DNA from: an uncultured Porphyromonas sp.
GTDB taxonomy: Bacteria; Bacteroidota; Bacteroidia; Bacteroidales; Porphyromonadaceae
Assembly (NCBI RefSeq): GCF_900539155.1
Contig: NZ_UQBE01000003.1
Reading direction: 5' to 3' (one strand)
DNA: 64,000 nt
Made by a program: the position numbers and the translations under genes. This document shows, piece by piece, positions 1 through 64,000 of this stretch. Each line of letters starts with the position of its first letter. The stretch's first letter is position 1. The notes below the pieces were generated by a model. That model searched no databases and had not been told where the DNA came from. It was given only the letters and a program-made list of their open reading frames with translations.

Positions 1-999
1 ATTCGGACAAGCGTTGAGCGCATGTATCAGAGCGTCCTGGATTTCATCTGGAAGTATCGTCTCGGGACGGTCACAACGCTCCAAAGAGACGGTGATATGA
101 TTTTCGATTCCTGCGAACTCCTTATTAAAGAGCTCCTCATAGTCGGATACTAATTCCCAGAGAGCCTCGGTGTCCTCTTCCTTGACAGAGAGCAGAGCGA
201 CCGCCTCGCGAGGTATCGCATTGCGCATGTTACCGCCGTCAATCTCAGAGACTAGTGCGCCACACTGTGCGACCGCATCCTTGAGAAGGCGCGCCATCAG
301 CTTGTTTGCATTGGCACGACCGAGATGTATGTCCACACCGCTGTGTCCGCCCTTGAGCCCCTTGATGGTAAGGCGTACACCTATCTCGTCATCGTCTGGG
401 TGATGGTTGTCTTGATACTCGAGGGAGACGTTGACATCGACTCCGCCAGCACAGCCGACGAAGAGGTCTCCCTCCACCTCGGAGTCGATGTTGAGTAGTA
501 TATCCCCCTTGCTAAAGCCGGGCTTTAGTCCGTTAGCGCCGTCCATTCCGACCTCCTCATCAATTGTAAAGAGTGCCTCGATGGGACCATGCTTTAGCGT
601 ATCGTCGGCGAGAACCGCCAGAGAGAAGGCGACGCCCATACCGTTGTCTGCGCCGAGCGTTGTGCCATCAGCGGTAATCCAGTCCCCCTCCTGCATCGTT
701 TGGATAGGGTCGGTCTCGAAGTTGTGTACCTTGTCTGAGTTCTTCTGAGGTACCATATCTAGGTGTCCCTGCAGAGTAGCTACGGGGCGATTCTCTAGTC
801 CTGGTGTGGCTGGCTTACGGATCAACACGTTGCCCACCTCATCTACATGGGTCTCTAGTCCTAGTCGCTTGCCCTCAGCAACGACATACTCCCGCACAGC
901 CTGACAGTGGCCAGTGGGGCGGGGTATCTGTGTGAGATCATAGAAGTAGCCCCATAGTGTGGAGGGGGAGAGCTTTTGGTAGTCGGCTTTATTCATCAT
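1..999 (-). CDS. pepD: Aminoacyl-histidine (Xaa-His) dipeptidase PepD, M20C family; N-terminal ~333 aa, C-terminus runs off the window start
   Basis: Own translation of the minus strand from ATG at 999 gives MMNKADYQKLSPSTLWGYFYDLTQIPRPTGHCQ...ATLQGHLDMVPQKNSDKVHNF...GTTLGADNGMGVA...LKGGHSG. These are PepD hallmarks and no stops were seen down to position 1. Not in the ORF track, likely because there is no in-window stop. The ATG overlaps the upstream gene's stop as ATGA. Confidence 0.75.
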   Translation of the reverse strand, partial: MMNKADYQKLSPSTLWGYFYDLTQIPRPTGHCQAVREYVVAEGKRLGLETHVDEVGNVLIRKPATPGLENRPVATLQGHLDMVPQKNSDKVHNFETDPIQTMQEGDWITADGTTLGADNGMGVAFSLAVLADDTLKHGPIEALFTIDEEVGMDGANGLKPGFSKGDILLNIDSEVEGDLFVGCAGGVDVNVSLEYQDNHHPDDDEIGVRLTIKGLKGGHSGVDIHLGRANANKLMARLLKDAVAQCGALVSEIDGGNMRNAIPREAVALLSVKEEDTEALWELVSDYEELFNKEFAGIENHITVSLERCDRPETILPDEIQDALIHALNACPN

Positions 1000-2057
1000 A
1001 GCTTATTCTCGTTAGTTTTTTTGGCACCTTGACTAGCGGAGTCGGAGGTGCGCTTGTAGTGTCTGTTGACAATTGGTAAGGCAAATATAGCAATAATCCC
1101 GATAACAATCGTCCAAAGCGTTTGAACCGCGTGAACGATTAGGGCAAATAGTCCCGCCTCTGGCTCACTAACTCCGAAAGCTGTGAGGGAAATGATTACT
1201 GCATAGTGCCAGGGCCCCACACCGGCGGGGGTCGGAATGGCGATCATTAAGGTGGATAGGACGAAAGTTGCGAAGGCGACTCGATGTCCTAGCTCAGCGG
1301 TGAAAGAAAACGAGTCAAAGGTAATATAAAAGTGGTAGTAGTAGCAGCCCCAGATTAGGAGTGTAAGTAAGAGGAAGTGGCTCCACGCGCGCCAGCCTCT
1401 TAGGGTCGAGGCTGCCTGTAGGACGGAGCGGAGCTTCCCTTTGAGTCGCTCGATGAAGCGACTCCTCCTGAAGCGATAGAGTACGAGTGCGATGACGAAG
1501 AGCGAGACGCCCCCGATGGTCCACGCCGTGATGTAGTCTGGTGAGAAGAAGCGTCCCCAGCCTCCTCCGAGCGATAGCCCTTGAGCAGTCAAGATTTGTG
1601 AGAATGTCCCCGTCGGCATCAAGAGCATTACGACTAGCAGTCCTAGGACGATGAACATATCTGACAGACGGTCTACTAGGAGCGTCCCGACTGTTGTCGA
1701 GAGCGTGTAGTCCTCTCGCTGCTTCATCTCGGTGCAGCGCCACACCTCGCCAGCGCGTGGTATGGCGAAGTTGACGGCATAGCTCCCTACGGTAATCAAG
1801 ATTGGATTGATAGGACGTGCGGGTGGGTCGTAGAGCGGGCGCATCTGCAGATGCCAGCGGTAGCCACGTAGGACGTTGCCGAGTAGCCCTATCGGTAGGG
1901 ATAGGAGCAGGAACTCGTAGCGCACCCCATGCCGTAGTAGGCGTAGGGTGTCAGCAAGCTCTAGGTGACGATAGAGGTAGAGCAGTATAGCTATGCCCAA
2001 GAGAAGTGGCAGGAAGTTCTTCAACCACCATTGCCAAGGTCGTCGGATTGCTTTCAC
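996..2057 (-). CDS. Polytopic inner-membrane protein, UPF0104 / lysyl-phosphatidylglycerol-synthase-TM-like (flippase-like) family
   Basis: 353-aa ORF with ~8 hydrophobic segments. Begins MKAIRRPWQWWLKNF, has the RGYRWHLQMRPL motif, and a basic C-terminal tail. Confidence 0.5.
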   Translation of the reverse strand: MKAIRRPWQWWLKNFLPLLLGIAILLYLYRHLELADTLRLLRHGVRYEFLLLSLPIGLLGNVLRGYRWHLQMRPLYDPPARPINPILITVGSYAVNFAIPRAGEVWRCTEMKQREDYTLSTTVGTLLVDRLSDMFIVLGLLVVMLLMPTGTFSQILTAQGLSLGGGWGRFFSPDYITAWTIGGVSLFVIALVLYRFRRSRFIERLKGKLRSVLQAASTLRGWRAWSHFLLLTLLIWGCYYYHFYITFDSFSFTAELGHRVAFATFVLSTLMIAIPTPAGVGPWHYAVIISLTAFGVSEPEAGLFALIVHAVQTLWTIVIGIIAIFALPIVNRHYKRTSDSASQGAKKTNENKL

Positions 2058-2121
2058 GTGTCAAATGTACAACAAAAAGGTCACTTGTGGCGTGTGGCAG
2101 GGGGCTCGTCTCTCATTAGAT

Positions 2122-2296
2122 GAGACTGTGGCATAAAGTCGAATGGCTGTGTTGCTTTCGGGATTCGTCTTCGGTTACATACGCAGGTATGTGAGTTTCA
2201 GACCTCACCCTCAGCGCCTTGCGCTTCATCCTTTCTGCAAGGTCTAGACAACCTTGCTAGCAAGATTGTGAGCCTGTTGACTTTTGCAGCAGTCTC
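2122..2296 (+). mobile_element. 175-bp MITE-like element, copy 1, with terminal inverted repeats GAGACTGT(T)G..CA...TGCAGCAGTCTC
   Basis: Near-identical to 30725..30899 and to the reverse complement of 51922..52098. Shared internal core tgttgctttcgggattcg..cttcggt.acatacg...cagacctcaccctcagcg.cttgcgcttcatcctttctgca. Confidence 0.8.
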
Positions 2297-2473
2297 TAGA
2301 TGGAGCTGGGAGGGTTACTTGCCTGACCTTGTTATATGGAGAAGAGCACCGACACGTCTATGCGTATCGATGCTCTCCTTATATAATAGGTACTCACGAG
2401 ATACGAGCAGGAGCCACTACGGGCTGTGAGGCTCGTCTCTACGAGAGTGTCTGTGTGTCTCTTGCAGACAGAT

Positions 2474-2625
2474 TACTTCTTAAGGAAGTCCTGTACGTGG
2501 TCGTTGGGCACCATCTCCTCTTGGAAGGTATAAGCACCAGTCTTGGGCGACTTGACCATCTTGATAACCTTCGAGTATGAGCGACCATCGCCCGTTCTAA
2601 AGGTTGCGACTGATTTCTTAGCCAT
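2474..2625 (-). CDS. DUF4295-like small protein (50 aa) immediately downstream of rpmG
   Basis: Own translation: MAKKSVATFRTGDGRSYSKVIKMVKSPKTGAYTFQEEMVPNDHVQDFLKK. The rpmB-rpmG-DUF4295 arrangement is typical of Bacteroidetes. It is below the ORF-track size cut-off, and the plus-strand ORF 2284..2580 is the antisense artefact. Confidence 0.6.
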
Positions 2626-2666
2626 TTGTACTTAGTTCTTATAGGGTTATATTGACGGGGAGGTGA

Positions 2667-2855
2667 TTACTTTATCTCACGGTGTAGCGTGTAGCGCTTG
2701 AGTATAGGATTATACTTCTTGAGTTCTAGACGCTGTGTTGTATTCTTCCGATTCTTTGTTGTGACGTAGCGAGAGGTGCCTGGCATGCCACTCTCTTTGT
2801 GCTCGGTGCACTCGAGGATAACTTGTACTCGATCGCCTTTACCTTTCTTAGACAT
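2667..2855 (-). CDS. rpmG: 50S ribosomal protein L33
   Basis: [60 protein letters not shown]; the Cys-x-x-His L33 pattern. Confidence 0.9.
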
Positions 2856-2889
2856 AGTAAGTGAGTGTGATTAAGGAGTGAGTGGATGA

Positions 2890-3135
2890 TTAGTCTTTGA
2901 TGCTCAGGTAGCCAGCATCGCTAGCGCGCTTGAGAGCTTCGTTAAGCCCTACACGATTTATTAGACGCAGACCAGCTGCTGAAACCTTCAGAGAGATCCA
3001 GCGATCCTCCTCGGGCCAGTAAAACTTCTTACGGAAGAGGTTGACGTCAAAGGTACGCTTCGTACGACGCTTGGAGTGGGACACATTGTTGCCCACCATA
3101 GCCTTCTTACCGGTTATTTGACATATCTTAGACAT
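2890..3135 (-). CDS. rpmB: 50S ribosomal protein L28
   Basis: Internal Met of ORF 2890..3378: [34 protein letters not shown]...; 81 aa. The longer upstream extension is unlikely to be real. Confidence 0.9.
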
Positions 3136-3472
3136 GACGGTGTGGTATTTCTTTATATACTTCGATGTTTCTTCTCGGGGTGATACAGGTCTTCCGTAAG
3201 CATCATCTGGAATTGACCTACAATCGGATTGCAAAGTAACGCAAATATTCTGACATAAGCAAATCTCTACTAGCTTATCAGTTGCCACGCGCCTCGACAA
3301 GAGGCTGTGGCAGCCTGGCTTTGCCGACGGTCTGAGTTGTAGAGATTGCATAGCTTGATAGGAGGAAGCACAGTGCAAAGAGCGGGGGTTGTGACGTCTC
3401 TCACGAGAGCTGTGAGATGTGCTTGCGGCGTCGAGATTGTGAGAGAGTTCGATAAATCTGCCTTATATTCAG

Positions 3473-3480
3473 TATCTTTG
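3473..3480 (+). promoter_or_regulatory. Bacteroidetes sigma-A -7 box (TATCTTTG = TAnnTTTG) ~30 nt upstream of the SulP start
   Basis: Exact match to the TAnnTTTG consensus at the expected distance from ATG 3510. No clean -33 TTTG was found. Confidence 0.3.
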
Positions 3481-3509
3481 TAGCAGTACCAACCATTTTT
3501 CTTACGCTT

Positions 3510-5204
3510 ATGTCTATCATGAAGGGACTCGTGCCTGAGTTTTTTCTCTCTCTACGTGGTTATTCACGACAGGACTTTCTCAAGGATCTCACAGCGGGTA
3601 TCATTGTTGGCGTGGTCGCCCTGCCGCTAGCTATCGCCTTCGGTATCGCCAGTGGGGTTTCGCCGACGGAGGGGTTGCTGACGGCTATCATCGGTGGTTT
3701 TCTGGTCTCGCTACTAGGCGGTAGCAAGGTGCAGATCGGAGGGCCGACGGGGGCCTTCATCGTGATCGTCTACGGGATCATTCAGCAGCACGGACTGGAC
3801 GGGCTGGCCATTGCGACGATCATGGCGGGCTTGCTCCTGATGCTGCTGGGCTTCTTGCGCTTGGGTGGTCTGGTGCGCTTCATCCCTTATCCGATCATCG
3901 TGGGCTTTACGGCGGGTATCGCCGTGACCATCTTCACGACGCAGATCGCTGACCTCTTCGGGCTACAGATCGAGTCAATGCCGGGAGACTTCATCGGTAA
4001 GTGGCAGGTGCTGATCGCCAACTTTGCGACGGCGTCGTGGATCCCCTTTGCCTTTGCGGTCTGTACGATACTGATCATCAGGATTTTGCCTAAAGTCAAT
4101 GCGAAGATCCCAAGCACGCTGGTGGCATTGGTGCTACTCACGCTGGTGAGCTTTGGTCTCCAGCAGTTGGGCTACCTTAGACCGGAGAATATCGGGGACA
4201 ACTATACGATAGAGCGTGCGCTGCCGACCTTCGTCATGCCGACGATCACGGTGGAGCGTATCGTGGCGCTCTTTCCCTCTGCTCTAACGATCATGCTACT
4301 GGGTGCTATGGAGAGTCTGCTCTCGGCCTCGGTGGCGGATGGTGTGATCGGGGCGAAGCACAATCCTGACAGCGAATTGATCGGTCAGGGCGTGGCTAAC
4401 GTGGTGGTGCCTTTCTTCGGAGGGATCCCGGTGACGGGGGCTATCGCTCGTACGATGACCAATATCAATAGCGGTGGACGGACTCCCATGGCGGGAATCA
4501 TCCATGCGGTGGTGCTCCTGCTGATCATGCTCCTGCTCTCGCCCCTGACGGCGCATATCCCGATGGCGGTGCTGGCGGGTGTGCTGGTGGTGGTCTCTTA
4601 TAATATGAGTGGCTGGCGATCGTTTGTCTCGATCTTTAAGGGACCACGAGGGGATACGGTTATCCTACTGGTGACCTTCCTGCTGACGGTGCTAACCGAT
4701 CTGACAGTGGCGATCGGGGTGGGCATGCTGCTGGCGATAGCTCTGCTCTTCCGTCGCATCCTCGACGTAAGCTCTGTCGAGCAGATCGGGGTGGGCGAGA
4801 TCACGGACGAGCCACTGGCTGAGGAGCATCTGGAGCTTCCATCACGGGTGGAGGTCTACGAGGTCGAGGGACCGTTTTTCTTTGGCATTGCCAATAAGTT
4901 TGAGGAGGTGATGGTGACGGTTCACGACCATCCGGAGGTACGAATCATCCGTATGCGTCGCGTGCCATTCATCGACAGCACGGGGCTACACAACCTGCAG
5001 ATGGTCCTGGCACGACAGCGTAGGCGCGGCGTGCATGTCGTGCTGAGTGGCGTGCGTCCTGCGGTCTATACGCATCTGGAGCAGACGGGTATCATCGATC
5101 AGCTGGGACGGGAGAATGTGCTGCCGACCTTTGCTGAGGCGCAGAAGCGAGCTTTGGCACTCTACGAGGAGATCAGTGCGACAGCGCCCAAACCTCAGAA
5201 ATAG
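3510..5204 (+). CDS. SulP-family anion (sulfate/bicarbonate) transporter with C-terminal STAS domain
   Basis: 564 aa. Multiple Gly-rich TM helices, then the C-terminal VYEVEGPFFFG...RMRRVPFIDSTG STAS/anti-sigma-antagonist-like motif. Confidence 0.9.
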   Translation: MSIMKGLVPEFFLSLRGYSRQDFLKDLTAGIIVGVVALPLAIAFGIASGVSPTEGLLTAIIGGFLVSLLGGSKVQIGGPTGAFIVIVYGIIQQHGLDGLAIATIMAGLLLMLLGFLRLGGLVRFIPYPIIVGFTAGIAVTIFTTQIADLFGLQIESMPGDFIGKWQVLIANFATASWIPFAFAVCTILIIRILPKVNAKIPSTLVALVLLTLVSFGLQQLGYLRPENIGDNYTIERALPTFVMPTITVERIVALFPSALTIMLLGAMESLLSASVADGVIGAKHNPDSELIGQGVANVVVPFFGGIPVTGAIARTMTNINSGGRTPMAGIIHAVVLLLIMLLLSPLTAHIPMAVLAGVLVVVSYNMSGWRSFVSIFKGPRGDTVILLVTFLLTVLTDLTVAIGVGMLLAIALLFRRILDVSSVEQIGVGEITDEPLAEEHLELPSRVEVYEVEGPFFFGIANKFEEVMVTVHDHPEVRIIRMRRVPFIDSTGLHNLQMVLARQRRRGVHVVLSGVRPAVYTHLEQTGIIDQLGRENVLPTFAEAQKRALALYEEISATAPKPQK

Positions 5205-5238
5205 TATTAACTTTGGGGCATAACTCAAAGACGTTACG

Positions 5239-5859
5239 ATGATGACAGAACGACTGACACGGCTAATCTTTAGCACGATGCTGCTAGCACTGAGCTCACT
5301 CGGGCTAGCTGCTCAGGAGGTTGTGGTGCCTGGAGAACCTGAGCCTCCGACACCCGAAAAGCGCAATGAAGTACGATTGAACCTCTACGCTCCGATACCT
5401 TTTCAGGCTGTTGCGCTGGAGTATGAGCGTGCGCTGGCTCTAGATGTGGGTGTAGGGGTTATGGCGAGCGCTTATTTTGGACCTAATCGATTTAACGTCA
5501 TCTTTTTCCCTACAGCGGGCGTGATGCCTTATGGTCGCTGGTACTTTGGAGGCGTTTTGTTTTCTATGAAAAAACCTAATGCGGGCTTTTTCCTAGAGGC
5601 TAATAGCTCTATTGCCTACAACGATAACCTACGCAATGTGCACTATGAATACTCCTCAGAAACGGAAAAGTGGGAGAAGAAGATCGAAGAGCGGAGCGGT
5701 GTCTCGTGGGGCATCGGCTTAGGCGGCGGGTTCAAGCTGGTCACGCGTAGCAACTGGAGCGGAGAGATAAGCTGTCGTCTGGGACGTAATATCGTGAAGG
5801 TGAGTAAGTGGAACATCGCCTACATATACCCTGCGATCTCGGTGGGTTACCGCTTCTAG
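5239..5859 (+). CDS. Small outer-membrane beta-barrel protein (DUF3575-like), with signal peptide
   Basis: 206 aa. Signal peptide MMTERLTRLIFSTMLLALSSLGLAAQE, alternating amphipathic strands, and a C-terminal ...SVGYRF ending in aromatic Phe, which is an OMP beta-signal. Confidence 0.55.
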   Translation: MMTERLTRLIFSTMLLALSSLGLAAQEVVVPGEPEPPTPEKRNEVRLNLYAPIPFQAVALEYERALALDVGVGVMASAYFGPNRFNVIFFPTAGVMPYGRWYFGGVLFSMKKPNAGFFLEANSSIAYNDNLRNVHYEYSSETEKWEKKIEERSGVSWGIGLGGGFKLVTRSNWSGEISCRLGRNIVKVSKWNIAYIYPAISVGYRF

Positions 5860-5885
5860 TGAGTGTCAAGCTCTGAACGAAACAA

Positions 5886-5922
5886 AAAAGGTTTAACCTC
5901 TCTCGTGGGGCTAGAACCTTTT
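5886..5922. terminator. Bidirectional rho-independent terminator between the OMP gene (+) and rlmN (-)
   Basis: Stem aaaaggtt / aacctttt (8 bp) around a 22-nt loop, with T/A runs on both sides. Confidence 0.4.
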
Positions 5923-5930
5923 GTCATAAT

Positions 5931-5957
5931 GAGACTGTTGACTTTTGCAACAGTCTC
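5931..5957. repeat. Solo palindromic hairpin unit GAGACTGTTG-acttttg-CAACAGTCTC
   Basis: Perfect 10-bp stem and 7-nt loop. The same unit is fused into the ends of the 175-bp MITE copies and recurs at 22157, 32452, 59094 and 59150. Confidence 0.8.
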
Positions 5958-5974
5958 GTAATGGGGGTGAGGGC

Positions 5975-7033
5975 TTATGCGCCTTGCTGCTCTTGGGTGC
6001 TGAGCATACCGCAGGCGGCGCTGATGTCTTCGCCACGGGAGGTGCGGATGGTGGTCGGTATGCCCGCCTCGCAGAGCCGATCGCGGAGCCACTCCATGCG
6101 GGTCATATCGGAGCTGGGCAGGTCGATGTGCGGGATGCGGTGGTAGCGGATCAGGTTGACGTGACAGTCGAGCTGTGCGAGTAGACGCTTGAGGGCTGCA
6201 AGGTGACGGGGTGTGTCGTTGAGCCCTGAGAAGACGATATACTCGAAGGTGAGGCGACGCTGATGGCTCCAGTCGTAGTGCCGCAGGAGTGCCACCGTGT
6301 CGGCGAGGGGCATGGCGCGCTCTACGGGCATAATGGATAAACGCTCCTCCGACAGTGGGTTATGCAGGCTAATAGCGAGATGACAGGTGCACTCCTCCAA
6401 GAAACGCTCCAAGCCTGGGCGCAGTCCGATGGTCGAGACGGTGATGCGCTTAGGACTCATCGCCAGCCCCTGCGGATCGGTCAGACAGCGGATCACTTGT
6501 AGGAGCGTGTCTATATTGTCCATCGGCTCGCCCATCCCCATGAAGACGATGTTGGTCAACTCATTGACCTCAGGCACAGAGAGGATCTGGTTGAGGATTT
6601 CGCTTGCCGAGAGGTTAGCGCCGAAACCTTGCTTGCCCGTCATGCAGAAGAGACAGTTCATCTTACAGCCTCGCTGGGAAGATACGCAGAGCGTGGCGCG
6701 GTCTCCCTCGGGGATCATGACCGTCTCGACGAAGCCTCCACCAGCGGCAAAGAGGTACTTGACCGTGCCGTCTCGTGAAGTTTGCTGTAGATGAGGTGCC
6801 GCACGGCCTATCTCGTAGTGCGAGGCGAGCAGCGCGCGCGACTTCTTGCTCAGGTTCGTCATCTCGTCCCACGAGGAGACATGCTTCTGGTAGAGCCAGT
6901 CGGCGATCTGCCGACCTGTGTATTTGGGCAGTCCTAGGCCAACGGCTAGCTCCGTGAGCTGCGCAGGCGTCTTGCCGAGGATCTGGTGCGTTGCAGTCAT
7001 GAGAGGGGGCGTATCAGACGAGGTCAAAGTCAA
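5975..7033 (-). CDS. rlmN: 23S rRNA (A2503-C2)/tRNA methyltransferase RlmN, radical SAM
   Basis: GCKMNCLFCMTG radical-SAM CxxxCxxC motif and MGMGEP. The start could be the internal MTATHQ, 11 codons in; the start as given overlaps rnr by 20 nt. Confidence 0.9.
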   Translation of the reverse strand: MTLTSSDTPPLMTATHQILGKTPAQLTELAVGLGLPKYTGRQIADWLYQKHVSSWDEMTNLSKKSRALLASHYEIGRAAPHLQQTSRDGTVKYLFAAGGGFVETVMIPEGDRATLCVSSQRGCKMNCLFCMTGKQGFGANLSASEILNQILSVPEVNELTNIVFMGMGEPMDNIDTLLQVIRCLTDPQGLAMSPKRITVSTIGLRPGLERFLEECTCHLAISLHNPLSEERLSIMPVERAMPLADTVALLRHYDWSHQRRLTFEYIVFSGLNDTPRHLAALKRLLAQLDCHVNLIRYHRIPHIDLPSSDMTRMEWLRDRLCEAGIPTTIRTSRGEDISAACGMLSTQEQQGA

Positions 7034-9191
7034 GCTGTCGCTGCTCTAGGTCGGCACGAGTGACGCGTACGGTGATCGGGTCGCCAAGGTTGTAGCGCTT
7101 GCCGGTGCGTCGCCCACGGAGGCGGTAGTTCTTCTCATCGTACTCAAAGTAGTCGTCCTCGAGCTTGCGGATCGGTATGAGTCCCTCGCAGTGCGACCCC
7201 TTGAGCTCCACATAAAGGCCCCACTCGGCGACCCCGCTGATGACTCCATCGAAGACCTGTCCCATACGAGCTTTCATATACTCCACCTGCTTGTACTTGA
7301 TCGAGTCACGCTCTGCCTGTGTGGCTATCTGCTCCTGCTCGCTGCAGTGCTGGCACTGCTCCTCGAGCTTGCCCTTTGTCACAGAGCGACCACCTGCGTA
7401 GTAGCGTGTCAAGAGGCGGTGCACCATCAGGTCGGGGTAGCGACGAATAGGCGAGGTGAAGTGGGTGTAGAAAGCAAAGGAGAGTCCGTAGTGGCCGATG
7501 TTGTCTGGTGAGTACTCGGCACGGGTCATAGAGCGGATGGCGAGTGTCTCGATGAGGCTCTCCTCACGCTTGCCCTGGACGCTGTCGAGGAGCTTGTTGA
7601 AGGAGCGACTCACCTGACGATTCTCGCCACTGAGATTGACTTTGTAGCCAAACTTACCAGCAAAAGAGGCGAGCGCCATCAGCTTTTCTTCGCTAGGCTG
7701 TGCGTGGACACGGTAGACGAAGTTCTTCGCCTTCTTGCCCTTGGCACGAACCTGCCCGATGTCCTCAGCAACGGTGCGATTGGCTAGGAGCATAAACTCC
7801 TCGATGAGGTGGTGCGACTCATTGTCTATCACCTCCTCGACACCCGTGGGACGACCCTTGGGGTCTAGAACGAAGCGCACCTCTTGGCTCTGGAACTTGA
7901 TCGCACCCTCGTCAAAGCGGCGCTTGCGCAACTGCTGGGAGAGCTCGAAGAGTGGCTGAATGATCGCCTGCTGGGTGTCACTGCGTCCCTCAATCACATC
8001 CTGCGCCTCCTCGTAAGTCATGCGCTGATCGCTCCGGATCACCGTGCGACAGATGCGGTACTGCTGTACGTGCGCTGCATTGTCTAGCGTGAGGATACAG
8101 GAGTAAGCATACTTATCCTCGTTGGGGCGTAGCGAACAGAGATTGTTGCACAGTGCCTCAGGGAGCATCGGGATGGTGCGGTCCACGAGGTAAACGCTGG
8201 TGCCACGTGCGTAAGCCTCCTCGTCAATCTTAGACCCCTCGGTGACGAAGTAAGAGACATCGGCAATGTGAACGCCCACTTCGTGCCGGCCATCGCCGAG
8301 GTCACGGTAAGAGAGTGCATCGTCAAAGTCCTTAGCATCGGCTGGGTCAATGGTGAGCGTCGGCACCTCGCGAAAGTCCTCTCGCTGTGCCAGCTGCTCT
8401 TGGGTTATCTCGCCCGAGAGTCGCTCTGCCTCGTCGATAGCAGCCTGTGGGTAGTCGTAGTCTATATTGTATTCAGTCAGTATGGCGCGCATCTCGGTGT
8501 CGTTGTCGCCCGCCTTGCCGAGTACCTTGAGGACACGTCCCGTGGGGATCTTGTCCGAGCTAGGCCACTCGGTGATAGCTACCTCCACCTTAGAGTCTCG
8601 CTGAGCACCGTTTAGTTCGCTGAGCGGGATCAGTATGTCGGTCGAGAGGGTGCGGTCTTCGGTGACGAAGATGGCCCAGTCCTTTTTGAATTCCAGTCGC
8701 CCGACGAAGGTGTGCTTTGATCGCTCAATGATATTGATCACCTCGCCCTCTAGATCTCCGCCCTGACGCTTGGCAAAGAGACGCGCCTGTACCCGGTCGC
8801 CGTTGAGCGCATGCATGGAGTTACGCTCAGCGATGAAGATGCTCTTGCCATCCTCGTCAGAGATGAATGCGTTGCGCCCGTTGGAGCGACGCTCGAAGGT
8901 GCCGAAGAGCAGAGCTCCCGAGAGATTATAGCGATAGGTGCCCGGCTTGACCCGTGTGAGCGTGTCGTCCAGCTCCAGCACCTCGAGGATGCGGCTGATG
9001 GACTGGCGCATCGGTTGCTCCGTGATGCCGAGTTGCTTGGAGACCTGCTTGTAGTTCCACGTGTGGGTTGGGTTTGTGGCAAAGAGCTTGACGACGGCTC
9101 GTGTTAGTTCGTCGAGGTTAAGCCGCTCAGCTTTGGAGCGTTTGGTAGGGTTCTTCTTGGGTGTGTTTTTCTTTCTAGATGGTTTCGTCAT
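7014..9191 (-). CDS. rnr: Ribonuclease R (RNB-family 3'-5' exoribonuclease) with a C-terminal S1 domain
   Basis: 725 aa. TIDPADAKDFDDALS and HYGL...YTHFTSPIRRYPDL RNB motifs, plus a basic N-terminal tail. Confidence 0.95.
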   Translation of the reverse strand: MTKPSRKKNTPKKNPTKRSKAERLNLDELTRAVVKLFATNPTHTWNYKQVSKQLGITEQPMRQSISRILEVLELDDTLTRVKPGTYRYNLSGALLFGTFERRSNGRNAFISDEDGKSIFIAERNSMHALNGDRVQARLFAKRQGGDLEGEVINIIERSKHTFVGRLEFKKDWAIFVTEDRTLSTDILIPLSELNGAQRDSKVEVAITEWPSSDKIPTGRVLKVLGKAGDNDTEMRAILTEYNIDYDYPQAAIDEAERLSGEITQEQLAQREDFREVPTLTIDPADAKDFDDALSYRDLGDGRHEVGVHIADVSYFVTEGSKIDEEAYARGTSVYLVDRTIPMLPEALCNNLCSLRPNEDKYAYSCILTLDNAAHVQQYRICRTVIRSDQRMTYEEAQDVIEGRSDTQQAIIQPLFELSQQLRKRRFDEGAIKFQSQEVRFVLDPKGRPTGVEEVIDNESHHLIEEFMLLANRTVAEDIGQVRAKGKKAKNFVYRVHAQPSEEKLMALASFAGKFGYKVNLSGENRQVSRSFNKLLDSVQGKREESLIETLAIRSMTRAEYSPDNIGHYGLSFAFYTHFTSPIRRYPDLMVHRLLTRYYAGGRSVTKGKLEEQCQHCSEQEQIATQAERDSIKYKQVEYMKARMGQVFDGVISGVAEWGLYVELKGSHCEGLIPIRKLEDDYFEYDEKNYRLRGRRTGKRYNLGDPITVRVTRADLEQRQLDFDLV

Positions 9192-9228
9192 AATCGTTTG
9201 GTTAATGTGTGTGTATGCGTTTGGGGAC

Positions 9229-10173
9229 TTACTGCTCGGGTCGGTAGGGTCCGCTGTGCTCGTCCTGGAGGATGCTCAGATAGCTCTTGTATCGCGAGGG
9301 GGCAATGCGTCCCTCTTCAAGTGCCTTGAGGACAGCGCAGCCCGGCTCGTGGAGGTGTGTGCAATTGGCAAAGCGGCAGTCGCTCGAATAGGCAAAGAAC
9401 TCACGAAAGAAGTGACTCGTGTCCTCTTCGCTCATCTCTAGCGTGCCAAAAGCTTTGATCCCAGGCGTGTCGATGATCCAGCCCGAGTGCGGAGCTGGTA
9501 GTTGATACATCTCCGAGTAAGTAGTCGTGTGCTGCCCCGTCTCATAGAGCGAAGAGATAGCCTGCGTGGCTAGGTCTAGGTCGGGTATCAAGCTGTTGAG
9601 CAGGGTCGACTTGCCGGTGCCTGAGTGCCCCGCTATGAGCGTGCACTTGCCATCGAGAAGCGATAGCAGCGCGTCGGTGCCTTGATGTTGCAGTGCCGAT
9701 ATGGGGTGGCAGGGATAGCCCAGTGGGGTATAGATCTCGGTCAGTTCGCGCATCACCTCCTCCTCGTCGGGCTTGAGGTCGTCGACCTTGTTGATGAGGA
9801 TCTCGGTGGGGATGCGGTACGCCTCTGCCGTGGCCAGGAAGCGGTCGATGAATGTGTAGGAAGTGCGAGGGCGAGCGATGGTGACCATCAGGAGGGCTAG
9901 GTCAATGTTTGCCGCAAGGATGTGCGACTCCTTCGAGAGGTTGGTGGCGCGCCGTATGATGTAGTTGCGTCGTGGCTCGAGAGACTCTATATAGGAGACC
10001 TCCTGCTGTGGATCTGGCGTGAAGTGCACCCAGTCACCGACCACTACGGGGTTGGTGCTACGAATGCCCTGGATGCGCAGCCGCCCTTTGATCAGGCAGG
10101 CGTAAACCCGATCCTCTTCGGGCACGTGCACTGCACAGTTATTGCCGATGACCTTGATGACTCTGCCTCGCAT
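9229..10173 (-). CDS. rsgA: Ribosome small-subunit-dependent GTPase A
   Basis: GHSGTGKSTLLN P-loop, NKVD, and a C-terminal CRFANCTHLHEPGCAV zinc-finger. The start is set at the internal MRGRVIKV; the ORF-track start at 10218 adds 15 unlikely residues. Confidence 0.85.
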   Translation of the reverse strand: MRGRVIKVIGNNCAVHVPEEDRVYACLIKGRLRIQGIRSTNPVVVGDWVHFTPDPQQEVSYIESLEPRRNYIIRRATNLSKESHILAANIDLALLMVTIARPRTSYTFIDRFLATAEAYRIPTEILINKVDDLKPDEEEVMRELTEIYTPLGYPCHPISALQHQGTDALLSLLDGKCTLIAGHSGTGKSTLLNSLIPDLDLATQAISSLYETGQHTTTYSEMYQLPAPHSGWIIDTPGIKAFGTLEMSEEDTSHFFREFFAYSSDCRFANCTHLHEPGCAVLKALEEGRIAPSRYKSYLSILQDEHSGPYRPEQ

Positions 10174-10336
10174 AGGGTAGGGGGAAATGGGGAAAATGTG
10201 AGCAAAGCCACAACCCACAGCTTGAGCGGGGAATAGGGGTAGCCGATGCGGAAACTAGTCTCTCCGCTCCGCCTGCCCGCTCAGGCTGTAGGTGTGACTT
10301 GCATAAGGGGTGAAATGATAGGGAGGGGTAGGGGAA

Positions 10337-10897
10337 TTAGATCGTCATGATCTCCTTCTCCTTAGCTGCTAGAGCCTCCTCGACGCGACCTATGTACTTG
10401 TCGTGGAGCTTCTGAGCGTCGTTCTCCGTTTGCTTGATTGTATCCTCTGGTAGGTCCTCGGCTTTGACCGCTTTCTTCGCAGCGTCAATAGCGTCACGGC
10501 GTGCGTTGCGGATGCTGATCTTAGCCTCCTCGCTCTCAGCCTTGCACTGCTTGACCAGCTCCTTACGACGCTCCTCGGTGAGGGGCGGCATAGTGATGCG
10601 GATCATCTCGCCATTGTTCGTCGGTGTGATACCCAGGTTGGAGTCGAGGATTCCCTTCTCGATATCTTTGATGAGCTTCTTGTCCCACGGTGTGATAGCG
10701 AGCGTACGTGCATCGGGTACAGTCACTGTCGCAACCTGATTGAGAGGCATCGGCGCCCCATAAGCCTCGACGGTAATGTCGTCTAGTAGGACAGGATTGG
10801 CCTTGCCCGCACGTATGCGGTCTAGCTTGTCCTGAAGAAATTCGACAGCTTTGAGCATAGACTGCTCAGCAGGTTTGGTAAATTGGCTTGTACTCAT
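10337..10897 (-). CDS. frr: Ribosome recycling factor
   Basis: 186 aa. ...IRNARRDAID..KK... is a classic RRF C-terminus. Confidence 0.95.
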   Translation of the reverse strand: MSTSQFTKPAEQSMLKAVEFLQDKLDRIRAGKANPVLLDDITVEAYGAPMPLNQVATVTVPDARTLAITPWDKKLIKDIEKGILDSNLGITPTNNGEMIRITMPPLTEERRKELVKQCKAESEEAKISIRNARRDAIDAAKKAVKAEDLPEDTIKQTENDAQKLHDKYIGRVEEALAAKEKEIMTI

Positions 10898-10928
10898 ATT
10901 TCGTTGTGATTGGTTTCTAGGTTATTGA

Positions 10929-11654
10929 TTAGGAAACGATAGACCCTATCTCCTCGCCACGCATCACACGAGCCAGATTGCCCGTCGTGTCCATGTCAAA
11001 GACGATGATCGGCAGATGGTTCTCCTGACAAAGTGTCATAGCGGTCAGGTCCATAATCCTGAGCCCACGGTCGTACACCTCTTGGTAGGTGAGACGCGAG
11101 AGCTTGGTCGCTGAGGGGTCGCGCTCAGGATCGGCCGTGTAGATGCCGTCGACGCGGGTCCCCTTGAGCATGATGTCAGCTTGTAGCTCTATGCCACGGA
11201 GTGCTGAGGCAGAGTCTGTGGTAAAGAACGGGTTGCCCGTGCCACCAGCTACGAAGACGATATGCCCCTGCTCCAGCAGTTGGCGAGCTGTGAGCGCATC
11301 GTAGTAGCGCGCGTAAGGCTCCATCGGCGTACTGGTCATGACGACCGCCCGAGGGCTGCCTTGTATAGAGGGGCACTGCGCATTGATCGCCGCACTGATG
11401 GCGAGCGCATTGATGACCGTGGCGAGCATGCCCATACGGTCGCCTGACACACGATCCAGCCCTTCGGCAGAGCCTGCCATACCTCGGAATATGTTGCCAC
11501 CGCCCACGACGATAGCCACCTCGACGCCCATATCGCTAATCTCGATAATCTGCGAGGCGTAGTCGTGGAGCCGTGTCGTGTCGATGCCTTGCTTGGAGCC
11601 AGCCGCAAGCGACTCGCCGCTGAGCTTGAGTAGTACTCGTTTGTATTGAGCCAT
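10929..11654 (-). CDS. pyrH: UMP kinase
   Basis: KRVLLKLSGESL...VVGGGNIFRG...IVFVAGGTGNPFFTTDSAS motifs. Confidence 0.95.
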   Translation of the reverse strand: MAQYKRVLLKLSGESLAAGSKQGIDTTRLHDYASQIIEISDMGVEVAIVVGGGNIFRGMAGSAEGLDRVSGDRMGMLATVINALAISAAINAQCPSIQGSPRAVVMTSTPMEPYARYYDALTARQLLEQGHIVFVAGGTGNPFFTTDSASALRGIELQADIMLKGTRVDGIYTADPERDPSATKLSRLTYQEVYDRGLRIMDLTAMTLCQENHLPIIVFDMDTTGNLARVMRGEEIGSIVS

Positions 11655-11775
11655 AATGGTCTTATCTCATTGTATCCTCTACAAAGATAGACAAAAAGAG
11701 CTTAGTAGTAAAGCGAAGCGGTAAAGCTGGCGCACTTTTAGCTTGACTCATCTAATCAATTGAGACTATAAAACA

Positions 11776-12000
11776 GAATATTCACGTGGAAAATCTCAAA
11801 TCTTCACGTGGATATTTTTTATTTTCCACGTGGGCGTGATTCATTTCCTCCGAAGTTTTATTTGATTCCTCCGAAGAATTTTTTCTTCCCCACGTGGAAA
11901 ATAAAAAATATCCACGTGGAGATTTCAAAATATCCACGTGGAAATCCGTTTTCCCCGACATAGTGCCGTGTTGATATGTAGTCGGGTCTAAATTATTGTA
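11776..12000 (+). repeat. CACGTG triple-hairpin interspersed element, copy A (6 CACGTG sites; lacks the CTCTAA leader)
   Basis: atattcacgtggaaaatctcaaatcttcacgtggatat; ttttattttccacgtggg...cctccgaag x2...ccccacgtggaaaataaaaa; tatccacgtggagatttcaaaatatccacgtgg; then the conserved tail gaaatccgttttccccgacatagtgccgtgttgatatgtagtcgggtctaaattattgta. Confidence 0.85.
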
Positions 12001-12029
12001 ATAAGCCGGCTTTGGATTTCTCTAGCTGA

Positions 12030-12064
12030 GCTGATGCATTACAATCGCTCTGTCAGGAACTACA
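12030..12064 (+). repeat. GCTGA(C/T)GCAT..TAATCG.TCTGTCAGGA.CTACA module (family G), copy 1
   Basis: Shared with 50063..50130 and 58694..58760. Confidence 0.7.
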
Positions 12065-12114
12065 CAGATCCCTTCTAGAAATAAATCGTGTTTTTCAGCA
12101 CCTCAAAATAGGGC

Positions 12115-13401
12115 TTAGCCGTTGCTCTGCTGGAGCTGCTGGTCGTGTCGGCGCAAGAGGTAGAGGAGCCAGCCTCCGTAGAGCAAGTGATAGAGTGCGA
12201 TGACTAGGTAGTAGGTGGAGACGGTCTCGGCGAAGGGTGTGCGCAAGACGTAGATAAGTAGCACCAGGAGGGCAACCTGCAGGAAGAGGTTGAGCAGTTG
12301 GATCTGTAGGTGCGCTCTTTGCCGCCCGATGATGTCGGGGATGACGTTGATGATGGAGGTGAAGAAGAAGATGAGCAGGTAAACGAGCATAGCGCGTATG
12401 ATCTCTGTGCAGGCTGCGTACTCGGGAGCTAAGAGCCAGCGAACTAGATAAGGCATAGCCCACCAGAGAATTAAGAGCGTGGGGATGCCTGCCACGAGCG
12501 TTAGCATGAGCAGCGGGCGGACGAGCGGTCGCCAGGGTGCCTGCGCGTGGTGTGCTACGGAGAGACGGTTGAAGTAGACCTGACTGACGCTATCTGCGAT
12601 GAGCTGTATGGGACGGCGTGCCAGCATCGTTGCCATAGTGACTAGTCCTATCTCGACGGTGGTGTAGCCTAGCGGTAGCATGAGGATTAGGATTGACCCG
12701 AGGAGGGTGGTGATGGCTGCCTGAGGAAGGCTAAAGAGGGGGAAGGCTCTGTACTTGCGAGCCACTTGCCCGAGCTCTCTACGACTGCTTGGGTTATTGG
12801 TTTGCCTGCTATGTTTGAGGGGTCGCAGGAGTGGAATGAGTGCGAGCAGCGTTGAGGCTATTTGCGCGCCCCACAAGCTCCAGACGGAGGGGGAGAAGAG
12901 TCCGAAGCCCACTTTGAGTCCATTATTGCCCAGTCCCTGCACCGCCTTGCTGGTGGCGATACGCTTGAACTGTCCTAGGCTTAGCGCGTAGTTGCTGAGT
13001 GTAGCGCACAGTCCCAAGGTGCAGACGACGGGTGGAATAAGCCAGAGCTTACCCTGCAGGGTAGCGTAGCGGGTGGTGCCGATCCACGGCTCGAAGGCTA
13101 GGGTGAGGGCGAGTAGGGCGAGCGTCACTAGAGCTGTAATCCAAAGGGTGAGTCGTAACAAGTGGTCTCGCTCTAAGGGCTCTTGGCAGACGACGATAGC
13201 CTGCTCGTAGCGTCCCCCCACAGCGATGCTGAGCAGCGTGGCAATGGAGAGGATGAGTGCTAGGTCGCCTAGCGTGTCTGGTGTGTATATTCTACTGACC
13301 CATGGTAGGAGAAGTAGGGCTATCAGCTGTACCCCGACGCCGACAGAGAGGAGTAGACCGCTGTCGGCTAGTATGGAGCGTAGTGATCGGGGCACTTTCA
13401 C
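12115..13401 (-). CDS. MOP-superfamily oligosaccharide/polysaccharide flippase (Wzx-like)
   Basis: 428 aa, ~12 TM, with the typical N-terminal ...LLPWVSRIYTPDTLGDLALILS. Confidence 0.7.
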   Translation of the reverse strand: MKVPRSLRSILADSGLLLSVGVGVQLIALLLLPWVSRIYTPDTLGDLALILSIATLLSIAVGGRYEQAIVVCQEPLERDHLLRLTLWITALVTLALLALTLAFEPWIGTTRYATLQGKLWLIPPVVCTLGLCATLSNYALSLGQFKRIATSKAVQGLGNNGLKVGFGLFSPSVWSLWGAQIASTLLALIPLLRPLKHSRQTNNPSSRRELGQVARKYRAFPLFSLPQAAITTLLGSILILMLPLGYTTVEIGLVTMATMLARRPIQLIADSVSQVYFNRLSVAHHAQAPWRPLVRPLLMLTLVAGIPTLLILWWAMPYLVRWLLAPEYAACTEIIRAMLVYLLIFFFTSIINVIPDIIGRQRAHLQIQLLNLFLQVALLVLLIYVLRTPFAETVSTYYLVIALYHLLYGGWLLYLLRRHDQQLQQSNG

Positions 13402-13405
13402 AGCT

Positions 13406-14251
13406 TTAGTATAGGTCGAGGACGGCTAGGAGCAGATAGACGGCAGGCACTGCTAGGAGGAAACTGTCTATGCGATCCAGAATGCCTCCGTGACCTGGGA
13501 TGAGCTTGCCCGAATCCTTGACACCGGCCTGACGCTTGAGACTGCTCTCGAAGAGGTCGCCGATGGTGCCAAAGATGGCGACGACTGCAGAGGTAAGCAA
13601 GATGTGCAGCCAGCTTAAATCTGTGAAGAGGAGCAGGCGTAGGATGACCGCTGAGAGAAGGACGAGGATGAGTCCTCCGATGGAGCCTTCGACGGTCTTC
13701 TTTGGTGAGATGCTTGGTGCTAGTCTCCTTTTGCCCCATCGTGAGCCGACGAGGTAAGCGCCCGTGTCATTGACCCATATAAAGATGAAGATGGCGAGGA
13801 GGAGTAACCCGTTGAATTGTGTCATTGAGGACGAAGACGTGGGATCTAGCGTCAGTCTGATAGCTAGCGCGAGAGGCACCGCTATGTAGATTTGCCCGAT
13901 GAGGCTGTTGCCGAGGCTCGGGAGCATAGCCTCGTGCGGGAGGAATGTAGAGCGACAGACCACATAAAGTAGGTAGAGCAGGTAAGGAAGGAAGATAGCT
14001 AGCCCGTGACTGATCGCCATGCCATACTGCGCCGTAGCGTAGAGGAGCCAGACGGCGGCTGCGCAGTCGAGTACGATGCGGAAGATGTAGGGGCGGTTGA
14101 CGCCGGTGAGTCGGTTGAACTCGATGATCCCTGCCACAGCAAAGACGGAGAGCAAGATCCACAAACCCCAGACCATAGAGAGTGTTAAGGCTAGCACAAT
14201 CAGTGCTACGTAGACAGTGCCCGAGATAAGGCGAGTGGTAAAGGTCGACAT
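13406..14251 (-). CDS. cdsA: Phosphatidate cytidylyltransferase (CDP-diglyceride synthase)
   Basis: C-terminal SxxKRxxGVKDSGxLIPGHGGILDRIDS signature. Confidence 0.9.
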   Translation of the reverse strand: MSTFTTRLISGTVYVALIVLALTLSMVWGLWILLSVFAVAGIIEFNRLTGVNRPYIFRIVLDCAAAVWLLYATAQYGMAISHGLAIFLPYLLYLLYVVCRSTFLPHEAMLPSLGNSLIGQIYIAVPLALAIRLTLDPTSSSSMTQFNGLLLLAIFIFIWVNDTGAYLVGSRWGKRRLAPSISPKKTVEGSIGGLILVLLSAVILRLLLFTDLSWLHILLTSAVVAIFGTIGDLFESSLKRQAGVKDSGKLIPGHGGILDRIDSFLLAVPAVYLLLAVLDLY

Positions 14252-14302
14252 GGTAGCGTTGTATTCAGTGATTGTCGTGTGTTACGTAGAGCTTAATAAG
14301 TT

Positions 14303-14345
14303 AGTCGGACAGAGACGCTCAGCGAGTGAGTATCTCTGCCCGACT
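14303..14345 (-). terminator. Hairpin downstream of ftsH (candidate terminator)
   Basis: agtcggacagaga ... tatctctgcccgact gives a 13-bp stem with one mismatch and a 15-nt loop. The downstream T-run is weak. Confidence 0.35.
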
Positions 14346-14356
14346 TCTAGATAGGA

Positions 14357-16468
14357 CTATTCGTCACCTGTAGGCTCCTCATCGTTTTTCTCATCTGAGG
14401 GAGCGGGTGTAGGCTGATCCACCTCCTTTTTAATATAGGGCGGGGGAGTGGCACTAGCGAGTCGCTTGGCACGCGCTGCCTCGTTGAGCGCATCCAGCTC
14501 GTCCGAGCGGGAGATCCACTGACGCTTGCCGAGAATCCTCTCCACATCTTCCGTGTAAATCACCTCACGCTCTAGGAGTAGCTGCGCTAACTGGTGATGC
14601 TGCTCGGCATACTGTGTCAGGAGCTCCTTGGCACGGGCATACTGTGTAGCGATGAGCTTGGAGACCTCCTGGTCAATGATGACTGCCGTCTCCTCACTGT
14701 ACGGCTTTTGGAAGTTATAGCCGTCGCTCTGCGAGTCGGCGTAGTTGAGGTTGGGCAGCTTGTCACTCATACCGTAGTAAGTGATCATAGCGTAGGCGAG
14801 CTTGGTGACACGCTCTAGGTCGTTGGCGGCGCCTGTCGAGATGCGATTGAGGAACAGCTCCTCAGCAGCACGCCCGCCCAACAGTGAGCAGAGTTCGTCG
14901 AGGAGTACCTGCGTGTGGGTGATTTGGCGCTCCTCTGGCATATACCAAGCGGCGCCAAGTGCCTTGCCACGAGGCACGATGGTAACCTTGACTAGGGGGT
15001 TGCCATACTCGGTCATCCAGCTGATGGTGGCGTGACCCGCCTCGTGGATGGCAATGCTGCGACGCTCGTCCTCGGTGATGATCTTGTTCTTCTTCTCCAG
15101 ACCTCCGATGATACGATCCACCGCATCCATGAAGTCTTGCTTCTCGATCGCCTGCTTGTCGTGGCGAGCCGCTATGAGTGCTGCCTCGTTGCAGACGTTT
15201 GCTATGTCTGCTCCCGAGAAGCCTGGCGTCTGTCGTGATAGTTGATCCACATCTACATCGGGTCCCAGCTTGAGTCCCTTCATGTGTACGAGGAAGATCT
15301 CCTTGCGGTCGTTCAGGTCGGGTAGGTCTACGTAGATCTGACGGTCGAAGCGGCCCGCACGTAGGAGCGCCTTGTCGAGGATGTCTACACGGTTCGTCGC
15401 TGCGAGGATGATGACGCCGCTATTGCCGTCGAAGCCGTCCATCTCGGTGAGGAGCTGATTGAGCGTGTTCTCCCGCTCATCATTACTGCTGAAGCCTGCG
15501 TTCTTGCTTCGCGCACGCCCCACGGCATCAATCTCGTCGATGAAGATGATACAGGGCGACTTCTCCTTAGCTTGCTTGAAGAGGTCTCGGACGCGTGAAG
15601 CTCCTACACCGACGAACATCTCCACGAAGTCTGAACCAGAGATTGAGAAGAACGGCACGTGCGCCTCGCCAGCGACCGCCTTCGCAAAGAGCGTCTTACC
15701 AGTGCCTGGAGGGCCCACGAGGAGCGCTCCCTTGGGAATCTTACCGCCCAGCTTGGTGTACTTGTCGGGGTTCTTGAGGAACTCGACAATCTCCTGCAGC
15801 TCCTGCTTAGCTTCGTGAAGCCCCGCCACATCGTCAAAGGTGACGTGCGACTCCTTCTTGTCATAGAGCTTAGCCTTGGACTTACCGACATTAAAGACTC
15901 CGCCAGGGCCACCGTTCTTGCCTCCGGAGCCAGCGCTCATGCGACGGAAGATCCATATCCAGAAGACAACAATCAGAATCAGTGGTAGCCAGTTGGCTAG
16001 GATGACCCAGAAGCTCATGTTGTCAGTCTTGTACTTGACATCTATGGCGATGTTTTCCCTCTCGATAAACTCGTCAAAGCGGTCGACCGAGGGAGGCATA
16101 CACTTGACCTGATACTGAGCTTTGGTAATACTAAAAGGGAAGCCCCGCTGCTCGATGTTTTGTAGCTCCTGCTCGCTGTAGACCATGCTCACCTTCTTAG
16201 GATTAAGCGTAGCGACAGCGACACCCTTGGTGCGGTTGACCTCCACCTTGGTGGCGACCTCCTTGCGGAGCAATTGCTGAAACTCCGTCCAGGCTACCTC
16301 CTTATTATTGGTAGGCTGCTCAGACGGCAGGAAGAAGAGCATCCCCAAGATCAGTATGGCCGACAGGTAGAGCCACATCGGATTAAAGCGACGCTTGCCA
16401 CGCCGTGGATCCGATCCCTGCGGGTTAGGAGTGGGAGTACCCAGAGGGTTTTTAATATGCTTATTCAT
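14357..16468 (-). CDS. ftsH: ATP-dependent zinc metalloprotease FtsH
   Basis: GPPGTGKT Walker A, the AAA SRH region, and the HEAGH zinc site. The start is set at MNKHIKNPL; the ORF-track start at 16558 adds 30 residues of non-FtsH-like sequence. Confidence 0.95.
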
Positions 16469-16536
16469 CAATAGAGTTCTTTCTAGTTCATCTCTCAAAA
16501 AGCGTACCACAATCCACCTTGCAGACCTATTGGCAC

Positions 16537-16554
16537 ACCTTTGCTCGCAAAGGT
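16537..16554. promoter_or_regulatory. 18-bp palindrome ACCTTTGC-tc-GCAAAGGT upstream of ftsH, embedded in the motif CGCAAAGGTACAAAA that is also found upstream of rplU
   Basis: Perfect 8+8 dyad. On the coding (minus) strand it reads TTTTGTACCTTTGCG, which contains TACCTTTG (= TAnnTTTG). The same 15-mer occurs at 58525..58539. Confidence 0.4.
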
Positions 16555-16606
16555 ACAAAATAACCCCATAGAGAGTTTGTGTCCTAGCGGGGTGCTTGTT
16601 AGAGCA

Positions 16607-17761
16607 TTAGGAGAGGAATCCGAGGAGGACGCCCGCTGCTACGGCCGAGCCGATGACGCCTGCCACATTCGGGCCCATCGCGTGCATCAGTAGGTAGTTC
16701 GTCCGGTCGTACTTGACGCCCTCAATCTGCGATATGCGCGCCGAGTCAGGAACAGCTGAGACACCCGCATTGCCGATGAGCGGATTGATTTTGTTGCCCT
16801 CCTTGAGGAAGAGGTTCATCACCTTGACAAAAAGAACTCCCGAGCAGGTCGCTATGATAAAGGAGAGCGCCCCGAGCATAAAAATCTTTACCGAGTCGAG
16901 CGTGAGGAAGTGCGTAGCCTGCGTAGAGGCTCCCACCGTCACACCTAGGAGGATGGTGACGATATCGATGAGTGGTTCACGAGCTGTACGAGCTAGACGA
17001 TCGCAGACGCCACTCTCCTTGAGGATATTGCCGAAGAAAAGCATCCCCAGCAGAGGTAGACCAGAGGGCACGAGGAAGCCCGTCAAGAGAAGTCCGAAGA
17101 TAGGGAAGAGGATACGCTCTACACGAGACACCTTGCGGGGTGGCTTCATACGTATGCGTCGCTCCTTGTCGGTCGTAAGGAGACGCATGAAGGGTGGCTG
17201 TATGATTGGCACCAGAGCCATATAGGAGTAGGCCGAGACAGCGATAGCACCGAGTAGGTCGGGCGCCAGCTTCGACGAGAGGAAGATAGCCGTAGGGCCA
17301 TCAGCACCTCCGATGATACCGATAGCACCTGCAGCATTTGGCTCGAAGCCTAGCTGCAAGGCAATCATATAGGCACCAAAGATGCCAAACTGCGCAGCAG
17401 CTCCAATCAGCATCAGCTTAGGGTTGGAGATTAAAGCCGAGAAGTCCGTCATCGCCCCGATGCCTAGGAAGATTAGTGGCGGGTACCACCCCTGTCTCAC
17501 CCCCTGGTAGAGGATGTTGAGGACAGACCCCTCCTCATAGATACCGATCTGTAGACCAGCATCCTTAAAGGGAATATTGCCTATCAGCATACCAAAACCA
17601 ATGGGAATTAGGAGCAGTGGCTCGAACCTAAAGCGTATGCCTAGGAAGATAAATAGGGCGCCAATGAGAATCATGATCACGTGACCTGTGGTCACATTGG
17701 CAAAGCCGGTGTAGGTAGAGAAGATTTCTATATTCTCAACGAGGAAGTTCCAGAAATTCAT
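16607..17761 (-). CDS. oadB: Na+-translocating decarboxylase beta subunit (OadB/MmdB family)
   Basis: 384 aa polytopic protein. LIPIGFGMLIGNIP and GIGAMTDF...GAAAQFGIFGAY are typical of oxaloacetate/methylmalonyl-CoA decarboxylase beta chains. Confidence 0.85.
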   Translation of the reverse strand: MNFWNFLVENIEIFSTYTGFANVTTGHVIMILIGALFIFLGIRFRFEPLLLIPIGFGMLIGNIPFKDAGLQIGIYEEGSVLNILYQGVRQGWYPPLIFLGIGAMTDFSALISNPKLMLIGAAAQFGIFGAYMIALQLGFEPNAAGAIGIIGGADGPTAIFLSSKLAPDLLGAIAVSAYSYMALVPIIQPPFMRLLTTDKERRIRMKPPRKVSRVERILFPIFGLLLTGFLVPSGLPLLGMLFFGNILKESGVCDRLARTAREPLIDIVTILLGVTVGASTQATHFLTLDSVKIFMLGALSFIIATCSGVLFVKVMNLFLKEGNKINPLIGNAGVSAVPDSARISQIEGVKYDRTNYLLMHAMGPNVAGVIGSAVAAGVLLGFLS

Positions 17762-17795
17762 AAGGCAATCTTGTTAATCGCTTTGGTCAAAATTG

Positions 17796-18758
17796 TTACG
17801 CTTTCAGTCGCTTGCACTCCACTGTGGGGCGCATCATCTGACTCTTGTCACTCCACGGATCGTAAAGCTGTGGGCGAGGTTGTATCGTTAGTCGCCCAGG
17901 AGCCTCTCCACCGCCCATCTCTAGTTCGCTCGTCAGAGCTAGTGAGATAGCGACAGCCACGAGCGGGTCTTCGGTCGTGCTGACTACCTCCGTGGGCTCT
18001 CGGTGTAGTCGACTATTGAGCCGACTGCGCAGAGTCTCTTGACGTCCCTCGATGCGCATCGCTACGATTCCGACTAATTTGTAGGCTAAGAAGAGAATTA
18101 GCAACCCCGAGAAGACCACCAGCATAGCGGTGACTGTCATAACAAAGCCATTGGGGTCGGCAGCCTGTAGACGGTTTATCTTCTCATTCTTGTCCTTAAC
18201 TACGTTGTTTGACCCGGGCGTTGTATGCTGCGTGATATGCCAAGCCTCAGCTGCCGCTCCGGCCGTTCTCACACCGTCATCGATGCGAGCGTAGGAGTGG
18301 TCAGCGGGGATCGCAGCGGGCACCTCCACCTCGTCGATAATCGAGCTACCGTCACTACTGACTAGAGCTAGGTAGTGCGGAGCTTCGGGCGTGAGGGTGA
18401 AGTTCAGGTGAAAGGTCCCTCTTAGAGGCATCTCATCCGCAAAGAAGACAACGCTCTGACGTGGCTTGACAACTGTCAGCACATCTCCCTTGGGAATCAT
18501 ATACTTCTTGAGGTCTTGCGGGTCATCCGTCAGGAAGCATCCGGCGAGGTCTATAGTCCCCGCCGAGGAGTTGTACACTTCAATCCATGGACTACGCTTG
18601 CCGTAGCTGTCTATGTAGTTGTCTACATTATCTATCATCACCTCATTAATCCGTGCCGCCGTGATGCTCTGTGCTGAGAGCGGGAGGGAGGAGCAGAGGA
18701 TTGCTATCGTAGAGAGGAGGAGTAGCCTCCGTAGAGCAGGTCGTATGACTCGTCGCAT
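17796..18758 (-). CDS. Lamin-tail-domain (LTD) protein fused to an OadG-like decarboxylase gamma-subunit TM segment
   Basis: Signal peptide MRRVIRPALRRLLLLSTIAILCSSLPLSAQ. LTD-like INEVMIDNVDNYIDSYGKRSPWIEVYN..GTIDLAGCFLTDD, then OadG-like FVMTVTAMLVVFSGLLILFLAYKLVG. The start is chosen at M19 of the track ORF. Confidence 0.55.
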   Translation of the reverse strand: MRRVIRPALRRLLLLSTIAILCSSLPLSAQSITAARINEVMIDNVDNYIDSYGKRSPWIEVYNSSAGTIDLAGCFLTDDPQDLKKYMIPKGDVLTVVKPRQSVVFFADEMPLRGTFHLNFTLTPEAPHYLALVSSDGSSIIDEVEVPAAIPADHSYARIDDGVRTAGAAAEAWHITQHTTPGSNNVVKDKNEKINRLQAADPNGFVMTVTAMLVVFSGLLILFLAYKLVGIVAMRIEGRQETLRSRLNSRLHREPTEVVSTTEDPLVAVAISLALTSELEMGGGEAPGRLTIQPRPQLYDPWSDKSQMMRPTVECKRLKA

Positions 18759-18920
18759 AAGCTCATTTATATCGCTAAGATTAGACTGCCAAAGGTACAT
18801 TTTCTTCGGCAAAGTAAGGGTAAAATCCTTGATTTCTTCTAAAATAAAAGAATTTGCGCTAACAGCCGTGACAAGCGGACGATGCTTGCGGAGGTGTCTA
18901 CGAGTTTCTGTAGCGTGGGC

Positions 18921-18949
18921 TTTGGATATATCTGTTTTTTATATCTTTG
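18921..18949 (+). promoter_or_regulatory. Putative sigma-A promoter for the C10 protease gene (-33 TTTG ... -7 TATCTTTG)
   Basis: TTTG at 18921-18924. After a 17-nt spacer, TATCTTTG (TAnnTTTG) at 18942-18949, ~35 nt upstream of ATG 18983. Confidence 0.35.
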
Positions 18950-18982
18950 CAAAACACAAGTAACTAATACAACTACTAGCTT

Positions 18983-21900
18983 ATGAAACACTCGCTACTA
19001 GGTCGGTCACGCATGTTGACCCTGACTCTATGCCTGCTACTCTGCGGTGCTGTGCAGATCTTTGCGCGTCCGCTACGAGAGCCAGAGGCAAGGCTGCTCG
19101 CAGAGCAGTTCTTTCAGCAGAGCACGCAGCAGCTACGCTCCGCAGACTTAACCCTCGTGTCGGCTCCTGCCCGCACATCCGGTGGGTATGAACTCCAGTC
19201 GACTGGTGAGCCGGCTCGCTACTACTATGTATATAATAGGGGAGAGGCTGAGGGCTTTGTCATCATCGCTGGTGACGACCGCTTCGCACCTTATATAGGT
19301 TACGCCACGACGGGTACTTTCTCTGCTGAGCGGATGCCGGACAACCTAGCCGCTTTCCTGAAAGCTTGTGAGCAGCGTATTGACGAGCTGACTAGTCAGG
19401 TAGGTATGCAGACTCGCTTGGCACCGACGCTACCCATGGCCAGTGAGCCCGCAGAGGTACTCCCGCTACTAGGTGACATCAAGTGGGATCAGTCTGAGCC
19501 ATGGAACTCAAAGACGCCAGAATATGGCGAGGGCAAGCACATGCCTGTGGGTTGCGTCGCTACTGCCTACGCTCAGGTGATGCGCTACTACCAGTGGCCT
19601 AACAAGGGCGAGGGTGAGATAGAGTACAAAGAGCCATACAAGACACGCAGACATAAGGTCAACTTTGGCGAGACGACCTACGACTGGGCGAACATGCCAG
19701 CTGCATTTGAAGATCCAAAGTCCGCCACTGACGCACAGAAGGACGCCCTCGGTACGCTCTGTTATCACGCAGGTGTCGCTATCGAGACGGACTATGATGC
19801 AGTAGCTAGCGGAAGCTTCGCTCCAAGGATCGTTACAGCTCTCCGGAATTACTTCCGCTATGACAAGCAGGTTACCTTCAAGAGACGTGTCAACTACACA
19901 CAGCCCGAGTGGGACAAGATGATGCGTGCTGAGCTAGCTGCCCAGCGCCCTGTCGTTTATTGTGGCACGGGTACCGGCGGTGGTCACGCATTTGTCTGCG
20001 ATGGCTACAACGATGAGGGTCTTTATCATATCAACTGGGGTTGGAGCGGTGAAGCTAACGGATACTTCAACCTCAACTTCCTAGCACCCGACGAGCTTGG
20101 TATCGGTGGAGGCTTCGGTGGAGGCTTCAGCATGGAGCAGGGTGCCGTCATAGGCATTACGCCTGACCGTGATGGCACTTCTAAGGATACCGAGCTACCT
20201 CTCCTGACCACACGCAAGTTCACTATGCACCTACGGGCTACGGGTACTGGGGTGCAGATAGCAGATGCCAACTACTCTGTCTGGATGAGTGACGCTCCCG
20301 TCAAAAATGAAGACGGCGAAGCTGAGTACACTTACTACGGCCTTACGACCATCGCTGCGGTCAAGCTGAACACGACTGATACAGTCTATATGGACAAGTA
20401 CGCTAAGCCTAAACTTTTGGACGGAATTTATGACCTCGTCTCTGAGTTCCAGTTCGAGCTAGATATTACTAAGTATATCACTGAGGGCACATGGGACTTC
20501 TTCCTAGTCTATGAGGTCACCTTGCCCGATGGCAAGAAAGTCTGGAGACCTTGCGCTATGGATGTGCGCGAGGGTAACAATGAGAACGGTAAGGGTCGTC
20601 ACACCTTTACTATTGCGAAGGGCGTCCTAGGCTGGAAGGTCAAGGAGGATCTGACACACCCCTTCGCACAGCTTGAGATGGTAGAGGGCAGTGCTCAGAC
20701 TAGGCTCAACGCTTATGAGAAGAGTACCATCTCACTCAAGGTCAAGAACACGGGCCGCGGTGAGTTCTTCAGACCGCTCTACCTCGAGCTCAAGCCTGAG
20801 GGTGGCAAGTGGCGTGCCTACTCCGACATCCTCCCTGCCGTCCAGGTTGGAGAGACGCAAGAGGTTACATTCAACGCTGAGCGCTGTCCCTACGCAGAGG
20901 GAACGGTCTCTCTCCGTGTCGCTTATCAGACAGAAGATATGGGCAAGATGCAGTACTTCTACCTCCCGGACGTAACCGTCCAGCCATCGACGGTCATCGA
21001 CCCAGCTATCGTCATCGAGCCTGCCTCTAAGACTGAGCCTATGGAGGCTGAGAGAGGCTCGGGCCTATTCTCACCGATTCGTGTCAAGTATGTAGGTACC
21101 GTAGCACCCGAGCATAAGGTCATGTACCGCTACATCCTAGAGTATGGTGTCGAACAGGTCTATACGAAAGAACTGACACCCATCGAAATCACAGTAGGCG
21201 ACGATATTGTGCTCACTCCAGAGCTACCAGAGCTACTGAAGAGGATTGCTGTCGTGGGTGGCAATGAGTTCAAGTTGACGATGAGCTTCTTCGAGGTTCC
21301 CGAGGAGGGTCGTAAGGTGCGCATACCAATCCTAGAGGATCCCATTATTATGGTAACCTGCAAGAAGGGTTCCTACCCAGTCACTACGGATATCCAGGGC
21401 CCTGGTAAGCTAAATATCAAGGGAGCTGACGACCTCAATGCAGTGCTAGAAGGCACGCTGCTGAGTGTAGAGGCCGAGCCCGAGGAGGGCAACACCCTGA
21501 TATCCCTCGAGGCTAATGGCCAGAATATCCTCGCTACAAAGACTTTTAGAGTTAAATCTGCCACCACGGTCAAGGCTGTCTTTGGCAAGCTCAAGACCTA
21601 TAAGGTGACACTCAAGAGCAATGACAATAAGTATGGCGCGATCAACCTCAAGGAGGACTTTAATCCCGATGCTATACCTGAGGGTACCACGATACATATC
21701 GAGGTGCGCCCCAACGACAATTGCGAGCTTACAAAGCTTATGGCTAATGATGAAGATATCACGGAGACCAAGAGCTTTACGATTACGAAGGATACGGAGG
21801 TTGTAGCAACCTTTGTAAACCATACAGGCGTCGAGGAGGTCGCAGCACAGCAGCTACGTCTCTATCCTAATCCAGCACGTGACTACGTGCTCCTCGAGGG

Positions 21901-22066
21901 TATCCCTGCAGGAGCCACCGTGGTTATCTACACGCTAGAGGGTGAGCGGGTCTATCAGACCGAGGCTGCCAGCGAGACGCTACGCATCGAGCTCACGCAG
22001 CTACAGGAGGGTGCTTACATCCTACGCGTAGGTGACGAGACACAGCGTCTCATCGTTCGTCGCTAA
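18983..22066 (+). CDS. C10-family (streptopain/PrtT-like) cysteine protease with N-terminal Spi-like prodomain and C-terminal T9SS sorting domain
   Basis: Signal peptide. Prodomain YYYVYNRGEAEGFVIIAGDDRFAPYIGY. Catalytic Cys in GCVATAYAQVMRYYQWP and His in GGGHAFVCDGY. C-terminal LYPNPARDYVLLEG...YILRVGDETQRLIVRR is a T9SS CTD. Confidence 0.85.
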   Translation: MKHSLLGRSRMLTLTLCLLLCGAVQIFARPLREPEARLLAEQFFQQSTQQLRSADLTLVSAPARTSGGYELQSTGEPARYYYVYNRGEAEGFVIIAGDDRFAPYIGYATTGTFSAERMPDNLAAFLKACEQRIDELTSQVGMQTRLAPTLPMASEPAEVLPLLGDIKWDQSEPWNSKTPEYGEGKHMPVGCVATAYAQVMRYYQWPNKGEGEIEYKEPYKTRRHKVNFGETTYDWANMPAAFEDPKSATDAQKDALGTLCYHAGVAIETDYDAVASGSFAPRIVTALRNYFRYDKQVTFKRRVNYTQPEWDKMMRAELAAQRPVVYCGTGTGGGHAFVCDGYNDEGLYHINWGWSGEANGYFNLNFLAPDELGIGGGFGGGFSMEQGAVIGITPDRDGTSKDTELPLLTTRKFTMHLRATGTGVQIADANYSVWMSDAPVKNEDGEAEYTYYGLTTIAAVKLNTTDTVYMDKYAKPKLLDGIYDLVSEFQFELDITKYITEGTWDFFLVYEVTLPDGKKVWRPCAMDVREGNNENGKGRHTFTIAKGVLGWKVKEDLTHPFAQLEMVEGSAQTRLNAYEKSTISLKVKNTGRGEFFRPLYLELKPEGGKWRAYSDILPAVQVGETQEVTFNAERCPYAEGTVSLRVAYQTEDMGKMQYFYLPDVTVQPSTVIDPAIVIEPASKTEPMEAERGSGLFSPIRVKYVGTVAPEHKVMYRYILEYGVEQVYTKELTPIEITVGDDIVLTPELPELLKRIAVVGGNEFKLTMSFFEVPEEGRKVRIPILEDPIIMVTCKKGSYPVTTDIQGPGKLNIKGADDLNAVLEGTLLSVEAEPEEGNTLISLEANGQNILATKTFRVKSATTVKAVFGKLKTYKVTLKSNDNKYGAINLKEDFNPDAIPEGTTIHIEVRPNDNCELTKLMANDEDITETKSFTITKDTEVVATFVNHTGVEEVAAQQLRLYPNPARDYVLLEGIPAGATVVIYTLEGERVYQTEAASETLRIELTQLQEGAYILRVGDETQRLIVRR

Positions 22067-22114
22067 CTCTGTATATATAGTAAGCTGTAGTCACTTCTAC
22101 AGCTAGACATGAGA

Positions 22115-22152
22115 GGAGGCTCTGTAGCTTGACTATGGAGCCTCCTTTTATA
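22115..22152 (+). terminator. Rho-independent terminator after the C10 protease gene
   Basis: ggaggctc / gagcctcc 8-bp stem, 15-nt loop, followed by ttttatata. Confidence 0.5.
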
Positions 22153-22156
22153 TAAC

Positions 22157-22183
22157 GAGACTGTTGACCCTTGCGACAGTCTC
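22157..22183. repeat. Solo palindromic hairpin unit (GAGACTGTTGacccttgCGACAGTCTC)
   Basis: Variant of the MITE terminal-repeat hairpin. Followed by ataatgtgtcacccctg, the family-G inverted end. Confidence 0.7.
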
Positions 22184-22200
22184 ATAATGTGTCACCCCTG

Positions 22201-22437
22201 CCCTCTAACCTCTAATTTCTAACCTCTAACCTCTAATTACTCTCCTTTTTCGAATATCCACGTGGAGAATCTCAAATCTCCACGTGGATATTTTTTATTT
22301 TCCACGTGGGCGTGATTCATTTCCTCCGAAGTTTCATTTGATTCCTCCGAAGAATTTTTTCTTCCCCACGTGGAAAATAAAAATTATCCACGTGGAGATT
22401 TCGAAATATCCACGTGGCGGTTTGAGATTTTCCACGT
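22201..22437 (+). repeat. CACGTG triple-hairpin element, copy B (with CTCTAA leader, 7 CACGTG/CACGTA sites; tail replaced)
   Basis: ccctctaacctctaatttctaacctctaacctctaattac leader. The three hairpin modules are as in copies A, C and D. It ends cggtttgagattttccacgtacg and runs into the GC-rich region. Confidence 0.85.
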
Positions 22438-22440
22438 ACG

Positions 22441-23160
22441 TATTAAAGCGATATGTCTAACCCGCTGTATAGACGTACGTTATGCGTAACGATGATGTAG
22501 GGACGCACGGGACGTGTAACGGTTGTAGGGACGCTCGCTCTGAGCGTCCGTTGTGTCAAAGCAAGACGAGTAATCCGTCATCGTAAAAGCTGAACATCGT
22601 AACCTTTAACGGGGACGGACGCCCTCCCGCTAGACACTCTCGTGCGTCCCTACACGGCAACGTGGGGGGATGACGGACGCACTATGACTCGAGGCTAGCC
22701 GTGACTGAATCCTGTAGGGACTTGACGGTCTGTGCGTCCGTCCCCGTCAAAGCCACGACGCTGTAACTTTTGACGCAACGGACGCACCGACCGTCAAGTC
22801 CCTACGGAGATCGGGGTTACAGCGTTTGATGAGTGGAATTGTCGTGCTGACGTAGCTTGTGTAGGGGCGGACCTGCGTGTCCGCCCGTAGAATAGACTGC
22901 GCTCAGGTGAGGACAGGCGGACACACAGGTCCGCCCCTACGGTGGAAGCCCCCCACCCCGACGAGCGGTTCCCCGAAGAGAAGTCGACCGAGCTTGCGAA
23001 ACGAGAAAAAACTTCGCTTTTTACTTGCATATGAACTTAGAAAGCGGGCTACACGTCTTGCCGTTCGACAACGGACGCACCGACGGCCTGCGTCCCGACC
23101 GTCAAGTCCCTACAGCGGGTTACTCGTAGGGTTGCCACTTGAATGTGCGATAATGCGTCA
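22441..23160. repeat. GC-rich, ORF-free repeat-dense region with nested inverted and direct repeats (units ACGGACGCAC, GTAGGGAC, GACCGTCAAGTCCCTAC)
   Basis: Exact reverse-complement pairs: 22500-22512/22641-22653 (13 bp); 22672-22682/22732-22742 (11 bp); 22603-22622/22731-22751 (18 of 19); 22711-22730 vs 22789-22807 and 23097-23115 (19 bp); and the palindrome pair 22861-22885/22917-22940 (24 of 25). Direct repeat 22776-22807 ~ 23069-23115. Confidence 0.8.
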
Positions 23161-23309
23161 GCCCCTCGTTGGGTTTTGTTGCTTCACTCTTTTTTTGTAA
23201 CTTGCCACCACTTTGAGAGCGGGTGCTCACCCCCGCACTCTTAGGTGACACTATACCTGTTTGGGTATCACATAAATACAGTTTAGATAGTACTAAGTAA
23301 TAATATTAT

Positions 23310-25052
23310 ATGGTCAAAAAACTACTATTTATCGCAGGGCTACTTGTTGCAACGAGCGGACTATCGCTCCAGGCATCAGCCCAAACAGCCGAGCTCTCCA
23401 ACTATGGAGGTGAAGGCACTAAGGAACTCTCTTACAGCTCTCGCCACGAGCTCCAGACGGGCCGACAGCTGATGTCGCAAGATGTCAAGTCGACAGACGA
23501 GCGTAAGATCTTCGCCACCAAGGAGGGATTCTTCGTCCGCTTTGTCAGCGAAGAGAACAAGACCGTCGAGATTGCACCAGCGCAGAGTTCGGAGGATCGT
23601 CTTAAGGAGGGCATTTACTACAAGAATGTCGTCATCCCTGAGACTCTCCAGGTCGAGAAGGGTAAGAATGAAGTGATCCCCTGCACGGTTGTAGCTGTAG
23701 GGCAAGCCGCATTCGCTCTCAATGAGGTCCAGACGGTGCAGTATCCAGCTACCTGCAAAGAGCTTAAGGATCGAGTATTCCGTCTAGCAAGTCTCAAGGA
23801 GTGTGTCATCCCTGATCAGATTGAGAAAATCGGCGATAATGTCTTTATGGATTGTAGACTCGTAACTAAGGTGGAGATTGGCAAGGGACTCAAGACGATG
23901 GGCAAGACGCCTTTTATAAACTGTCAGAACCTAGCGACCATTACAGTCTCACCCGACAATACAATCCTCACGGCTCAAGACAATATCCTCTACAGCAAAG
24001 ATATGACGAAAGTCTATCTATGCCCCGCTGAGCTTAAAACGCCTAAGATTGTACTGCCCAACACGGTAAAGGAGATAGCGGACTACGCCTTCCTAAGTTG
24101 CATCTATATCAAGGAACTCGTCCTCAACGAGGGTCTGGAGCGAATAGGTGAGGAGGGCCTTTCCAACTGCTCTTGGCTGGAGCAGCTGACGATACCTGCT
24201 TCCGTAAAGGAGATTGGACCGAGAGCCCTTACGCTGCTGAAGAAGTGTGAGACTATTACGGTCGCAGAGGGCAACGAGACCTTTGAGGCTAAGTCTGACG
24301 GGGTCAATGAGGGTAAGCTCCTAATTAACAAGAAAAAGAACTCACTAGTCACCTGTCTCTTCAAGGGTACTAAGGCGGTCACTGTGCCAGAGGGTATCAC
24401 TGAAATCGAACCTTTTGCATTCCTCTCCTGTCGCTGGACTGCGTCGCTCCAGCTCCCTGCTTCTGTAGAGCGCGTCGGACAGACCGCTTTTTCCGATATG
24501 CAGATGCTCAAGGAGATCGTAATCCCTGATAAGGTCGAGGTCATAACACGTTACTGCATCAGTGACTGTAAGAAACTCACGAAGATAACCCTTGGCAAGG
24601 GTGTCAAGATGGTCGAGGACCAAGCCTTTGCTGGCAACGAAACGATGGAGAAGAAGGGTGGCACGCTACAGATACTAGCCGTCACGCCCCCAGCAGTAGA
24701 CAAGAACAGTGATGGCAAGACCTACGAGATGAGCGAAGACTTCTATAAGAATGTCGTACTAGAGGTTCCCAAGGAGGCTAGAGAGGCTTATAAGAATGAC
24801 ATCAACTGGAGCCTATTCTACCAGATTTATCCAGTAGGCAATGAGCCTGTTCAGCCCGTATCACCACTACAGATTAGCGTAGCTGGTGGACTCCTCTCTA
24901 TCGTAGCTCCTGAGGTAGCTCCAATTGCTATCTATACTATCGATGGTCAGATGCTCTACACGACCTCGGCTCAGGAGACGCAGCTCGCACTACCTGCAGG
25001 TCTCTATATGGTCACCTACGGAACACAAGCTACTAAGGTCTTCGTAGACTAA
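23310..25052 (+). CDS. BspA-type leucine-rich-repeat surface protein (Bacteroidales/Treponema LRR_5 class)
   Basis: Signal peptide. Repeated ~23-aa units of the form IPxxVxxIGxxAFxxCxxLxxV. C-terminal ...LYMVTYGTQATKVFVD is a CTD-like beta-sandwich. Confidence 0.75.
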   Translation: MVKKLLFIAGLLVATSGLSLQASAQTAELSNYGGEGTKELSYSSRHELQTGRQLMSQDVKSTDERKIFATKEGFFVRFVSEENKTVEIAPAQSSEDRLKEGIYYKNVVIPETLQVEKGKNEVIPCTVVAVGQAAFALNEVQTVQYPATCKELKDRVFRLASLKECVIPDQIEKIGDNVFMDCRLVTKVEIGKGLKTMGKTPFINCQNLATITVSPDNTILTAQDNILYSKDMTKVYLCPAELKTPKIVLPNTVKEIADYAFLSCIYIKELVLNEGLERIGEEGLSNCSWLEQLTIPASVKEIGPRALTLLKKCETITVAEGNETFEAKSDGVNEGKLLINKKKNSLVTCLFKGTKAVTVPEGITEIEPFAFLSCRWTASLQLPASVERVGQTAFSDMQMLKEIVIPDKVEVITRYCISDCKKLTKITLGKGVKMVEDQAFAGNETMEKKGGTLQILAVTPPAVDKNSDGKTYEMSEDFYKNVVLEVPKEAREAYKNDINWSLFYQIYPVGNEPVQPVSPLQISVAGGLLSIVAPEVAPIAIYTIDGQMLYTTSAQETQLALPAGLYMVTYGTQATKVFVD

Positions 25053-25171
25053 TCCTCTAGCACCGTAGAGATGCTCGGACTCCCAGACGCAGACCTCTCT
25101 TCCTCTGAGCGAGACGGGCATCTCTACAGAGCTACTCCCCAGATACCAACTAACTAACTTATATAAGGATT

Positions 25172-27484
25172 ATGAAATCAAAACTACTCCTTCTCCTCAC
25201 GCTCTTGGGCGTGTTAGGACTCACGGCACCTAGAGCTGCGGCTCAGGCTCCAGAACCTGTCATTAGTTCAGTCACCATTACCACGGCACTAAACGTCGGA
25301 GACCGAATGAACATCATCTTCCAAGGTCCCGATGGAAAAACTGGTCAGGGCATTGACGTAAAAGGTGCTAAGCCAGTAGAGGTCGAGGGCAAGACTGCCT
25401 ATGAAATCACTGAGAAGCCTGTCATCATCTCAGGAGATCTCTACTCCCTTGAGGTTACGATGTCTCAGGTGAAGTCGCTTAAGTTTGACAACTGCGTCCA
25501 CCTCAAGACACTAATCTGTGGTACCAACATGATAGACTTCCTAGACCTTACTGGACTGTCAGCTCTAGAGTACCTGAACTGTACCTCATCAAACATCAAT
25601 ACGATCAAGCTTGATGGTTGTACTAGTCTGAAGGAGATTAGAGCTGATGGTAACAAGATTAAGAGCATAAACCTGACAGCAGCTCCTAAACTAGAAGTCA
25701 TCTCTCTGCCTATCAACCAGCTGACGGAGATTGACCTAAATGGAGTCGCTTGTAAGTCGCTAGACCTCTCTGCCAATGGCTTTAAGACTCTGGACTTGTC
25801 TAAGACTAAAGGGCTCGAGAGTCTCTATGTTTCTATGAATCCTCTCGTCTCAATTAACCTAGCAGGCTGTACCTCCCTCAAGAAGTTCAGTGCTAAGACG
25901 ACCAGTCTCGCAGAGATAAATCTTACAGGTCTTACGGCTCTTGAGGAGCTAGACTTGCACAAGGGTGCACTCACTAAGGTTACCTTCGGAGAGAATGCCG
26001 CTCTCAAGGAGATTGACTTGAGTGAGAATAAGCTCACAGCGGTTGACTTCGCGGCTTGTCCTAAGCTAGCTCACCTCAGTCTCAACGGTAACAAGCTGGA
26101 GGAGATGCACCTCAAGGACATGAGAAGCCTGAAAGACATCAACCTAAGATATAACAAGCTTACCAACTTCTCTATTGAGAACTGCCCAAGACTCAATAGT
26201 GTCGTCCTCAGTGACAACTTCCTAACCTCTGCAGACCTATCTGGTGGTAAGCTCAGACTGCAGGATATATATGTAGATGGTAACCAGCTCACGACACTAG
26301 ATGTCGCAGGATTTGCCAACCTATCTACACTCAGTGCTGGCAGAAACCAGCTCACAGAGGTGAAGCTAGAGGGATGTAATGCACTCCGCTATCTAGACCT
26401 TTCTGAGAATAAGTTCTCAACTCTAACGTTCCCCGCACTTTCCACACTGGGAGAGGTGTATGTTCAGAATAACAACCTCCGGGGCGATGCGATGAAGAAT
26501 CTAATGAGTTCTCTGCCTAAGAAGAAGATTTCTGAGCCAGATACATACGCAGGTAGTATCTACGCTGTCGAGACACGTAGCGACAAGGAGCAGAATATCT
26601 GCCTCAAGGAGCACGTCAAGATCGCCCACGACCAGGGCTGGGGTGTCTATGATCATCGGACTTGGAGCAACTATGATGGTGCTGCTCTCTGCAAGGTTAC
26701 GACAAAGACTATCGGCGAGGGTGGATCTATCAAGGTAAATGGTCAGACAGAGCTGCCCGAAGTTTACACAGACACTAAGATTGTAATCACAGCTGACAGC
26801 AAGGAGGGATACGCTCTCAAGACACTTGTTGAGGTCCTCAAGGGAGATACCATCAACATCTTCAACGAGCGCTACTTCTACGCTTCTGATGCGGATGCTG
26901 AGGTTGTCGCAACCTTTACCAACGACATCTGCAAGGTTGTCCTGAAGAAGCTCGGTAAGGGTGTCCTCAAGCTCAAGGGAGACGGTCTCGATACGAGAGG
27001 TCTACCTCGTGGTATGGAGCTAGAAGTTGTCGCTGGTGCTGAGGATGAGTACGCAGACTGGCAGCTCGGTGCTCTTACGATGAAGAAGCTCAAGAGTGGC
27101 GGTAGACCTATCAACATTATGGGTACCAAGACCTTTACTCTAGAAGAGGACACGGAGATTTTTGCTGAGTACCAGAACGCGAATGGCGTAGAGCCAGGAG
27201 ATACTGCTACTTGGGACGGCGAGAAGTGGCTCGGTGTCATCATGCCAACCGTACCAAGCTCTGAGGAGGCTCAGCTCTTCCCCAACCCCGCTACAGACTT
27301 TGTCACCATCGCTGGTGCACAGCCCGCTACGGTTGTCAATATCTACACGCTCTCAGGCTCACTCGTCCGTAGCTACGCTACCAACCGTGAGGGCTATGCA
27401 GAGCTTACAGTCGCTGATCTTCCCGAGGGTACATACGTTGTCCTGATAGGCAATGATCCTCGCAAGTTGATTATACGTCGTTGA
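25172..27484 (+). CDS. Internalin-like LRR protein with T9SS C-terminal sorting domain
   Basis: ~16 tandem 22-aa LxxLxLxxNxL repeats, e.g. LKEIDLSENKLTAVDF. C-terminal LFPNPATDFVTIAG...YVVLIGNDPRKLIIRR is a T9SS CTD. Confidence 0.8.
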   Translation: MKSKLLLLLTLLGVLGLTAPRAAAQAPEPVISSVTITTALNVGDRMNIIFQGPDGKTGQGIDVKGAKPVEVEGKTAYEITEKPVIISGDLYSLEVTMSQVKSLKFDNCVHLKTLICGTNMIDFLDLTGLSALEYLNCTSSNINTIKLDGCTSLKEIRADGNKIKSINLTAAPKLEVISLPINQLTEIDLNGVACKSLDLSANGFKTLDLSKTKGLESLYVSMNPLVSINLAGCTSLKKFSAKTTSLAEINLTGLTALEELDLHKGALTKVTFGENAALKEIDLSENKLTAVDFAACPKLAHLSLNGNKLEEMHLKDMRSLKDINLRYNKLTNFSIENCPRLNSVVLSDNFLTSADLSGGKLRLQDIYVDGNQLTTLDVAGFANLSTLSAGRNQLTEVKLEGCNALRYLDLSENKFSTLTFPALSTLGEVYVQNNNLRGDAMKNLMSSLPKKKISEPDTYAGSIYAVETRSDKEQNICLKEHVKIAHDQGWGVYDHRTWSNYDGAALCKVTTKTIGEGGSIKVNGQTELPEVYTDTKIVITADSKEGYALKTLVEVLKGDTINIFNERYFYASDADAEVVATFTNDICKVVLKKLGKGVLKLKGDGLDTRGLPRGMELEVVAGAEDEYADWQLGALTMKKLKSGGRPINIMGTKTFTLEEDTEIFAEYQNANGVEPGDTATWDGEKWLGVIMPTVPSSEEAQLFPNPATDFVTIAGAQPATVVNIYTLSGSLVRSYATNREGYAELTVADLPEGTYVVLIGNDPRKLIIRR

Positions 27485-27620
27485 TGACAAGGACGACTCT
27501 ATAATATAAGGTACAGTGTGGTGGCACAGCAGTTATGTAGCTCCACACTGTATCTTATGTTTGGGTCATGACAAGACTCTATACTTATCTAATTACACAA
27601 AGCACAGTTTACACCGCTTT

Positions 27621-35593: not shown

Positions 35594-38100
35594 TGTCTAC
35601 ACTGCAAAACATCCTTGATTACCTTCGTCCTATACAGACGCATCTCGTCGATGAGCGTCCGATACGACATATCTTAACGGATAGTCGTAAACTCTCCTCC
35701 CCGAACGATAGCCTCTTCTTCGCTATGCGTACCGCCTCTGGTGACGGACATAAGTACATTCCTCAGCTCTATGAGCATGGGGTGCGAGCTTTCTTCATTT
35801 GCGAGCCGATCGAACCCTATGTGGAGCGCTACCCTGATGCTAATATCGTACAGGTGCAGGAGACGCTCCGCGCGCTACAGCAGATCGCTAGTCACTGGCG
35901 TATGCGCTACGACTACCCAGTCGTCGGCATCACGGGGAGCAACGGCAAGACGGTCGTCAAGGAGTTTCTCTACCACCTTCTCTCAGGCTGCTATCGCATC
36001 GTGCGCTCACCAAAGAGCTACAACTCGCAGCTAGGTGTCCCGCTCTCGATACTTAATATGGAGGAGGAGCATACGCTCGCTATCTTTGAGGCGGGGATCT
36101 CGATGCCGATGGAGATGCTACGTCTCCAGCGTATCATACGACCGACGCTCGGTATCTTGACCAACATTGGGGCGGCGCATCAGGAGAACTTTGTCTCGCT
36201 CAACCAGAAAATCGAGGAGAAGCTCCAGCTCTTTGTCGATGCCGACCACTTTGTCTACGATGCCGACAGCGATGAGATACAGCGAGGCATCGACAACTTG
36301 GGCCTCTCGGACAAAGCTATCGGCTGGAGCCTTACACCAGGAAAGGCTTACTACCACGTCTCCTATACGAGCCCAGGGGACGGCACTACAACCATTACTG
36401 CTCAGCATGCGGATGAGAGCAGCACGGTGACCATTCCCTTTGCGGATCAAGCCTCTATACAAAACGCTACGCACTGTCTCTGTCTCATTGGCCTCCTGCC
36501 ACTCACCACGGCTCAGCGCCAGGCGGTGCTGGCCCGCTTTGCAACTCTGGAGGCAATCGAGATGAGACTGGAGGTCAAGGAGGGGCAGGCGGGTAACCGA
36601 CTAATCAACGATGCCTACAACAACGATATCAATTCGCTACGCATCGCGCTCGACTTTCAGAAGCAGCGCACCGCCACTTCCCACCAGCAGGCAGTCATCA
36701 TTCTATCCGATATCCTGCAAAGTGCTCAGCTCCCACGAGACCTTTACAAGCAGGTGGGCGAGATGATCGCACAGTATCCGCACACGCTCTTCATCGGTGT
36801 GGGACGGGAGCTGTGCAACTATCAGGACTACTTCCAGAGGAGTGGGGAAGGGAAGACCGCCTTCTACGAGACGACCGACCAACTCCTGGCCGATGACCTG
36901 CTCGGCACCATCAGCCAGGCGGAGATCCTGGTCAAAGGAGCCAGACAGTTCCAGTTCGAGCGTATCGTACAGCATCTAGCCAAGCAGGTACACGAGACCA
37001 CACTAGAGATAGACCTAGAGGCTTTGGTGAGCAACTTGAAGAGCTACAAAGCGCTCCTCTCACCTGAGACACGTATCATCGTTATGGCCAAGGCACAGGG
37101 TTACGGTATCGGAGCTTACGAGCTGGCCAAGGCTCTGGAGCAGCAAGACCTCGCAGCTCTGGCGGTGGCACTAGCAGATGAGGGCAAGGAGCTACGCAGC
37201 AAAGGAATCCTTCTTCCGATTATTGTGATGAACCCCGAGGTAGAAGCCTTTGAGGTGATGACGCAGAGTCGTCTAGAGCCTGAGATTTACAACGAGCGCA
37301 TCCTCCGAGAGTTTGCCCGGCACGTGGAGCGTCAGGGGCTGAGCCATTACCCCGTTCATATCGAGCTAGACACAGGTATGCACCGTACTGGCTTCACGCC
37401 AGACAGAGCAACTCTAGAGCACCTTGCTCAGACACTGCATGAGGTGGAGCCGTTGATACGGGTGCAGAGTATCTTTACGCACTTGGCGGCTGCCGATGAG
37501 CCGACGATGAACGACTTTACGGAGCGACAGTTTGCCCTCTATGATGAGGGTGCAGACTACCTTACGAGCCAGCTTTCTTATCGTCCTCTACGACATGTAC
37601 AAAATACAGCGGGCATCGAGCGATACAACCATCATCACTACGATATGGCTCGTCTAGGAGTAGGCCTCTATGGTATCAGTGCTACGGGTAGTCTCACCCT
37701 CGAACCTGTCGCTAAACTACGCACGACGCTCTTACAGATTAAGACAATCCCTGACGGAGAGACGGTCGGCTATGGACGACGGGGGCAGGTAGCTCCTGGT
37801 GGGCAGATTGGTATCATCCCGATTGGCTATGCCGACGGCTATGATAGGCGCTTCAGCTGTGGCGTCGGGAGTGTCATGATTCACGACACGCTCTGTCCGA
37901 TCGTGGGCAACGTCTGTATGGATACTTGCATGGTTGATCTCACAGCTCTCAACGGTAATGTCGCAGAGGGCGATGAAGTAATCCTCTTCGGTGTGCCTGG
38001 CTTGCAGGTGAGTGACCTCGCAGATCGCATAGGAACCATCCCATACGAGGTAATCTCCAAGCTATCGCCCCGCATCAAGCGAACTTACTATAAGAACTAA
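35593..38100 (+). CDS. murF: Bifunctional UDP-MurNAc-tripeptide--D-Ala-D-Ala ligase (MurF) / alanine racemase (Alr)
   Basis: N-terminal MurF: VGITGSNGKTVVKEF. C-terminal Alr: VMAKAQGYGIG PLP-lysine motif and ...GYADGYDRRFS. The start overlaps the GSCFA stop as TAATG. Confidence 0.9.
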   Translation: MSTLQNILDYLRPIQTHLVDERPIRHILTDSRKLSSPNDSLFFAMRTASGDGHKYIPQLYEHGVRAFFICEPIEPYVERYPDANIVQVQETLRALQQIASHWRMRYDYPVVGITGSNGKTVVKEFLYHLLSGCYRIVRSPKSYNSQLGVPLSILNMEEEHTLAIFEAGISMPMEMLRLQRIIRPTLGILTNIGAAHQENFVSLNQKIEEKLQLFVDADHFVYDADSDEIQRGIDNLGLSDKAIGWSLTPGKAYYHVSYTSPGDGTTTITAQHADESSTVTIPFADQASIQNATHCLCLIGLLPLTTAQRQAVLARFATLEAIEMRLEVKEGQAGNRLINDAYNNDINSLRIALDFQKQRTATSHQQAVIILSDILQSAQLPRDLYKQVGEMIAQYPHTLFIGVGRELCNYQDYFQRSGEGKTAFYETTDQLLADDLLGTISQAEILVKGARQFQFERIVQHLAKQVHETTLEIDLEALVSNLKSYKALLSPETRIIVMAKAQGYGIGAYELAKALEQQDLAALAVALADEGKELRSKGILLPIIVMNPEVEAFEVMTQSRLEPEIYNERILREFARHVERQGLSHYPVHIELDTGMHRTGFTPDRATLEHLAQTLHEVEPLIRVQSIFTHLAAADEPTMNDFTERQFALYDEGADYLTSQLSYRPLRHVQNTAGIERYNHHHYDMARLGVGLYGISATGSLTLEPVAKLRTTLLQIKTIPDGETVGYGRRGQVAPGGQIGIIPIGYADGYDRRFSCGVGSVMIHDTLCPIVGNVCMDTCMVDLTALNGNVAEGDEVILFGVPGLQVSDLADRIGTIPYEVISKLSPRIKRTYYKN

Positions 38101-38242
38101 TAGACGATGCTTGCTCAAACTTCACCCGAAAGTGCTTGATTGGCCTGCAAATAATCAGTAACTTAGCGGGACGTTTGAGAAGAGCTTCTCAAAAAGGCTT
38201 GTTAGGACATCAAAAAATATAACACTATATATAAGTAATACA

Positions 38243-39148
38243 ATGGCTATTCAGACAAAGATCGTAGAGTGTGTCCCCAACTTTAGCGAGGGACGTGACA
38301 AAGCAAAGATTGAGCAAATCGTACAACCCTTTAGAGCAACCGAGGGTGTCAAGCTCCTAGACTACAGCAATGACGAGGACCACAACCGCTGCGTCGTGAC
38401 CGTCATGGGTGAGCCCGAGGCTGTCCGTAAGTCTGTCCTCGAGGCTGTCGAGATTGCTGTCAAGGTAATCGATATGACCAAGCATGAGGGGCAGCACCCA
38501 CGTATGGGAGCTGTAGACGTTATCCCCTTTATCCCCATCCGCAATATGGAGATGGAGGAGGCTATCGAGCTTTCTAAGGAAGTTGGTAAGGAGATAGGCG
38601 AGCGCATCGGTGTACCTGTCTTCCTCTATGAGAAGAGTGCTTCAGCTCCTCATCGTGAGAATCTCGCTAAGATTCGCAAGGGGCAGTTCGAGGGTATGGC
38701 TGAGAAGATTCACGAGGATGAGTGGCACCCAGACTTCGGTCCAGCTGACATCCACCCCACAGCAGGCGTCGTTGCCGTCGGAGCTCGTATGCCACTCGTT
38801 GCTTACAATGTCAACCTCAACACCTCTGACCTCTCTATCGCTGATGCGATTGCTAAGAAGGTACGTCATATCGGTGGCGGTCTACGCTTCTGCAAGGCTA
38901 TGGGCGTAGAGCTGACCGACAGGCACATCGTACAGGTCTCTATGAACCTCACCGACTACACCAAGACAGCCGTCTATCGTGCTCACGAGATGGTACGTAT
39001 GGAGGCTCGTCGCTACGGTGTCGAGATCGTAGGTGCTGAGGTCATCGGTCTCGTACCTATGAAGGCACTCATTGACTGCGCTGAGTACTACCTCGGCATC
39101 GAGAACTTCTGCGAGACTCAGATTCTCGAGCTCCGCATGATGGAGTAG
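38243..39148 (+). CDS. ftcD: Glutamate formimidoyltransferase (FtcD N-terminal-type)
   Basis: IVECVPNFSEGRD...HPRMGAVDVIPFIPI formiminotransferase hallmarks. Confidence 0.85.
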   Translation: MAIQTKIVECVPNFSEGRDKAKIEQIVQPFRATEGVKLLDYSNDEDHNRCVVTVMGEPEAVRKSVLEAVEIAVKVIDMTKHEGQHPRMGAVDVIPFIPIRNMEMEEAIELSKEVGKEIGERIGVPVFLYEKSASAPHRENLAKIRKGQFEGMAEKIHEDEWHPDFGPADIHPTAGVVAVGARMPLVAYNVNLNTSDLSIADAIAKKVRHIGGGLRFCKAMGVELTDRHIVQVSMNLTDYTKTAVYRAHEMVRMEARRYGVEIVGAEVIGLVPMKALIDCAEYYLGIENFCETQILELRMME

Positions 39149-39254
39149 TTCAAAGAGAACGTTTTACCAACTAGAGAGTAGAGTCTCTAGGATAGCTAGT
39201 CTCCCCAGTACAACTAGTATCACTAGGGACACTAGTGTACCTAGAAAGCCTAGA

Positions 39255-39300
39255 AACTCTACTCTCTAACCTCTAACTTCTAAAATCTAATGTCTAATCT
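39255..39300. repeat. CTCTAA-like hexamer tract (ctctactctctaacctctaacttctaaaatctaatgtctaatctc) overlapping the hutI start codon
   Basis: Same hexamer periodicity as the leaders of the CACGTG elements, but with no element attached. The hutI ATG at 39290 lies inside it. Confidence 0.7.
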
Positions 39301-40564
39301 CTACCTATACAACATCGGTCAAATCGTAACCCGTCCGGGCTCTACCGCACAGCACGGTGCTGAGGCGATGCGTCAGCTCGGAGTCATCGAGGGACCAGCC
39401 GCCATCATCGTCCGACAAGGCAAGATAGCTTTCGTCGGAACCATGCAAGAAGCTGAGCAAGTAGACCACGCTGACTGCGTCGCTTATGACGCTCAGGGCG
39501 GATGCGTCTTGCCAGGCTTCGTCGATAGTCACACCCACCTCATCTTCGGGGGCTACCGTGAGGACGAGTTCCAGTGGCGACTAGCTGGCGACAGCTATAT
39601 GAGCATTATGGAGCGTGGCGGTGGTATAGCCAATACGATGAAGGCGACCCGTAGTGCAACGGCTGAGGAGCTTACCCAGCGTGCCTCTGCGCATCTAGAC
39701 GCTATGCTGTCTATGGGTGTTACCACCGTCGAGGCTAAGAGTGGCTACGGTATGGAACTGGACACCGAGATTAAGCAACTGGAGGTTATCCGGACGCTAC
39801 AGGAGCAGCACCCGATAGACCTTTACCCCACCTTCATGGGAGCGCACGACACCCCGCCCGAGTACAAGGGCCGCTCCACAGACTTCATCCACTACCTCTG
39901 TGACACGGTCATGCCAGTAGTCGTAGAGCGAGGCTTGGCTGAGTGCTGCGATATCTTTACAGAGAAGGGCGTCTTCGACCATGAGCAGACACGCATCCTC
40001 TTGACTCGTGCTAAGGAGCTAGGGCTCAAAGTTAAGATGCACGCCGACGAGATTGTCTCCTTCGGTGGTGCTGAGCTAGCAGTCGAGCTAGGATGTCTCT
40101 CTGCGGATCATCTCCTACAGATATCCGATGCTGGTATCAAAGCTTTGGCTCAGAGTGACACCGTGGCAACATGCCTCCCCTGTACCGCCTTCAGTCTCGG
40201 CGAGGAGTATGCGCCCGCACGTCGTATGATTGATGCAGGCTGTGCCGTAGCTGTCGCTTCCGATCTCAACCCAGGGAGCTGCTTCAGCTCCTCCATTCCG
40301 CTGATGTTCGCTCTAGCGACCATCTATATGGGTATGACCGTCGAGGAGGCCGTCACAGCACTTACGCTCAATGGTGCTGCCGCCATCGGTCGTGCAGACC
40401 AGATAGGAAGCATCGAGGTCGGCAAGGCGGGTGACCTAGCTCTCCTACGCTTCCCCTCGTACAAGTTCCTCTCTTACCACTTTGGTGTCAACCTCGTACG
40501 AGCCACCATCAAGGCGGGTACCGTCTACGAAAACAAACTGGTGACGCCCGCGCCCAGCGTTTAG
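39290..40564 (+). CDS. hutI: Imidazolonepropionase
   Basis: GFVDSHTHLIFGG, KMHADE, DLNPGS amidohydrolase motifs; 424 aa. Confidence 0.9.
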   Translation: MSNLYLYNIGQIVTRPGSTAQHGAEAMRQLGVIEGPAAIIVRQGKIAFVGTMQEAEQVDHADCVAYDAQGGCVLPGFVDSHTHLIFGGYREDEFQWRLAGDSYMSIMERGGGIANTMKATRSATAEELTQRASAHLDAMLSMGVTTVEAKSGYGMELDTEIKQLEVIRTLQEQHPIDLYPTFMGAHDTPPEYKGRSTDFIHYLCDTVMPVVVERGLAECCDIFTEKGVFDHEQTRILLTRAKELGLKVKMHADEIVSFGGAELAVELGCLSADHLLQISDAGIKALAQSDTVATCLPCTAFSLGEEYAPARRMIDAGCAVAVASDLNPGSCFSSSIPLMFALATIYMGMTVEEAVTALTLNGAAAIGRADQIGSIEVGKAGDLALLRFPSYKFLSYHFGVNLVRATIKAGTVYENKLVTPAPSV

Positions 40565-40624
40565 TCTTCTAGCAAGACTAGTCGCATCCGAACTAATTAA
40601 CAAATAAACAATCTCAAACAATCT

Positions 40625-41260
40625 ATGAATAATAGTCTAACAGACTTGACCGTCAAGGGGCTCCTTGACGTCACCGCAGGCAAGGATCCTGTACCTGGAG
40701 GTGGTAGCATCTCAGCACTCAGCGGTGCTATCTCAGCTGCACTTACTGAGATGGTCGCAGGACTCACTATTGGCAAGAAAAAGTATGCCGAGGTCGAGGA
40801 GCAGATGAAGCAACTCGTCGAGCGTGTCCAGAAGATTCGTCAGCAGTTGGTCCTCGACGTAGATCGTGATAGCGAGGCATACAACGTCGTCTTTGCAGCG
40901 TTCCAGATGCCCAAAGAGACTGACGAAGAGAAGGCTGCACGCTCTGCCCAGATTCAAGAGGCTACCAAGATTGCTGCTAACGTCCCCATGGAGGTCGCTC
41001 GCCGTGTCTACAGCCTGCTCAGCGATATCGAGGAGGTCGTCGCCAATGGTAACCAAAACGCCGTCACCGATGGCTGTGTAGCTATGATGTCTGCACGCAA
41101 TGCTATCATCGGTGCTCTCTTTAACGTTCGCATCAACCTCACATCCATCAAGGACGAGCAGTACGTTGCCGATATGACCGCTGAGGCAGATCGTCTCGAG
41201 CGCGAGGTCATCGAGCGTGAGGCTAAGGTCATAGAGTACACTAAGGAAGCTTGTAAGTAG
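40625..41260 (+). CDS. Formimidoyltetrahydrofolate cyclodeaminase / methenyl-THF cyclohydrolase-family protein
   Basis: 211 aa, all-helical. GGGSISALSGAISAAL at the N-terminus is typical of the FTCD_C domain. Confidence 0.75.
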   Translation: MNNSLTDLTVKGLLDVTAGKDPVPGGGSISALSGAISAALTEMVAGLTIGKKKYAEVEEQMKQLVERVQKIRQQLVLDVDRDSEAYNVVFAAFQMPKETDEEKAARSAQIQEATKIAANVPMEVARRVYSLLSDIEEVVANGNQNAVTDGCVAMMSARNAIIGALFNVRINLTSIKDEQYVADMTAEADRLEREVIEREAKVIEYTKEACK

Positions 41261-41266
41261 AGAAAT

Positions 41267-42766
41267 ATGTCAGCACGCAAAACATTCGCCATCGGTAGCG
41301 AGCAGCTCACCATCGGGCTATGCCGAGAGTATCTAGAGAATCATTTCGAGCTCACCCTCTCACCTGAGGCTATCCAGCGCATCGAGCATTGTCGGAACTA
41401 TCTAGACCGCAAGGTCGAGGAGGTCGACAAGCCTATCTACGGTGTCACAACGGGCTTTGGCTCACTCTGTAACCGCACCATATCGCCTGATCAGCTCACG
41501 AAGCTTCAGGAGAACATCGTCAAGAGCCACGCTTGCAGCTGTGGTGACGAGGTCGCAGAGCCCATCATTCGCCTCATGCTCCTCCTGAAGGCTCATGCCC
41601 TGCAGATTGGAAATAGTGGTGTCCAGGTCGAGACCGTACAGCGTATCGTCGACATGCTCAATGCGGACGTCCTGCCCGTCGTCTATGACCGCGGCTCACT
41701 AGGCGCATCAGGTGACTTGGCTCCTCTAGCCAACCTCTTCCTACCGCTCATCGGCTATGGCGAGGTACGCTACAAGGGAGAGAAGCTCCCCTCCTGCGAG
41801 GTCCTCGCTAAGTTTGGCTGGGAGCCCATCAAGCTCAAGAGCAAAGAGGGTCTAGCTCTGCTCAACGGTACTCAGTTCATGAGTTCACACGGTGTCTATG
41901 CACTCATACAAGCAGAGCGTCTCGAGCTAGCAGCAGATTGGTGTGCAGCTCTCTCGCTAGAGGCGTTCGCAGGTCTGGACGCTCCTTACGATGACCGTCT
42001 GCATCAGATCCGCCCACACCAGGGACAGATACAAGTCGCTGCCCATATGCGCGAGCTACTCAAGGGTAGTGAGATGATTGCTAAGCCCAAGCCTCAGGTA
42101 CAGGACCCCTACAGCTTCCGCTGCGTCCCCCAAGTACATGGAGCTTCGCGTGACGCCATCGCTTACGTGCGTAGTGTCGTAGAGACTGAGATCAACTCAG
42201 TTACTGACAATCCCACGGTCTTCCCCGATGACGATATGGTCGTCTCAGGTGGTAACTTCCACGGCCAGCCTCTTGCGATTGTCTACGACTTCCTCGCTAT
42301 AGCTCTCGCTGAGCTAGGCAATATCTCGGAGCGTCGTGTCGCTCAGCTCATCCTCGGGCTACGTGACCTGCCAGAGTTCCTCGTTGCCAATCCTGGTCTC
42401 AACAGTGGCTTCATGATACCGCAGTATGCCGCTGCTGCTATGGTCAGCCAAAACAAAATGTACTGCCACTCAGCAGCTAGTGACAGCATTGTCTCCAGCA
42501 ATGGTCAGGAGGACCACGTCTCTATGGGAGCCAACGCAGCGACGAAGCTCATGCCTCTCATCGCAAACCTCTATCGTCTCTTCGGTATCGAGCTACTCAA
42601 TGCAGCTCAGGCGATCGAGTTCCGTCGTCCTATGAAGACCTCGGAGCGTCTTGAGGGCTTCCTCGCTAGCTTCCGCAAGGTATGTCCTCGTGTCGAGGAT
42701 GACGTCGTCATGTACGAGCAGATGAATAAGGCCGAGGCACTCATCAAGAGCTTCCCCTTTGAGTAA
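41267..42766 (+). CDS. hutH: Histidine ammonia-lyase
   Basis: SLGASGDLAPLA carries the MIO-forming Ala-Ser-Gly triad; 499 aa. Confidence 0.95.
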   Translation: MSARKTFAIGSEQLTIGLCREYLENHFELTLSPEAIQRIEHCRNYLDRKVEEVDKPIYGVTTGFGSLCNRTISPDQLTKLQENIVKSHACSCGDEVAEPIIRLMLLLKAHALQIGNSGVQVETVQRIVDMLNADVLPVVYDRGSLGASGDLAPLANLFLPLIGYGEVRYKGEKLPSCEVLAKFGWEPIKLKSKEGLALLNGTQFMSSHGVYALIQAERLELAADWCAALSLEAFAGLDAPYDDRLHQIRPHQGQIQVAAHMRELLKGSEMIAKPKPQVQDPYSFRCVPQVHGASRDAIAYVRSVVETEINSVTDNPTVFPDDDMVVSGGNFHGQPLAIVYDFLAIALAELGNISERRVAQLILGLRDLPEFLVANPGLNSGFMIPQYAAAAMVSQNKMYCHSAASDSIVSSNGQEDHVSMGANAATKLMPLIANLYRLFGIELLNAAQAIEFRRPMKTSERLEGFLASFRKVCPRVEDDVVMYEQMNKAEALIKSFPFE

Positions 42767-42853
42767 GATGCTAGTCTGACAGGTCGCAGAGACCTGGGAC
42801 AAACGAATAGCGTAGGGGGGCTGCCTTATTGTCTCCCGATGCTAACAAATGAA

Positions 42854-42896
42854 GTGAGCGTGTTGACTATCAGTCAGCACGCTCATTTTACTTTTA
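42854..42896 (+). terminator. Rho-independent terminator after hutH
   Basis: gtgagcgtgttgact / agtcagcacgctcat gives a 14-bp stem with one G-U pair and a 3-nt loop, followed by tttta cttttaa. Confidence 0.6.
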
Positions 42897-42971
42897 AGGC
42901 ACCAGGGTCTGACCACCTAGCGAAGGATGACTTCGTGGGAGAGCACACGATCCGTACAGACTCCGTATTGA

Positions 42972-43035
42972 AGACTGTTGCATAAAAGCGAATCCCGAAA
43001 GCAACACAGCGATTCGCCTTTATGCAACAGTCTCT
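42972..43035. mobile_element. Foldback derivative of the 175-bp MITE (terminal inverted repeats brought together around a short core)
   Basis: gactgttgcataaaagcgaatc-ccgaaagcaacacagc-gattcgcctttatgcaacagtc gives 22-bp arms. Confidence 0.6.
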
Positions 43036-43186
43036 ACGAGATGCCGTGACGACAATTCGCAGGGTACAATGCGACAGCCCCACCTCCGACTGTGTCAGAG
43101 ATGGGGCTGTCTGATGTGCAGGAGTCCTCTTAGGAGCCCAGCCTAGTGATAGGAGCCACGTGTGATAGCTGGCTCCTCTGTGGGGA

Positions 43187-43687
43187 CTAGAGTCCTAGTT
43201 GCTTCTTAACCTGAGCTGTGATATCTACAGCTGATGGACCAGAGTAGAGCATCATCGTAGCCTCCATGACGTAGGTGTAGCCACCTGCATCACCGACCTT
43301 CTTGATCGCCTCTACTATCTTCTGCTGGATGGGTGCCATGAGGGTGCCCTGCTGCTTCTCCATATCCTGCTGCATAGCCTGATAGGAGCGCTGGATGCGG
43401 TTCTGTAGGTCAGCGAGTTCTTGCTCACGGCTCTTGAGAAGTGCCTCGGAGAGTCCATCCTTGTCCTTCATATAGAGTTCTAGCTTCTTCTGATACTCGT
43501 CGTTCATCGTCTGCATCTCTGCGGTGTACTTCTTGTCAAGCTCCTGGAGACGGTCCTGAGCGACCTTCATATCAGGCATAGCGGTGAGGAGCTCCTGTGA
43601 GTTGACGACTGCTATCTTCTGCTGAGCCGTAGCTACGACAGGTAGCAAGAGTAGGAGTAGGGTTAGAAACAGATTCTTTGTTTTCAT
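43187..43687 (-). CDS. OmpH/Skp-family periplasmic chaperone
   Basis: Signal peptide plus coiled-coil, lysine-rich, 166 aa. Immediately downstream of bamA, as in other Bacteroidetes. Confidence 0.8.
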   Translation of the reverse strand: MKTKNLFLTLLLLLLPVVATAQQKIAVVNSQELLTAMPDMKVAQDRLQELDKKYTAEMQTMNDEYQKKLELYMKDKDGLSEALLKSREQELADLQNRIQRSYQAMQQDMEKQQGTLMAPIQQKIVEAIKKVGDAGGYTYVMEATMMLYSGPSAVDITAQVKKQLGL

Positions 43688-43725
43688 TGTTATCTTTTTA
43701 AAATAGTTGATTATGCTTGTGTAGA

Positions 43726-44244
43726 TTATCGCATGCGACCGTAGCCTAGCTTCTCTAGAACCTGGTCACTGATGTCGATAGATGGATTGGCAAAGACGAT
43801 ACCCGCGGTGGATCGGTCTAGGACCAGCTGGAAACCGCTCTGAGAGGCAATCTCCTTGATGGCTTGCCATATCTCGTCCTGTAGGGGCTTAATCATCTTA
43901 GAGCGACGATCGAAGAGCTCGCCCTCGGGACCGAAGTACTTACCCTGTAGCTCAGTGGCCTGCTGTTCTGTCTTGACGATCTCCTCTTCGCGCTGACGCT
44001 TTTGCTCGGCGGTGAGGAAGACGAGGTCGCTCTGATACTTTTTGTAGAGCGTCTCGGCCTTGTCTTGGAGCGTCTTGACTTCCTGCTGCCAACGCTTAGA
44101 GACAGTCTCAAGCTGCTCGTTCATCATCTCATAGTTGGGGATGTTCTTGAGGATATACTGCATGTCCACAAGGGCAAACTTCTGTGCTGATGCTCCCAGC
44201 GTAAGGGCTAGGAGGAGTGTGAGGAGATATAGATGCTTTCTCAT
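43726..44244 (-). CDS. OmpH/Skp-family periplasmic chaperone (second copy)
   Basis: Start at MRKHLYLLTLLLALTLGASAQ, a signal peptide. Coiled-coil EQKRQREEEIVKTEQQA. Confidence 0.75.
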   Translation of the reverse strand: MRKHLYLLTLLLALTLGASAQKFALVDMQYILKNIPNYEMMNEQLETVSKRWQQEVKTLQDKAETLYKKYQSDLVFLTAEQKRQREEEIVKTEQQATELQGKYFGPEGELFDRRSKMIKPLQDEIWQAIKEIASQSGFQLVLDRSTAGIVFANPSIDISDQVLEKLGYGRMR

Positions 44245-44341
44245 AATATAGATGTTTAGAAGGTCTGTACTAGTGTATATAGATGGCTTGGGTACTTGTT
44301 TGTTTAAGTGGAGCAAGCCTCGTACTCATACGCTAAGGGGA

Positions 44342-47071
44342 CTAAAACTCCTGACCCATGACGATGTGAATGTTGCTACCGCCACGCTGTGAGGAGCCGT
44401 CTGGCTTGTCAAAGCCGTAGCCCCAGTCCAGTCCGAGCATACCTAGGAAGGGTAGCGTGATACGGAAGCCGACACCGGCCGAGCGCTTGAGATTGAATGC
44501 GTTAAAGCTGCTGATGTCTCGCCACGCATTACCCGCCTCAAGGAAAGCGACTGCCCATACGTTGTACTGCCCCTCAAAGAGAATCGGCACACGTAGCTCA
44601 GCCATCATACGCATATAAGCGTAGGCGTAGTCGTAGTTGCCACCAGCTATCGAACCGTTGCTGTAACCACGTAGCGGGACGGTCTCATTGAGGAAGTTGC
44701 CTACATAGCCACTCATATTGTCACCTCCCATGTAGTAGGTGCCGAAGGGTGAGCGCTTGAACGGCGTGTAGTGCCCGATGAAGCCCGCATCAAGACGACT
44801 CATTAGGACGGGCGTGTACTTGACTGTAGCAGGGTTCATAAGCGGTGTGAAGACCTTGCCGGAGAACTTCCACTTGTGATACTCGACGAAGCGGTACCGG
44901 TCGCTCGCCTTAAGGTTAGGATTGCTGTAGTCGATGCCATCCCATAGTGAGTAAGGAGGCGTGGCACTGACCGAGAGGGTAAAGGAGGAGCCTCGACGAG
45001 TGTAGATTGGGTTATCAATCGAGTTGCGAGAGAGTGCCAGCGTGAGACTGATATCATTCGCGTGCCCATTGTGGAAACCCTGAAAGGTCTCATAAACCCA
45101 GTCACGAAGGTAGTAGTGGCTGTAGTTGAGCGTAGCGTTGATACTAAACCAGTTGTCTGGCCAGTTGAGACGCTTACCGAAGCCGATGGCCGCTCCGAAG
45201 ATGTGCATTGACTGATTGGGGTTGTAGGAGTTTTCCATCAGCGACTGTCTATAGCCACCATCGTAGCCATAACCATAGCCACCGTACCCGCCATAGCCGT
45301 AGCCTCCGTATCCGCCATAACCGCCGTATCCACCGTAGTATCCGGGATAGTAGCCCATTCCTTGGGTACGGTTGTTGTAGTAACGGGTATCGATAGCGGT
45401 CTGCATGGAGTAAAAGAGCGAAGCGGAGAAGAAGTTCGGACGCTTGCCTCCAAACCAAGGATCGGAGAATTGTAGACTGAAGGAGTGATAGTAGCGACCA
45501 TTACTCATCGCATTGAAGGAGAGCGTCTGCCCGTCTCCCTGTGGGATGAGTCCTCGGTAAGCCTTCGGGTGGAAGAGGTTGTAGATAGAGAAGTTGGTGA
45601 AGTTGACACCAGCGCGTCCGATGATGCCGGCCTGCGACCAACCGAAGGAGAGCTCAAACTTGTCGTTGTTGCGTCGCTGTAGCGAGTACTCAATATCTAC
45701 GGTACCATCCTGCTGATTGGGTATCGGTGTGGGGAAGCTCTTCTCTGGATCAAAGTGCCCAAGCTGATTGAGGGTCATCCAGGAGTTCATCATATCCTCC
45801 TTGCTAAAGAGCTTTCCTGGCTTGGTATATAGCTCACGACGAATCACCTCCTCGTAGATGTCGTGGTTGCCTCGGATGATGATCTTATCTATAGTAGCTT
45901 GCGGTCCCTCTACAATACGCAGGTCTAGAGAGACCGAGTCTCCCTCGACATAAGTCTCTACTGGATCTATGCCTGAGAAGATATATCCGTTGTTATAGTA
46001 AAGACTGGTGACGGCATCCTCATCGACATAGAGACGCTTGGTCAGACGATCCTGATCGTAGACGTCTCCTTTGTGCATTCCTAGCATAGCTTCGAGGAGT
46101 GGCGTAGGAAACTTCGTATTACCGACGAAGTTGATATCCTTAATATAGTAGCGTTGCCCCTCGGCTAGTCGGATATAAATGTCGATTTGCTTGTCGTTTT
46201 TCGGGTTGCGGGCGATGGAGTCTGACAGAATCTCTGCATCACGGTAGCCCGCCTTGTGGTAAGCGTTCAGGATGTTGTGCAGATCCTCCCGATAGGCATC
46301 TTGGATGAACTTCTTGCTCTGGAAGAGCTCGAGGAGAGAGTTCCACAGGTTGCCTCGGTTGAGTCGGAAGGTCTCGTTTGTCTTCTTCATCGCCTTGCGC
46401 AGCTCGGTGTCGGAGAGTGCTTTGTTTCCTGAGAAGTAGATGTTTGCTACTTTCGTTTTGTACTTCTTATCCACGGTGATGCCGAGCTTGACATAGCCCT
46501 CACGAGATAGGTCTGGCTCCTGATCGAAGGTTACTTCCATCTCACTGTACCCCTTCTCGTTGTAGTACTTTTGGATGAGTTGCTCCGTGCGATCGAGGAC
46601 GTTTGGTGAGAGCTGCATACTCTCTCGTAGTCCCGTCTTCGTCTCTAGGTCTTCCTGCTCAGACTTCTTGATGTTGTGGAAGGTGACCGATGCGATCCGA
46701 GGGTGTTGCTCTAGCTGCACCTCCAGCCACACCTTGTCGCCCACATACTTAGTGGCGAGGATGCGTGCATTGGCGAATAGCCCATTGCGTGTGAACTGCT
46801 GTACGACGGCTGTCGTTGCTGCGCCTGGTATCTCTATGCGCTCGCCCACCTTGAGACCTGTATATCCTAGCAAGACTTCTTGGTCGTAGCCTTGCGCCCC
46901 TGTGATTGTCACTCCGGCGATGGTCTTAGTGACCGGATGTGCGTAGTCTATTTGGGGGGCATAGATGGTGTCCGCAGAGCTAGTCAAGGTCTCTTGTGCA
47001 CGCACTGAGGAAATCGTCAGAGGCGTCATAAGAGCTATGAGAGCTATGAGTATGTTGTGGTATCGTTGCAT
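44342..47071 (-). CDS. bamA: Outer-membrane protein assembly factor BamA (POTRA x5 plus beta-barrel) with a Gly-Tyr repeat insertion
   Basis: ~910 aa. N-terminal POTRAs, C-terminal barrel ending ...NIHIVMGQEF. Carries the low-complexity insert GMGYYPGYYGGYGGYGGYGGYGYGGYGGYGYGYDGGY, encoded at ~45240..45360. Confidence 0.9.
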   Translation of the reverse strand: MQRYHNILIALIALMTPLTISSVRAQETLTSSADTIYAPQIDYAHPVTKTIAGVTITGAQGYDQEVLLGYTGLKVGERIEIPGAATTAVVQQFTRNGLFANARILATKYVGDKVWLEVQLEQHPRIASVTFHNIKKSEQEDLETKTGLRESMQLSPNVLDRTEQLIQKYYNEKGYSEMEVTFDQEPDLSREGYVKLGITVDKKYKTKVANIYFSGNKALSDTELRKAMKKTNETFRLNRGNLWNSLLELFQSKKFIQDAYREDLHNILNAYHKAGYRDAEILSDSIARNPKNDKQIDIYIRLAEGQRYYIKDINFVGNTKFPTPLLEAMLGMHKGDVYDQDRLTKRLYVDEDAVTSLYYNNGYIFSGIDPVETYVEGDSVSLDLRIVEGPQATIDKIIIRGNHDIYEEVIRRELYTKPGKLFSKEDMMNSWMTLNQLGHFDPEKSFPTPIPNQQDGTVDIEYSLQRRNNDKFELSFGWSQAGIIGRAGVNFTNFSIYNLFHPKAYRGLIPQGDGQTLSFNAMSNGRYYHSFSLQFSDPWFGGKRPNFFSASLFYSMQTAIDTRYYNNRTQGMGYYPGYYGGYGGYGGYGGYGYGGYGGYGYGYDGGYRQSLMENSYNPNQSMHIFGAAIGFGKRLNWPDNWFSINATLNYSHYYLRDWVYETFQGFHNGHANDISLTLALSRNSIDNPIYTRRGSSFTLSVSATPPYSLWDGIDYSNPNLKASDRYRFVEYHKWKFSGKVFTPLMNPATVKYTPVLMSRLDAGFIGHYTPFKRSPFGTYYMGGDNMSGYVGNFLNETVPLRGYSNGSIAGGNYDYAYAYMRMMAELRVPILFEGQYNVWAVAFLEAGNAWRDISSFNAFNLKRSAGVGFRITLPFLGMLGLDWGYGFDKPDGSSQRGGSNIHIVMGQEF

Positions 47072-47156
47072 TGTTGTAATTAGCAAGGGGCTGATAGGTC
47101 TTTGTTCTGTTAAGTAGCGTTAGGTCTGTCGTAATCTATTCAGATGAGGCACTAGT

Positions 47157-47879
47157 CTATGCATCCTCGTCTATCTTGCCAAAGCGTCTCTGGCGTGAAG
47201 CATAGTCCTCTAGTGCTTTGTCTAGTGCAGTCTCATCAAAGTCAGGCCATAATATGTCAGTGAAGTAAAGCTCCGTGTACGCCATCTGGAGCAAAAGGAA
47301 GTTAGATAGTCTCTGCTCTCCGCCTGTGCGAATGAGCAGGTCGGGCATCGGCATATCTCGGGTGTAAAGGTAATCATTTATCAAGTCTTGACGAAGCAAG
47401 TCCGCCTCGCTACAGCGTCCAGACTGCACGTCATCAACTATCTGTCGAATTGCGTAGCTCACCTCTGTGTAGGCGGAGTAGCTGAGAGCTATCGTAAGGG
47501 TGATGCGCTTACCTACTCTCGTCTGCTCCATGGCGTCTCTGAGCTGCTGAGCGACTTGAGGCGGGAGCTGGTCTAGGTCTCCGATGGCTCGTAGACGTAC
47601 TCCCTCTCGTACGAAGCGATCTGCGTACTGACAGAGAGCCTCGGCGAGGAGCTGCATGATGTAGTCGACCTCGCTCTTGGGTCGCTGCCAGTTCTCAGTA
47701 CTGAAGGCGTAAACGGTGAGATAGGGTATGCCTCGCTCCGCCACCGCATTGAGGATCGTCTCCAGTGTGTCGACGCCTTGCTTGTGACCGAAGCTTCGCG
47801 ACACACCTTGTCGCTGTGCCCAGCGCCCGTTGCCATCCATAATTATGGCGATATGTTGTGGTGTCTGTCGTGTCATCAT
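47157..47879 (-). CDS. uppS: Isoprenyl transferase (undecaprenyl-diphosphate synthase)
   Basis: HIAIIMDGNGRWA...RSFGH; 240 aa. Confidence 0.95.
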   Translation of the reverse strand: MMTRQTPQHIAIIMDGNGRWAQRQGVSRSFGHKQGVDTLETILNAVAERGIPYLTVYAFSTENWQRPKSEVDYIMQLLAEALCQYADRFVREGVRLRAIGDLDQLPPQVAQQLRDAMEQTRVGKRITLTIALSYSAYTEVSYAIRQIVDDVQSGRCSEADLLRQDLINDYLYTRDMPMPDLLIRTGGEQRLSNFLLLQMAYTELYFTDILWPDFDETALDKALEDYASRQRRFGKIDEDA

Positions 47880-48607
47880 CGTGGTGTCTGCCAGTTAGCG
47901 TAGTCGGCTCCGTGGCAGGGCTCACTGCGCTTGCCAAATTCGTAGGTGATACTCACCGTCAGACCAATCAGCGCATCGCCCCCCTTAATCCAGTCTGCCG
48001 GCATCCCATAGGGGTTATTGAGCCAAGCGGTCTCATCCGTCGGGGTATCTAGGTGCGAACTTATATAGTAGATTCCTTGTAGCGAAGCTATCAAGTTCAG
48101 ACGGTTGTGTAGCTTGTACTTGATACCGGTCTTGATACCTGCGCCAGGGAGGACCGCCATATGGCGTGCTGCTAGCGTAGTCCCGACGCTTAGCCCCGCC
48201 CCTATGTAGGGTACCAGTGAGCGCGTCTGCAGGTAGCGATACTTATCGCTGTAGTGAGCGAAGTTGTACTCGACCCAGCCGTCCAGGGAGAGCAGGTGCG
48301 AAGCACCACGACTAGCCAAGTCAGCTCTCCTGACCTGTGGGTAGTCAGTCTGGGCATAGCGACAGTCGAATGGCAGGTAACTGTACCCCAACTCCCCCAA
48401 GAATGCTAGTCGGAAGTTGTGATTATAGCGAAAGGCTGCGCCCCCCGTTCCACCAATTGGTACAAAGGGGATGCGTCGATTCGCCTCTCCCAGATAGGAA
48501 GCTGCCCCCACATATCCGCCCACCTCGTAGCGGTACTCCTGCGCTGTCAGCGAGACAGTGCAGAGCAGCAAGAGGAGAGGAGCCAGCAGGCTAGAGCGGG
48601 TCAGCAT
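47876..48607 (-). CDS. DUF6089-like outer-membrane beta-barrel protein
   Basis: Signal peptide, 243 aa, Tyr/Gly-rich strands. Conserved position upstream of uppS-bamA in Bacteroidales. Confidence 0.6.
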   Translation of the reverse strand: MLTRSSLLAPLLLLLCTVSLTAQEYRYEVGGYVGAASYLGEANRRIPFVPIGGTGGAAFRYNHNFRLAFLGELGYSYLPFDCRYAQTDYPQVRRADLASRGASHLLSLDGWVEYNFAHYSDKYRYLQTRSLVPYIGAGLSVGTTLAARHMAVLPGAGIKTGIKYKLHNRLNLIASLQGIYYISSHLDTPTDETAWLNNPYGMPADWIKGGDALIGLTVSITYEFGKRSEPCHGADYANWQTPR

Positions 48608-48625
48608 AAAGTCAGCAATCGGATA

Positions 48626-49999
48626 CTACTGAAAGCGAATAGGCTGACCGACCCACAGCGTAGGAGCTCCACCCTTTAGTCCACCAAAGAGATAGATATG
48701 CCCATCATCGCCACGGTATAGTGCCAAGCCACGCTGATGCGTCTGAGAAGGGTCATAGTACAGGGCAGGCAGGATAGACTCCTCTGTCAGACGCTGCCAT
48801 ACGGTACCGTAGTCGAGCGATACATAGACTCGCATCGCAGGCGATGTCGCTTGCTTAGGCTGTGTAGCAGGCTTGAGCAGTAGGATTGTCTTGTCTTGGG
48901 GCTCGTAGACCATACAGCCTGGGAGCTTGCTCGGCCAAACCTTGCTCACGCGCTTAGCGTCGTGCGGGGTGAGCCAGTCCAGTCCGTTAGAGGTGCTATA
49001 GACAAGAGCTGTCGTGTCAGCGACGGAGCCACCTATGAGTAGCTCTACGGGGTGATGCTCGATGGTAAGTGAGAGGCGAGCATTGTCCTCTAGGGGGAAG
49101 GTCTGCGGTATGCGTACACCGCTCTCACTGTTGAAGTGCAGGCCGTCGGCGGACTGGACCGCTATGAGGGGCTTATTCTCGCCCCTGTAGTATAGGTTGC
49201 CCAAGAGGTGAGAGGCTTTACCTGACAAAGCGTTGCTCTGCGCCCAGTCGCCCCCATTGGCATGACTGTAGACTACGCACTGTCCACTCTTCTGCAGACA
49301 GATGATAGCGTCACTACCGCCCTGAGCTGCAATGTCCATGATAGGCGAGTCCAGTGTCGTCGTTATCGTCACTTCTTGCCATATCTCAGGTGACTTATGA
49401 GAGGCACGCCATAAATGTTGCTCAGTGGCTGTCCGAGCGAAGTAGTAGTACGCCTGACCGTTGTCCACAAGACGACTCAGGAGTAGGTCATCCCTCGTGG
49501 CAGTTGCTGGAGCAGGGTGCGCCGATTCCGTCCAGCGGTGGGTGTATGGGTCACGGTCATAGATGTTTATCTTGAGCTGATACTCTTTTGTCAAGGCCGT
49601 ATTCTTACGATGCTGCATTACGATGCGCACACCCTCGGCGTGTTTGGACATATTGACCGTGTCAAGACCAGACGTAGAGGGTTGCTCCACGCCCCCGATG
49701 TACACCTTGGCGAGGGCATCAGGCGAAGCTGTAATCTGTAGCTTGACCCGACCAATCTTAGTCCCCTTGGGCAGTGGTCGAGCATTGTATATCAATCCCT
49801 TACGATGATCTATGGAGAAGGTCGTCTTCTCCAGCTCAGGTAGGGACTGGTCGCTCATCTGCAGTCCTGTGATTAGGACGCTCTCTACGTTGACATCCTC
49901 GACAAGAGACTTGCGCTGGCAGGAGGGCAAGCTCATCAGTGGTAGCAGAGCTACAGCTATGAGTAGGTACTTATGGAGAGATTGTATTGTGCGAATCAT
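48626..49999 (-). CDS. Conserved hypothetical lipoprotein (beta-propeller-like; DUF6242-type position)
   Basis: Start at MIRTIQSLHKYLLIAVALLPLMSLPSCQ, a lipobox LPSC. ~457 aa, beta-rich. Confidence 0.55.
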   Translation of the reverse strand: MIRTIQSLHKYLLIAVALLPLMSLPSCQRKSLVEDVNVESVLITGLQMSDQSLPELEKTTFSIDHRKGLIYNARPLPKGTKIGRVKLQITASPDALAKVYIGGVEQPSTSGLDTVNMSKHAEGVRIVMQHRKNTALTKEYQLKINIYDRDPYTHRWTESAHPAPATATRDDLLLSRLVDNGQAYYYFARTATEQHLWRASHKSPEIWQEVTITTTLDSPIMDIAAQGGSDAIICLQKSGQCVVYSHANGGDWAQSNALSGKASHLLGNLYYRGENKPLIAVQSADGLHFNSESGVRIPQTFPLEDNARLSLTIEHHPVELLIGGSVADTTALVYSTSNGLDWLTPHDAKRVSKVWPSKLPGCMVYEPQDKTILLLKPATQPKQATSPAMRVYVSLDYGTVWQRLTEESILPALYYDPSQTHQRGLALYRGDDGHIYLFGGLKGGAPTLWVGQPIRFQ

Positions 50000-50062
50000 A
50001 TAGAATACTTGATATGAAGACAAAGATACTACTTCCCTCGAAAATAACCACCGATATTGAAG

Positions 50063-50130
50063 AATTACACAGAGCTGACGCATCGTAATCGATCTGTCAG
50101 GAGCTACAGATAGCGACCAGCGAGGAGTGG
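50063..50130 (+). repeat. Family-G module, copy 2 (gagctgacgcatcgtaatcgatctgtcaggagctacagatagcgaccagcgaggagtgg)
   Basis: Matches 58694..58760 and 12030..12064. Confidence 0.7.
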
Positions 50131-50204
50131 AGAGGTAGATAAACTCATTATATATGATGAGTCTCCCCTGTACGACACCCTCTGATAGTTCCGACCCCTC
50201 CGCT

Positions 50205-50285
50205 AGCTCTGATAGCTCTGATAGCTCCGATAGCTCCGATAGCTCTGATGACTCTGATAGCTCCGATAGCTCTGATAGCTCTGAT
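50205..50285 (+). repeat. 9-bp minisatellite (AGCTCYGAT) x9
   Basis: Nine head-to-tail units with C/T variation at one position, directly upstream of the CTCTAA leader of element copy C. In frame it reads (SSD)n, inside a 45-codon micro-ORF 50154..50291. Confidence 0.85.
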
Positions 50286-50294
50286 TCCTAATCC

Positions 50295-50550
50295 CTCCCC
50301 TCTAATCTCTAATTTCTAACCTCTAATCTCTAATTACCCTCTTTTTTCGAATATCCACGTGGGAAATCTCAAATCTCCACGTGGATATTTTTTATTTTCC
50401 ACGTGGGCGTGATTCATTTCCTCCGAAGTTTCATTTGATTCCTCCGAGGAATTTTTTCTTCCCCACGTGGAAAATAAAAATTCTCCACCTGGATATTTCA
50501 AATTCTCCACGTGGAAATCCGTTTCCCCCGACATAGTGCCGTATCGATAG
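50295..50550 (+). repeat. CACGTG triple-hairpin element, copy C (full length; one CACCTG variant site)
   Basis: Leader atccctcccctctaatctctaatttctaacctctaatctctaattaccctc, three hairpin modules, then tail gaaatccgtttcccccgacatagtgccgtatcgatag. Confidence 0.85.
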
Positions 50551-50619
50551 AAGGTCGTACCTTTGCTCTCGTGCTATAGCCGTCAGGCGGAGCCTTTTTT
50601 TGTCGTAATCCTAAGTCAG

Positions 50620-51909
50620 ATGAAGCAACCCCCACTTTCCGCACCTAAGCACCTCTGCCAGAGATTGTGGTCTATGGTCAGAGGTAATAGACTAGTCCTT
50701 GAGAACTTTCTCTCTCTCGGACTAATCAACGTGCTGAACTCCTCCTTCCATCTGATTATCTATCCGATACTGATACATCGTGTAGGTGCTGAGGCGTACG
50801 GAGAGTACGTTTATGCATTTTCGATTGTTGCCTATTTTATCACGCTTGTGACCTACGGCTTGGATATGATTGGCACCCGCTACCTGGCTCGCTATGACCA
50901 GCAGGGTGACCTCGCGGGCAAGTCGGACATCACCTCGCTGATGCTCTCTAGTCGACTCTATCTGCTCCTGCTATCCTTCCTCCTCTTTCTGCCTATCGTC
51001 CTCTGGGTAGAAGCCCTGGCTACATACCGCAGCCTCCTGTGGGCGAGCTTCCTCTCGGTGGTGGCTTGTGTCCTAATGCCCAACTGGTACTTCATCGGCA
51101 TCCAGCGCACACGCATCTATCTCTACATACAGATTGCGGTAAAAGTGCTACTCGCTGTAGCTATCATCCTCTGGGTGCTCAGCCCTGATGATATGGCACT
51201 CTATGTCTTACTGGCGTCTGCGAGCAACATACTCTCAGCGGGTGTCTCCTTCGTCTATCTCATCTGGCGGGAGAAGCTCTCGCTCTATCTAGTATCTCTC
51301 GGCAAGAGCCTAGCACTCCTGCGCGAGGCGACGCCACTCTTTCTCTCTTACCTGGTGATGACGGTCAAGTCGGCCGGGCTCAACCTAGTCATTGGCTCAC
51401 TCTTTGGTATGACTTCCCTGACAGGTTACGACTTTTCGATGAAGATCGTCAGCGTGGTTATGTACATAACGAAGCAACTCAATGTGGCTCTCTTTCCCTC
51501 TGTCAGCACGAGCTACACGACGGAGCGCATACGCAAGATACTGCGTGGCGAGCTCCTAATGGGCATCGCCTGTATGGTGGCTCTGATGCTGATGGCTAAG
51601 CCGATTATCTGGATCATGGGCAATGGACCGATAGAAGAGCTTATCCTACCGGTCTTCTTACCGATGACGGCTCTAATCCCGATATGGCTTATCTCGGGAT
51701 TCTTCATCGAACTGGTCCTCACTGCCAATGGTCGCAATCGAGAGGTCTTCATCAACCAACTACTCTCGCTCGCGGTCATCGCACTTGGCGCGCTCGTGGC
51801 GGTACTGCTCCATGTGGAGCTGATAGCCTTTGTGGTGATTGTAATCCTATCGGGGCTGATTGAGATAGCCTTTCTCTACGCTACGGGACGACGCAGAGCG
51901 CTCATCTGA
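50620..51909 (+). CDS. MOP-superfamily polysaccharide biosynthesis / flippase protein (second copy in window)
   Basis: ~430 aa, 12-14 TM. The start is set at MVRGNRLVLENF; the track ORF starts 19 codons earlier inside the repeat-derived sequence. Confidence 0.65.
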   Translation: MKQPPLSAPKHLCQRLWSMVRGNRLVLENFLSLGLINVLNSSFHLIIYPILIHRVGAEAYGEYVYAFSIVAYFITLVTYGLDMIGTRYLARYDQQGDLAGKSDITSLMLSSRLYLLLLSFLLFLPIVLWVEALATYRSLLWASFLSVVACVLMPNWYFIGIQRTRIYLYIQIAVKVLLAVAIILWVLSPDDMALYVLLASASNILSAGVSFVYLIWREKLSLYLVSLGKSLALLREATPLFLSYLVMTVKSAGLNLVIGSLFGMTSLTGYDFSMKIVSVVMYITKQLNVALFPSVSTSYTTERIRKILRGELLMGIACMVALMLMAKPIIWIMGNGPIEELILPVFLPMTALIPIWLISGFFIELVLTANGRNREVFINQLLSLAVIALGALVAVLLHVELIAFVVIVILSGLIEIAFLYATGRRRALI

Positions 51910-51921
51910 GCCGGCTCTGTG

Positions 51922-52098
51922 GAGACTGTTGCAAAAGTCAACAGTCTCCACAATCTTGCTTGTAAGATTGTCTAGACTTTGCAGAAAGGATGAAGCGCAA
52001 GGCGCTGAGGGTGAGGTCTGAAGGGAGCATACATCCGTATGTGACCGAAGCCGAATCCCGATAGCAACACAGCGATTCGCCTTTATGCAACAGTCTAC
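51922..52098 (-). mobile_element. 175-bp MITE-like element, copy 3 (inverted orientation)
   Basis: Its reverse complement aligns end-to-end with copies 1 and 2. It carries the full hairpin gagactgttgcaaaagtcaacagtctc at its 51922-51948 end. Confidence 0.8.
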
Positions 52099-52289
52099 TA
52101 TGGAGCATCGGACTACGCACCCTCTTGTCGGAAGGTGCGGAGAGTCCCTCGCTTGAAGAGCTAATCTACCCCTCGGCTGTAACTGGCAATGCCCTCTTCG
52201 CTGGGCGCTGCGATGAATAAAAGAAAAGTGGCGACCGCTCCTCTCGAGAGAAGCAGTCGCCACTTTGGCTTATCTGTTAGGGTAGGGGA

Positions 52290-55200
52290 CTACAGCTTGC
52301 GCCGTACCTCAATCTCCTCAAAGGACTCGATGATGTCGCCCACCTCTATATTGTTGTAGTTCTTGATGTTGATACCACACTCGAGACCTGAGACCACCTC
52401 CTTGGCTTCGTCCTTAAAGCGCTTGAGAGACTCGAGCTCGCCAGTGTGGATGACTACGCCGTCGCGGATGACGCGCACCTTGTCGGTACGCTTGATCTTG
52501 CCATCGGTGACCATACAGCCCGCGATAGTGCCAATCTTGCTTACCTTGAAAGTCTGTAGCACCTCCAGATTTCCAGTGACCTGCTCGCGGATGTCTGGCG
52601 AGAGCATGCCCTCGAGGGCGTCGTGTACATCCTCGATAGCGTCGTAGATGACGGAGTAGGTGCGGATCTCGACACCCTCCTGCTCAGCGAGTTTACGTGC
52701 CTGAGCACTCGGACGAACCTGGAAGCCGATGATGATTGCGTCAGATGCCGTAGCCAGCTGGATGTCAGACTCGGTAATCTGACCGACCCCCTGGTGGATG
52801 ACACTTACCTGAATCTCCTTCGTGGAGAGCTCGATGAGTGAGTTAGCGAGTGCCTGTACGGAACCGTCCACGTCACCCTTGATGATGAGGTTAAACTGCT
52901 GGAAGTTGCCCACGGCGATACGACGACCGATGTCATCGAGGGTAAGCATCTTCTGCGTACGCAAGCCCTGCTCACGCTGTAGTTGCTCACGCTTGACCGC
53001 TAGCTCGCGAGCCTCCTGCTCACTCTCCATGACGTTGAAGTCGTCACCAGCGGTCGGTGCCCCATTGAACCCGAGGATAGAGACAGCCGTGGATAGCCCA
53101 GCGGTGTCGACACGCTTGTTGTACTCGTTGTACATAGCCTTGACACGTCCGTAGTAGCTACCGGCTAGGATGTAGTCTCCGATGTGAAGAGTGCCCCGCT
53201 GGATCAGGACGGATGCGAGGTAACCCTTGCCTTTGTCTAGCGAAGACTCGATGACTGAGCCAGAGGCTCGGCGATGCGGGTTGGATTTGAGCTCAAGGAG
53301 TTCAGCCTCGAGGAAGACTTTTTCGAGGAGGTCGGGGATGCCTATGTTCTTTTTGGCAGATATCTCCTGTACCTGATACTTACCACCCCAATCCTCGACG
53401 AGGTAGTTCATACCAGCGAGTTGCTCGCGAATCTTGTCAGGGTTGGCGCCGTTGACATCAATCTTATTGATTGCGAAGATAATTGGTACACCAGCGGCAC
53501 TCGCATGGTTGAGCGCCTCAATGGTCTGGGGCATCACAGCATCGTTTGCCGCAATGACGATAACCACAATATCTGTAATCTGAGCACCACGAGCACGCAT
53601 AGCGGTAAAAGCTTCGTGACCTGGTGTATCCAAGACGGTCAGACGGCGTCCATCCGAAAGGGTTACGTTGTACGCTCCGATGTGCTGCGTGATACCGCCC
53701 GCCTCGCCTGCTGTCACATCCGAACGACGGATGCAGTCCAGTAGAGAGGTCTTACCGTGGTCTACGTGTCCCATGATGGTGATGACGGGTGGACGTGGCT
53801 CCAAATCCTCAGGCTTGTCTGGCTCCTCGTCGGCGGTGATAGCCTCGACGACGTTGGCAGAGACGAACTCGGTCTCATAGCCAAACTCCTCGGCGACGAT
53901 GTTGATAGTCTCAGCATCGAGACGCTGATTGATAGAAACCATCATGTCAATGCTCATACAGGTGGAGATGACATCGGTGACGGGGACGTTCATCATGTTG
54001 GCCAGGTCGCTAACCGTGACGAACTCGGTCAGCTTGAGTACCTTCTCGTCCTGCGTGGAGAGCTCTTGCTCACGCTCGAACTCGGCACGGCGTGCCTCAC
54101 GCTTCTCACGTCTAGACTTGGCAGCACGCCCGAAGACGGTCTGCTTGTTGTTGAGCCGTGCTAGCGTCTCCTTGACCTGCTTGGCTCTTAGCTCGTCCTG
54201 CTCCTCGGGAGTCAAGACTGGCTCTTGACGCTTGCTCTTACGTCCCGTGCGACGCTCATTGCGCCCTCCACGATCATCTCTCTGTGATGTCGCTGCACGA
54301 CCTCCCTTCTTGTTAGAGCGATCGTCCTGTATCTTGGCACCTTCGCTCTTGACATCGACGGCTCCTGATGAGATACGCTTGCGCTTGCGACGGCTACTCT
54401 CCTTCTCCTTGCTAGACTTGCGTGAGCGAGAGGTGCTGAAGCTACTGAGGTCTATCTTGCCGACGACCTTGAGCTGTGGCTCGTCCTCCTTCTTGGCAAT
54501 GCGGAAGATTTCTGTCTCGTTCTCCTGCGTGGTGCTGGACTTCTCCTCACCCGCGGGTTTAGCCTGTGGAGCTTGAGCGGGAGTCTTTTGTCCAGTGGTT
54601 GCTGCAGTGGTGGTCTCCTTTGCTTCAGCTACTGGCTGCTCGGAAGCCTTTGGTGCTGGCTCCGCCTTCACTGGTTCTGCTTTCTTTGCAGAAGTGGTCG
54701 GCTTAGCCTCGCTCGCTGTCGGCTCCTCCTTAGTGGCTGGTTTTGGCTCTTCGGTGGCAACTGACGCTGGCTCCTTAGCGACTCTTGACGCTGGTTTCTT
54801 GGTGGCGACTGGTGCCGGCTCCTTATCCTTGGTCACACTCTTGGCAGAAGCTCTCGGTGTGTCTGCTGGCTTAGTCTCGCTTGTCTCTTTAACTTCGGGG
54901 GCCTGCTTCGTCTCCTTCTCAGAAGTCGTGGTCTTCGTCTGCTCAGCTGTCGTGCTAGCCTTCGCTTTTGCAGGCTCTTCCTTCTTAGCCTCCTTTGGCT
55001 TGGTTGTGGCTGTGCTTTTCGGCTTCTCCGACTTGGTTGCAGTAGGCTTGGCTGGCTCCTGGGGCGTTGCTGCTGACACCGGGTTGTTGTGCTTGTCGAG
55101 CTTAATCTTACCAACGACGTTCAGCTGGGAGGTGCTGGTCGTGGTGGGGATGTCAGGTCCCTGGCTCTTTGCCTTAGGCTCTTCCGTCTCGACGGGCTGC

Positions 55201-55472
55201 TCCGGCATCGTAGCTGCGGTTGTAGCCGCGGTTGCTACTTCTGGTTTAGCCTTGGGAGTACTCTTGCTACGGAGGAACTTCTTCTTGGCTCTTCCTACAG
55301 TCTCCTCATCAAAGGTCGGCGTGAAGTCACGTAGGATCAGACTAAACTCATCCTCCGTGATGCGGGTGTTGGGGTTGTTGTCGACTTCTTTTCCCTTGTC
55401 GTGAAGGAAAGCGACAAGCGAATTGACTCCGATGTTGAGTTCTTTGGCTAGGCTAAACAGTTTTATGGACAT
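52290..55472 (-). CDS. infB: Translation initiation factor IF-2
   Basis: [13 protein letters not shown]-domain, a long low-complexity Lys/Pro/Thr/Ala N-terminal region, and a C-terminal beta-barrel. Confidence 0.95.
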
Positions 55473-55542
55473 ATATTTCTCTATGATTGCTCGTCTACGG
55501 GTAGTTTCGTTTTAATCTCCTTGGGGATTGCTCCTCCTAGGT

Positions 55543-56946
55543 TTACTCCTCAGTCTGCTCCTGGTGAAGCTCTGAGAGTGTCTCGTCCTCTTTGAGGTCT
55601 TCGATGATGGCCTGAGCGATCTCCTTTTGGGTAGGTACGGGGCTCTTGAGCAGGTCGATGTTTTCCTGAGGCAACTGCATCTCCTCTAGCTCCTCTGGGT
55701 CAAACTCTGACGAGAGAATGCGTAGGACACGGTCGATGGTCTCTAGCTCTAGGTCGGTCCTCTTGAGTAGCTCCGTGCGTGAAGTCGTTAGGACGGCACG
55801 TGCCGTGTTAAGACCAATGTCTAGAAGCATCTTGATGACCCAGTCCTCAATCTCATCGCTAAACTCAGATAGGTAGATGTCCTCCTCCGTTGCATCGGCT
55901 GCATCTCGGAAGACTTCAATCTCGAAGCCCGTTAGGATGGAGGCTAGCTTGATATTGCTTGCGTTCTTACCGATGGCTAGAGGAACATCCTCTGGGCGTA
56001 GGTACACCTCCGCCTTGGCAGTGTCGGGATAGAGCTCGATGGTAGAAATTTTGGCGGGACTAAGGGCGCGCTGTATAAATAGGCTAGCATTGGATGTGTA
56101 GGTGAGGACGTCGATGTTCTCACCGTGGAGCTCTCGTACGATACCACGGATGCGACTTCCATTCATACCTACGCAGGAACCGACGGGGTCAATGCGATCG
56201 TCGTATGACTCGACGGCGATCTTGGCGCGAACGCCTGGGATGCGTGCTACACGCTTGATAGTGATAAGTCCATCGGCAATCTCAGGGACGTTGATCTCAA
56301 AGAGGCGCTTGAGGAACTCGGGGCTAGTGCGTGAGAGCGTGACTCGAGGGTTGTTGTTCTCGTTGTCGACACGTGCTATGACTGCATGTACGCTGTCACC
56401 CTTGCGAAAGTACTCATCGGGGATTTGCTCGCTCTTAGGCATGATGAGCTCGTTACCGTCCTCGTCGACGAGTAGAGTCTCACGCTTCCACACCTGGTAG
56501 ACCTCGGCGGTAATCATTTCTCCGACACGCTCTACGAAGGTTTGGTAGAAGTGCTCCTTCTGAAGGTCTAGTATCTTGCTCGACAGTGTCTGCTTTAGAT
56601 TGACGATAGCACGTCGACCGAATGAGAGGAAGTCCACGGAGTCGGTTACGTCGTCACCTATCTCAGCCTCGGGGTCTATCTCTCGAGCCTCCGTATAGGA
56701 AACCTGTTCGTTCTCTCGCTCGACGGCATCGTCTGCAACCACCTCGCGGGTGCGCCAGATCTCGAAGTCTCCACTATCTGCATTGATGATGACATCAAAG
56801 TTGTCATCAGAGCCAAACATCTTGGCGAGGATGCTACGAAATGAGTCCTCGAGGACATGGAGCATAGTCTCTTCGTCGATGTTCTTTAGGTCTTTGAACT
56901 CGGTGAGTAGAACCTTTAAGCTGGTTGATTCTTTCTTTCTAGCCAT
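55543..56946 (-). CDS. nusA: Transcription termination/antitermination factor NusA
   Basis: S1 and KH domains: ...VGSCVGMNGSRIRGIVREL... with an acidic C-terminus. Confidence 0.95.
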   Translation of the reverse strand: MARKKESTSLKVLLTEFKDLKNIDEETMLHVLEDSFRSILAKMFGSDDNFDVIINADSGDFEIWRTREVVADDAVERENEQVSYTEAREIDPEAEIGDDVTDSVDFLSFGRRAIVNLKQTLSSKILDLQKEHFYQTFVERVGEMITAEVYQVWKRETLLVDEDGNELIMPKSEQIPDEYFRKGDSVHAVIARVDNENNNPRVTLSRTSPEFLKRLFEINVPEIADGLITIKRVARIPGVRAKIAVESYDDRIDPVGSCVGMNGSRIRGIVRELHGENIDVLTYTSNASLFIQRALSPAKISTIELYPDTAKAEVYLRPEDVPLAIGKNASNIKLASILTGFEIEVFRDAADATEEDIYLSEFSDEIEDWVIKMLLDIGLNTARAVLTTSRTELLKRTDLELETIDRVLRILSSEFDPEELEEMQLPQENIDLLKSPVPTQKEIAQAIIEDLKEDETLSELHQEQTEE

Positions 56947-57012
56947 ATATGTATCTTGGGGGTCTCTTCTGTGGGACTAGTTGTCTTGTAATGTGATGGT
57001 GGATGGACTGAA

Positions 57013-57519
57013 TTAGAGTGCCTTGTCTAGGTCGTACGATATGCGCTTGAGCTGGTCGTAGTCGATGCGATGAGGCTCGATGATTTGTTGCTTCTTCTTT
57101 TTCTTGCCGTCGAGTAGTGTCTCCGTGCGCTCGGTCTCTAGAACCACGTACTCGGGGAGCAGGTTCTGCCCCTTGGGTCCTACCTCGATGAGCTTGCCGT
57201 GCCACTTCATACCTGAGGCATCGACAGCCTGTACGGGGGCCTCGAGGTGTCGTGTGTACTGCTCGTAGACCAGCCATGGGTCAGATAGACTAGGCGAGGA
57301 GACCTCTAGTGCGTAGTCCTCCTCTACATCTCGGTCGTGCAGCTGTGTGATAGCTCTGGATAGCTCTACGCAGCGAGATATGGGCAAGCCTCCCATAGCA
57401 TCGACCACTACTCGGATCTGATCCCCTGGGCTGCTGGTTATCTCGACGACGAATTCGTCTTCGTGGAGCATCTGCTCTATTTCTCTGCGGAGTGCTGCTA
57501 GCTCTATCATGCTGCTCAA
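57013..57519 (-). CDS. rimP: Ribosome maturation factor RimP
   Basis: 168 aa, upstream of nusA-infB in the conserved operon order. Confidence 0.85.
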   Translation of the reverse strand: MSSMIELAALRREIEQMLHEDEFVVEITSSPGDQIRVVVDAMGGLPISRCVELSRAITQLHDRDVEEDYALEVSSPSLSDPWLVYEQYTRHLEAPVQAVDASGMKWHGKLIEVGPKGQNLLPEYVVLETERTETLLDGKKKKKQQIIEPHRIDYDQLKRISYDLDKAL

Positions 57520-57835
57520 TACGTTACATACAAAAAAGGAGGGAACCGCTGGCGCATGGCTTCCTCCTCCACACCAAAGCTGAGAAGGCTACTCTTTATC
57601 GTAGAGCCTTGATACCTCAACTGGTTCATTGCGATGCAAAGATAGTAATATTTCTTCAGATGGCGTACCTCTCCGATACAATTATATATGTAGGGGTAGC
57701 TGTGGAGGAGCTGGGGACTGTAAGAAAAAGTATGAACCCCTCGACCTCATATCTCTAGATGATGTAGAGATAAGAGGTAGAGGGGCTGTGATGTTACGTA
57801 GCGTAGAGCTTAGCGGTAATGTGCTAAGAGAGTGC

Positions 57836-58093
57836 TTACTCTTGTGTCGCTACAGAGACGAAGCTACGGTCACCTCTCGTCTGAGAGAAGACGACTACTC
57901 CGTCCGTCAGTGCGTAGAGCGTGTGGTCCTTGCCCATACCCACGTTTTCACCGGGGTGGTGCTGTGTACCTCTCTGACGTACGATGATATTTCCAGCCTT
58001 GCAGGCTTCGCCTCCAAAGATCTTAACGCCTAGGCGTTTGCTTTCGGATTCGCGTCCGTTCTTGGAGCTTCCTACACCTTTCTTGTGTGCCAT
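57836..58093 (-). CDS. rpmA: 50S ribosomal protein L27
   Basis: [28 protein letters not shown]... Confidence 0.95.
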
Positions 58094-58112
58094 GATTCCT
58101 TAGAGTTTGTGT

Positions 58113-58430
58113 TTATCCTACGATTTGCTTTACTAGTATCTCGGAGAACTGCTGGCGATGGCCTCTGAGCTTTCGATAGCCCTTCCTCCGATTCTTGTGG
58201 AAGATAAGTACCTTGTCTCCCTTGACGAGAGGAGATACTACCTCACATACTACCTGAGCACCCTCAATGGTTGGGGCGCCTACGGTGACAGCTCCGTCCT
58301 TGTCGAGGAGCATAACCCGGTCGAAGGTAACCTCTGCACCCTGTTCCGTCTCGCGGATGTGATGCACGAAGAGCTTGCGCCCCTCCTCTACCTTAAACTG
58401 CTGACCTTGGATTTCAACAATTGCGTACAT
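58113..58430 (-). CDS. rplU: 50S ribosomal protein L21
   Basis: [17 protein letters not shown]... Confidence 0.95.
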
Positions 58431-58558
58431 TACGTTTGTCTATTACTATGATATATAGTCCCGTAGGGTGGCGATCATAGGGCGATGCGCGCTTGACTGA
58501 CCCTACTTAGGAGATGAGTCGACCGCAAAGGTACAAAAATATAGCGATACTGCAAGTG

Positions 58559-58630
58559 TACCCCCGCTGAGAATCGAACTCAGATCTAAAGTTTAGGAAA
58601 CTTCTATTCTATCCGTTGAACTACAGGGGC
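58559..58630 (-). tRNA. tRNA-Arg (anticodon CCU)
   Basis: Hand-folded reverse complement GCCCCTG-TA-GTTC-AACGGATA-GAAT-A-GAAGT-TTCCTAA-ACTTT-AGAT-CTGAG-TTCGATT-CTCAG-CGGGGGT-A. Seven-bp acceptor stem, U8, G18G19, U33, anticodon CCT, A37, TTCGATT T-loop, discriminator A. CCA is not encoded. Confidence 0.85.
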
Positions 58631-58693
58631 TCTCGCTCAGTATGGGGACAAAGGTACGGATTTTAATCGTACTAGCGTGCCTCTCCTGCTATA

Positions 58694-58770
58694 AGGCAGG
58701 GCTGACGCATTATAATTGCTCTGTCAGGAGCTACAGATAGCAATCAGCGAGGAGTAGATGAACTCATTAT
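58694..58770 (+). repeat. Family-G module, copy 3; its first 17 nt (cagggctgacgcattat) are the inverted repeat of 59127..59143
   Basis: cagggctgacgcattataattgctctgtcaggagctacagatagcaatcagcgaggagtag... Confidence 0.7.
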
Positions 58771-58797
58771 ATAATATAGTGTATCTAATGTATCAGC

Positions 58798-59093
58798 TCT
58801 GCCCTCTAATCTCTAACTCCTAACCTCTAATTAATGGGGAATTTCGTCCGATTTCCCCTCCTTTCTCGAATATCCACGTGGGAAATCTCAAATCTCCACG
58901 TGGATATTTTTTATTTTCCACGTGGGCGTCATTCATTTCCTCCGAAGTTTTATTTGATTCCTCCGAAGAATTTTTTCTTCCCCACGTGGAAAATAAAAAT
59001 TCTCCACGTGAAGATTTCGAAATATCCACGTGGAGAATCCGTTTCCCCCCCCGACATAGCACCGTATCGATATGTAGTCGGTCTAAATTATTG
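58798..59093 (+). repeat. CACGTG triple-hairpin element, copy D (full length; extra gggga..tcccc hairpin insert in leader)
   Basis: Leader gccctctaatctctaactcctaacctctaattaatggggaatttcgtccgatttcccctc, six CACGTG sites in three hairpin modules, then tail gaatccgtttcccccccgacatagcaccgtatcgatatgtagtcggtctaaattattgt. Confidence 0.85.
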
Positions 59094-59176
59094 TGAGACT
59101 GATGACTTTTGCAATAGTCTATATATAATGCGTCAGCCCTGTGCTATGAGGAGACTGTTGACTTTTGCAACAGTCT
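59094..59176. repeat. Two palindromic hairpin units (one degenerate) flanking the inverted family-G end ataatgcgtcagccctg
   Basis: gagactgatgacttttgcaatagtcta ... ataatgcgtcagccctg ... gagactgttgacttttgcaacagtctc. Confidence 0.75.
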
Positions 59177-59264
59177 CCCAGGAGGATTCTCTCTTTTTTC
59201 GTGAAGATGTCACCGACAGAGGCTTGGCTCTGTTTTGGCGAGTGGGGTAGTGTGTGACGCCCCC

Positions 59265-61046
59265 CTAGGCGATGAGTGACTCTAGCTGCTCTATCCAGCG
59301 AGGTAGGCTCGCACTGCTTTGCTGTGGTGCGTAGCGTGCTAGCTCGACCTCATCGAGGAGCGTGAGCCACGCCTGGACGGTCTGGCTGTCGACACCTTGC
59401 TGCGCTAGTTCACTGGCTATCTGCTGACGTGTCAAGTTGGCATTGGAGAGTGCGTAGCGCCACTGCAAGTACTGTCGCGCTGTGGCGTAGAGCTGTGTAG
59501 TGGCTTCTTGCGTCCTGCCCGACTGGAGGAGCTGACGCACCTCATGGAGCTGTCGCTCAGCCTCTGGGGTGGAGCGCTTGTGGTGGTAAGCCACATGGTC
59601 AGCGTGAAGTCGCTGTCTGCGACTGATAATCCAGTAGACGAGGGCTCCGCCGATGAGGATGAGCGGATAGAGTAGCCAATAGCCCCACCCTGCACGGCTC
59701 CAAGGGTGCCAGAGGCTTACGGGTGCAGGGCTGTCATATGGGTAGGGGTTGTAGCGTTGCTGCTCATTAGCTTCTCCTGCTTTGCCTACTTGTGGTACAT
59801 CGTTGGTTCCCTGCTCCACCTCTATGGTGATGGGTGTCGTGGTGGCTGTCTGATAGCCTCCACGGCTTGGGTCGAAGTAGGGTAGACGAACGGCTGGAAC
59901 TGTATGCTCTCCCGTGGCGTGCGGTATGATAGTGTACTCGTAGGTTCGGTGTACCTCTGTATTTCTTCCCTGAAGTTTCTGGTCGTCACGGATGAGTTGT
60001 GGCTCGTAGACTTCAAATTGGTCGGACAAGCCTAGCTCAGGGGCTAGGAGTAGGGAGACGTTGCCCCGCCCAGTGATGTCGAGTCGATAGGTCATAGCCC
60101 GCCCCGTCTCGTAGGTCGGGTTGGGTGCGGAGAGGGAGCCTTGGACGTGAAAGGAGCCGACCAACTGGTCAAACCCCTCGGGCGCTCCCTCAGGAAGAGC
60201 TCTTACGGTCAATTTCAACGGTTGCGAGCGGAGCTTCTTTTTAGTCACTGCTCTGCTCTTATTGCCAAAGAGCTCATCTTCGTTCTGTACTTTGCGGTCT
60301 GCAGCTACCTGAAAGTCGTACTCAAAGGCTGGAATGATTAGCTCGCCACTACGCTGTGGATAGGCAAGGATTTGCCAGACGAGGGCCTTACGCATGAGCC
60401 TGCCTCCCACCTGTTCGCTATCCCAGCTTACATTGCTCTGTAGGGGAATCTCCTTGGTGATGAAGTCGGTCACCTCGGGGGGCTTGCGGTTGACCCCAGC
60501 AACGTTTTTATAGAGGGAGTAGAGGTAGAGACTGATGAGGACTGGCTGCTGTAGATAGACCGACTGAGGGGAGACGACAGCGCGCAGGTACATGTCTCTG
60601 TCGGATATCTGGAGCGACTCACCTGGTGCGAGCAACTTCTGATCCGCACGTTGTGCCTTGGAAACGCGTATGTGCTGAGAGGGCGTTTGCAGTTTCTTCT
60701 GCTTAGTCTGTAGCTGTGCTGTACCGATGGTGTAGCTGCCCGCCTGGCTTGCCTGCAAGGTATAGACGATGGTTGTGTATTCCCTGGATACGCCTCCACG
60801 CATCTCATGTAGTACGTTGAGCTGTGGACCGTAGAGTACCTTGAGCTCTGGGGGAATCTGTGGTGCGGTAAAGGAGCTCATATCACAAGTCCCCGAGACA
60901 CGATAGAGTAGCTGGAAGGTCTCTCCTATAGAGACCTGTGAAGGAACGACTACGACAATCTGTGCTAAGCTGACAAGAGCTGTGGCACAGAGGAGCAGTA
61001 GCGTCAGGAGGGTGGGGCGTAGGGCCGAAGTGCGTGGGCGTAGCAT
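59265..61046 (-). CDS. batD: BatD-like aerotolerance-operon protein (signal peptide; C-terminal TM plus cytoplasmic tail)
   Basis: 593 aa. TM segment YWLLYPLILIGGALVYWII near the C-terminus. Sits last in the batA-batB-batC-batD order. Confidence 0.65.
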   Translation of the reverse strand: MLRPRTSALRPTLLTLLLLCATALVSLAQIVVVVPSQVSIGETFQLLYRVSGTCDMSSFTAPQIPPELKVLYGPQLNVLHEMRGGVSREYTTIVYTLQASQAGSYTIGTAQLQTKQKKLQTPSQHIRVSKAQRADQKLLAPGESLQISDRDMYLRAVVSPQSVYLQQPVLISLYLYSLYKNVAGVNRKPPEVTDFITKEIPLQSNVSWDSEQVGGRLMRKALVWQILAYPQRSGELIIPAFEYDFQVAADRKVQNEDELFGNKSRAVTKKKLRSQPLKLTVRALPEGAPEGFDQLVGSFHVQGSLSAPNPTYETGRAMTYRLDITGRGNVSLLLAPELGLSDQFEVYEPQLIRDDQKLQGRNTEVHRTYEYTIIPHATGEHTVPAVRLPYFDPSRGGYQTATTTPITIEVEQGTNDVPQVGKAGEANEQQRYNPYPYDSPAPVSLWHPWSRAGWGYWLLYPLILIGGALVYWIISRRQRLHADHVAYHHKRSTPEAERQLHEVRQLLQSGRTQEATTQLYATARQYLQWRYALSNANLTRQQIASELAQQGVDSQTVQAWLTLLDEVELARYAPQQSSASLPRWIEQLESLIA

Positions 61047-61705
61047 TACCAGTTCTTCTTGTTCTGATTCTTTTGCTGTGGCTGGCGCTGGTTGATGCGC
61101 TGGCGTGTGTGTTGCTCTTGCTGGCGGAGCGCATCGAGGATACGATCAGCTTGTGACTTGTCGAGGTCTGGCTCCTTACCTTGCGGCTGCTGGTCGGGTT
61201 GCTGGTCGGGAGGTGTCTGCGACGGATCGGACTGTGAGTCTCCACCACCGCCCCCGCCACCTTGCTGTGGGGGCTGCTTGTTGAGCTTGATCGCCAGGGC
61301 TAGGTTGTAGCGCGTCTCATCGTCGGTAGGGTTTCTACGGAGCGACTCTTTGTAAGCCTCGATTGCTTTGTCATACTGCTGCGTGTCCATACAGCGGTTG
61401 CCCAGGTTGTGCCAGGCTAAGGCTTGCAAGCGAGGATCAGCTTTGGCATCACTTGCTATGCGCTGCCACATCTGCACGGCAGCGACGGTGTCTCCTGACA
61501 TATAGAGTGCATCCCCTAGACCGAGTCGGGCGGGAGCGTAGGTCGAGTCACGAGCTACGGACGAGAGATAAGCGGCGCGTGCTGACGAGTAGTTGCTCCG
61601 ATTGTAGCTCTTGTTGCCCCGCCGTGCGTCTAGACGTACGGTCTGCCCAATGAGCGTCAGGCTAGAGAGCAAGAGTAAGACAATATATAGAAGCTTACGC
61701 ATCAT
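61046..61705 (-). CDS. batC: BatC-like TPR-repeat protein with Gly/Gln-rich C-terminus
   Basis: Start at MMRKLLYIVLLLLSSL. TPR repeats: ...ALAWHNLGNRCMDTQQYDKAIEAYKESLRRNP... Low-complexity GGGGGGGDSQSDPSQTPPDQQPDQQPQ. Confidence 0.6.
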   Translation of the reverse strand: MMRKLLYIVLLLLSSLTLIGQTVRLDARRGNKSYNRSNYSSARAAYLSSVARDSTYAPARLGLGDALYMSGDTVAAVQMWQRIASDAKADPRLQALAWHNLGNRCMDTQQYDKAIEAYKESLRRNPTDDETRYNLALAIKLNKQPPQQGGGGGGGDSQSDPSQTPPDQQPDQQPQGKEPDLDKSQADRILDALRQQEQHTRQRINQRQPQQKNQNKKNW

Positions 61706-62723
61706 GATGACCAAAGATTTGAATACGACTAAACAGGCGACTCTTGCGGCGCATGATTCCATTGGCGAGTAGGAGCAGGATGAGTGCTGCTAGTGTGGGT
61801 AGCGCATATAGCTCCTCAATCTGATCTCCCTCACCGCTCAGATTAGCTTGGGGTAATGTGCGGAGCTGGTTGATCAGCTGGTTGCTAATGGCACGGGGAC
61901 TGCTCCCGACGAAGCTCTGACCGCCCGTAGCGTTGGCAATATCTGCCGTAATTTCGGGGTTAGGCTTCGAGAGTACCGGCACGCCGAGCGAGTCGGTGAG
62001 GAGCGTTTCACCAAGGGGTATGTTGGCACCCTCGGGGAGTCCGATGGTTACGACGTAAGCCTTGATTCCCTGCTTCTTGAGTCGCTCGATGCCCTCCTCT
62101 AGTCCACCCTCGTGATCCTCGCCATCGGTGAGGAGGATGACCGCTTTGCCTGCTTGCGAGGGTGCTGAGAGTGCTTGTGCAGAGCGCTCGAGTGCTTGCC
62201 CTAGATTGGTGCCTTGGTTGGAAACCATCCCAGGCTGTATGTCTGCGAGGAAGGTCTGAGCCGTCGGCAAGTCGGGCGTCAGTGGCAGACGTATGTATGC
62301 GCCGCCGGCGAAGACGACCATAGCTATCCGTGAACCTGCTAGCTGCTGCATTGTATGGGTCACAATCTGCTTGGCAAAGCCGATGCGGTCGGGCTTGACG
62401 TCGCGTGCTGCCATTGAGTTGGAGACGTCTATGCAGAAGGCGAGGTCGACGCCTATCGACTGCTGTGCCGAGACGGGAGCATGGGTGTATAGTTGCGGAC
62501 GAGCCAGTGCTACGATGAGCAGAGCGATGGCAATAAGCTTGAGCGAAGCGCGCCACCAGTCCCGCTTGGTAGAGCGGTCGGGCATAATCTGCCGTAGCAT
62601 CTGAGGCGTGGCGAAGCGCAACTGCTGCTTGCGTCGCCGTCTCTGACCTGCAATCATAACAACCAGCAGGAGTGGCACAAGTAGCAGGAGCCACAGCAAG
62701 AGGGGATAGGCAAACTGTATCAT
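61695..62723 (-). CDS. batB: BatB-like von Willebrand factor A (VWA) domain membrane protein
   Basis: N-terminal TM. VWA MIDAS motif in LAFCIDVSNSM; 342 aa. Confidence 0.75.
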   Translation of the reverse strand: MIQFAYPLLLWLLLLVPLLLVVMIAGQRRRRKQQLRFATPQMLRQIMPDRSTKRDWWRASLKLIAIALLIVALARPQLYTHAPVSAQQSIGVDLAFCIDVSNSMAARDVKPDRIGFAKQIVTHTMQQLAGSRIAMVVFAGGAYIRLPLTPDLPTAQTFLADIQPGMVSNQGTNLGQALERSAQALSAPSQAGKAVILLTDGEDHEGGLEEGIERLKKQGIKAYVVTIGLPEGANIPLGETLLTDSLGVPVLSKPNPEITADIANATGGQSFVGSSPRAISNQLINQLRTLPQANLSGEGDQIEELYALPTLAALILLLLANGIMRRKSRLFSRIQIFGHHDA

Positions 62724-63700
62724 GGGTTAGCTCGCAGCAAGGTGGTTCGTAATAAGAAGGCGGCGCCAAGTAGCACGATAGCGAGCAAAGCAAAGAGCAT
62801 GTAGCGCTCTTCGTAGGCGCTCACCGAGCGAGAGGTGAGACGAGACTTCTCGAGGGAGTCGATTTCTTTGTAGATTTCGCTCAGCTTCGCCTCGTCGGTC
62901 GCACGGTAGTAGTTGCCCCCTGTCTGCTGGGCGATGTGCCGTAGCGTGCCCTCGTCAATCTGCACATCAGCTTCGACATACTCTACTCCAAAGGCAGTCT
63001 GCACGGGAAACTTTGCGACGCCATTGGTCCCAGCTGCCACCGTGTAGATACGTATGCCGTACTGCTGTGCCATCTCGGCTGCCATCGAGGGGGTAATGTC
63101 GCCGGCATTGTTTGACCCATCGGTCAGGAGGATGATCACTTTGCTCTTGTTGTCGCTACTACGGAGCGTGTTGATAGCTGTCGCTAGTCCTAGACCTATG
63201 GCGGTGCCGTCCTCCAGCTGTCCTATCTCGGTGGTTTCGAGCATCTCTAGGATTACGTTGTGGTCCACCGTCAGCGGACAGAGCGTAAAGCTCTCCCCAG
63301 CGAAAACCACCAGACCTATATTATCATTCGGACGTGCAGCGATCATCTCGCTCGCCACATCACGCGCTGCCTCAAAGCGGTTAGGCTTTAAGTCTAGTGC
63401 CTGCATACTGCCACTGAGGTCCATAGCGAGGACCAGGTCGATGCCTTGTATCGATCGCTCCTCCCAGTGATTGGAGTCTTGCGGGCGAGCTAGTGCTAAG
63501 ATTATCGCCGCCAGTGCCAGTAGCTCTAGGGTAAAAGGCAAAGCCCTCAGATAGCTTCGCCACCCGCTTCCCTTAGGCAAAAGGCGGTATGCCGAGAGCG
63601 AAAGCTGTGCTTGGTGACGCTTGTTGTAGCGAATGTAAAGTAGCACCAGCAGCGGTAGGAGTAGGAGCGCCCAGAACCACTCAGGATGAACCCATATCAT
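62720..63700 (-). CDS. batA: BatA-like VWA domain membrane protein
   Basis: N-terminal TM. DLVLAMDLSGSM MIDAS; 326 aa. 4-nt overlap with batB. Confidence 0.75.
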   Translation of the reverse strand: MIWVHPEWFWALLLLPLLVLLYIRYNKRHQAQLSLSAYRLLPKGSGWRSYLRALPFTLELLALAAIILALARPQDSNHWEERSIQGIDLVLAMDLSGSMQALDLKPNRFEAARDVASEMIAARPNDNIGLVVFAGESFTLCPLTVDHNVILEMLETTEIGQLEDGTAIGLGLATAINTLRSSDNKSKVIILLTDGSNNAGDITPSMAAEMAQQYGIRIYTVAAGTNGVAKFPVQTAFGVEYVEADVQIDEGTLRHIAQQTGGNYYRATDEAKLSEIYKEIDSLEKSRLTSRSVSAYEERYMLFALLAIVLLGAAFLLRTTLLRANP

Positions 63701-63981
63701 AGCGACTTACCCTCCTTTCTGCTAGCTAGTTGATGCACCACCTCGTAGATGGTCGTTGCGTCTTCGGCTTGCCACGCACGCTCCGCCCAAGTGTCGGCAA
63801 AGCGGACCCACTCTGAGTGGATCACCCACTGCGCTAGCGCACTCTGAGGCACTTTGTAGGGAGCCTTTTGGAGTAGCTGAGCTAGTTCGCGAGCGGTCAA
63901 TTCGTCTATCTCCAAGCCTAAGCCTTCGGTCAGATAGCTTCGCAAGGCGGTGATCAAGCCATCGTAGTAAGCTATCTGCAC
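63697..63981 (-). CDS. Hypothetical protein immediately upstream of batA (possibly the C-terminal part of a longer gene; window ends at 64000)
   Basis: ORF MQIAYYDGLITALRSYL...RKEGKSL ends in a 4-nt overlap with the batA start. Its position matches the small DUF protein between DUF58 and batA in Bacteroides Bat loci. Confidence 0.35.
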   Translation of the reverse strand: MQIAYYDGLITALRSYLTEGLGLEIDELTARELAQLLQKAPYKVPQSALAQWVIHSEWVRFADTWAERAWQAEDATTIYEVVHQLASRKEGKSL

Positions 63982-64000
63982 CTCTTGCTGGTCAAAGGGT

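Follow-up and report, generated by a model that had tools for sequence, protein, structure and literature searches.

The nucleotide identity of the 64-kb stretch of Porphyromonas DNA analyzed here (the window) is ~90-92% with P. asaccharolytica DSM 20707; with other uncultured Porphyromonas genomes, it is 86-91%. The window contains three full copies of a repeat of 175 or 176 bp together with one decayed foldback copy and five short hairpins of 27 bp (Table 1), and all of these copies are intergenic. Copy 1 is flanked by the 3′ end of the rpmB-rpmG-DUF4295 operon on one side and by the start of the LPG_synthase_TM gene (996-2057, minus strand) on the other, and lies 64 nt upstream of this gene start. 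Copy 2 is located 34 nt downstream of a canonical terminator (30654-30691; 15-bp stem followed by TTCTT) and upstream of the riboflavin synthase gene. The hairpin end of copy 3 begins 13 nt past the stop of a Polysacc_synt gene, and the infB terminator (52225-52266, minus strand; 19-bp stem followed by a T-run) lies beyond its other end. The initial annotation described all copies as gene-terminal and intergenic; the latter is correct, but the former does not hold for copy 1, which precedes a gene start, or for copy 2, which lies between a terminator and the start of the next gene. The decayed copy is positioned between the convergent hutH and ompH genes. Among the hairpins, the one at 5931 has the stop of a 206-aa ORF on one side and that of rlmN on the other; the one at 22157 follows the stop of a gene for a PrtT-like C10 peptidase by 91 nt and adjoins a CCACGTGG-box repeat; and the one at 32453 is embedded in a composite repeat module of the form ...CACATTGT / hairpin / ATTATAATGCGTCAGCCCTG. 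Because this 52-nt composite module is itself repeated, recurring at 59090-59141 around the hairpin at 59095, the hairpins at 32453 and 59095 were probably copied passively with it.

Table 1. Copies of the 175-bp element and of its 27-bp hairpin in the window
Feature	Position	Strand	Description
Full copy 1	2122-2296	+	175 bp; TSD TAGAT at 2117-2121 and 2297-2301
Full copy 2	30725-30899	+	175 bp; TSD TTTAT at 30720-30724 and 30900-30904
Full copy 3	51922-52097	-	176 bp; left TIR tip degenerate (TAGACTG); flanking 5-mers CTGTG/CTATG, 1 mismatch
Decayed copy	42939-43034	-	Profile positions 1-75 and 18-nt inverted duplication of left end
Solo hairpin	5931-5957	.	Perfect 27 bp; flanks ATAAT and GTAAT
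Solo hairpin	22157-22183	.	Loop variant CCC, 1 stem mismatch; flanks ATAAC and ATAAT
Solo hairpin	32453-32479	.	1 mismatch; flanks ATTGT and ATTAT
Solo hairpin	59095-59121	.	Degenerate, 4 mismatches; inside composite module; no TSD
Solo hairpin	59151-59177	.	Perfect; no recognizable TSD; 88 nt past stop of batD gene

The three full copies and five solo hairpins that had been noted before are all real, although copy 3 ends at 52097 rather than one base further at 52098, and the starts previously given for three of the hairpins (32452, 59094, and 59150) were each one base too low. The full copies are similar; however, with a pairwise identity of 88-93%, calling them nearly identical was somewhat generous. 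The foldback is likewise real, lies at 42971-43034, and belongs to the longer decayed copy. This 64-bp structure is the product of the 18-nt inverted left-end duplication: the element's first 46 nt are followed by the inverted duplicate and then by a degenerate core stretch. The right two-thirds of the decayed copy are gone, it has no clear target-site duplication (TSD), and the foldback arrangement was found at this one locus only. Using nhmmer with a profile built from 26 copies, we recovered the full copies at E-values of 1e-58 to 1e-62 and, in addition, the decayed copy and the five hairpins. Moreover, the 10-mer of the terminal inverted repeat (TIR), allowing ≤1 mismatch, occurs 25 times in the window versus 5.6 times expected, a count reached by 0 of 100 shuffles. 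The enrichment of the repeat in the window is not due to chance.

The 175-bp element is bounded by TIRs of 12 bp, GAGACTGTTGCA on the left and TGCAACAGTCTC on the right, which are perfect over these 12 bp, match at 14/15 positions if extended, and are conserved across the 26 aligned copies. The core is unique and contains two internal stem-loops, i.e., CGAATC...GATTCG and ACAATCTTGC-loop-GCAAGATTGT. Consistent with a unique core in the alignment, Tandem Repeats Finder detected no tandem repeats inside the element. No coding capacity for a transposase was found, with six-frame peptides of ≤58 aa and no protein-family match among the derived ORFs tested. The last 27 nt at the right end read GAGACTGTTGAC-TTT-TGCAACAGTCTC, in which the right TIR is preceded by an inner sequence nearly identical to the left TIR, and because of this inner copy, the last 27 bp fold as a 10-bp hairpin. 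The 27-nt hairpin, GAGACTGTTG-ACTTTTG-CAACAGTCTC, is identical to the element's own right end and has a free energy of -14.6 kcal/mol. In two copies (L082:3034-3208 and L040:2485-2511), two matched changes in the stem of the hairpin (GAGACTATTG...CAATAGTCT) keep the pairing; they could reflect selection for the hairpin or templated correction within a palindrome.

Evidence that the element has moved comes from its flanks. Among 30 full copies from the window and from Porphyromonas and KA00251 loci, 16 are flanked by a perfect 5-bp TSD of varied, AT-rich sequence; two further copies have a perfect flanking duplication of 4 or 6 bp, and in most of the remaining ones the TSD is off by one base. 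By chance, a perfect 5-bp flanking repeat is expected for ~1 in 1000 copies. The strongest evidence for transposition is provided by two sister species (L067 and L083), in which independent insertions occurred 29 bp apart in a common intergenic region. Each of the two displays the unduplicated target of the other, as in the case of GAATG, which is single in L083 and present on both sides of the element in L067, thereby giving empty-site proof for the full element. The idea that the flanking 5-bp repeats are pre-existing features of the target is already contradicted at three sites. We also searched for orthologous empty sites of copies 1 to 3 in DSM 20707 and in a P. vaginalis-like contig; none were obtained because synteny breaks exactly at these intergenic regions.

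Altogether, the TIRs, the 5-bp TSDs, the empty sites in the sister species, the many copies in the clade, and the lack of transposase coding bear out the original description of the repeat as MITE-like. We conclude that it is very probably a MITE, i.e., a non-autonomous DNA transposon, that either derives from an IS5-family IS of the ISPg4 type or parasitizes it. According to this model, a DDE transposase supplied in trans would bind the 12-bp TIRs (GAGACTGTTGCA ... TGCAACAGTCTC), cut out or copy the 175-bp element, and integrate it at AT-rich sites through a cut staggered by 5 bp, the repair of which would leave the 5-bp direct duplication. In this model, we infer the identity of the transposase, the cut/paste chemistry, and the step by which 175 bp would be shortened to 27 bp.

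The likeliest kind of transposase donor, judged by the ends, is an element of the ISPg4 type. In Table 2 of PMC4596501, the TIRs of ISPg4, an IS5-family element of P. gingivalis, are given as GAGACTGTTGCA / CGCAACAGTCTC, so that 12/12 positions of the left and 11/12 of the right TIR match those of the 175-bp element. ISPg4 is autonomous and encodes a transposase. Table 2 of PMC4596501 also lists GAGACTGTTGCA / TGCAACGGTCTC as the TIRs of MITEPgRS/MITE464, and TSDs of 2-9 bp are given for ISPg elements (PMC4596501). A full-text literature search for the 12-mer GAGACTGTTGCA returned, besides PMC4596501, one unrelated P. gingivalis paper and nothing else. We found no autonomous IS with these TIRs in ~0.5 Mb of clade DNA, in a plasmid collection, or in a viral scan; for this reason, the assignment of the transposase rests on the identity of the TIRs with those of ISPg4. 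All of these searches for an IS were negative. TIR pairs lying 700-3000 bp apart in clade loci were chance pairs around ordinary genes, and long repeats common to loci of one genome reflected synteny only. Blastn of the plasmid collection gave no match. A scan of viral contigs with GAGACTGTTGCAAAA yielded mostly chance matches, with candidate ORFs that were phage proteins, and one true copy of the element in an IMG/VR contig (L150), where it is flanked by the perfect TSD GAAAT.

Among described elements, MITEPgRS/MITE464 is similar in that it occurs in the same genus, has an identical left TIR and a right TIR that is one base off (PMC4596501), and is likewise non-autonomous, intergenic, and multicopy. 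However, MITEPgRS is composed of units termed A, B, and C, the last of which is a 41-nt repeat present in as many as 14 tandem copies (PMC2575886), whereas the 175-bp element has a fixed unique core, no tandem repeats, and an inner TIR copy that makes the terminal hairpin. Because it lacks tandem repeats, the element is not MITEPgRS, as judged from the published description of the latter. BrickBuilt of P. gingivalis and ATR/ISNme1 of Neisseria meningitidis are also IS5-family-type MITEs and, like the element, have TIRs of 12-15 bp of the GAGAC...TTTGCA type; ATR is, in addition, similar in size (183 bp) and copy number, according to PMC4596501. In both cases, however, the center of the TIR differs (GAGACCTTTGCA) and the cores are unrelated, and BrickBuilt contains a 23-nt minisatellite and has irregular TSDs of 2-5 bp in contrast to the regular 5 bp of the 175-bp element. 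REP/BIME and Correia elements resemble it as short intergenic palindromes near gene ends that, elsewhere, can affect mRNA stability or termination. REPs, however, depend on RAYTs and have no TSD, unlike the 175-bp element. In Correia elements, the TIRs are 26 bp long and the duplication is TA, compared with the 12-bp TIRs and 5-bp TSD observed here; promoter and RNase III sites are documented in them. A look-alike repeat in an Armatimonadota MAG (SKW107; L036, L077, L084, L101, and L106) was set aside as a different repeat despite a TIR-like motif in common. It is a multicopy repeat with GCGACTTTTGCAACAGTCTC / GAGACTGTTGCAAAAGTC, including a 171-bp unit with TIR-like ends, and suggests that the IS5-type end sequence may be used by elements far outside Bacteroidota.

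The element thus represents a previously undescribed MITE family with ISPg4-type ends, belonging to a well-known class, that has spread through the gut and vaginal P. asaccharolytica/uenonis group. This group is of interest in colorectal cancer and vaginal microbiome work. As the first MITE family described for it, with clear diagnostic ends and a 5-bp duplication, the family is of use in typing strains, in accounting for contig breaks in assemblies, and in the correction of gene calls. It also ties the mobilome of the clade to elements of the ISPg4/IS5 type in P. gingivalis, an oral pathogen.

We determined the distribution of the family with a 17-nt hairpin pattern and one genome per species; all counts are lower bounds. 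At least 106 stretches match the pattern, of which at least 53 are in P. uenonis, uncultured Porphyromonas species, and Bacteroidales bacterium KA00251; outside of these, single matches are scattered over unrelated phyla, as predicted by chance. In total, the family numbers at least 30 full copies and about 31 solos, spread over at least nine genomes; the copies are not confined to the window. The 64-kb window has nine elements, compared with none over 42 kb of DSM 20707 and none over 21.5 kb of the P. vaginalis-like contig; none were found either in ~10 kb each of more distant relatives with RlmN proteins that are 81-83% identical. Copies are as similar between genomes (mean identity of 94.7%) as within them (95.1%); gene divergence between the host genomes is 9-14%, and their intergenic regions are unalignable. 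Four syntenic comparisons between species were available, and in none of them did an insertion point coincide exactly. Within the species of the window, by contrast, the copies are fixed: copy 1, copy 2, the hairpins at 5931 and 32453, and the foldback are present in every same-species strain contig that spans them, including 7/7 contigs read across the site of copy 2 and 10/10 for the decayed copy, with an identical intergenic length in all ten. Presence/absence variation is, accordingly, not found between strains of this species but is seen between species, the sites of which differ. This distribution fits lineage-specific bursts from a conserved or horizontally shared source, and the ~95% identity across diverged species together with the copy on a viral contig raises the testable question of horizontal spread. 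In a separate observation, copy 2 (30789-30797) differs from four strain loci (L109, L110, L114, and L115) by a 7-nt patch, GCTCCAT versus GTGAGTT, and the alternative version is the one present in copy 1 and in copies elsewhere; from the sequences, this swap looks like gene conversion between dispersed copies.

The solo hairpins had been interpreted as empty-site or solo-TIR footprints. We identified 36 hairpins outside of a recognizable core, ~5 of which are the ends of full copies that run into a masked stretch or the edge of a contig. A perfect 5-bp TSD was found around 12 of the 36 and one with a single mismatch around another nine, and thus 5-bp duplications accompany solo hairpins as well as full copies. 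Because they are flanked by such duplications, the solo hairpins are inserted units and not empty sites. The rlmN site exists in three states. In DSM 20707 and a second contig, it reads ...cccctATTATgacaaaagg..., with a single ATTAT and no hairpin; in the window, ATTAC is followed by the 27-bp hairpin and ATTAT; and in a third lineage (ten contigs), the same duplication surrounds the 20-bp sequence GAGACTGTTGCAACAGTCAC, i.e., the hairpin minus its 7-nt loop. This three-state series documents erosion in place from 27 to 20 bp and argues against excision footprints. The previous interpretation was, therefore, only partly right: its empty-site part is contradicted by the finding that the 27-bp unit has its own TSD and by the empty rlmN site of DSM 20707, which has neither hairpin nor duplication.

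Rather, the solo hairpins are, as judged from their sequences, most likely eroded or minimal derivatives of the MITE. A solo hairpin would be left after the in-place deletion of 148 bp between two 10-bp direct repeats, i.e., the outer left TIR and the inner arm, and this deletion would yield exactly the observed 27-bp sequence; the 27-bp solos could then erode further to 20 bp, and some could be copied passively in other intergenic repeat modules. Neither strain contigs nor the matching of flanks across species revealed a site with the full element in one genome and a solo hairpin in another, and for this reason we infer the deletion from 175 to 27 bp, with direct transposition of the 27-bp unit as a live but less likely alternative. 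According to this alternative, the hairpin would itself be mobile as a TIR-only mini-MITE (12 + 3 + 12 bp), with the inner arm used as an alternative left end, and the solos would be primary insertions. This would account for the varied 5-bp TSDs that the solo hairpins carry on their own, for solos being roughly as numerous as full copies, for the rlmN site being seen empty, with 27 bp, or with 20 bp but never with a full copy, for the tendency of solos at times to cluster <100 bp from each other or from a full copy (59095/59151; L023 and L048), and for the fact that a conversion from full to solo was never seen among strains. However, the deletion between 10-bp direct repeats gives an identical product with identical flanks, erosion in place is documented at rlmN, some solos are clearly carried passively inside another repeat module, and our search pattern biased the sampling toward exact hairpins. 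Moreover, the synapsis of two transposase-bound ends only 3 bp apart is sterically hard for DDE transpososomes, which counts against a mobile hairpin. We, therefore, consider independent mobility of the hairpin unlikely.

The hairpins are also short (27 nt), perfect, intergenic, multicopy, and sometimes paired, in all of which they resemble REP-type palindromes spread by a RAYT or an IS200/IS605-type enzyme rather than by a DDE transposase. However, mobility by REP/RAYT and IS200/IS605 systems creates no TSDs, whereas the elements described here have 5-bp TSDs; in addition, their ends match the TIRs of an IS5-family element, the conserved 5′ GTAG tetranucleotide is absent, and the hairpin is simply the right end of a 175-bp element bounded by TIRs. 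An origin as REP-type palindromes is, thus, extremely improbable.

It had also been proposed that the hairpin doubles as a terminator and that the core encodes a small RNA. A T-tract follows the hairpin on only 2 of 67 hairpin sides, and true terminators are located beside copy 2, copy 3, and the hairpin at 5931, just past which lies a bidirectional hairpin (AAAAGG...CCTTTTTT) that is a canonical terminator. Because canonical terminators adjoin several of the elements, the elements lie near terminators, which may reflect either a target preference or survival where an insertion does no harm; the proposal that they are terminators themselves is not supported, and the 27-bp hairpins rather serve as a warning against terminator annotation. 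In a loose terminator scan, the hairpin of copy 3, 13 nt after a stop codon, was the only one to pass, and it could contribute locally to termination. In the case of the small RNA, the proposal found no support. Rfam 15 identified only one tRNA in the whole window at gathering thresholds, and there was no match for copy 2 with its flanks at E≤10, arguing also against a known housekeeping RNA. RNAalifold on 26 independent copies predicted 51 pairs, none of which has a compensatory change; this is a weak test with little power because the copies are too similar, being 96% identical column by column. Finally, the orientation of the three window copies relative to the flanking genes is inconsistent.

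These data bear on a broader possibility, namely that the element is primarily a functional RNA module, either a small RNA gene or a 3′-end terminator or stabilizer, that is under selection and for which mobility is incidental or ancient. The ~95% identity of copies across species with 9-14% gene divergence would fit selection and is not required by a purely selfish model. The consensus folds strongly (-66 kcal/mol for the plus strand and -73 kcal/mol for the minus strand), with a fold z of -4.3 for one window copy on the minus strand; several of the most variable columns fall in predicted loops; and variability on the minus strand is lower in paired than in unpaired columns (p = 0.007, post hoc). 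Also, the window copies are all intergenic, with many near gene 3′ ends, and MITEs of P. gingivalis are reportedly transcribed, which would count in favor of this possibility. However, paired and unpaired columns are equally variable on the plus strand, the element matches no Rfam family and has 0/51 compensatory pairs, the three window copies are oriented inconsistently, T-tracts beside the hairpins are scarce, and native terminators are found nearby. Within one species, copy 2 is no better conserved than its flanks and shows the patch swap resembling gene conversion. The Bacteroidetes promoter consensus is TTTG/TAnnTTTG, unlike that of sigma-70, and inspection by eye of the element consensus revealed no TAnnTTTG motif. 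Altogether, we regard a primary function as an RNA module as highly unlikely and favor the MITE interpretation. In the composite modules at 32460-32487 and 59102-59129, the hairpin loop TTGACT and the TATAAT of the adjoining ATAATGCGTCAGCCC module match the E. coli sigma-70 consensus at 11/12 and 10/12 positions, respectively, with 16-nt spacing. Because the Bacteroidetes promoter consensus differs, these matches, which overlap two hairpins in a recurring module, were set aside as probably irrelevant.

The length of the element together with its TSD, 175 + 5 = 180 bp, corresponds to 60 codons. The consensus is open in frames +1, +2, and -1, each of which is kept open in 19-23 of 26 copies, and three or more open frames occur in 1.5% of dinucleotide shuffles. 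A protein search with the three translations returned 230 clusters, nearly all of which are short junk ORFs; about 230 clusters in public databases are, thus, largely junk ORFs read through the MITE. One cluster from a related Porphyromonas (P0252; ENA metagenome contigs) comprises 121 member sequences of a 302-aa TatD-family hydrolase, into which the frame -1 peptide is inserted as exactly 60 residues, with a duplication of the flanking "EW". The orthologues (242-250 aa), that of P. asaccharolytica among them, lack the insert and contain EW only once, and the 204 residues past the insert are intact and about 90% identical to those of the orthologues. Separately, in a putative lipoprotein family (...LLALTLTASLLLSCG...; P0227, P0231, P0233, P0271, and P0323), one or two MITE copies directly follow the first five to six codons of a putative signal peptide, in either orientation depending on the species. 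These 5′-end copies may represent either a recurrent insertion hotspot or a gene-calling artefact, the true start codon being uncertain.

Rickettsia palindromic elements (RPE) are frequent in coding sequences. The 175-bp element resembles them by its 60-codon unit, its three open frames, and its in-frame presence in an otherwise intact TatD gene, but differs in that there is one convincing in-gene case. Among the 30 genomic full copies, none is inside a long ORF, and all are intergenic or at gene edges, arguing that survival within genes is rare and that the 180-bp arithmetic may be a coincidence. We raise only tentatively, and as a somewhat doubtful possibility, that the element is shaped to survive inside genes as RPE are, adding a 60-residue module without breaking the protein, as in TatD and possibly in the lipoprotein family. 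If so, this MITE family would not only clutter intergenic regions but also give rise to insertions in proteins.

The window contains a second, unrelated repeat family, which MITE hairpins often adjoin, at 11771-11952, 22251-22444, 50348-50521, and 58867-59044, with a remnant at 32386-32434. Its members are palindromic elements of ~180-260 nt in which about eight CCACGTGG boxes, spaced by ~22 bp, surround two TTCCTCCGAAG direct repeats, and on one side they join runs of TCTAACC/TCTAATC heptamers and a CAGGGCTGAYRCATTAT motif. This family is found in many Porphyromonas loci, including DSM 20707, and, compared with other strains, the copy at 32386 lacks 152 bp internally. Beside one CCACGTGG-box element, a 9-bp tandem repeat (CTCTGATAG and variants, about 13 units) occupies 50180-50303, just upstream of the DUF6242 gene (48626-50083, minus strand).

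Follow-up and report, generated by a model that had tools for sequence, protein, structure and literature searches.

A dispersed intergenic repeat of uncultured gut Porphyromonas, built from eight phased 22-bp units and possibly copied by a trans-acting DNA-binding protein

The stretch of 64,000 nucleotides analyzed here (the window) carries several copies of an intergenic repeat whose conserved core of ~176 bp consists of eight in-phase 22-bp units, as established from an alignment of 28 cores and from unit counts. The repeat represents an abundant and, so far, apparently undescribed family of uncultured human-gut Porphyromonas. On balance, we think it probable that it is a non-autonomous, MITE/BIME-like mosaic repeat, and that a trans-acting DNA-binding protein copies it by recognising its palindromic boxes and its centre. 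The evidence that the repeat disperses is that it is present at non-orthologous sites and that its presence varies between strains. It is unusual for a bacterial MITE-like repeat that exact boxes, 22-bp phasing and an eight-unit length are kept amid drifting spacers.

Copies in the window and architecture of the core

In coding DNA, the window shows 86-91% identity to contigs of uncultured Porphyromonas MAGs, and wherever it was compared with the human-gut metagenome scaffold ERZ28585695 DAVI15-1 scaffold_64 the two sequences agree completely. Both the sequence and the alignment of the copies confirm the preliminary description in that the window contains four full copies (A to D) and one collapsed copy (E), at the places where they had been reported. 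All five align across the whole core, and identity among the window copies is 91-94%. The copies and their parts are as follows.

Copy A, ~11747-12066, plus strand, full copy
Copy B, 22196-22444, plus strand, full copy
Copy C, 50295-50556, plus strand, full copy
Copy D, 58798-59094, plus strand, full copy
Copy E, 32332-32435, minus strand, collapsed copy

11738-11741 and 12115-12118, TTAG bounding the copy A insert
11742..12114, plus strand, whole copy A insert relative to the empty-site strain, 373 bp
11747-11776, plus strand, alternative leader of copy A (CAATTGAGACTATAAAACAG)
11776-11948, plus strand, core of copy A
11949-12000, plus strand, tail T1 of copy A
12001-12066, plus strand, tail T2 of copy A and part of the "X" module, then an TTTTGAGGTGCT module in inverse orientation
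22157-22183, IS5-type terminal-repeat hairpin before the copy B leader
22196..22251, plus strand, leader of copy B, (CTCTAA)-type hexamers and TTACTCTCCTTTTTCGAAT
22252..22417, plus strand, core of copy B, the best-preserved copy, centre with 2 x CCTCCGAAG
22258, 22280, 22302, 22366, 22388 and 22410, plus strand, the six CCACGTGG boxes of copy B
22418..22444, plus strand, inverted H1-type arm fragment (CGGTTTGAGATTTTCCACGTACG) joined to box 6 of copy B, inter-copy recombination junction
22430-22440, seventh box of copy B, from the inverted arm of another copy
32332-32386, minus strand, tail of copy E
32387-32404, minus strand, single unit of copy E (ATTCTCCACGTGGATATT)
32405-32435, minus strand, leader of copy E
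50070-50131, X module upstream of copy C
50180-50294, 9-mer array upstream of copy C
50295..50348, plus strand, leader of copy C, hexamer array and TTACCCTCTTTTTTCGAAT
50349-50519, plus strand, core of copy C, box 5 mutated to CCACCTGG
Up to ~50556, plus strand, truncated tail of copy C (core and tail together span 50349..50556)
58697-58790, X module upstream of copy D
58798..58867, plus strand, leader of copy D, hexamers at 58798-58832 and leader hairpin GGGGAATTTCGTCCGATTTCCCC at 58836-58858
58868..59038, plus strand, core of copy D, CACGTG centres at 58875, 58897, 58919, 58983, 59005 and 59027
59039..59094, plus strand, tail of copy D (CCGTTTCCCCCCCCGACATAGCACCGTATCGATATGTAGTCGGTCTAAATTATTGT)
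59095-59120 and 59151-59177, two IS5-type terminal-repeat hairpins after the copy D tail

The octamer CCACGTGG occurs 21 times in the 64-kb window against 0.68 expected, with all 21 occurrences lying within repeat copies, and TCCACGTGGA occurs ten times against 0.11 expected. Since no CCACGTGG is present outside the copies in these 64 kb, ordinary promoters of this stretch offer the putative recogniser no visible set of targets. The hexamer CACGTG is neither depleted nor unusual in the window outside the copies (about 11 sites versus about 15 expected). Within every full copy, the CACGTG centres are spaced by 22, 22, 64, 22 and 22 bp.

Units u1-u3 of the core carry CCACGTGG, units u4-u6 carry it in inverse order, and two (sometimes three) central units carry CCTCCGAAG, which is a direct, non-palindromic repeat. 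The units, of 22 bp, have sequences of the ATATCCACGTGGAGAATCTCAA or the TCCTCCGAAGTTTCATTTGAT type. It had been proposed that the element has three parts, each a CACGTG-centred hairpin. The palindromes and hairpins are indeed there, but the description needs correction in that the centre is also 22-bp periodic, so that the core is an 8 x 22 bp array. Exactly eight units are present in 145 of the 184 complete copies in the window and the listed genome and metagenome matches; 76 copies are built as 3+2+3, 22 as 3+3+2 and 6 as 2+3+3. The fact that the latter two forms preserve the eight-unit total indicates that total length is kept although the unit types change. The core is bounded by CGAT(A/T)(G/T)CCACGTGG on one side and CCACGTGG..ATCG on the other, and has terminal inverted repeats whose arms of 59-86 nt show 76-81% complementarity.

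The leader and tail are separate, exchangeable modules rather than fixed parts of the repeat. Most copies of MGYG-HGUT-03837, UMGS18, ERR1855541_bin.22 and the window are composites in which an X module, (CTCTAA)n hexamers, a leader, the core, a tail and another X module follow each other, and the cores of UMGS907 and UMGS166 are found in unique DNA or with the alternative leader CAATTGAGACTATAAAACAG. The latter bears on copy A, which had been thought to lack a leader. It has a different one, CAATTGAGACTATAAAACAG, common to copies in other species: this leader together with the core is found at window site A and at least four other loci in other species, with the match limited to the element. 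Neither does a conserved tail belong to each full copy, as had been claimed, because copy B is without a tail and its box 6 is fused to another copy's inverted arm. Hairpins of the form GAGACTGTTG...CAACAGTCTC adjoin some copies as separate modules.

The pseudo-ORFs that run through the element had been judged not to be genes, and we agree: the copies sit between called genes, and no ORF needs to be assumed. Look-ups of the mis-called ORF at 22877-23200 and of the long form of the ORF ending at 50083 gave no matches. The single Rfam match around the copies is tRNA-Arg at 58559-58630, and the repeat itself matches no Rfam family at gathering score.

Distribution of the repeat and changes between strains

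Scanning one genome per species with a pattern gave 107 listed matches, about half of which belong to eight species-level "uncultured Porphyromonas sp." genomes, the others being single chance matches in high-G+C taxa or unrelated arrays. These eight gut MAGs contain at least 57 copies, of which at least 22 are in MGYG-HGUT-03837, at least 10 in UMGS166 and at least 10 in UMGS907. A stricter scan of metagenome contigs (1 Mb, mostly human gut) yielded at least about 131 further copies. Thus, the repeat is not a local duplication restricted to the window, but is dispersed in eight species-level MAGs and in metagenome contigs. Many of the contigs end within a copy, which implies that the family breaks short-read assemblies, and the repeat explains assembly breaks at these intergenic sites.

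The amplification had been considered recent. This is consistent with the 91-94% likeness of the window copies but is only half the story, because orthologous copies are common to several species, and the family, whose identity across the eight species-level genomes is 72-93%, is therefore also old. Intergenic placement was borne out for all 26 copies having gene calls on both sides. However, these copies show no bias to promoter-proximal positions as had been suggested: 16 lie between tandem, 6 between divergent and 4 between convergent genes, which is close to random for intergenic DNA, and the native -7 box of pyrH (TATCTTTG) lies outside the insert and is also present in the empty-site strain.

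Strain loci, retrieved through neighbouring proteins, show presence/absence polymorphism between related genomes (L117, L130 and ERR1855541_bin.22), the last of these carrying a copy where the window has none. Site A is empty in strain L117, where the stop codon region ...TTAG... is present once, versus twice at the filled site. A full copy is present at this site in L109 and L110, and L108 has a 108-bp deletion from u5 to u2. This is the only filled/empty pair at which a target duplication was seen, and its 4 bp (TTAG) could be due to chance; at core boundaries in unique DNA, no target duplication is visible by eye. Site D retains its copy in strains L128, L129, L131, L132 and L134, and the repeat is absent from the more distant strain L130. 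In L133, the centre of this copy is interrupted by the end of a Mu-like prophage, and the half-element there is thus the result of a phage insertion into a copy. A mini-Mu origin of the repeat was considered and rejected, as CCACGTGG boxes are missing from the one end of the Mu-like prophage (L133, L138) that was inspected, at the L133 junction.

The copy at 32.3 kb was rightly regarded as a collapsed one. Four other strains (L119, L120, L123 and L124) have a full eight-unit core at this site, site E, and from the window and L118 a precise deletion has removed 152 bp between direct repeats of ~20 bp in u6 and u1, which means that the solo copy is derived and not ancestral. The adjacent hexamer array has 2 units versus 7. 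A two-unit form is present in L035. Slippage between direct repeats arising from the palindromic boxes is the best account of these deletions, a process that we infer from the established behaviour of long palindromes. A different type of event has affected site B. Strain L143 has an identical left flank, a normal tail and SprA downstream, whereas the window has an LRR/BspA-like gene instead; together with the fusion of box 6 to an inverted arm, this indicates that two copies recombined, and the breakpoint at copy B lies at a box. Frequent site-specific inversion at the symmetric boxes can be discarded, since the centre has a constant orientation relative to leader and tail in the mapped composite copies. 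Beside housekeeping genes (such as pyrH-frr and tRNA-Arg-rplU), copies of the repeat mark hot spots at which strains differ by deletions, inversions and changes of synteny.

Conservation and folding of the core

Constraint on the repeat was measured as substitutions against the subfamily consensus, comparing the boxes, the 32-bp centre and the rest. In the diverged UMGS907/166 subfamily, the boxes differ at 4.9% and the centre at 2.8%, versus 23.3% for the rest (Fisher p ~1e-22); in the younger composite subfamily, the corresponding values are 2.9%, 2.0% and 5.6%. In addition, when 28 cores (those of the window and of four further genomes) are aligned over 180 columns, no copy has an indel within the core, and the sole gaps trail the 3' end. 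The box sequence, the two-turn spacing and the non-palindromic centre are thus kept while the spacers drift, which is the signature of sequence-specific, phase-dependent protein recognition and not of a mere hairpin. The pattern of substitutions therefore points to the boxes, their phasing and the centre as putative sites of such recognition, and the earlier proposal that TCCACGTGGA is a candidate protein-binding site gains support from boxes and phasing that are conserved far above the spacers. When orthologous copies were inspected for purifying selection, core identity did not exceed that of the flanks: in five cross-species pairs of orthologous loci, the core is 77-94% identical versus 92-97% for the coding flanks. 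Purifying selection acting in place on the whole sequence is therefore not evident.

The three hairpins proposed initially (u1:u2, u3:u4 and u5:u6) are valid local folds. For copy B as DNA, H1 has a folding energy of -17.3 kcal/mol (z -9.7) and H3 one of -11.7 kcal/mol (z -6.3). One long hairpin is the energy optimum of the whole core (-88 and -93 kcal/mol, z -12 and -14), and the minimum free energy of the copy B core as RNA is -88.4 kcal/mol (z -12). In the 28-copy alignment, 89.2% of the cells are paired under the three-hairpin model versus 81.0% under the long hairpin, and compensatory changes for the three hairpins are found at pairs 9:40 (UA in 19 copies, GC in 8), 8:41 and 52:127, with no extra covariation for the long-hairpin model. 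Pair counts thus slightly favour the three local hairpins, weakly so: with only two or three covarying pairs, the choice between the fold models is weak either way. H3 contains a mismatch at 149:160 that is kept in 20 of the 28 copies. A terminator scan flagged H1 of copy B together with its T-run (17 pairs), and did not flag copies A and D.

Relation to known families and possible explanations

The preliminary description recognised no described family in this repeat, and our comparisons lead to the same result: the BrickBuilt unit is unrelated, Rfam is empty and the sequence departs from the parS consensus. The repeat is a member of none of the known families that we tested. The family is apparently undescribed, and works most like BIME/REPIN and modular MITEs (BrickBuilt, Correia, ERIC). 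It shares several generic features of MITEs: it is small, non-coding, dispersed and intergenic, with terminal inverted repeats and presence/absence polymorphism.

Like the BIME/REP/REPIN elements of Enterobacteria and Pseudomonas, the repeat is intergenic, high-copy and non-coding, is combined with other short modules, has imperfect palindromic units in alternating or inverse orientation, with H1 and H3 flanking a conserved non-palindromic centre, and shows no clear target duplication at unit boundaries. The non-palindromic inter-unit motifs of BIMEs bind host proteins. Unlike BIME/REPIN, the repeat has an unrelated sequence, no GTAG 5' motif, no bias to gene 3' ends and no RAYT gene identified near its copies; each of its arms consists of three identical 8-bp palindromic boxes in strict 22-bp phase, and its length is eight units. 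Correia elements end in repeats of 26 bp, duplicate TA and contain an IHF site. As in Correia (NEMIS) and ERIC/IRU elements, which are intergenic imperfect palindromes of 100-180 bp (PMC10969869), there are many copies that vary between strains, but neither of those families is known to have phased repeated boxes or unit arrays. Correia and ERIC elements can fold in transcripts and carry protein-binding sites (PMC10969869).

The BrickBuilt repeats of P. gingivalis share with our repeat the host genus, a strictly intergenic location, a layout of leader, short units and tail, long stem-loops and a copy number in the tens, and IS5-type terminal-repeat sequences adjoin our copies. The BrickBuilt unit, AGACCATAGTATCCTCTCATATG, is a 23-nt direct tandem repeat present in 1 to 22.8 copies (Klein et al. 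2015, PMC4596501). Membership was rejected because our 22-bp unit shows no similarity to it. Moreover, the IS5-like BrickBuilt terminal inverted repeats GAGACCTTCGCA / TGAAAGGTCTC are not on our repeat, whose leader and tail differ in sequence, and which has two kinds of unit, inverse arms and a fixed number of eight units. We found no description of a CCACGTGG repeat in Porphyromonas in the literature compared, which did not extend to the 22-nt tandem repeats that the W83 genome paper is said to mention.

There is also some likeness to plasmid iterons, in the periodic units of ~22 bp and the AT-rich stretches, and to the ends of Mu or Tn7, in the three units on each side that resemble transposase sites in inverse orientation. 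Direct 22-bp arrays centred on CCACGTGG adjoin TrfA/RPA initiator genes in two unrelated contigs (L036 and L239). In contrast to these systems, our repeat has no adjacent rep or transposase gene, palindromic units and tens of copies per chromosome. Plasmid iterons are direct repeats of 17-22 bp that lie beside their rep gene and an AT-rich region, and membership was rejected on the grounds that our units lie in inverse arms, that no rep gene is nearby and that each genome holds tens of copies. The parS variant TGTTCCACGTGGAACA (Pseudomonas/Myxococcus) has exactly our central 10 bp, TCCACGTGGA, as its core, and this is mostly how TCCACGTGGA appears in the bacterial literature. The outer TGT/ACA bases are missing, however, and the sites are scattered and carried on a repeat. 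The window contains no match to the 16-bp TGTTNCACGTGNAACA at up to 3 mismatches, the flanks being ATAT, ATCT and TTTT rather than TGTT, and a parS identity was rejected.

If the repeat is indeed a non-autonomous element, the unit copied would be the ~176-bp eight-unit core, which in some lineages would move together with the leader, the tail and other short modules. The boxes would be recognised by a sequence-specific, probably dimeric and cooperatively binding protein, most likely a trans-acting enzyme that copies the repeat to new intergenic sites. Copying would be transposition-like, and the constrained motifs would serve the copying step. The strain comparisons show that copies in place decay by deletion from box to box, to one-, two- and three-unit forms, and that recombination between copies gives rise to synteny breaks between strains, as at site B. 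Transcripts that enter a copy may in addition be stopped or stabilised by the hairpin and T-run present on each strand. Some points count against this reading: several copies occupy orthologous sites in different species, which fits long retention of a site useful to the host as well as it fits old insertion; the uneven conservation among copies could also come from selection in place; and no autonomous relative or transposase was found around the copies, and only one 4-bp target duplication was seen.

The search for a mobilising partner covered about 190 copies, beside which no Y1 transposase or other multi-copy gene was seen. No multi-copy ORF emerged from clustering the ORFs of 55 Porphyromonas loci, the ORFs examined between neighbouring copies are housekeeping genes with no mobile gene among them, and about 1.6 Mb around the copies revealed no autonomous element sharing their ends. 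None of about 134 Porphyromonas-type arms in metagenome loci (1 Mb) is without a centre; all of them adjoin one. Among viral contigs, the sole match is a copy beside a Mu-like prophage.

These results bear on the idea that an HUH Y1 transposase (RAYT or IS200/IS605 TnpA) moves the repeat in the form of single-stranded hairpins, as in REPIN/PATE-type elements. Inverse pairs of imperfect palindromes with a conserved motif between the units are indeed found in BIME/REPIN, core copies lie in unique DNA without visible target duplication, and the conserved H3 mismatch recalls the irregular hairpins that Y1 transposases recognise. Nevertheless, we consider this quite unlikely. No such gene was seen in a non-systematic protein search of about 1.6 Mb around the copies, there is no GTAG-type 5' tetranucleotide, and TTAG is duplicated at the one clear filled/empty pair, whereas the IS200/IS605 family makes no target duplication. 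PATEs and other elements derived from IS200/IS605 have subterminal hairpins but no terminal inverted repeats, and insert 3' of a fixed tetra- or pentanucleotide; our repeat has hairpins too, but it is a near-symmetric palindrome, and copies with unique flanks have no fixed flanking motif. Strict 22-bp phasing of six identical palindromic boxes is not known as a feature of the ends of REP or IS200/IS605 elements. It also seems unlikely to us that the copies work through RNA, either by ending or insulating transcription in both directions or as a hairpin module that stabilises transcripts. In this case, H1 with TTTTTTATTTT would stop transcripts of the plus strand and H3 with AATTTTTATTTT those of the minus strand, in line with the copy B hairpin and T-run that passes the terminator scan, the mirror arrangement on the other strand, the very stable fold of the whole core, the stable local hairpins and the compensatory changes at 9:40, 8:41 and 52:127. 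However, copies A and D were not flagged, there is no bias to gene 3' ends (6 of 26 copies lie between divergent genes), the H3 mismatch at 149:160 persists in 20 of 28 copies and Rfam gave no match. Furthermore, it is the non-palindromic centre that is most conserved, and the exact box sequence is kept, not just its pairing.

It is conceivable, if rather doubtful, that the phased boxes form an array used by the host, which would load a chromosomal DNA-binding protein (a ParB/Noc-like clamp, an iteron-binding Rep-like protein, a nucleoid-associated protein or a global regulator), and that the copies, by whatever route they originally spread, are dispersed sites of organisation, titration or regulation. 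Conservation of boxes, centre and 22-bp phasing amid drifting spacers, the length fixed at eight units and the retention at orthologous sites across species would all be expected of such an array, and the identity of TCCACGTGGA with the core of the parS variant TGTTCCACGTGGAACA and the CCACGTGG-core direct 22-bp arrays beside TrfA/RPA initiator genes in unrelated contigs are in keeping with it. On the other hand, the window lacks TGTTNCACGTGNAACA even when 3 mismatches are allowed, the copies examined have no rep or par gene beside them, orthologous pairs show no better conservation in the core than in the coding flanks, and strains tolerate deletion to 1-3 units and even complete absence. A further reading, which we regard as improbable, is that the six dimer sites, the two-turn phase and the conserved centre allow a higher-order nucleoprotein complex to load or assemble at each of these dispersed arrays. 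The binder could then be a ParB/Noc-like or iteron-binding protein with specificity for TCCACGTGGA, and a mobile repeat would have seeded dozens of sites, giving a chromosome-organising or copy-control system in gut Porphyromonas. Finally, the boxes are short perfect palindromes of the kind recognised by type II systems, and the CcrM-site-rich CIR repeats of Caulobacter are a precedent for an intergenic repeat defined by methylation sites. Still, clustered targets of a DNA methyltransferase or restriction-modification system reading CACGTG or CCACGTGG are a highly improbable explanation, as CACGTG is at about 11 sites versus about 15 expected outside the copies, and the phasing, the conserved centre and the fixed length would be left unexplained.

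If the recogniser is a transposase, as the preferred copying by a trans-acting protein would have it, the repeat would be a selfish element; if it is a host factor, the copies would be dispersed chromosomal sites of a new kind. For finding the recognising protein, TCCACGTGGA and CCTCCGAAG in their defined geometry provide a precise bait. A likeness to the DnaA box was noted by eye (TTATCCACA versus ATATCCACG).

Short repeats adjoining the element

The element is adjoined by (CTCTAA)n-type hexamer arrays, and a 9-mer array is found at copy C. At site E, the locus of the collapsed copy, the hexamer array has 7 units in other strains but only 2 in the window. A further repeat of ~100 bp, the X module, is distinct from the core and possesses inverted ends of its own (CAGGGCTGACGCATTATAAT ... 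ATTATAATGCGTCAGCCCTG). In the gut Porphyromonas MAG MGYG-HGUT-03837, this module is located on both sides of the leader-core-tail composite, with a spacing of ~470-490 bp, and contig L076 contains a tandem pair of composites.

(CTCTAA)n-type hexamer arrays: window 22201-22240, 50295-50335, 58798-58832, 32420-32435, 39244-39305
(GATAGCTCY)n 9-mer array: window 50180-50303
X module: window 50070-50131, 58697-58790, 12030-12066; inverse pieces near 23150, 32483, 59125

IS5-type terminal-repeat and REP-like hairpins

An intergenic 27-bp hairpin, GAGACTGTTGAC-TTTT-GCAACAGTCTC, is repeated across the window. Its arms are identical to GAGACTGTTGCA, listed as the terminal inverted repeat of the P. gingivalis element ISPg4/MITEPgRS. 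The number of hairpins at site D, the locus of copy D, varies by strain, with one copy in L132 versus two in the window.

27-bp hairpin: window 2256-2296, 5917-5957, 22157-22183, 30859-30899, 32453-32479, 59095-59120, 59151-59177

A second dispersed repeat (150-178 bp, 88-93% identity) was observed at window 2120-2297, 30717-30900 and 51949-52105 (inverse), and a 46-bp piece of it at 42989-43034 and 52052-52096. Both the repeat and its piece have GCAACAGTCTC as terminus, and the repeat is probably an IS5-type MITE.

Recurrent intergenic hairpins that are rich in G+C and follow the pattern GGGACGGACGC...GCGTCCCTACA constitute another REP-like family; they are present at window 22490-22700, at 2080-2150 of L130, and in the flanks of L021 and L060. 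No credible gene occupies the 860 bp (window 22450-23310) that separate copy B from the LRR (BspA-like) gene. No gene record was found for the 107-aa ORF at 22877-23200, which reads like non-coding repeat DNA.

Rearrangement and interruption of copies

In the copy at L138 194-353, the ATAG...CTAT hairpin is located on the opposite side of the centre compared with the copies of the gut MAG UMGS907, in which it is formed by u1:u2. Thus, two-unit hairpin modules can swap positions inside the array. In strain L133, the centre of copy D is interrupted by the end of a Mu-like transposable prophage (L133 1-1955; L138 4888-9307), which encodes a repressor combining a cI-like HTH with an S24 peptidase, a transposase that has both an rve and a Mu-transpos_C domain, and an ATPase resembling MuB.

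Arrays in unrelated contigs

Direct 21-22-bp arrays with the core CCACGTGG are present in unrelated contigs. In L036, a Bacillota MAG, and in L239, the array is very probably an iteron set, because it directly adjoins a TrfA/RPA-family replication-initiator gene.

CCACGTGG-core direct arrays: L036 2273-2388; L239 2908-3040; L049 17-174; L074 6212-6283; L186 290-520
Further contigs with such arrays: L166/L217, L203, L229
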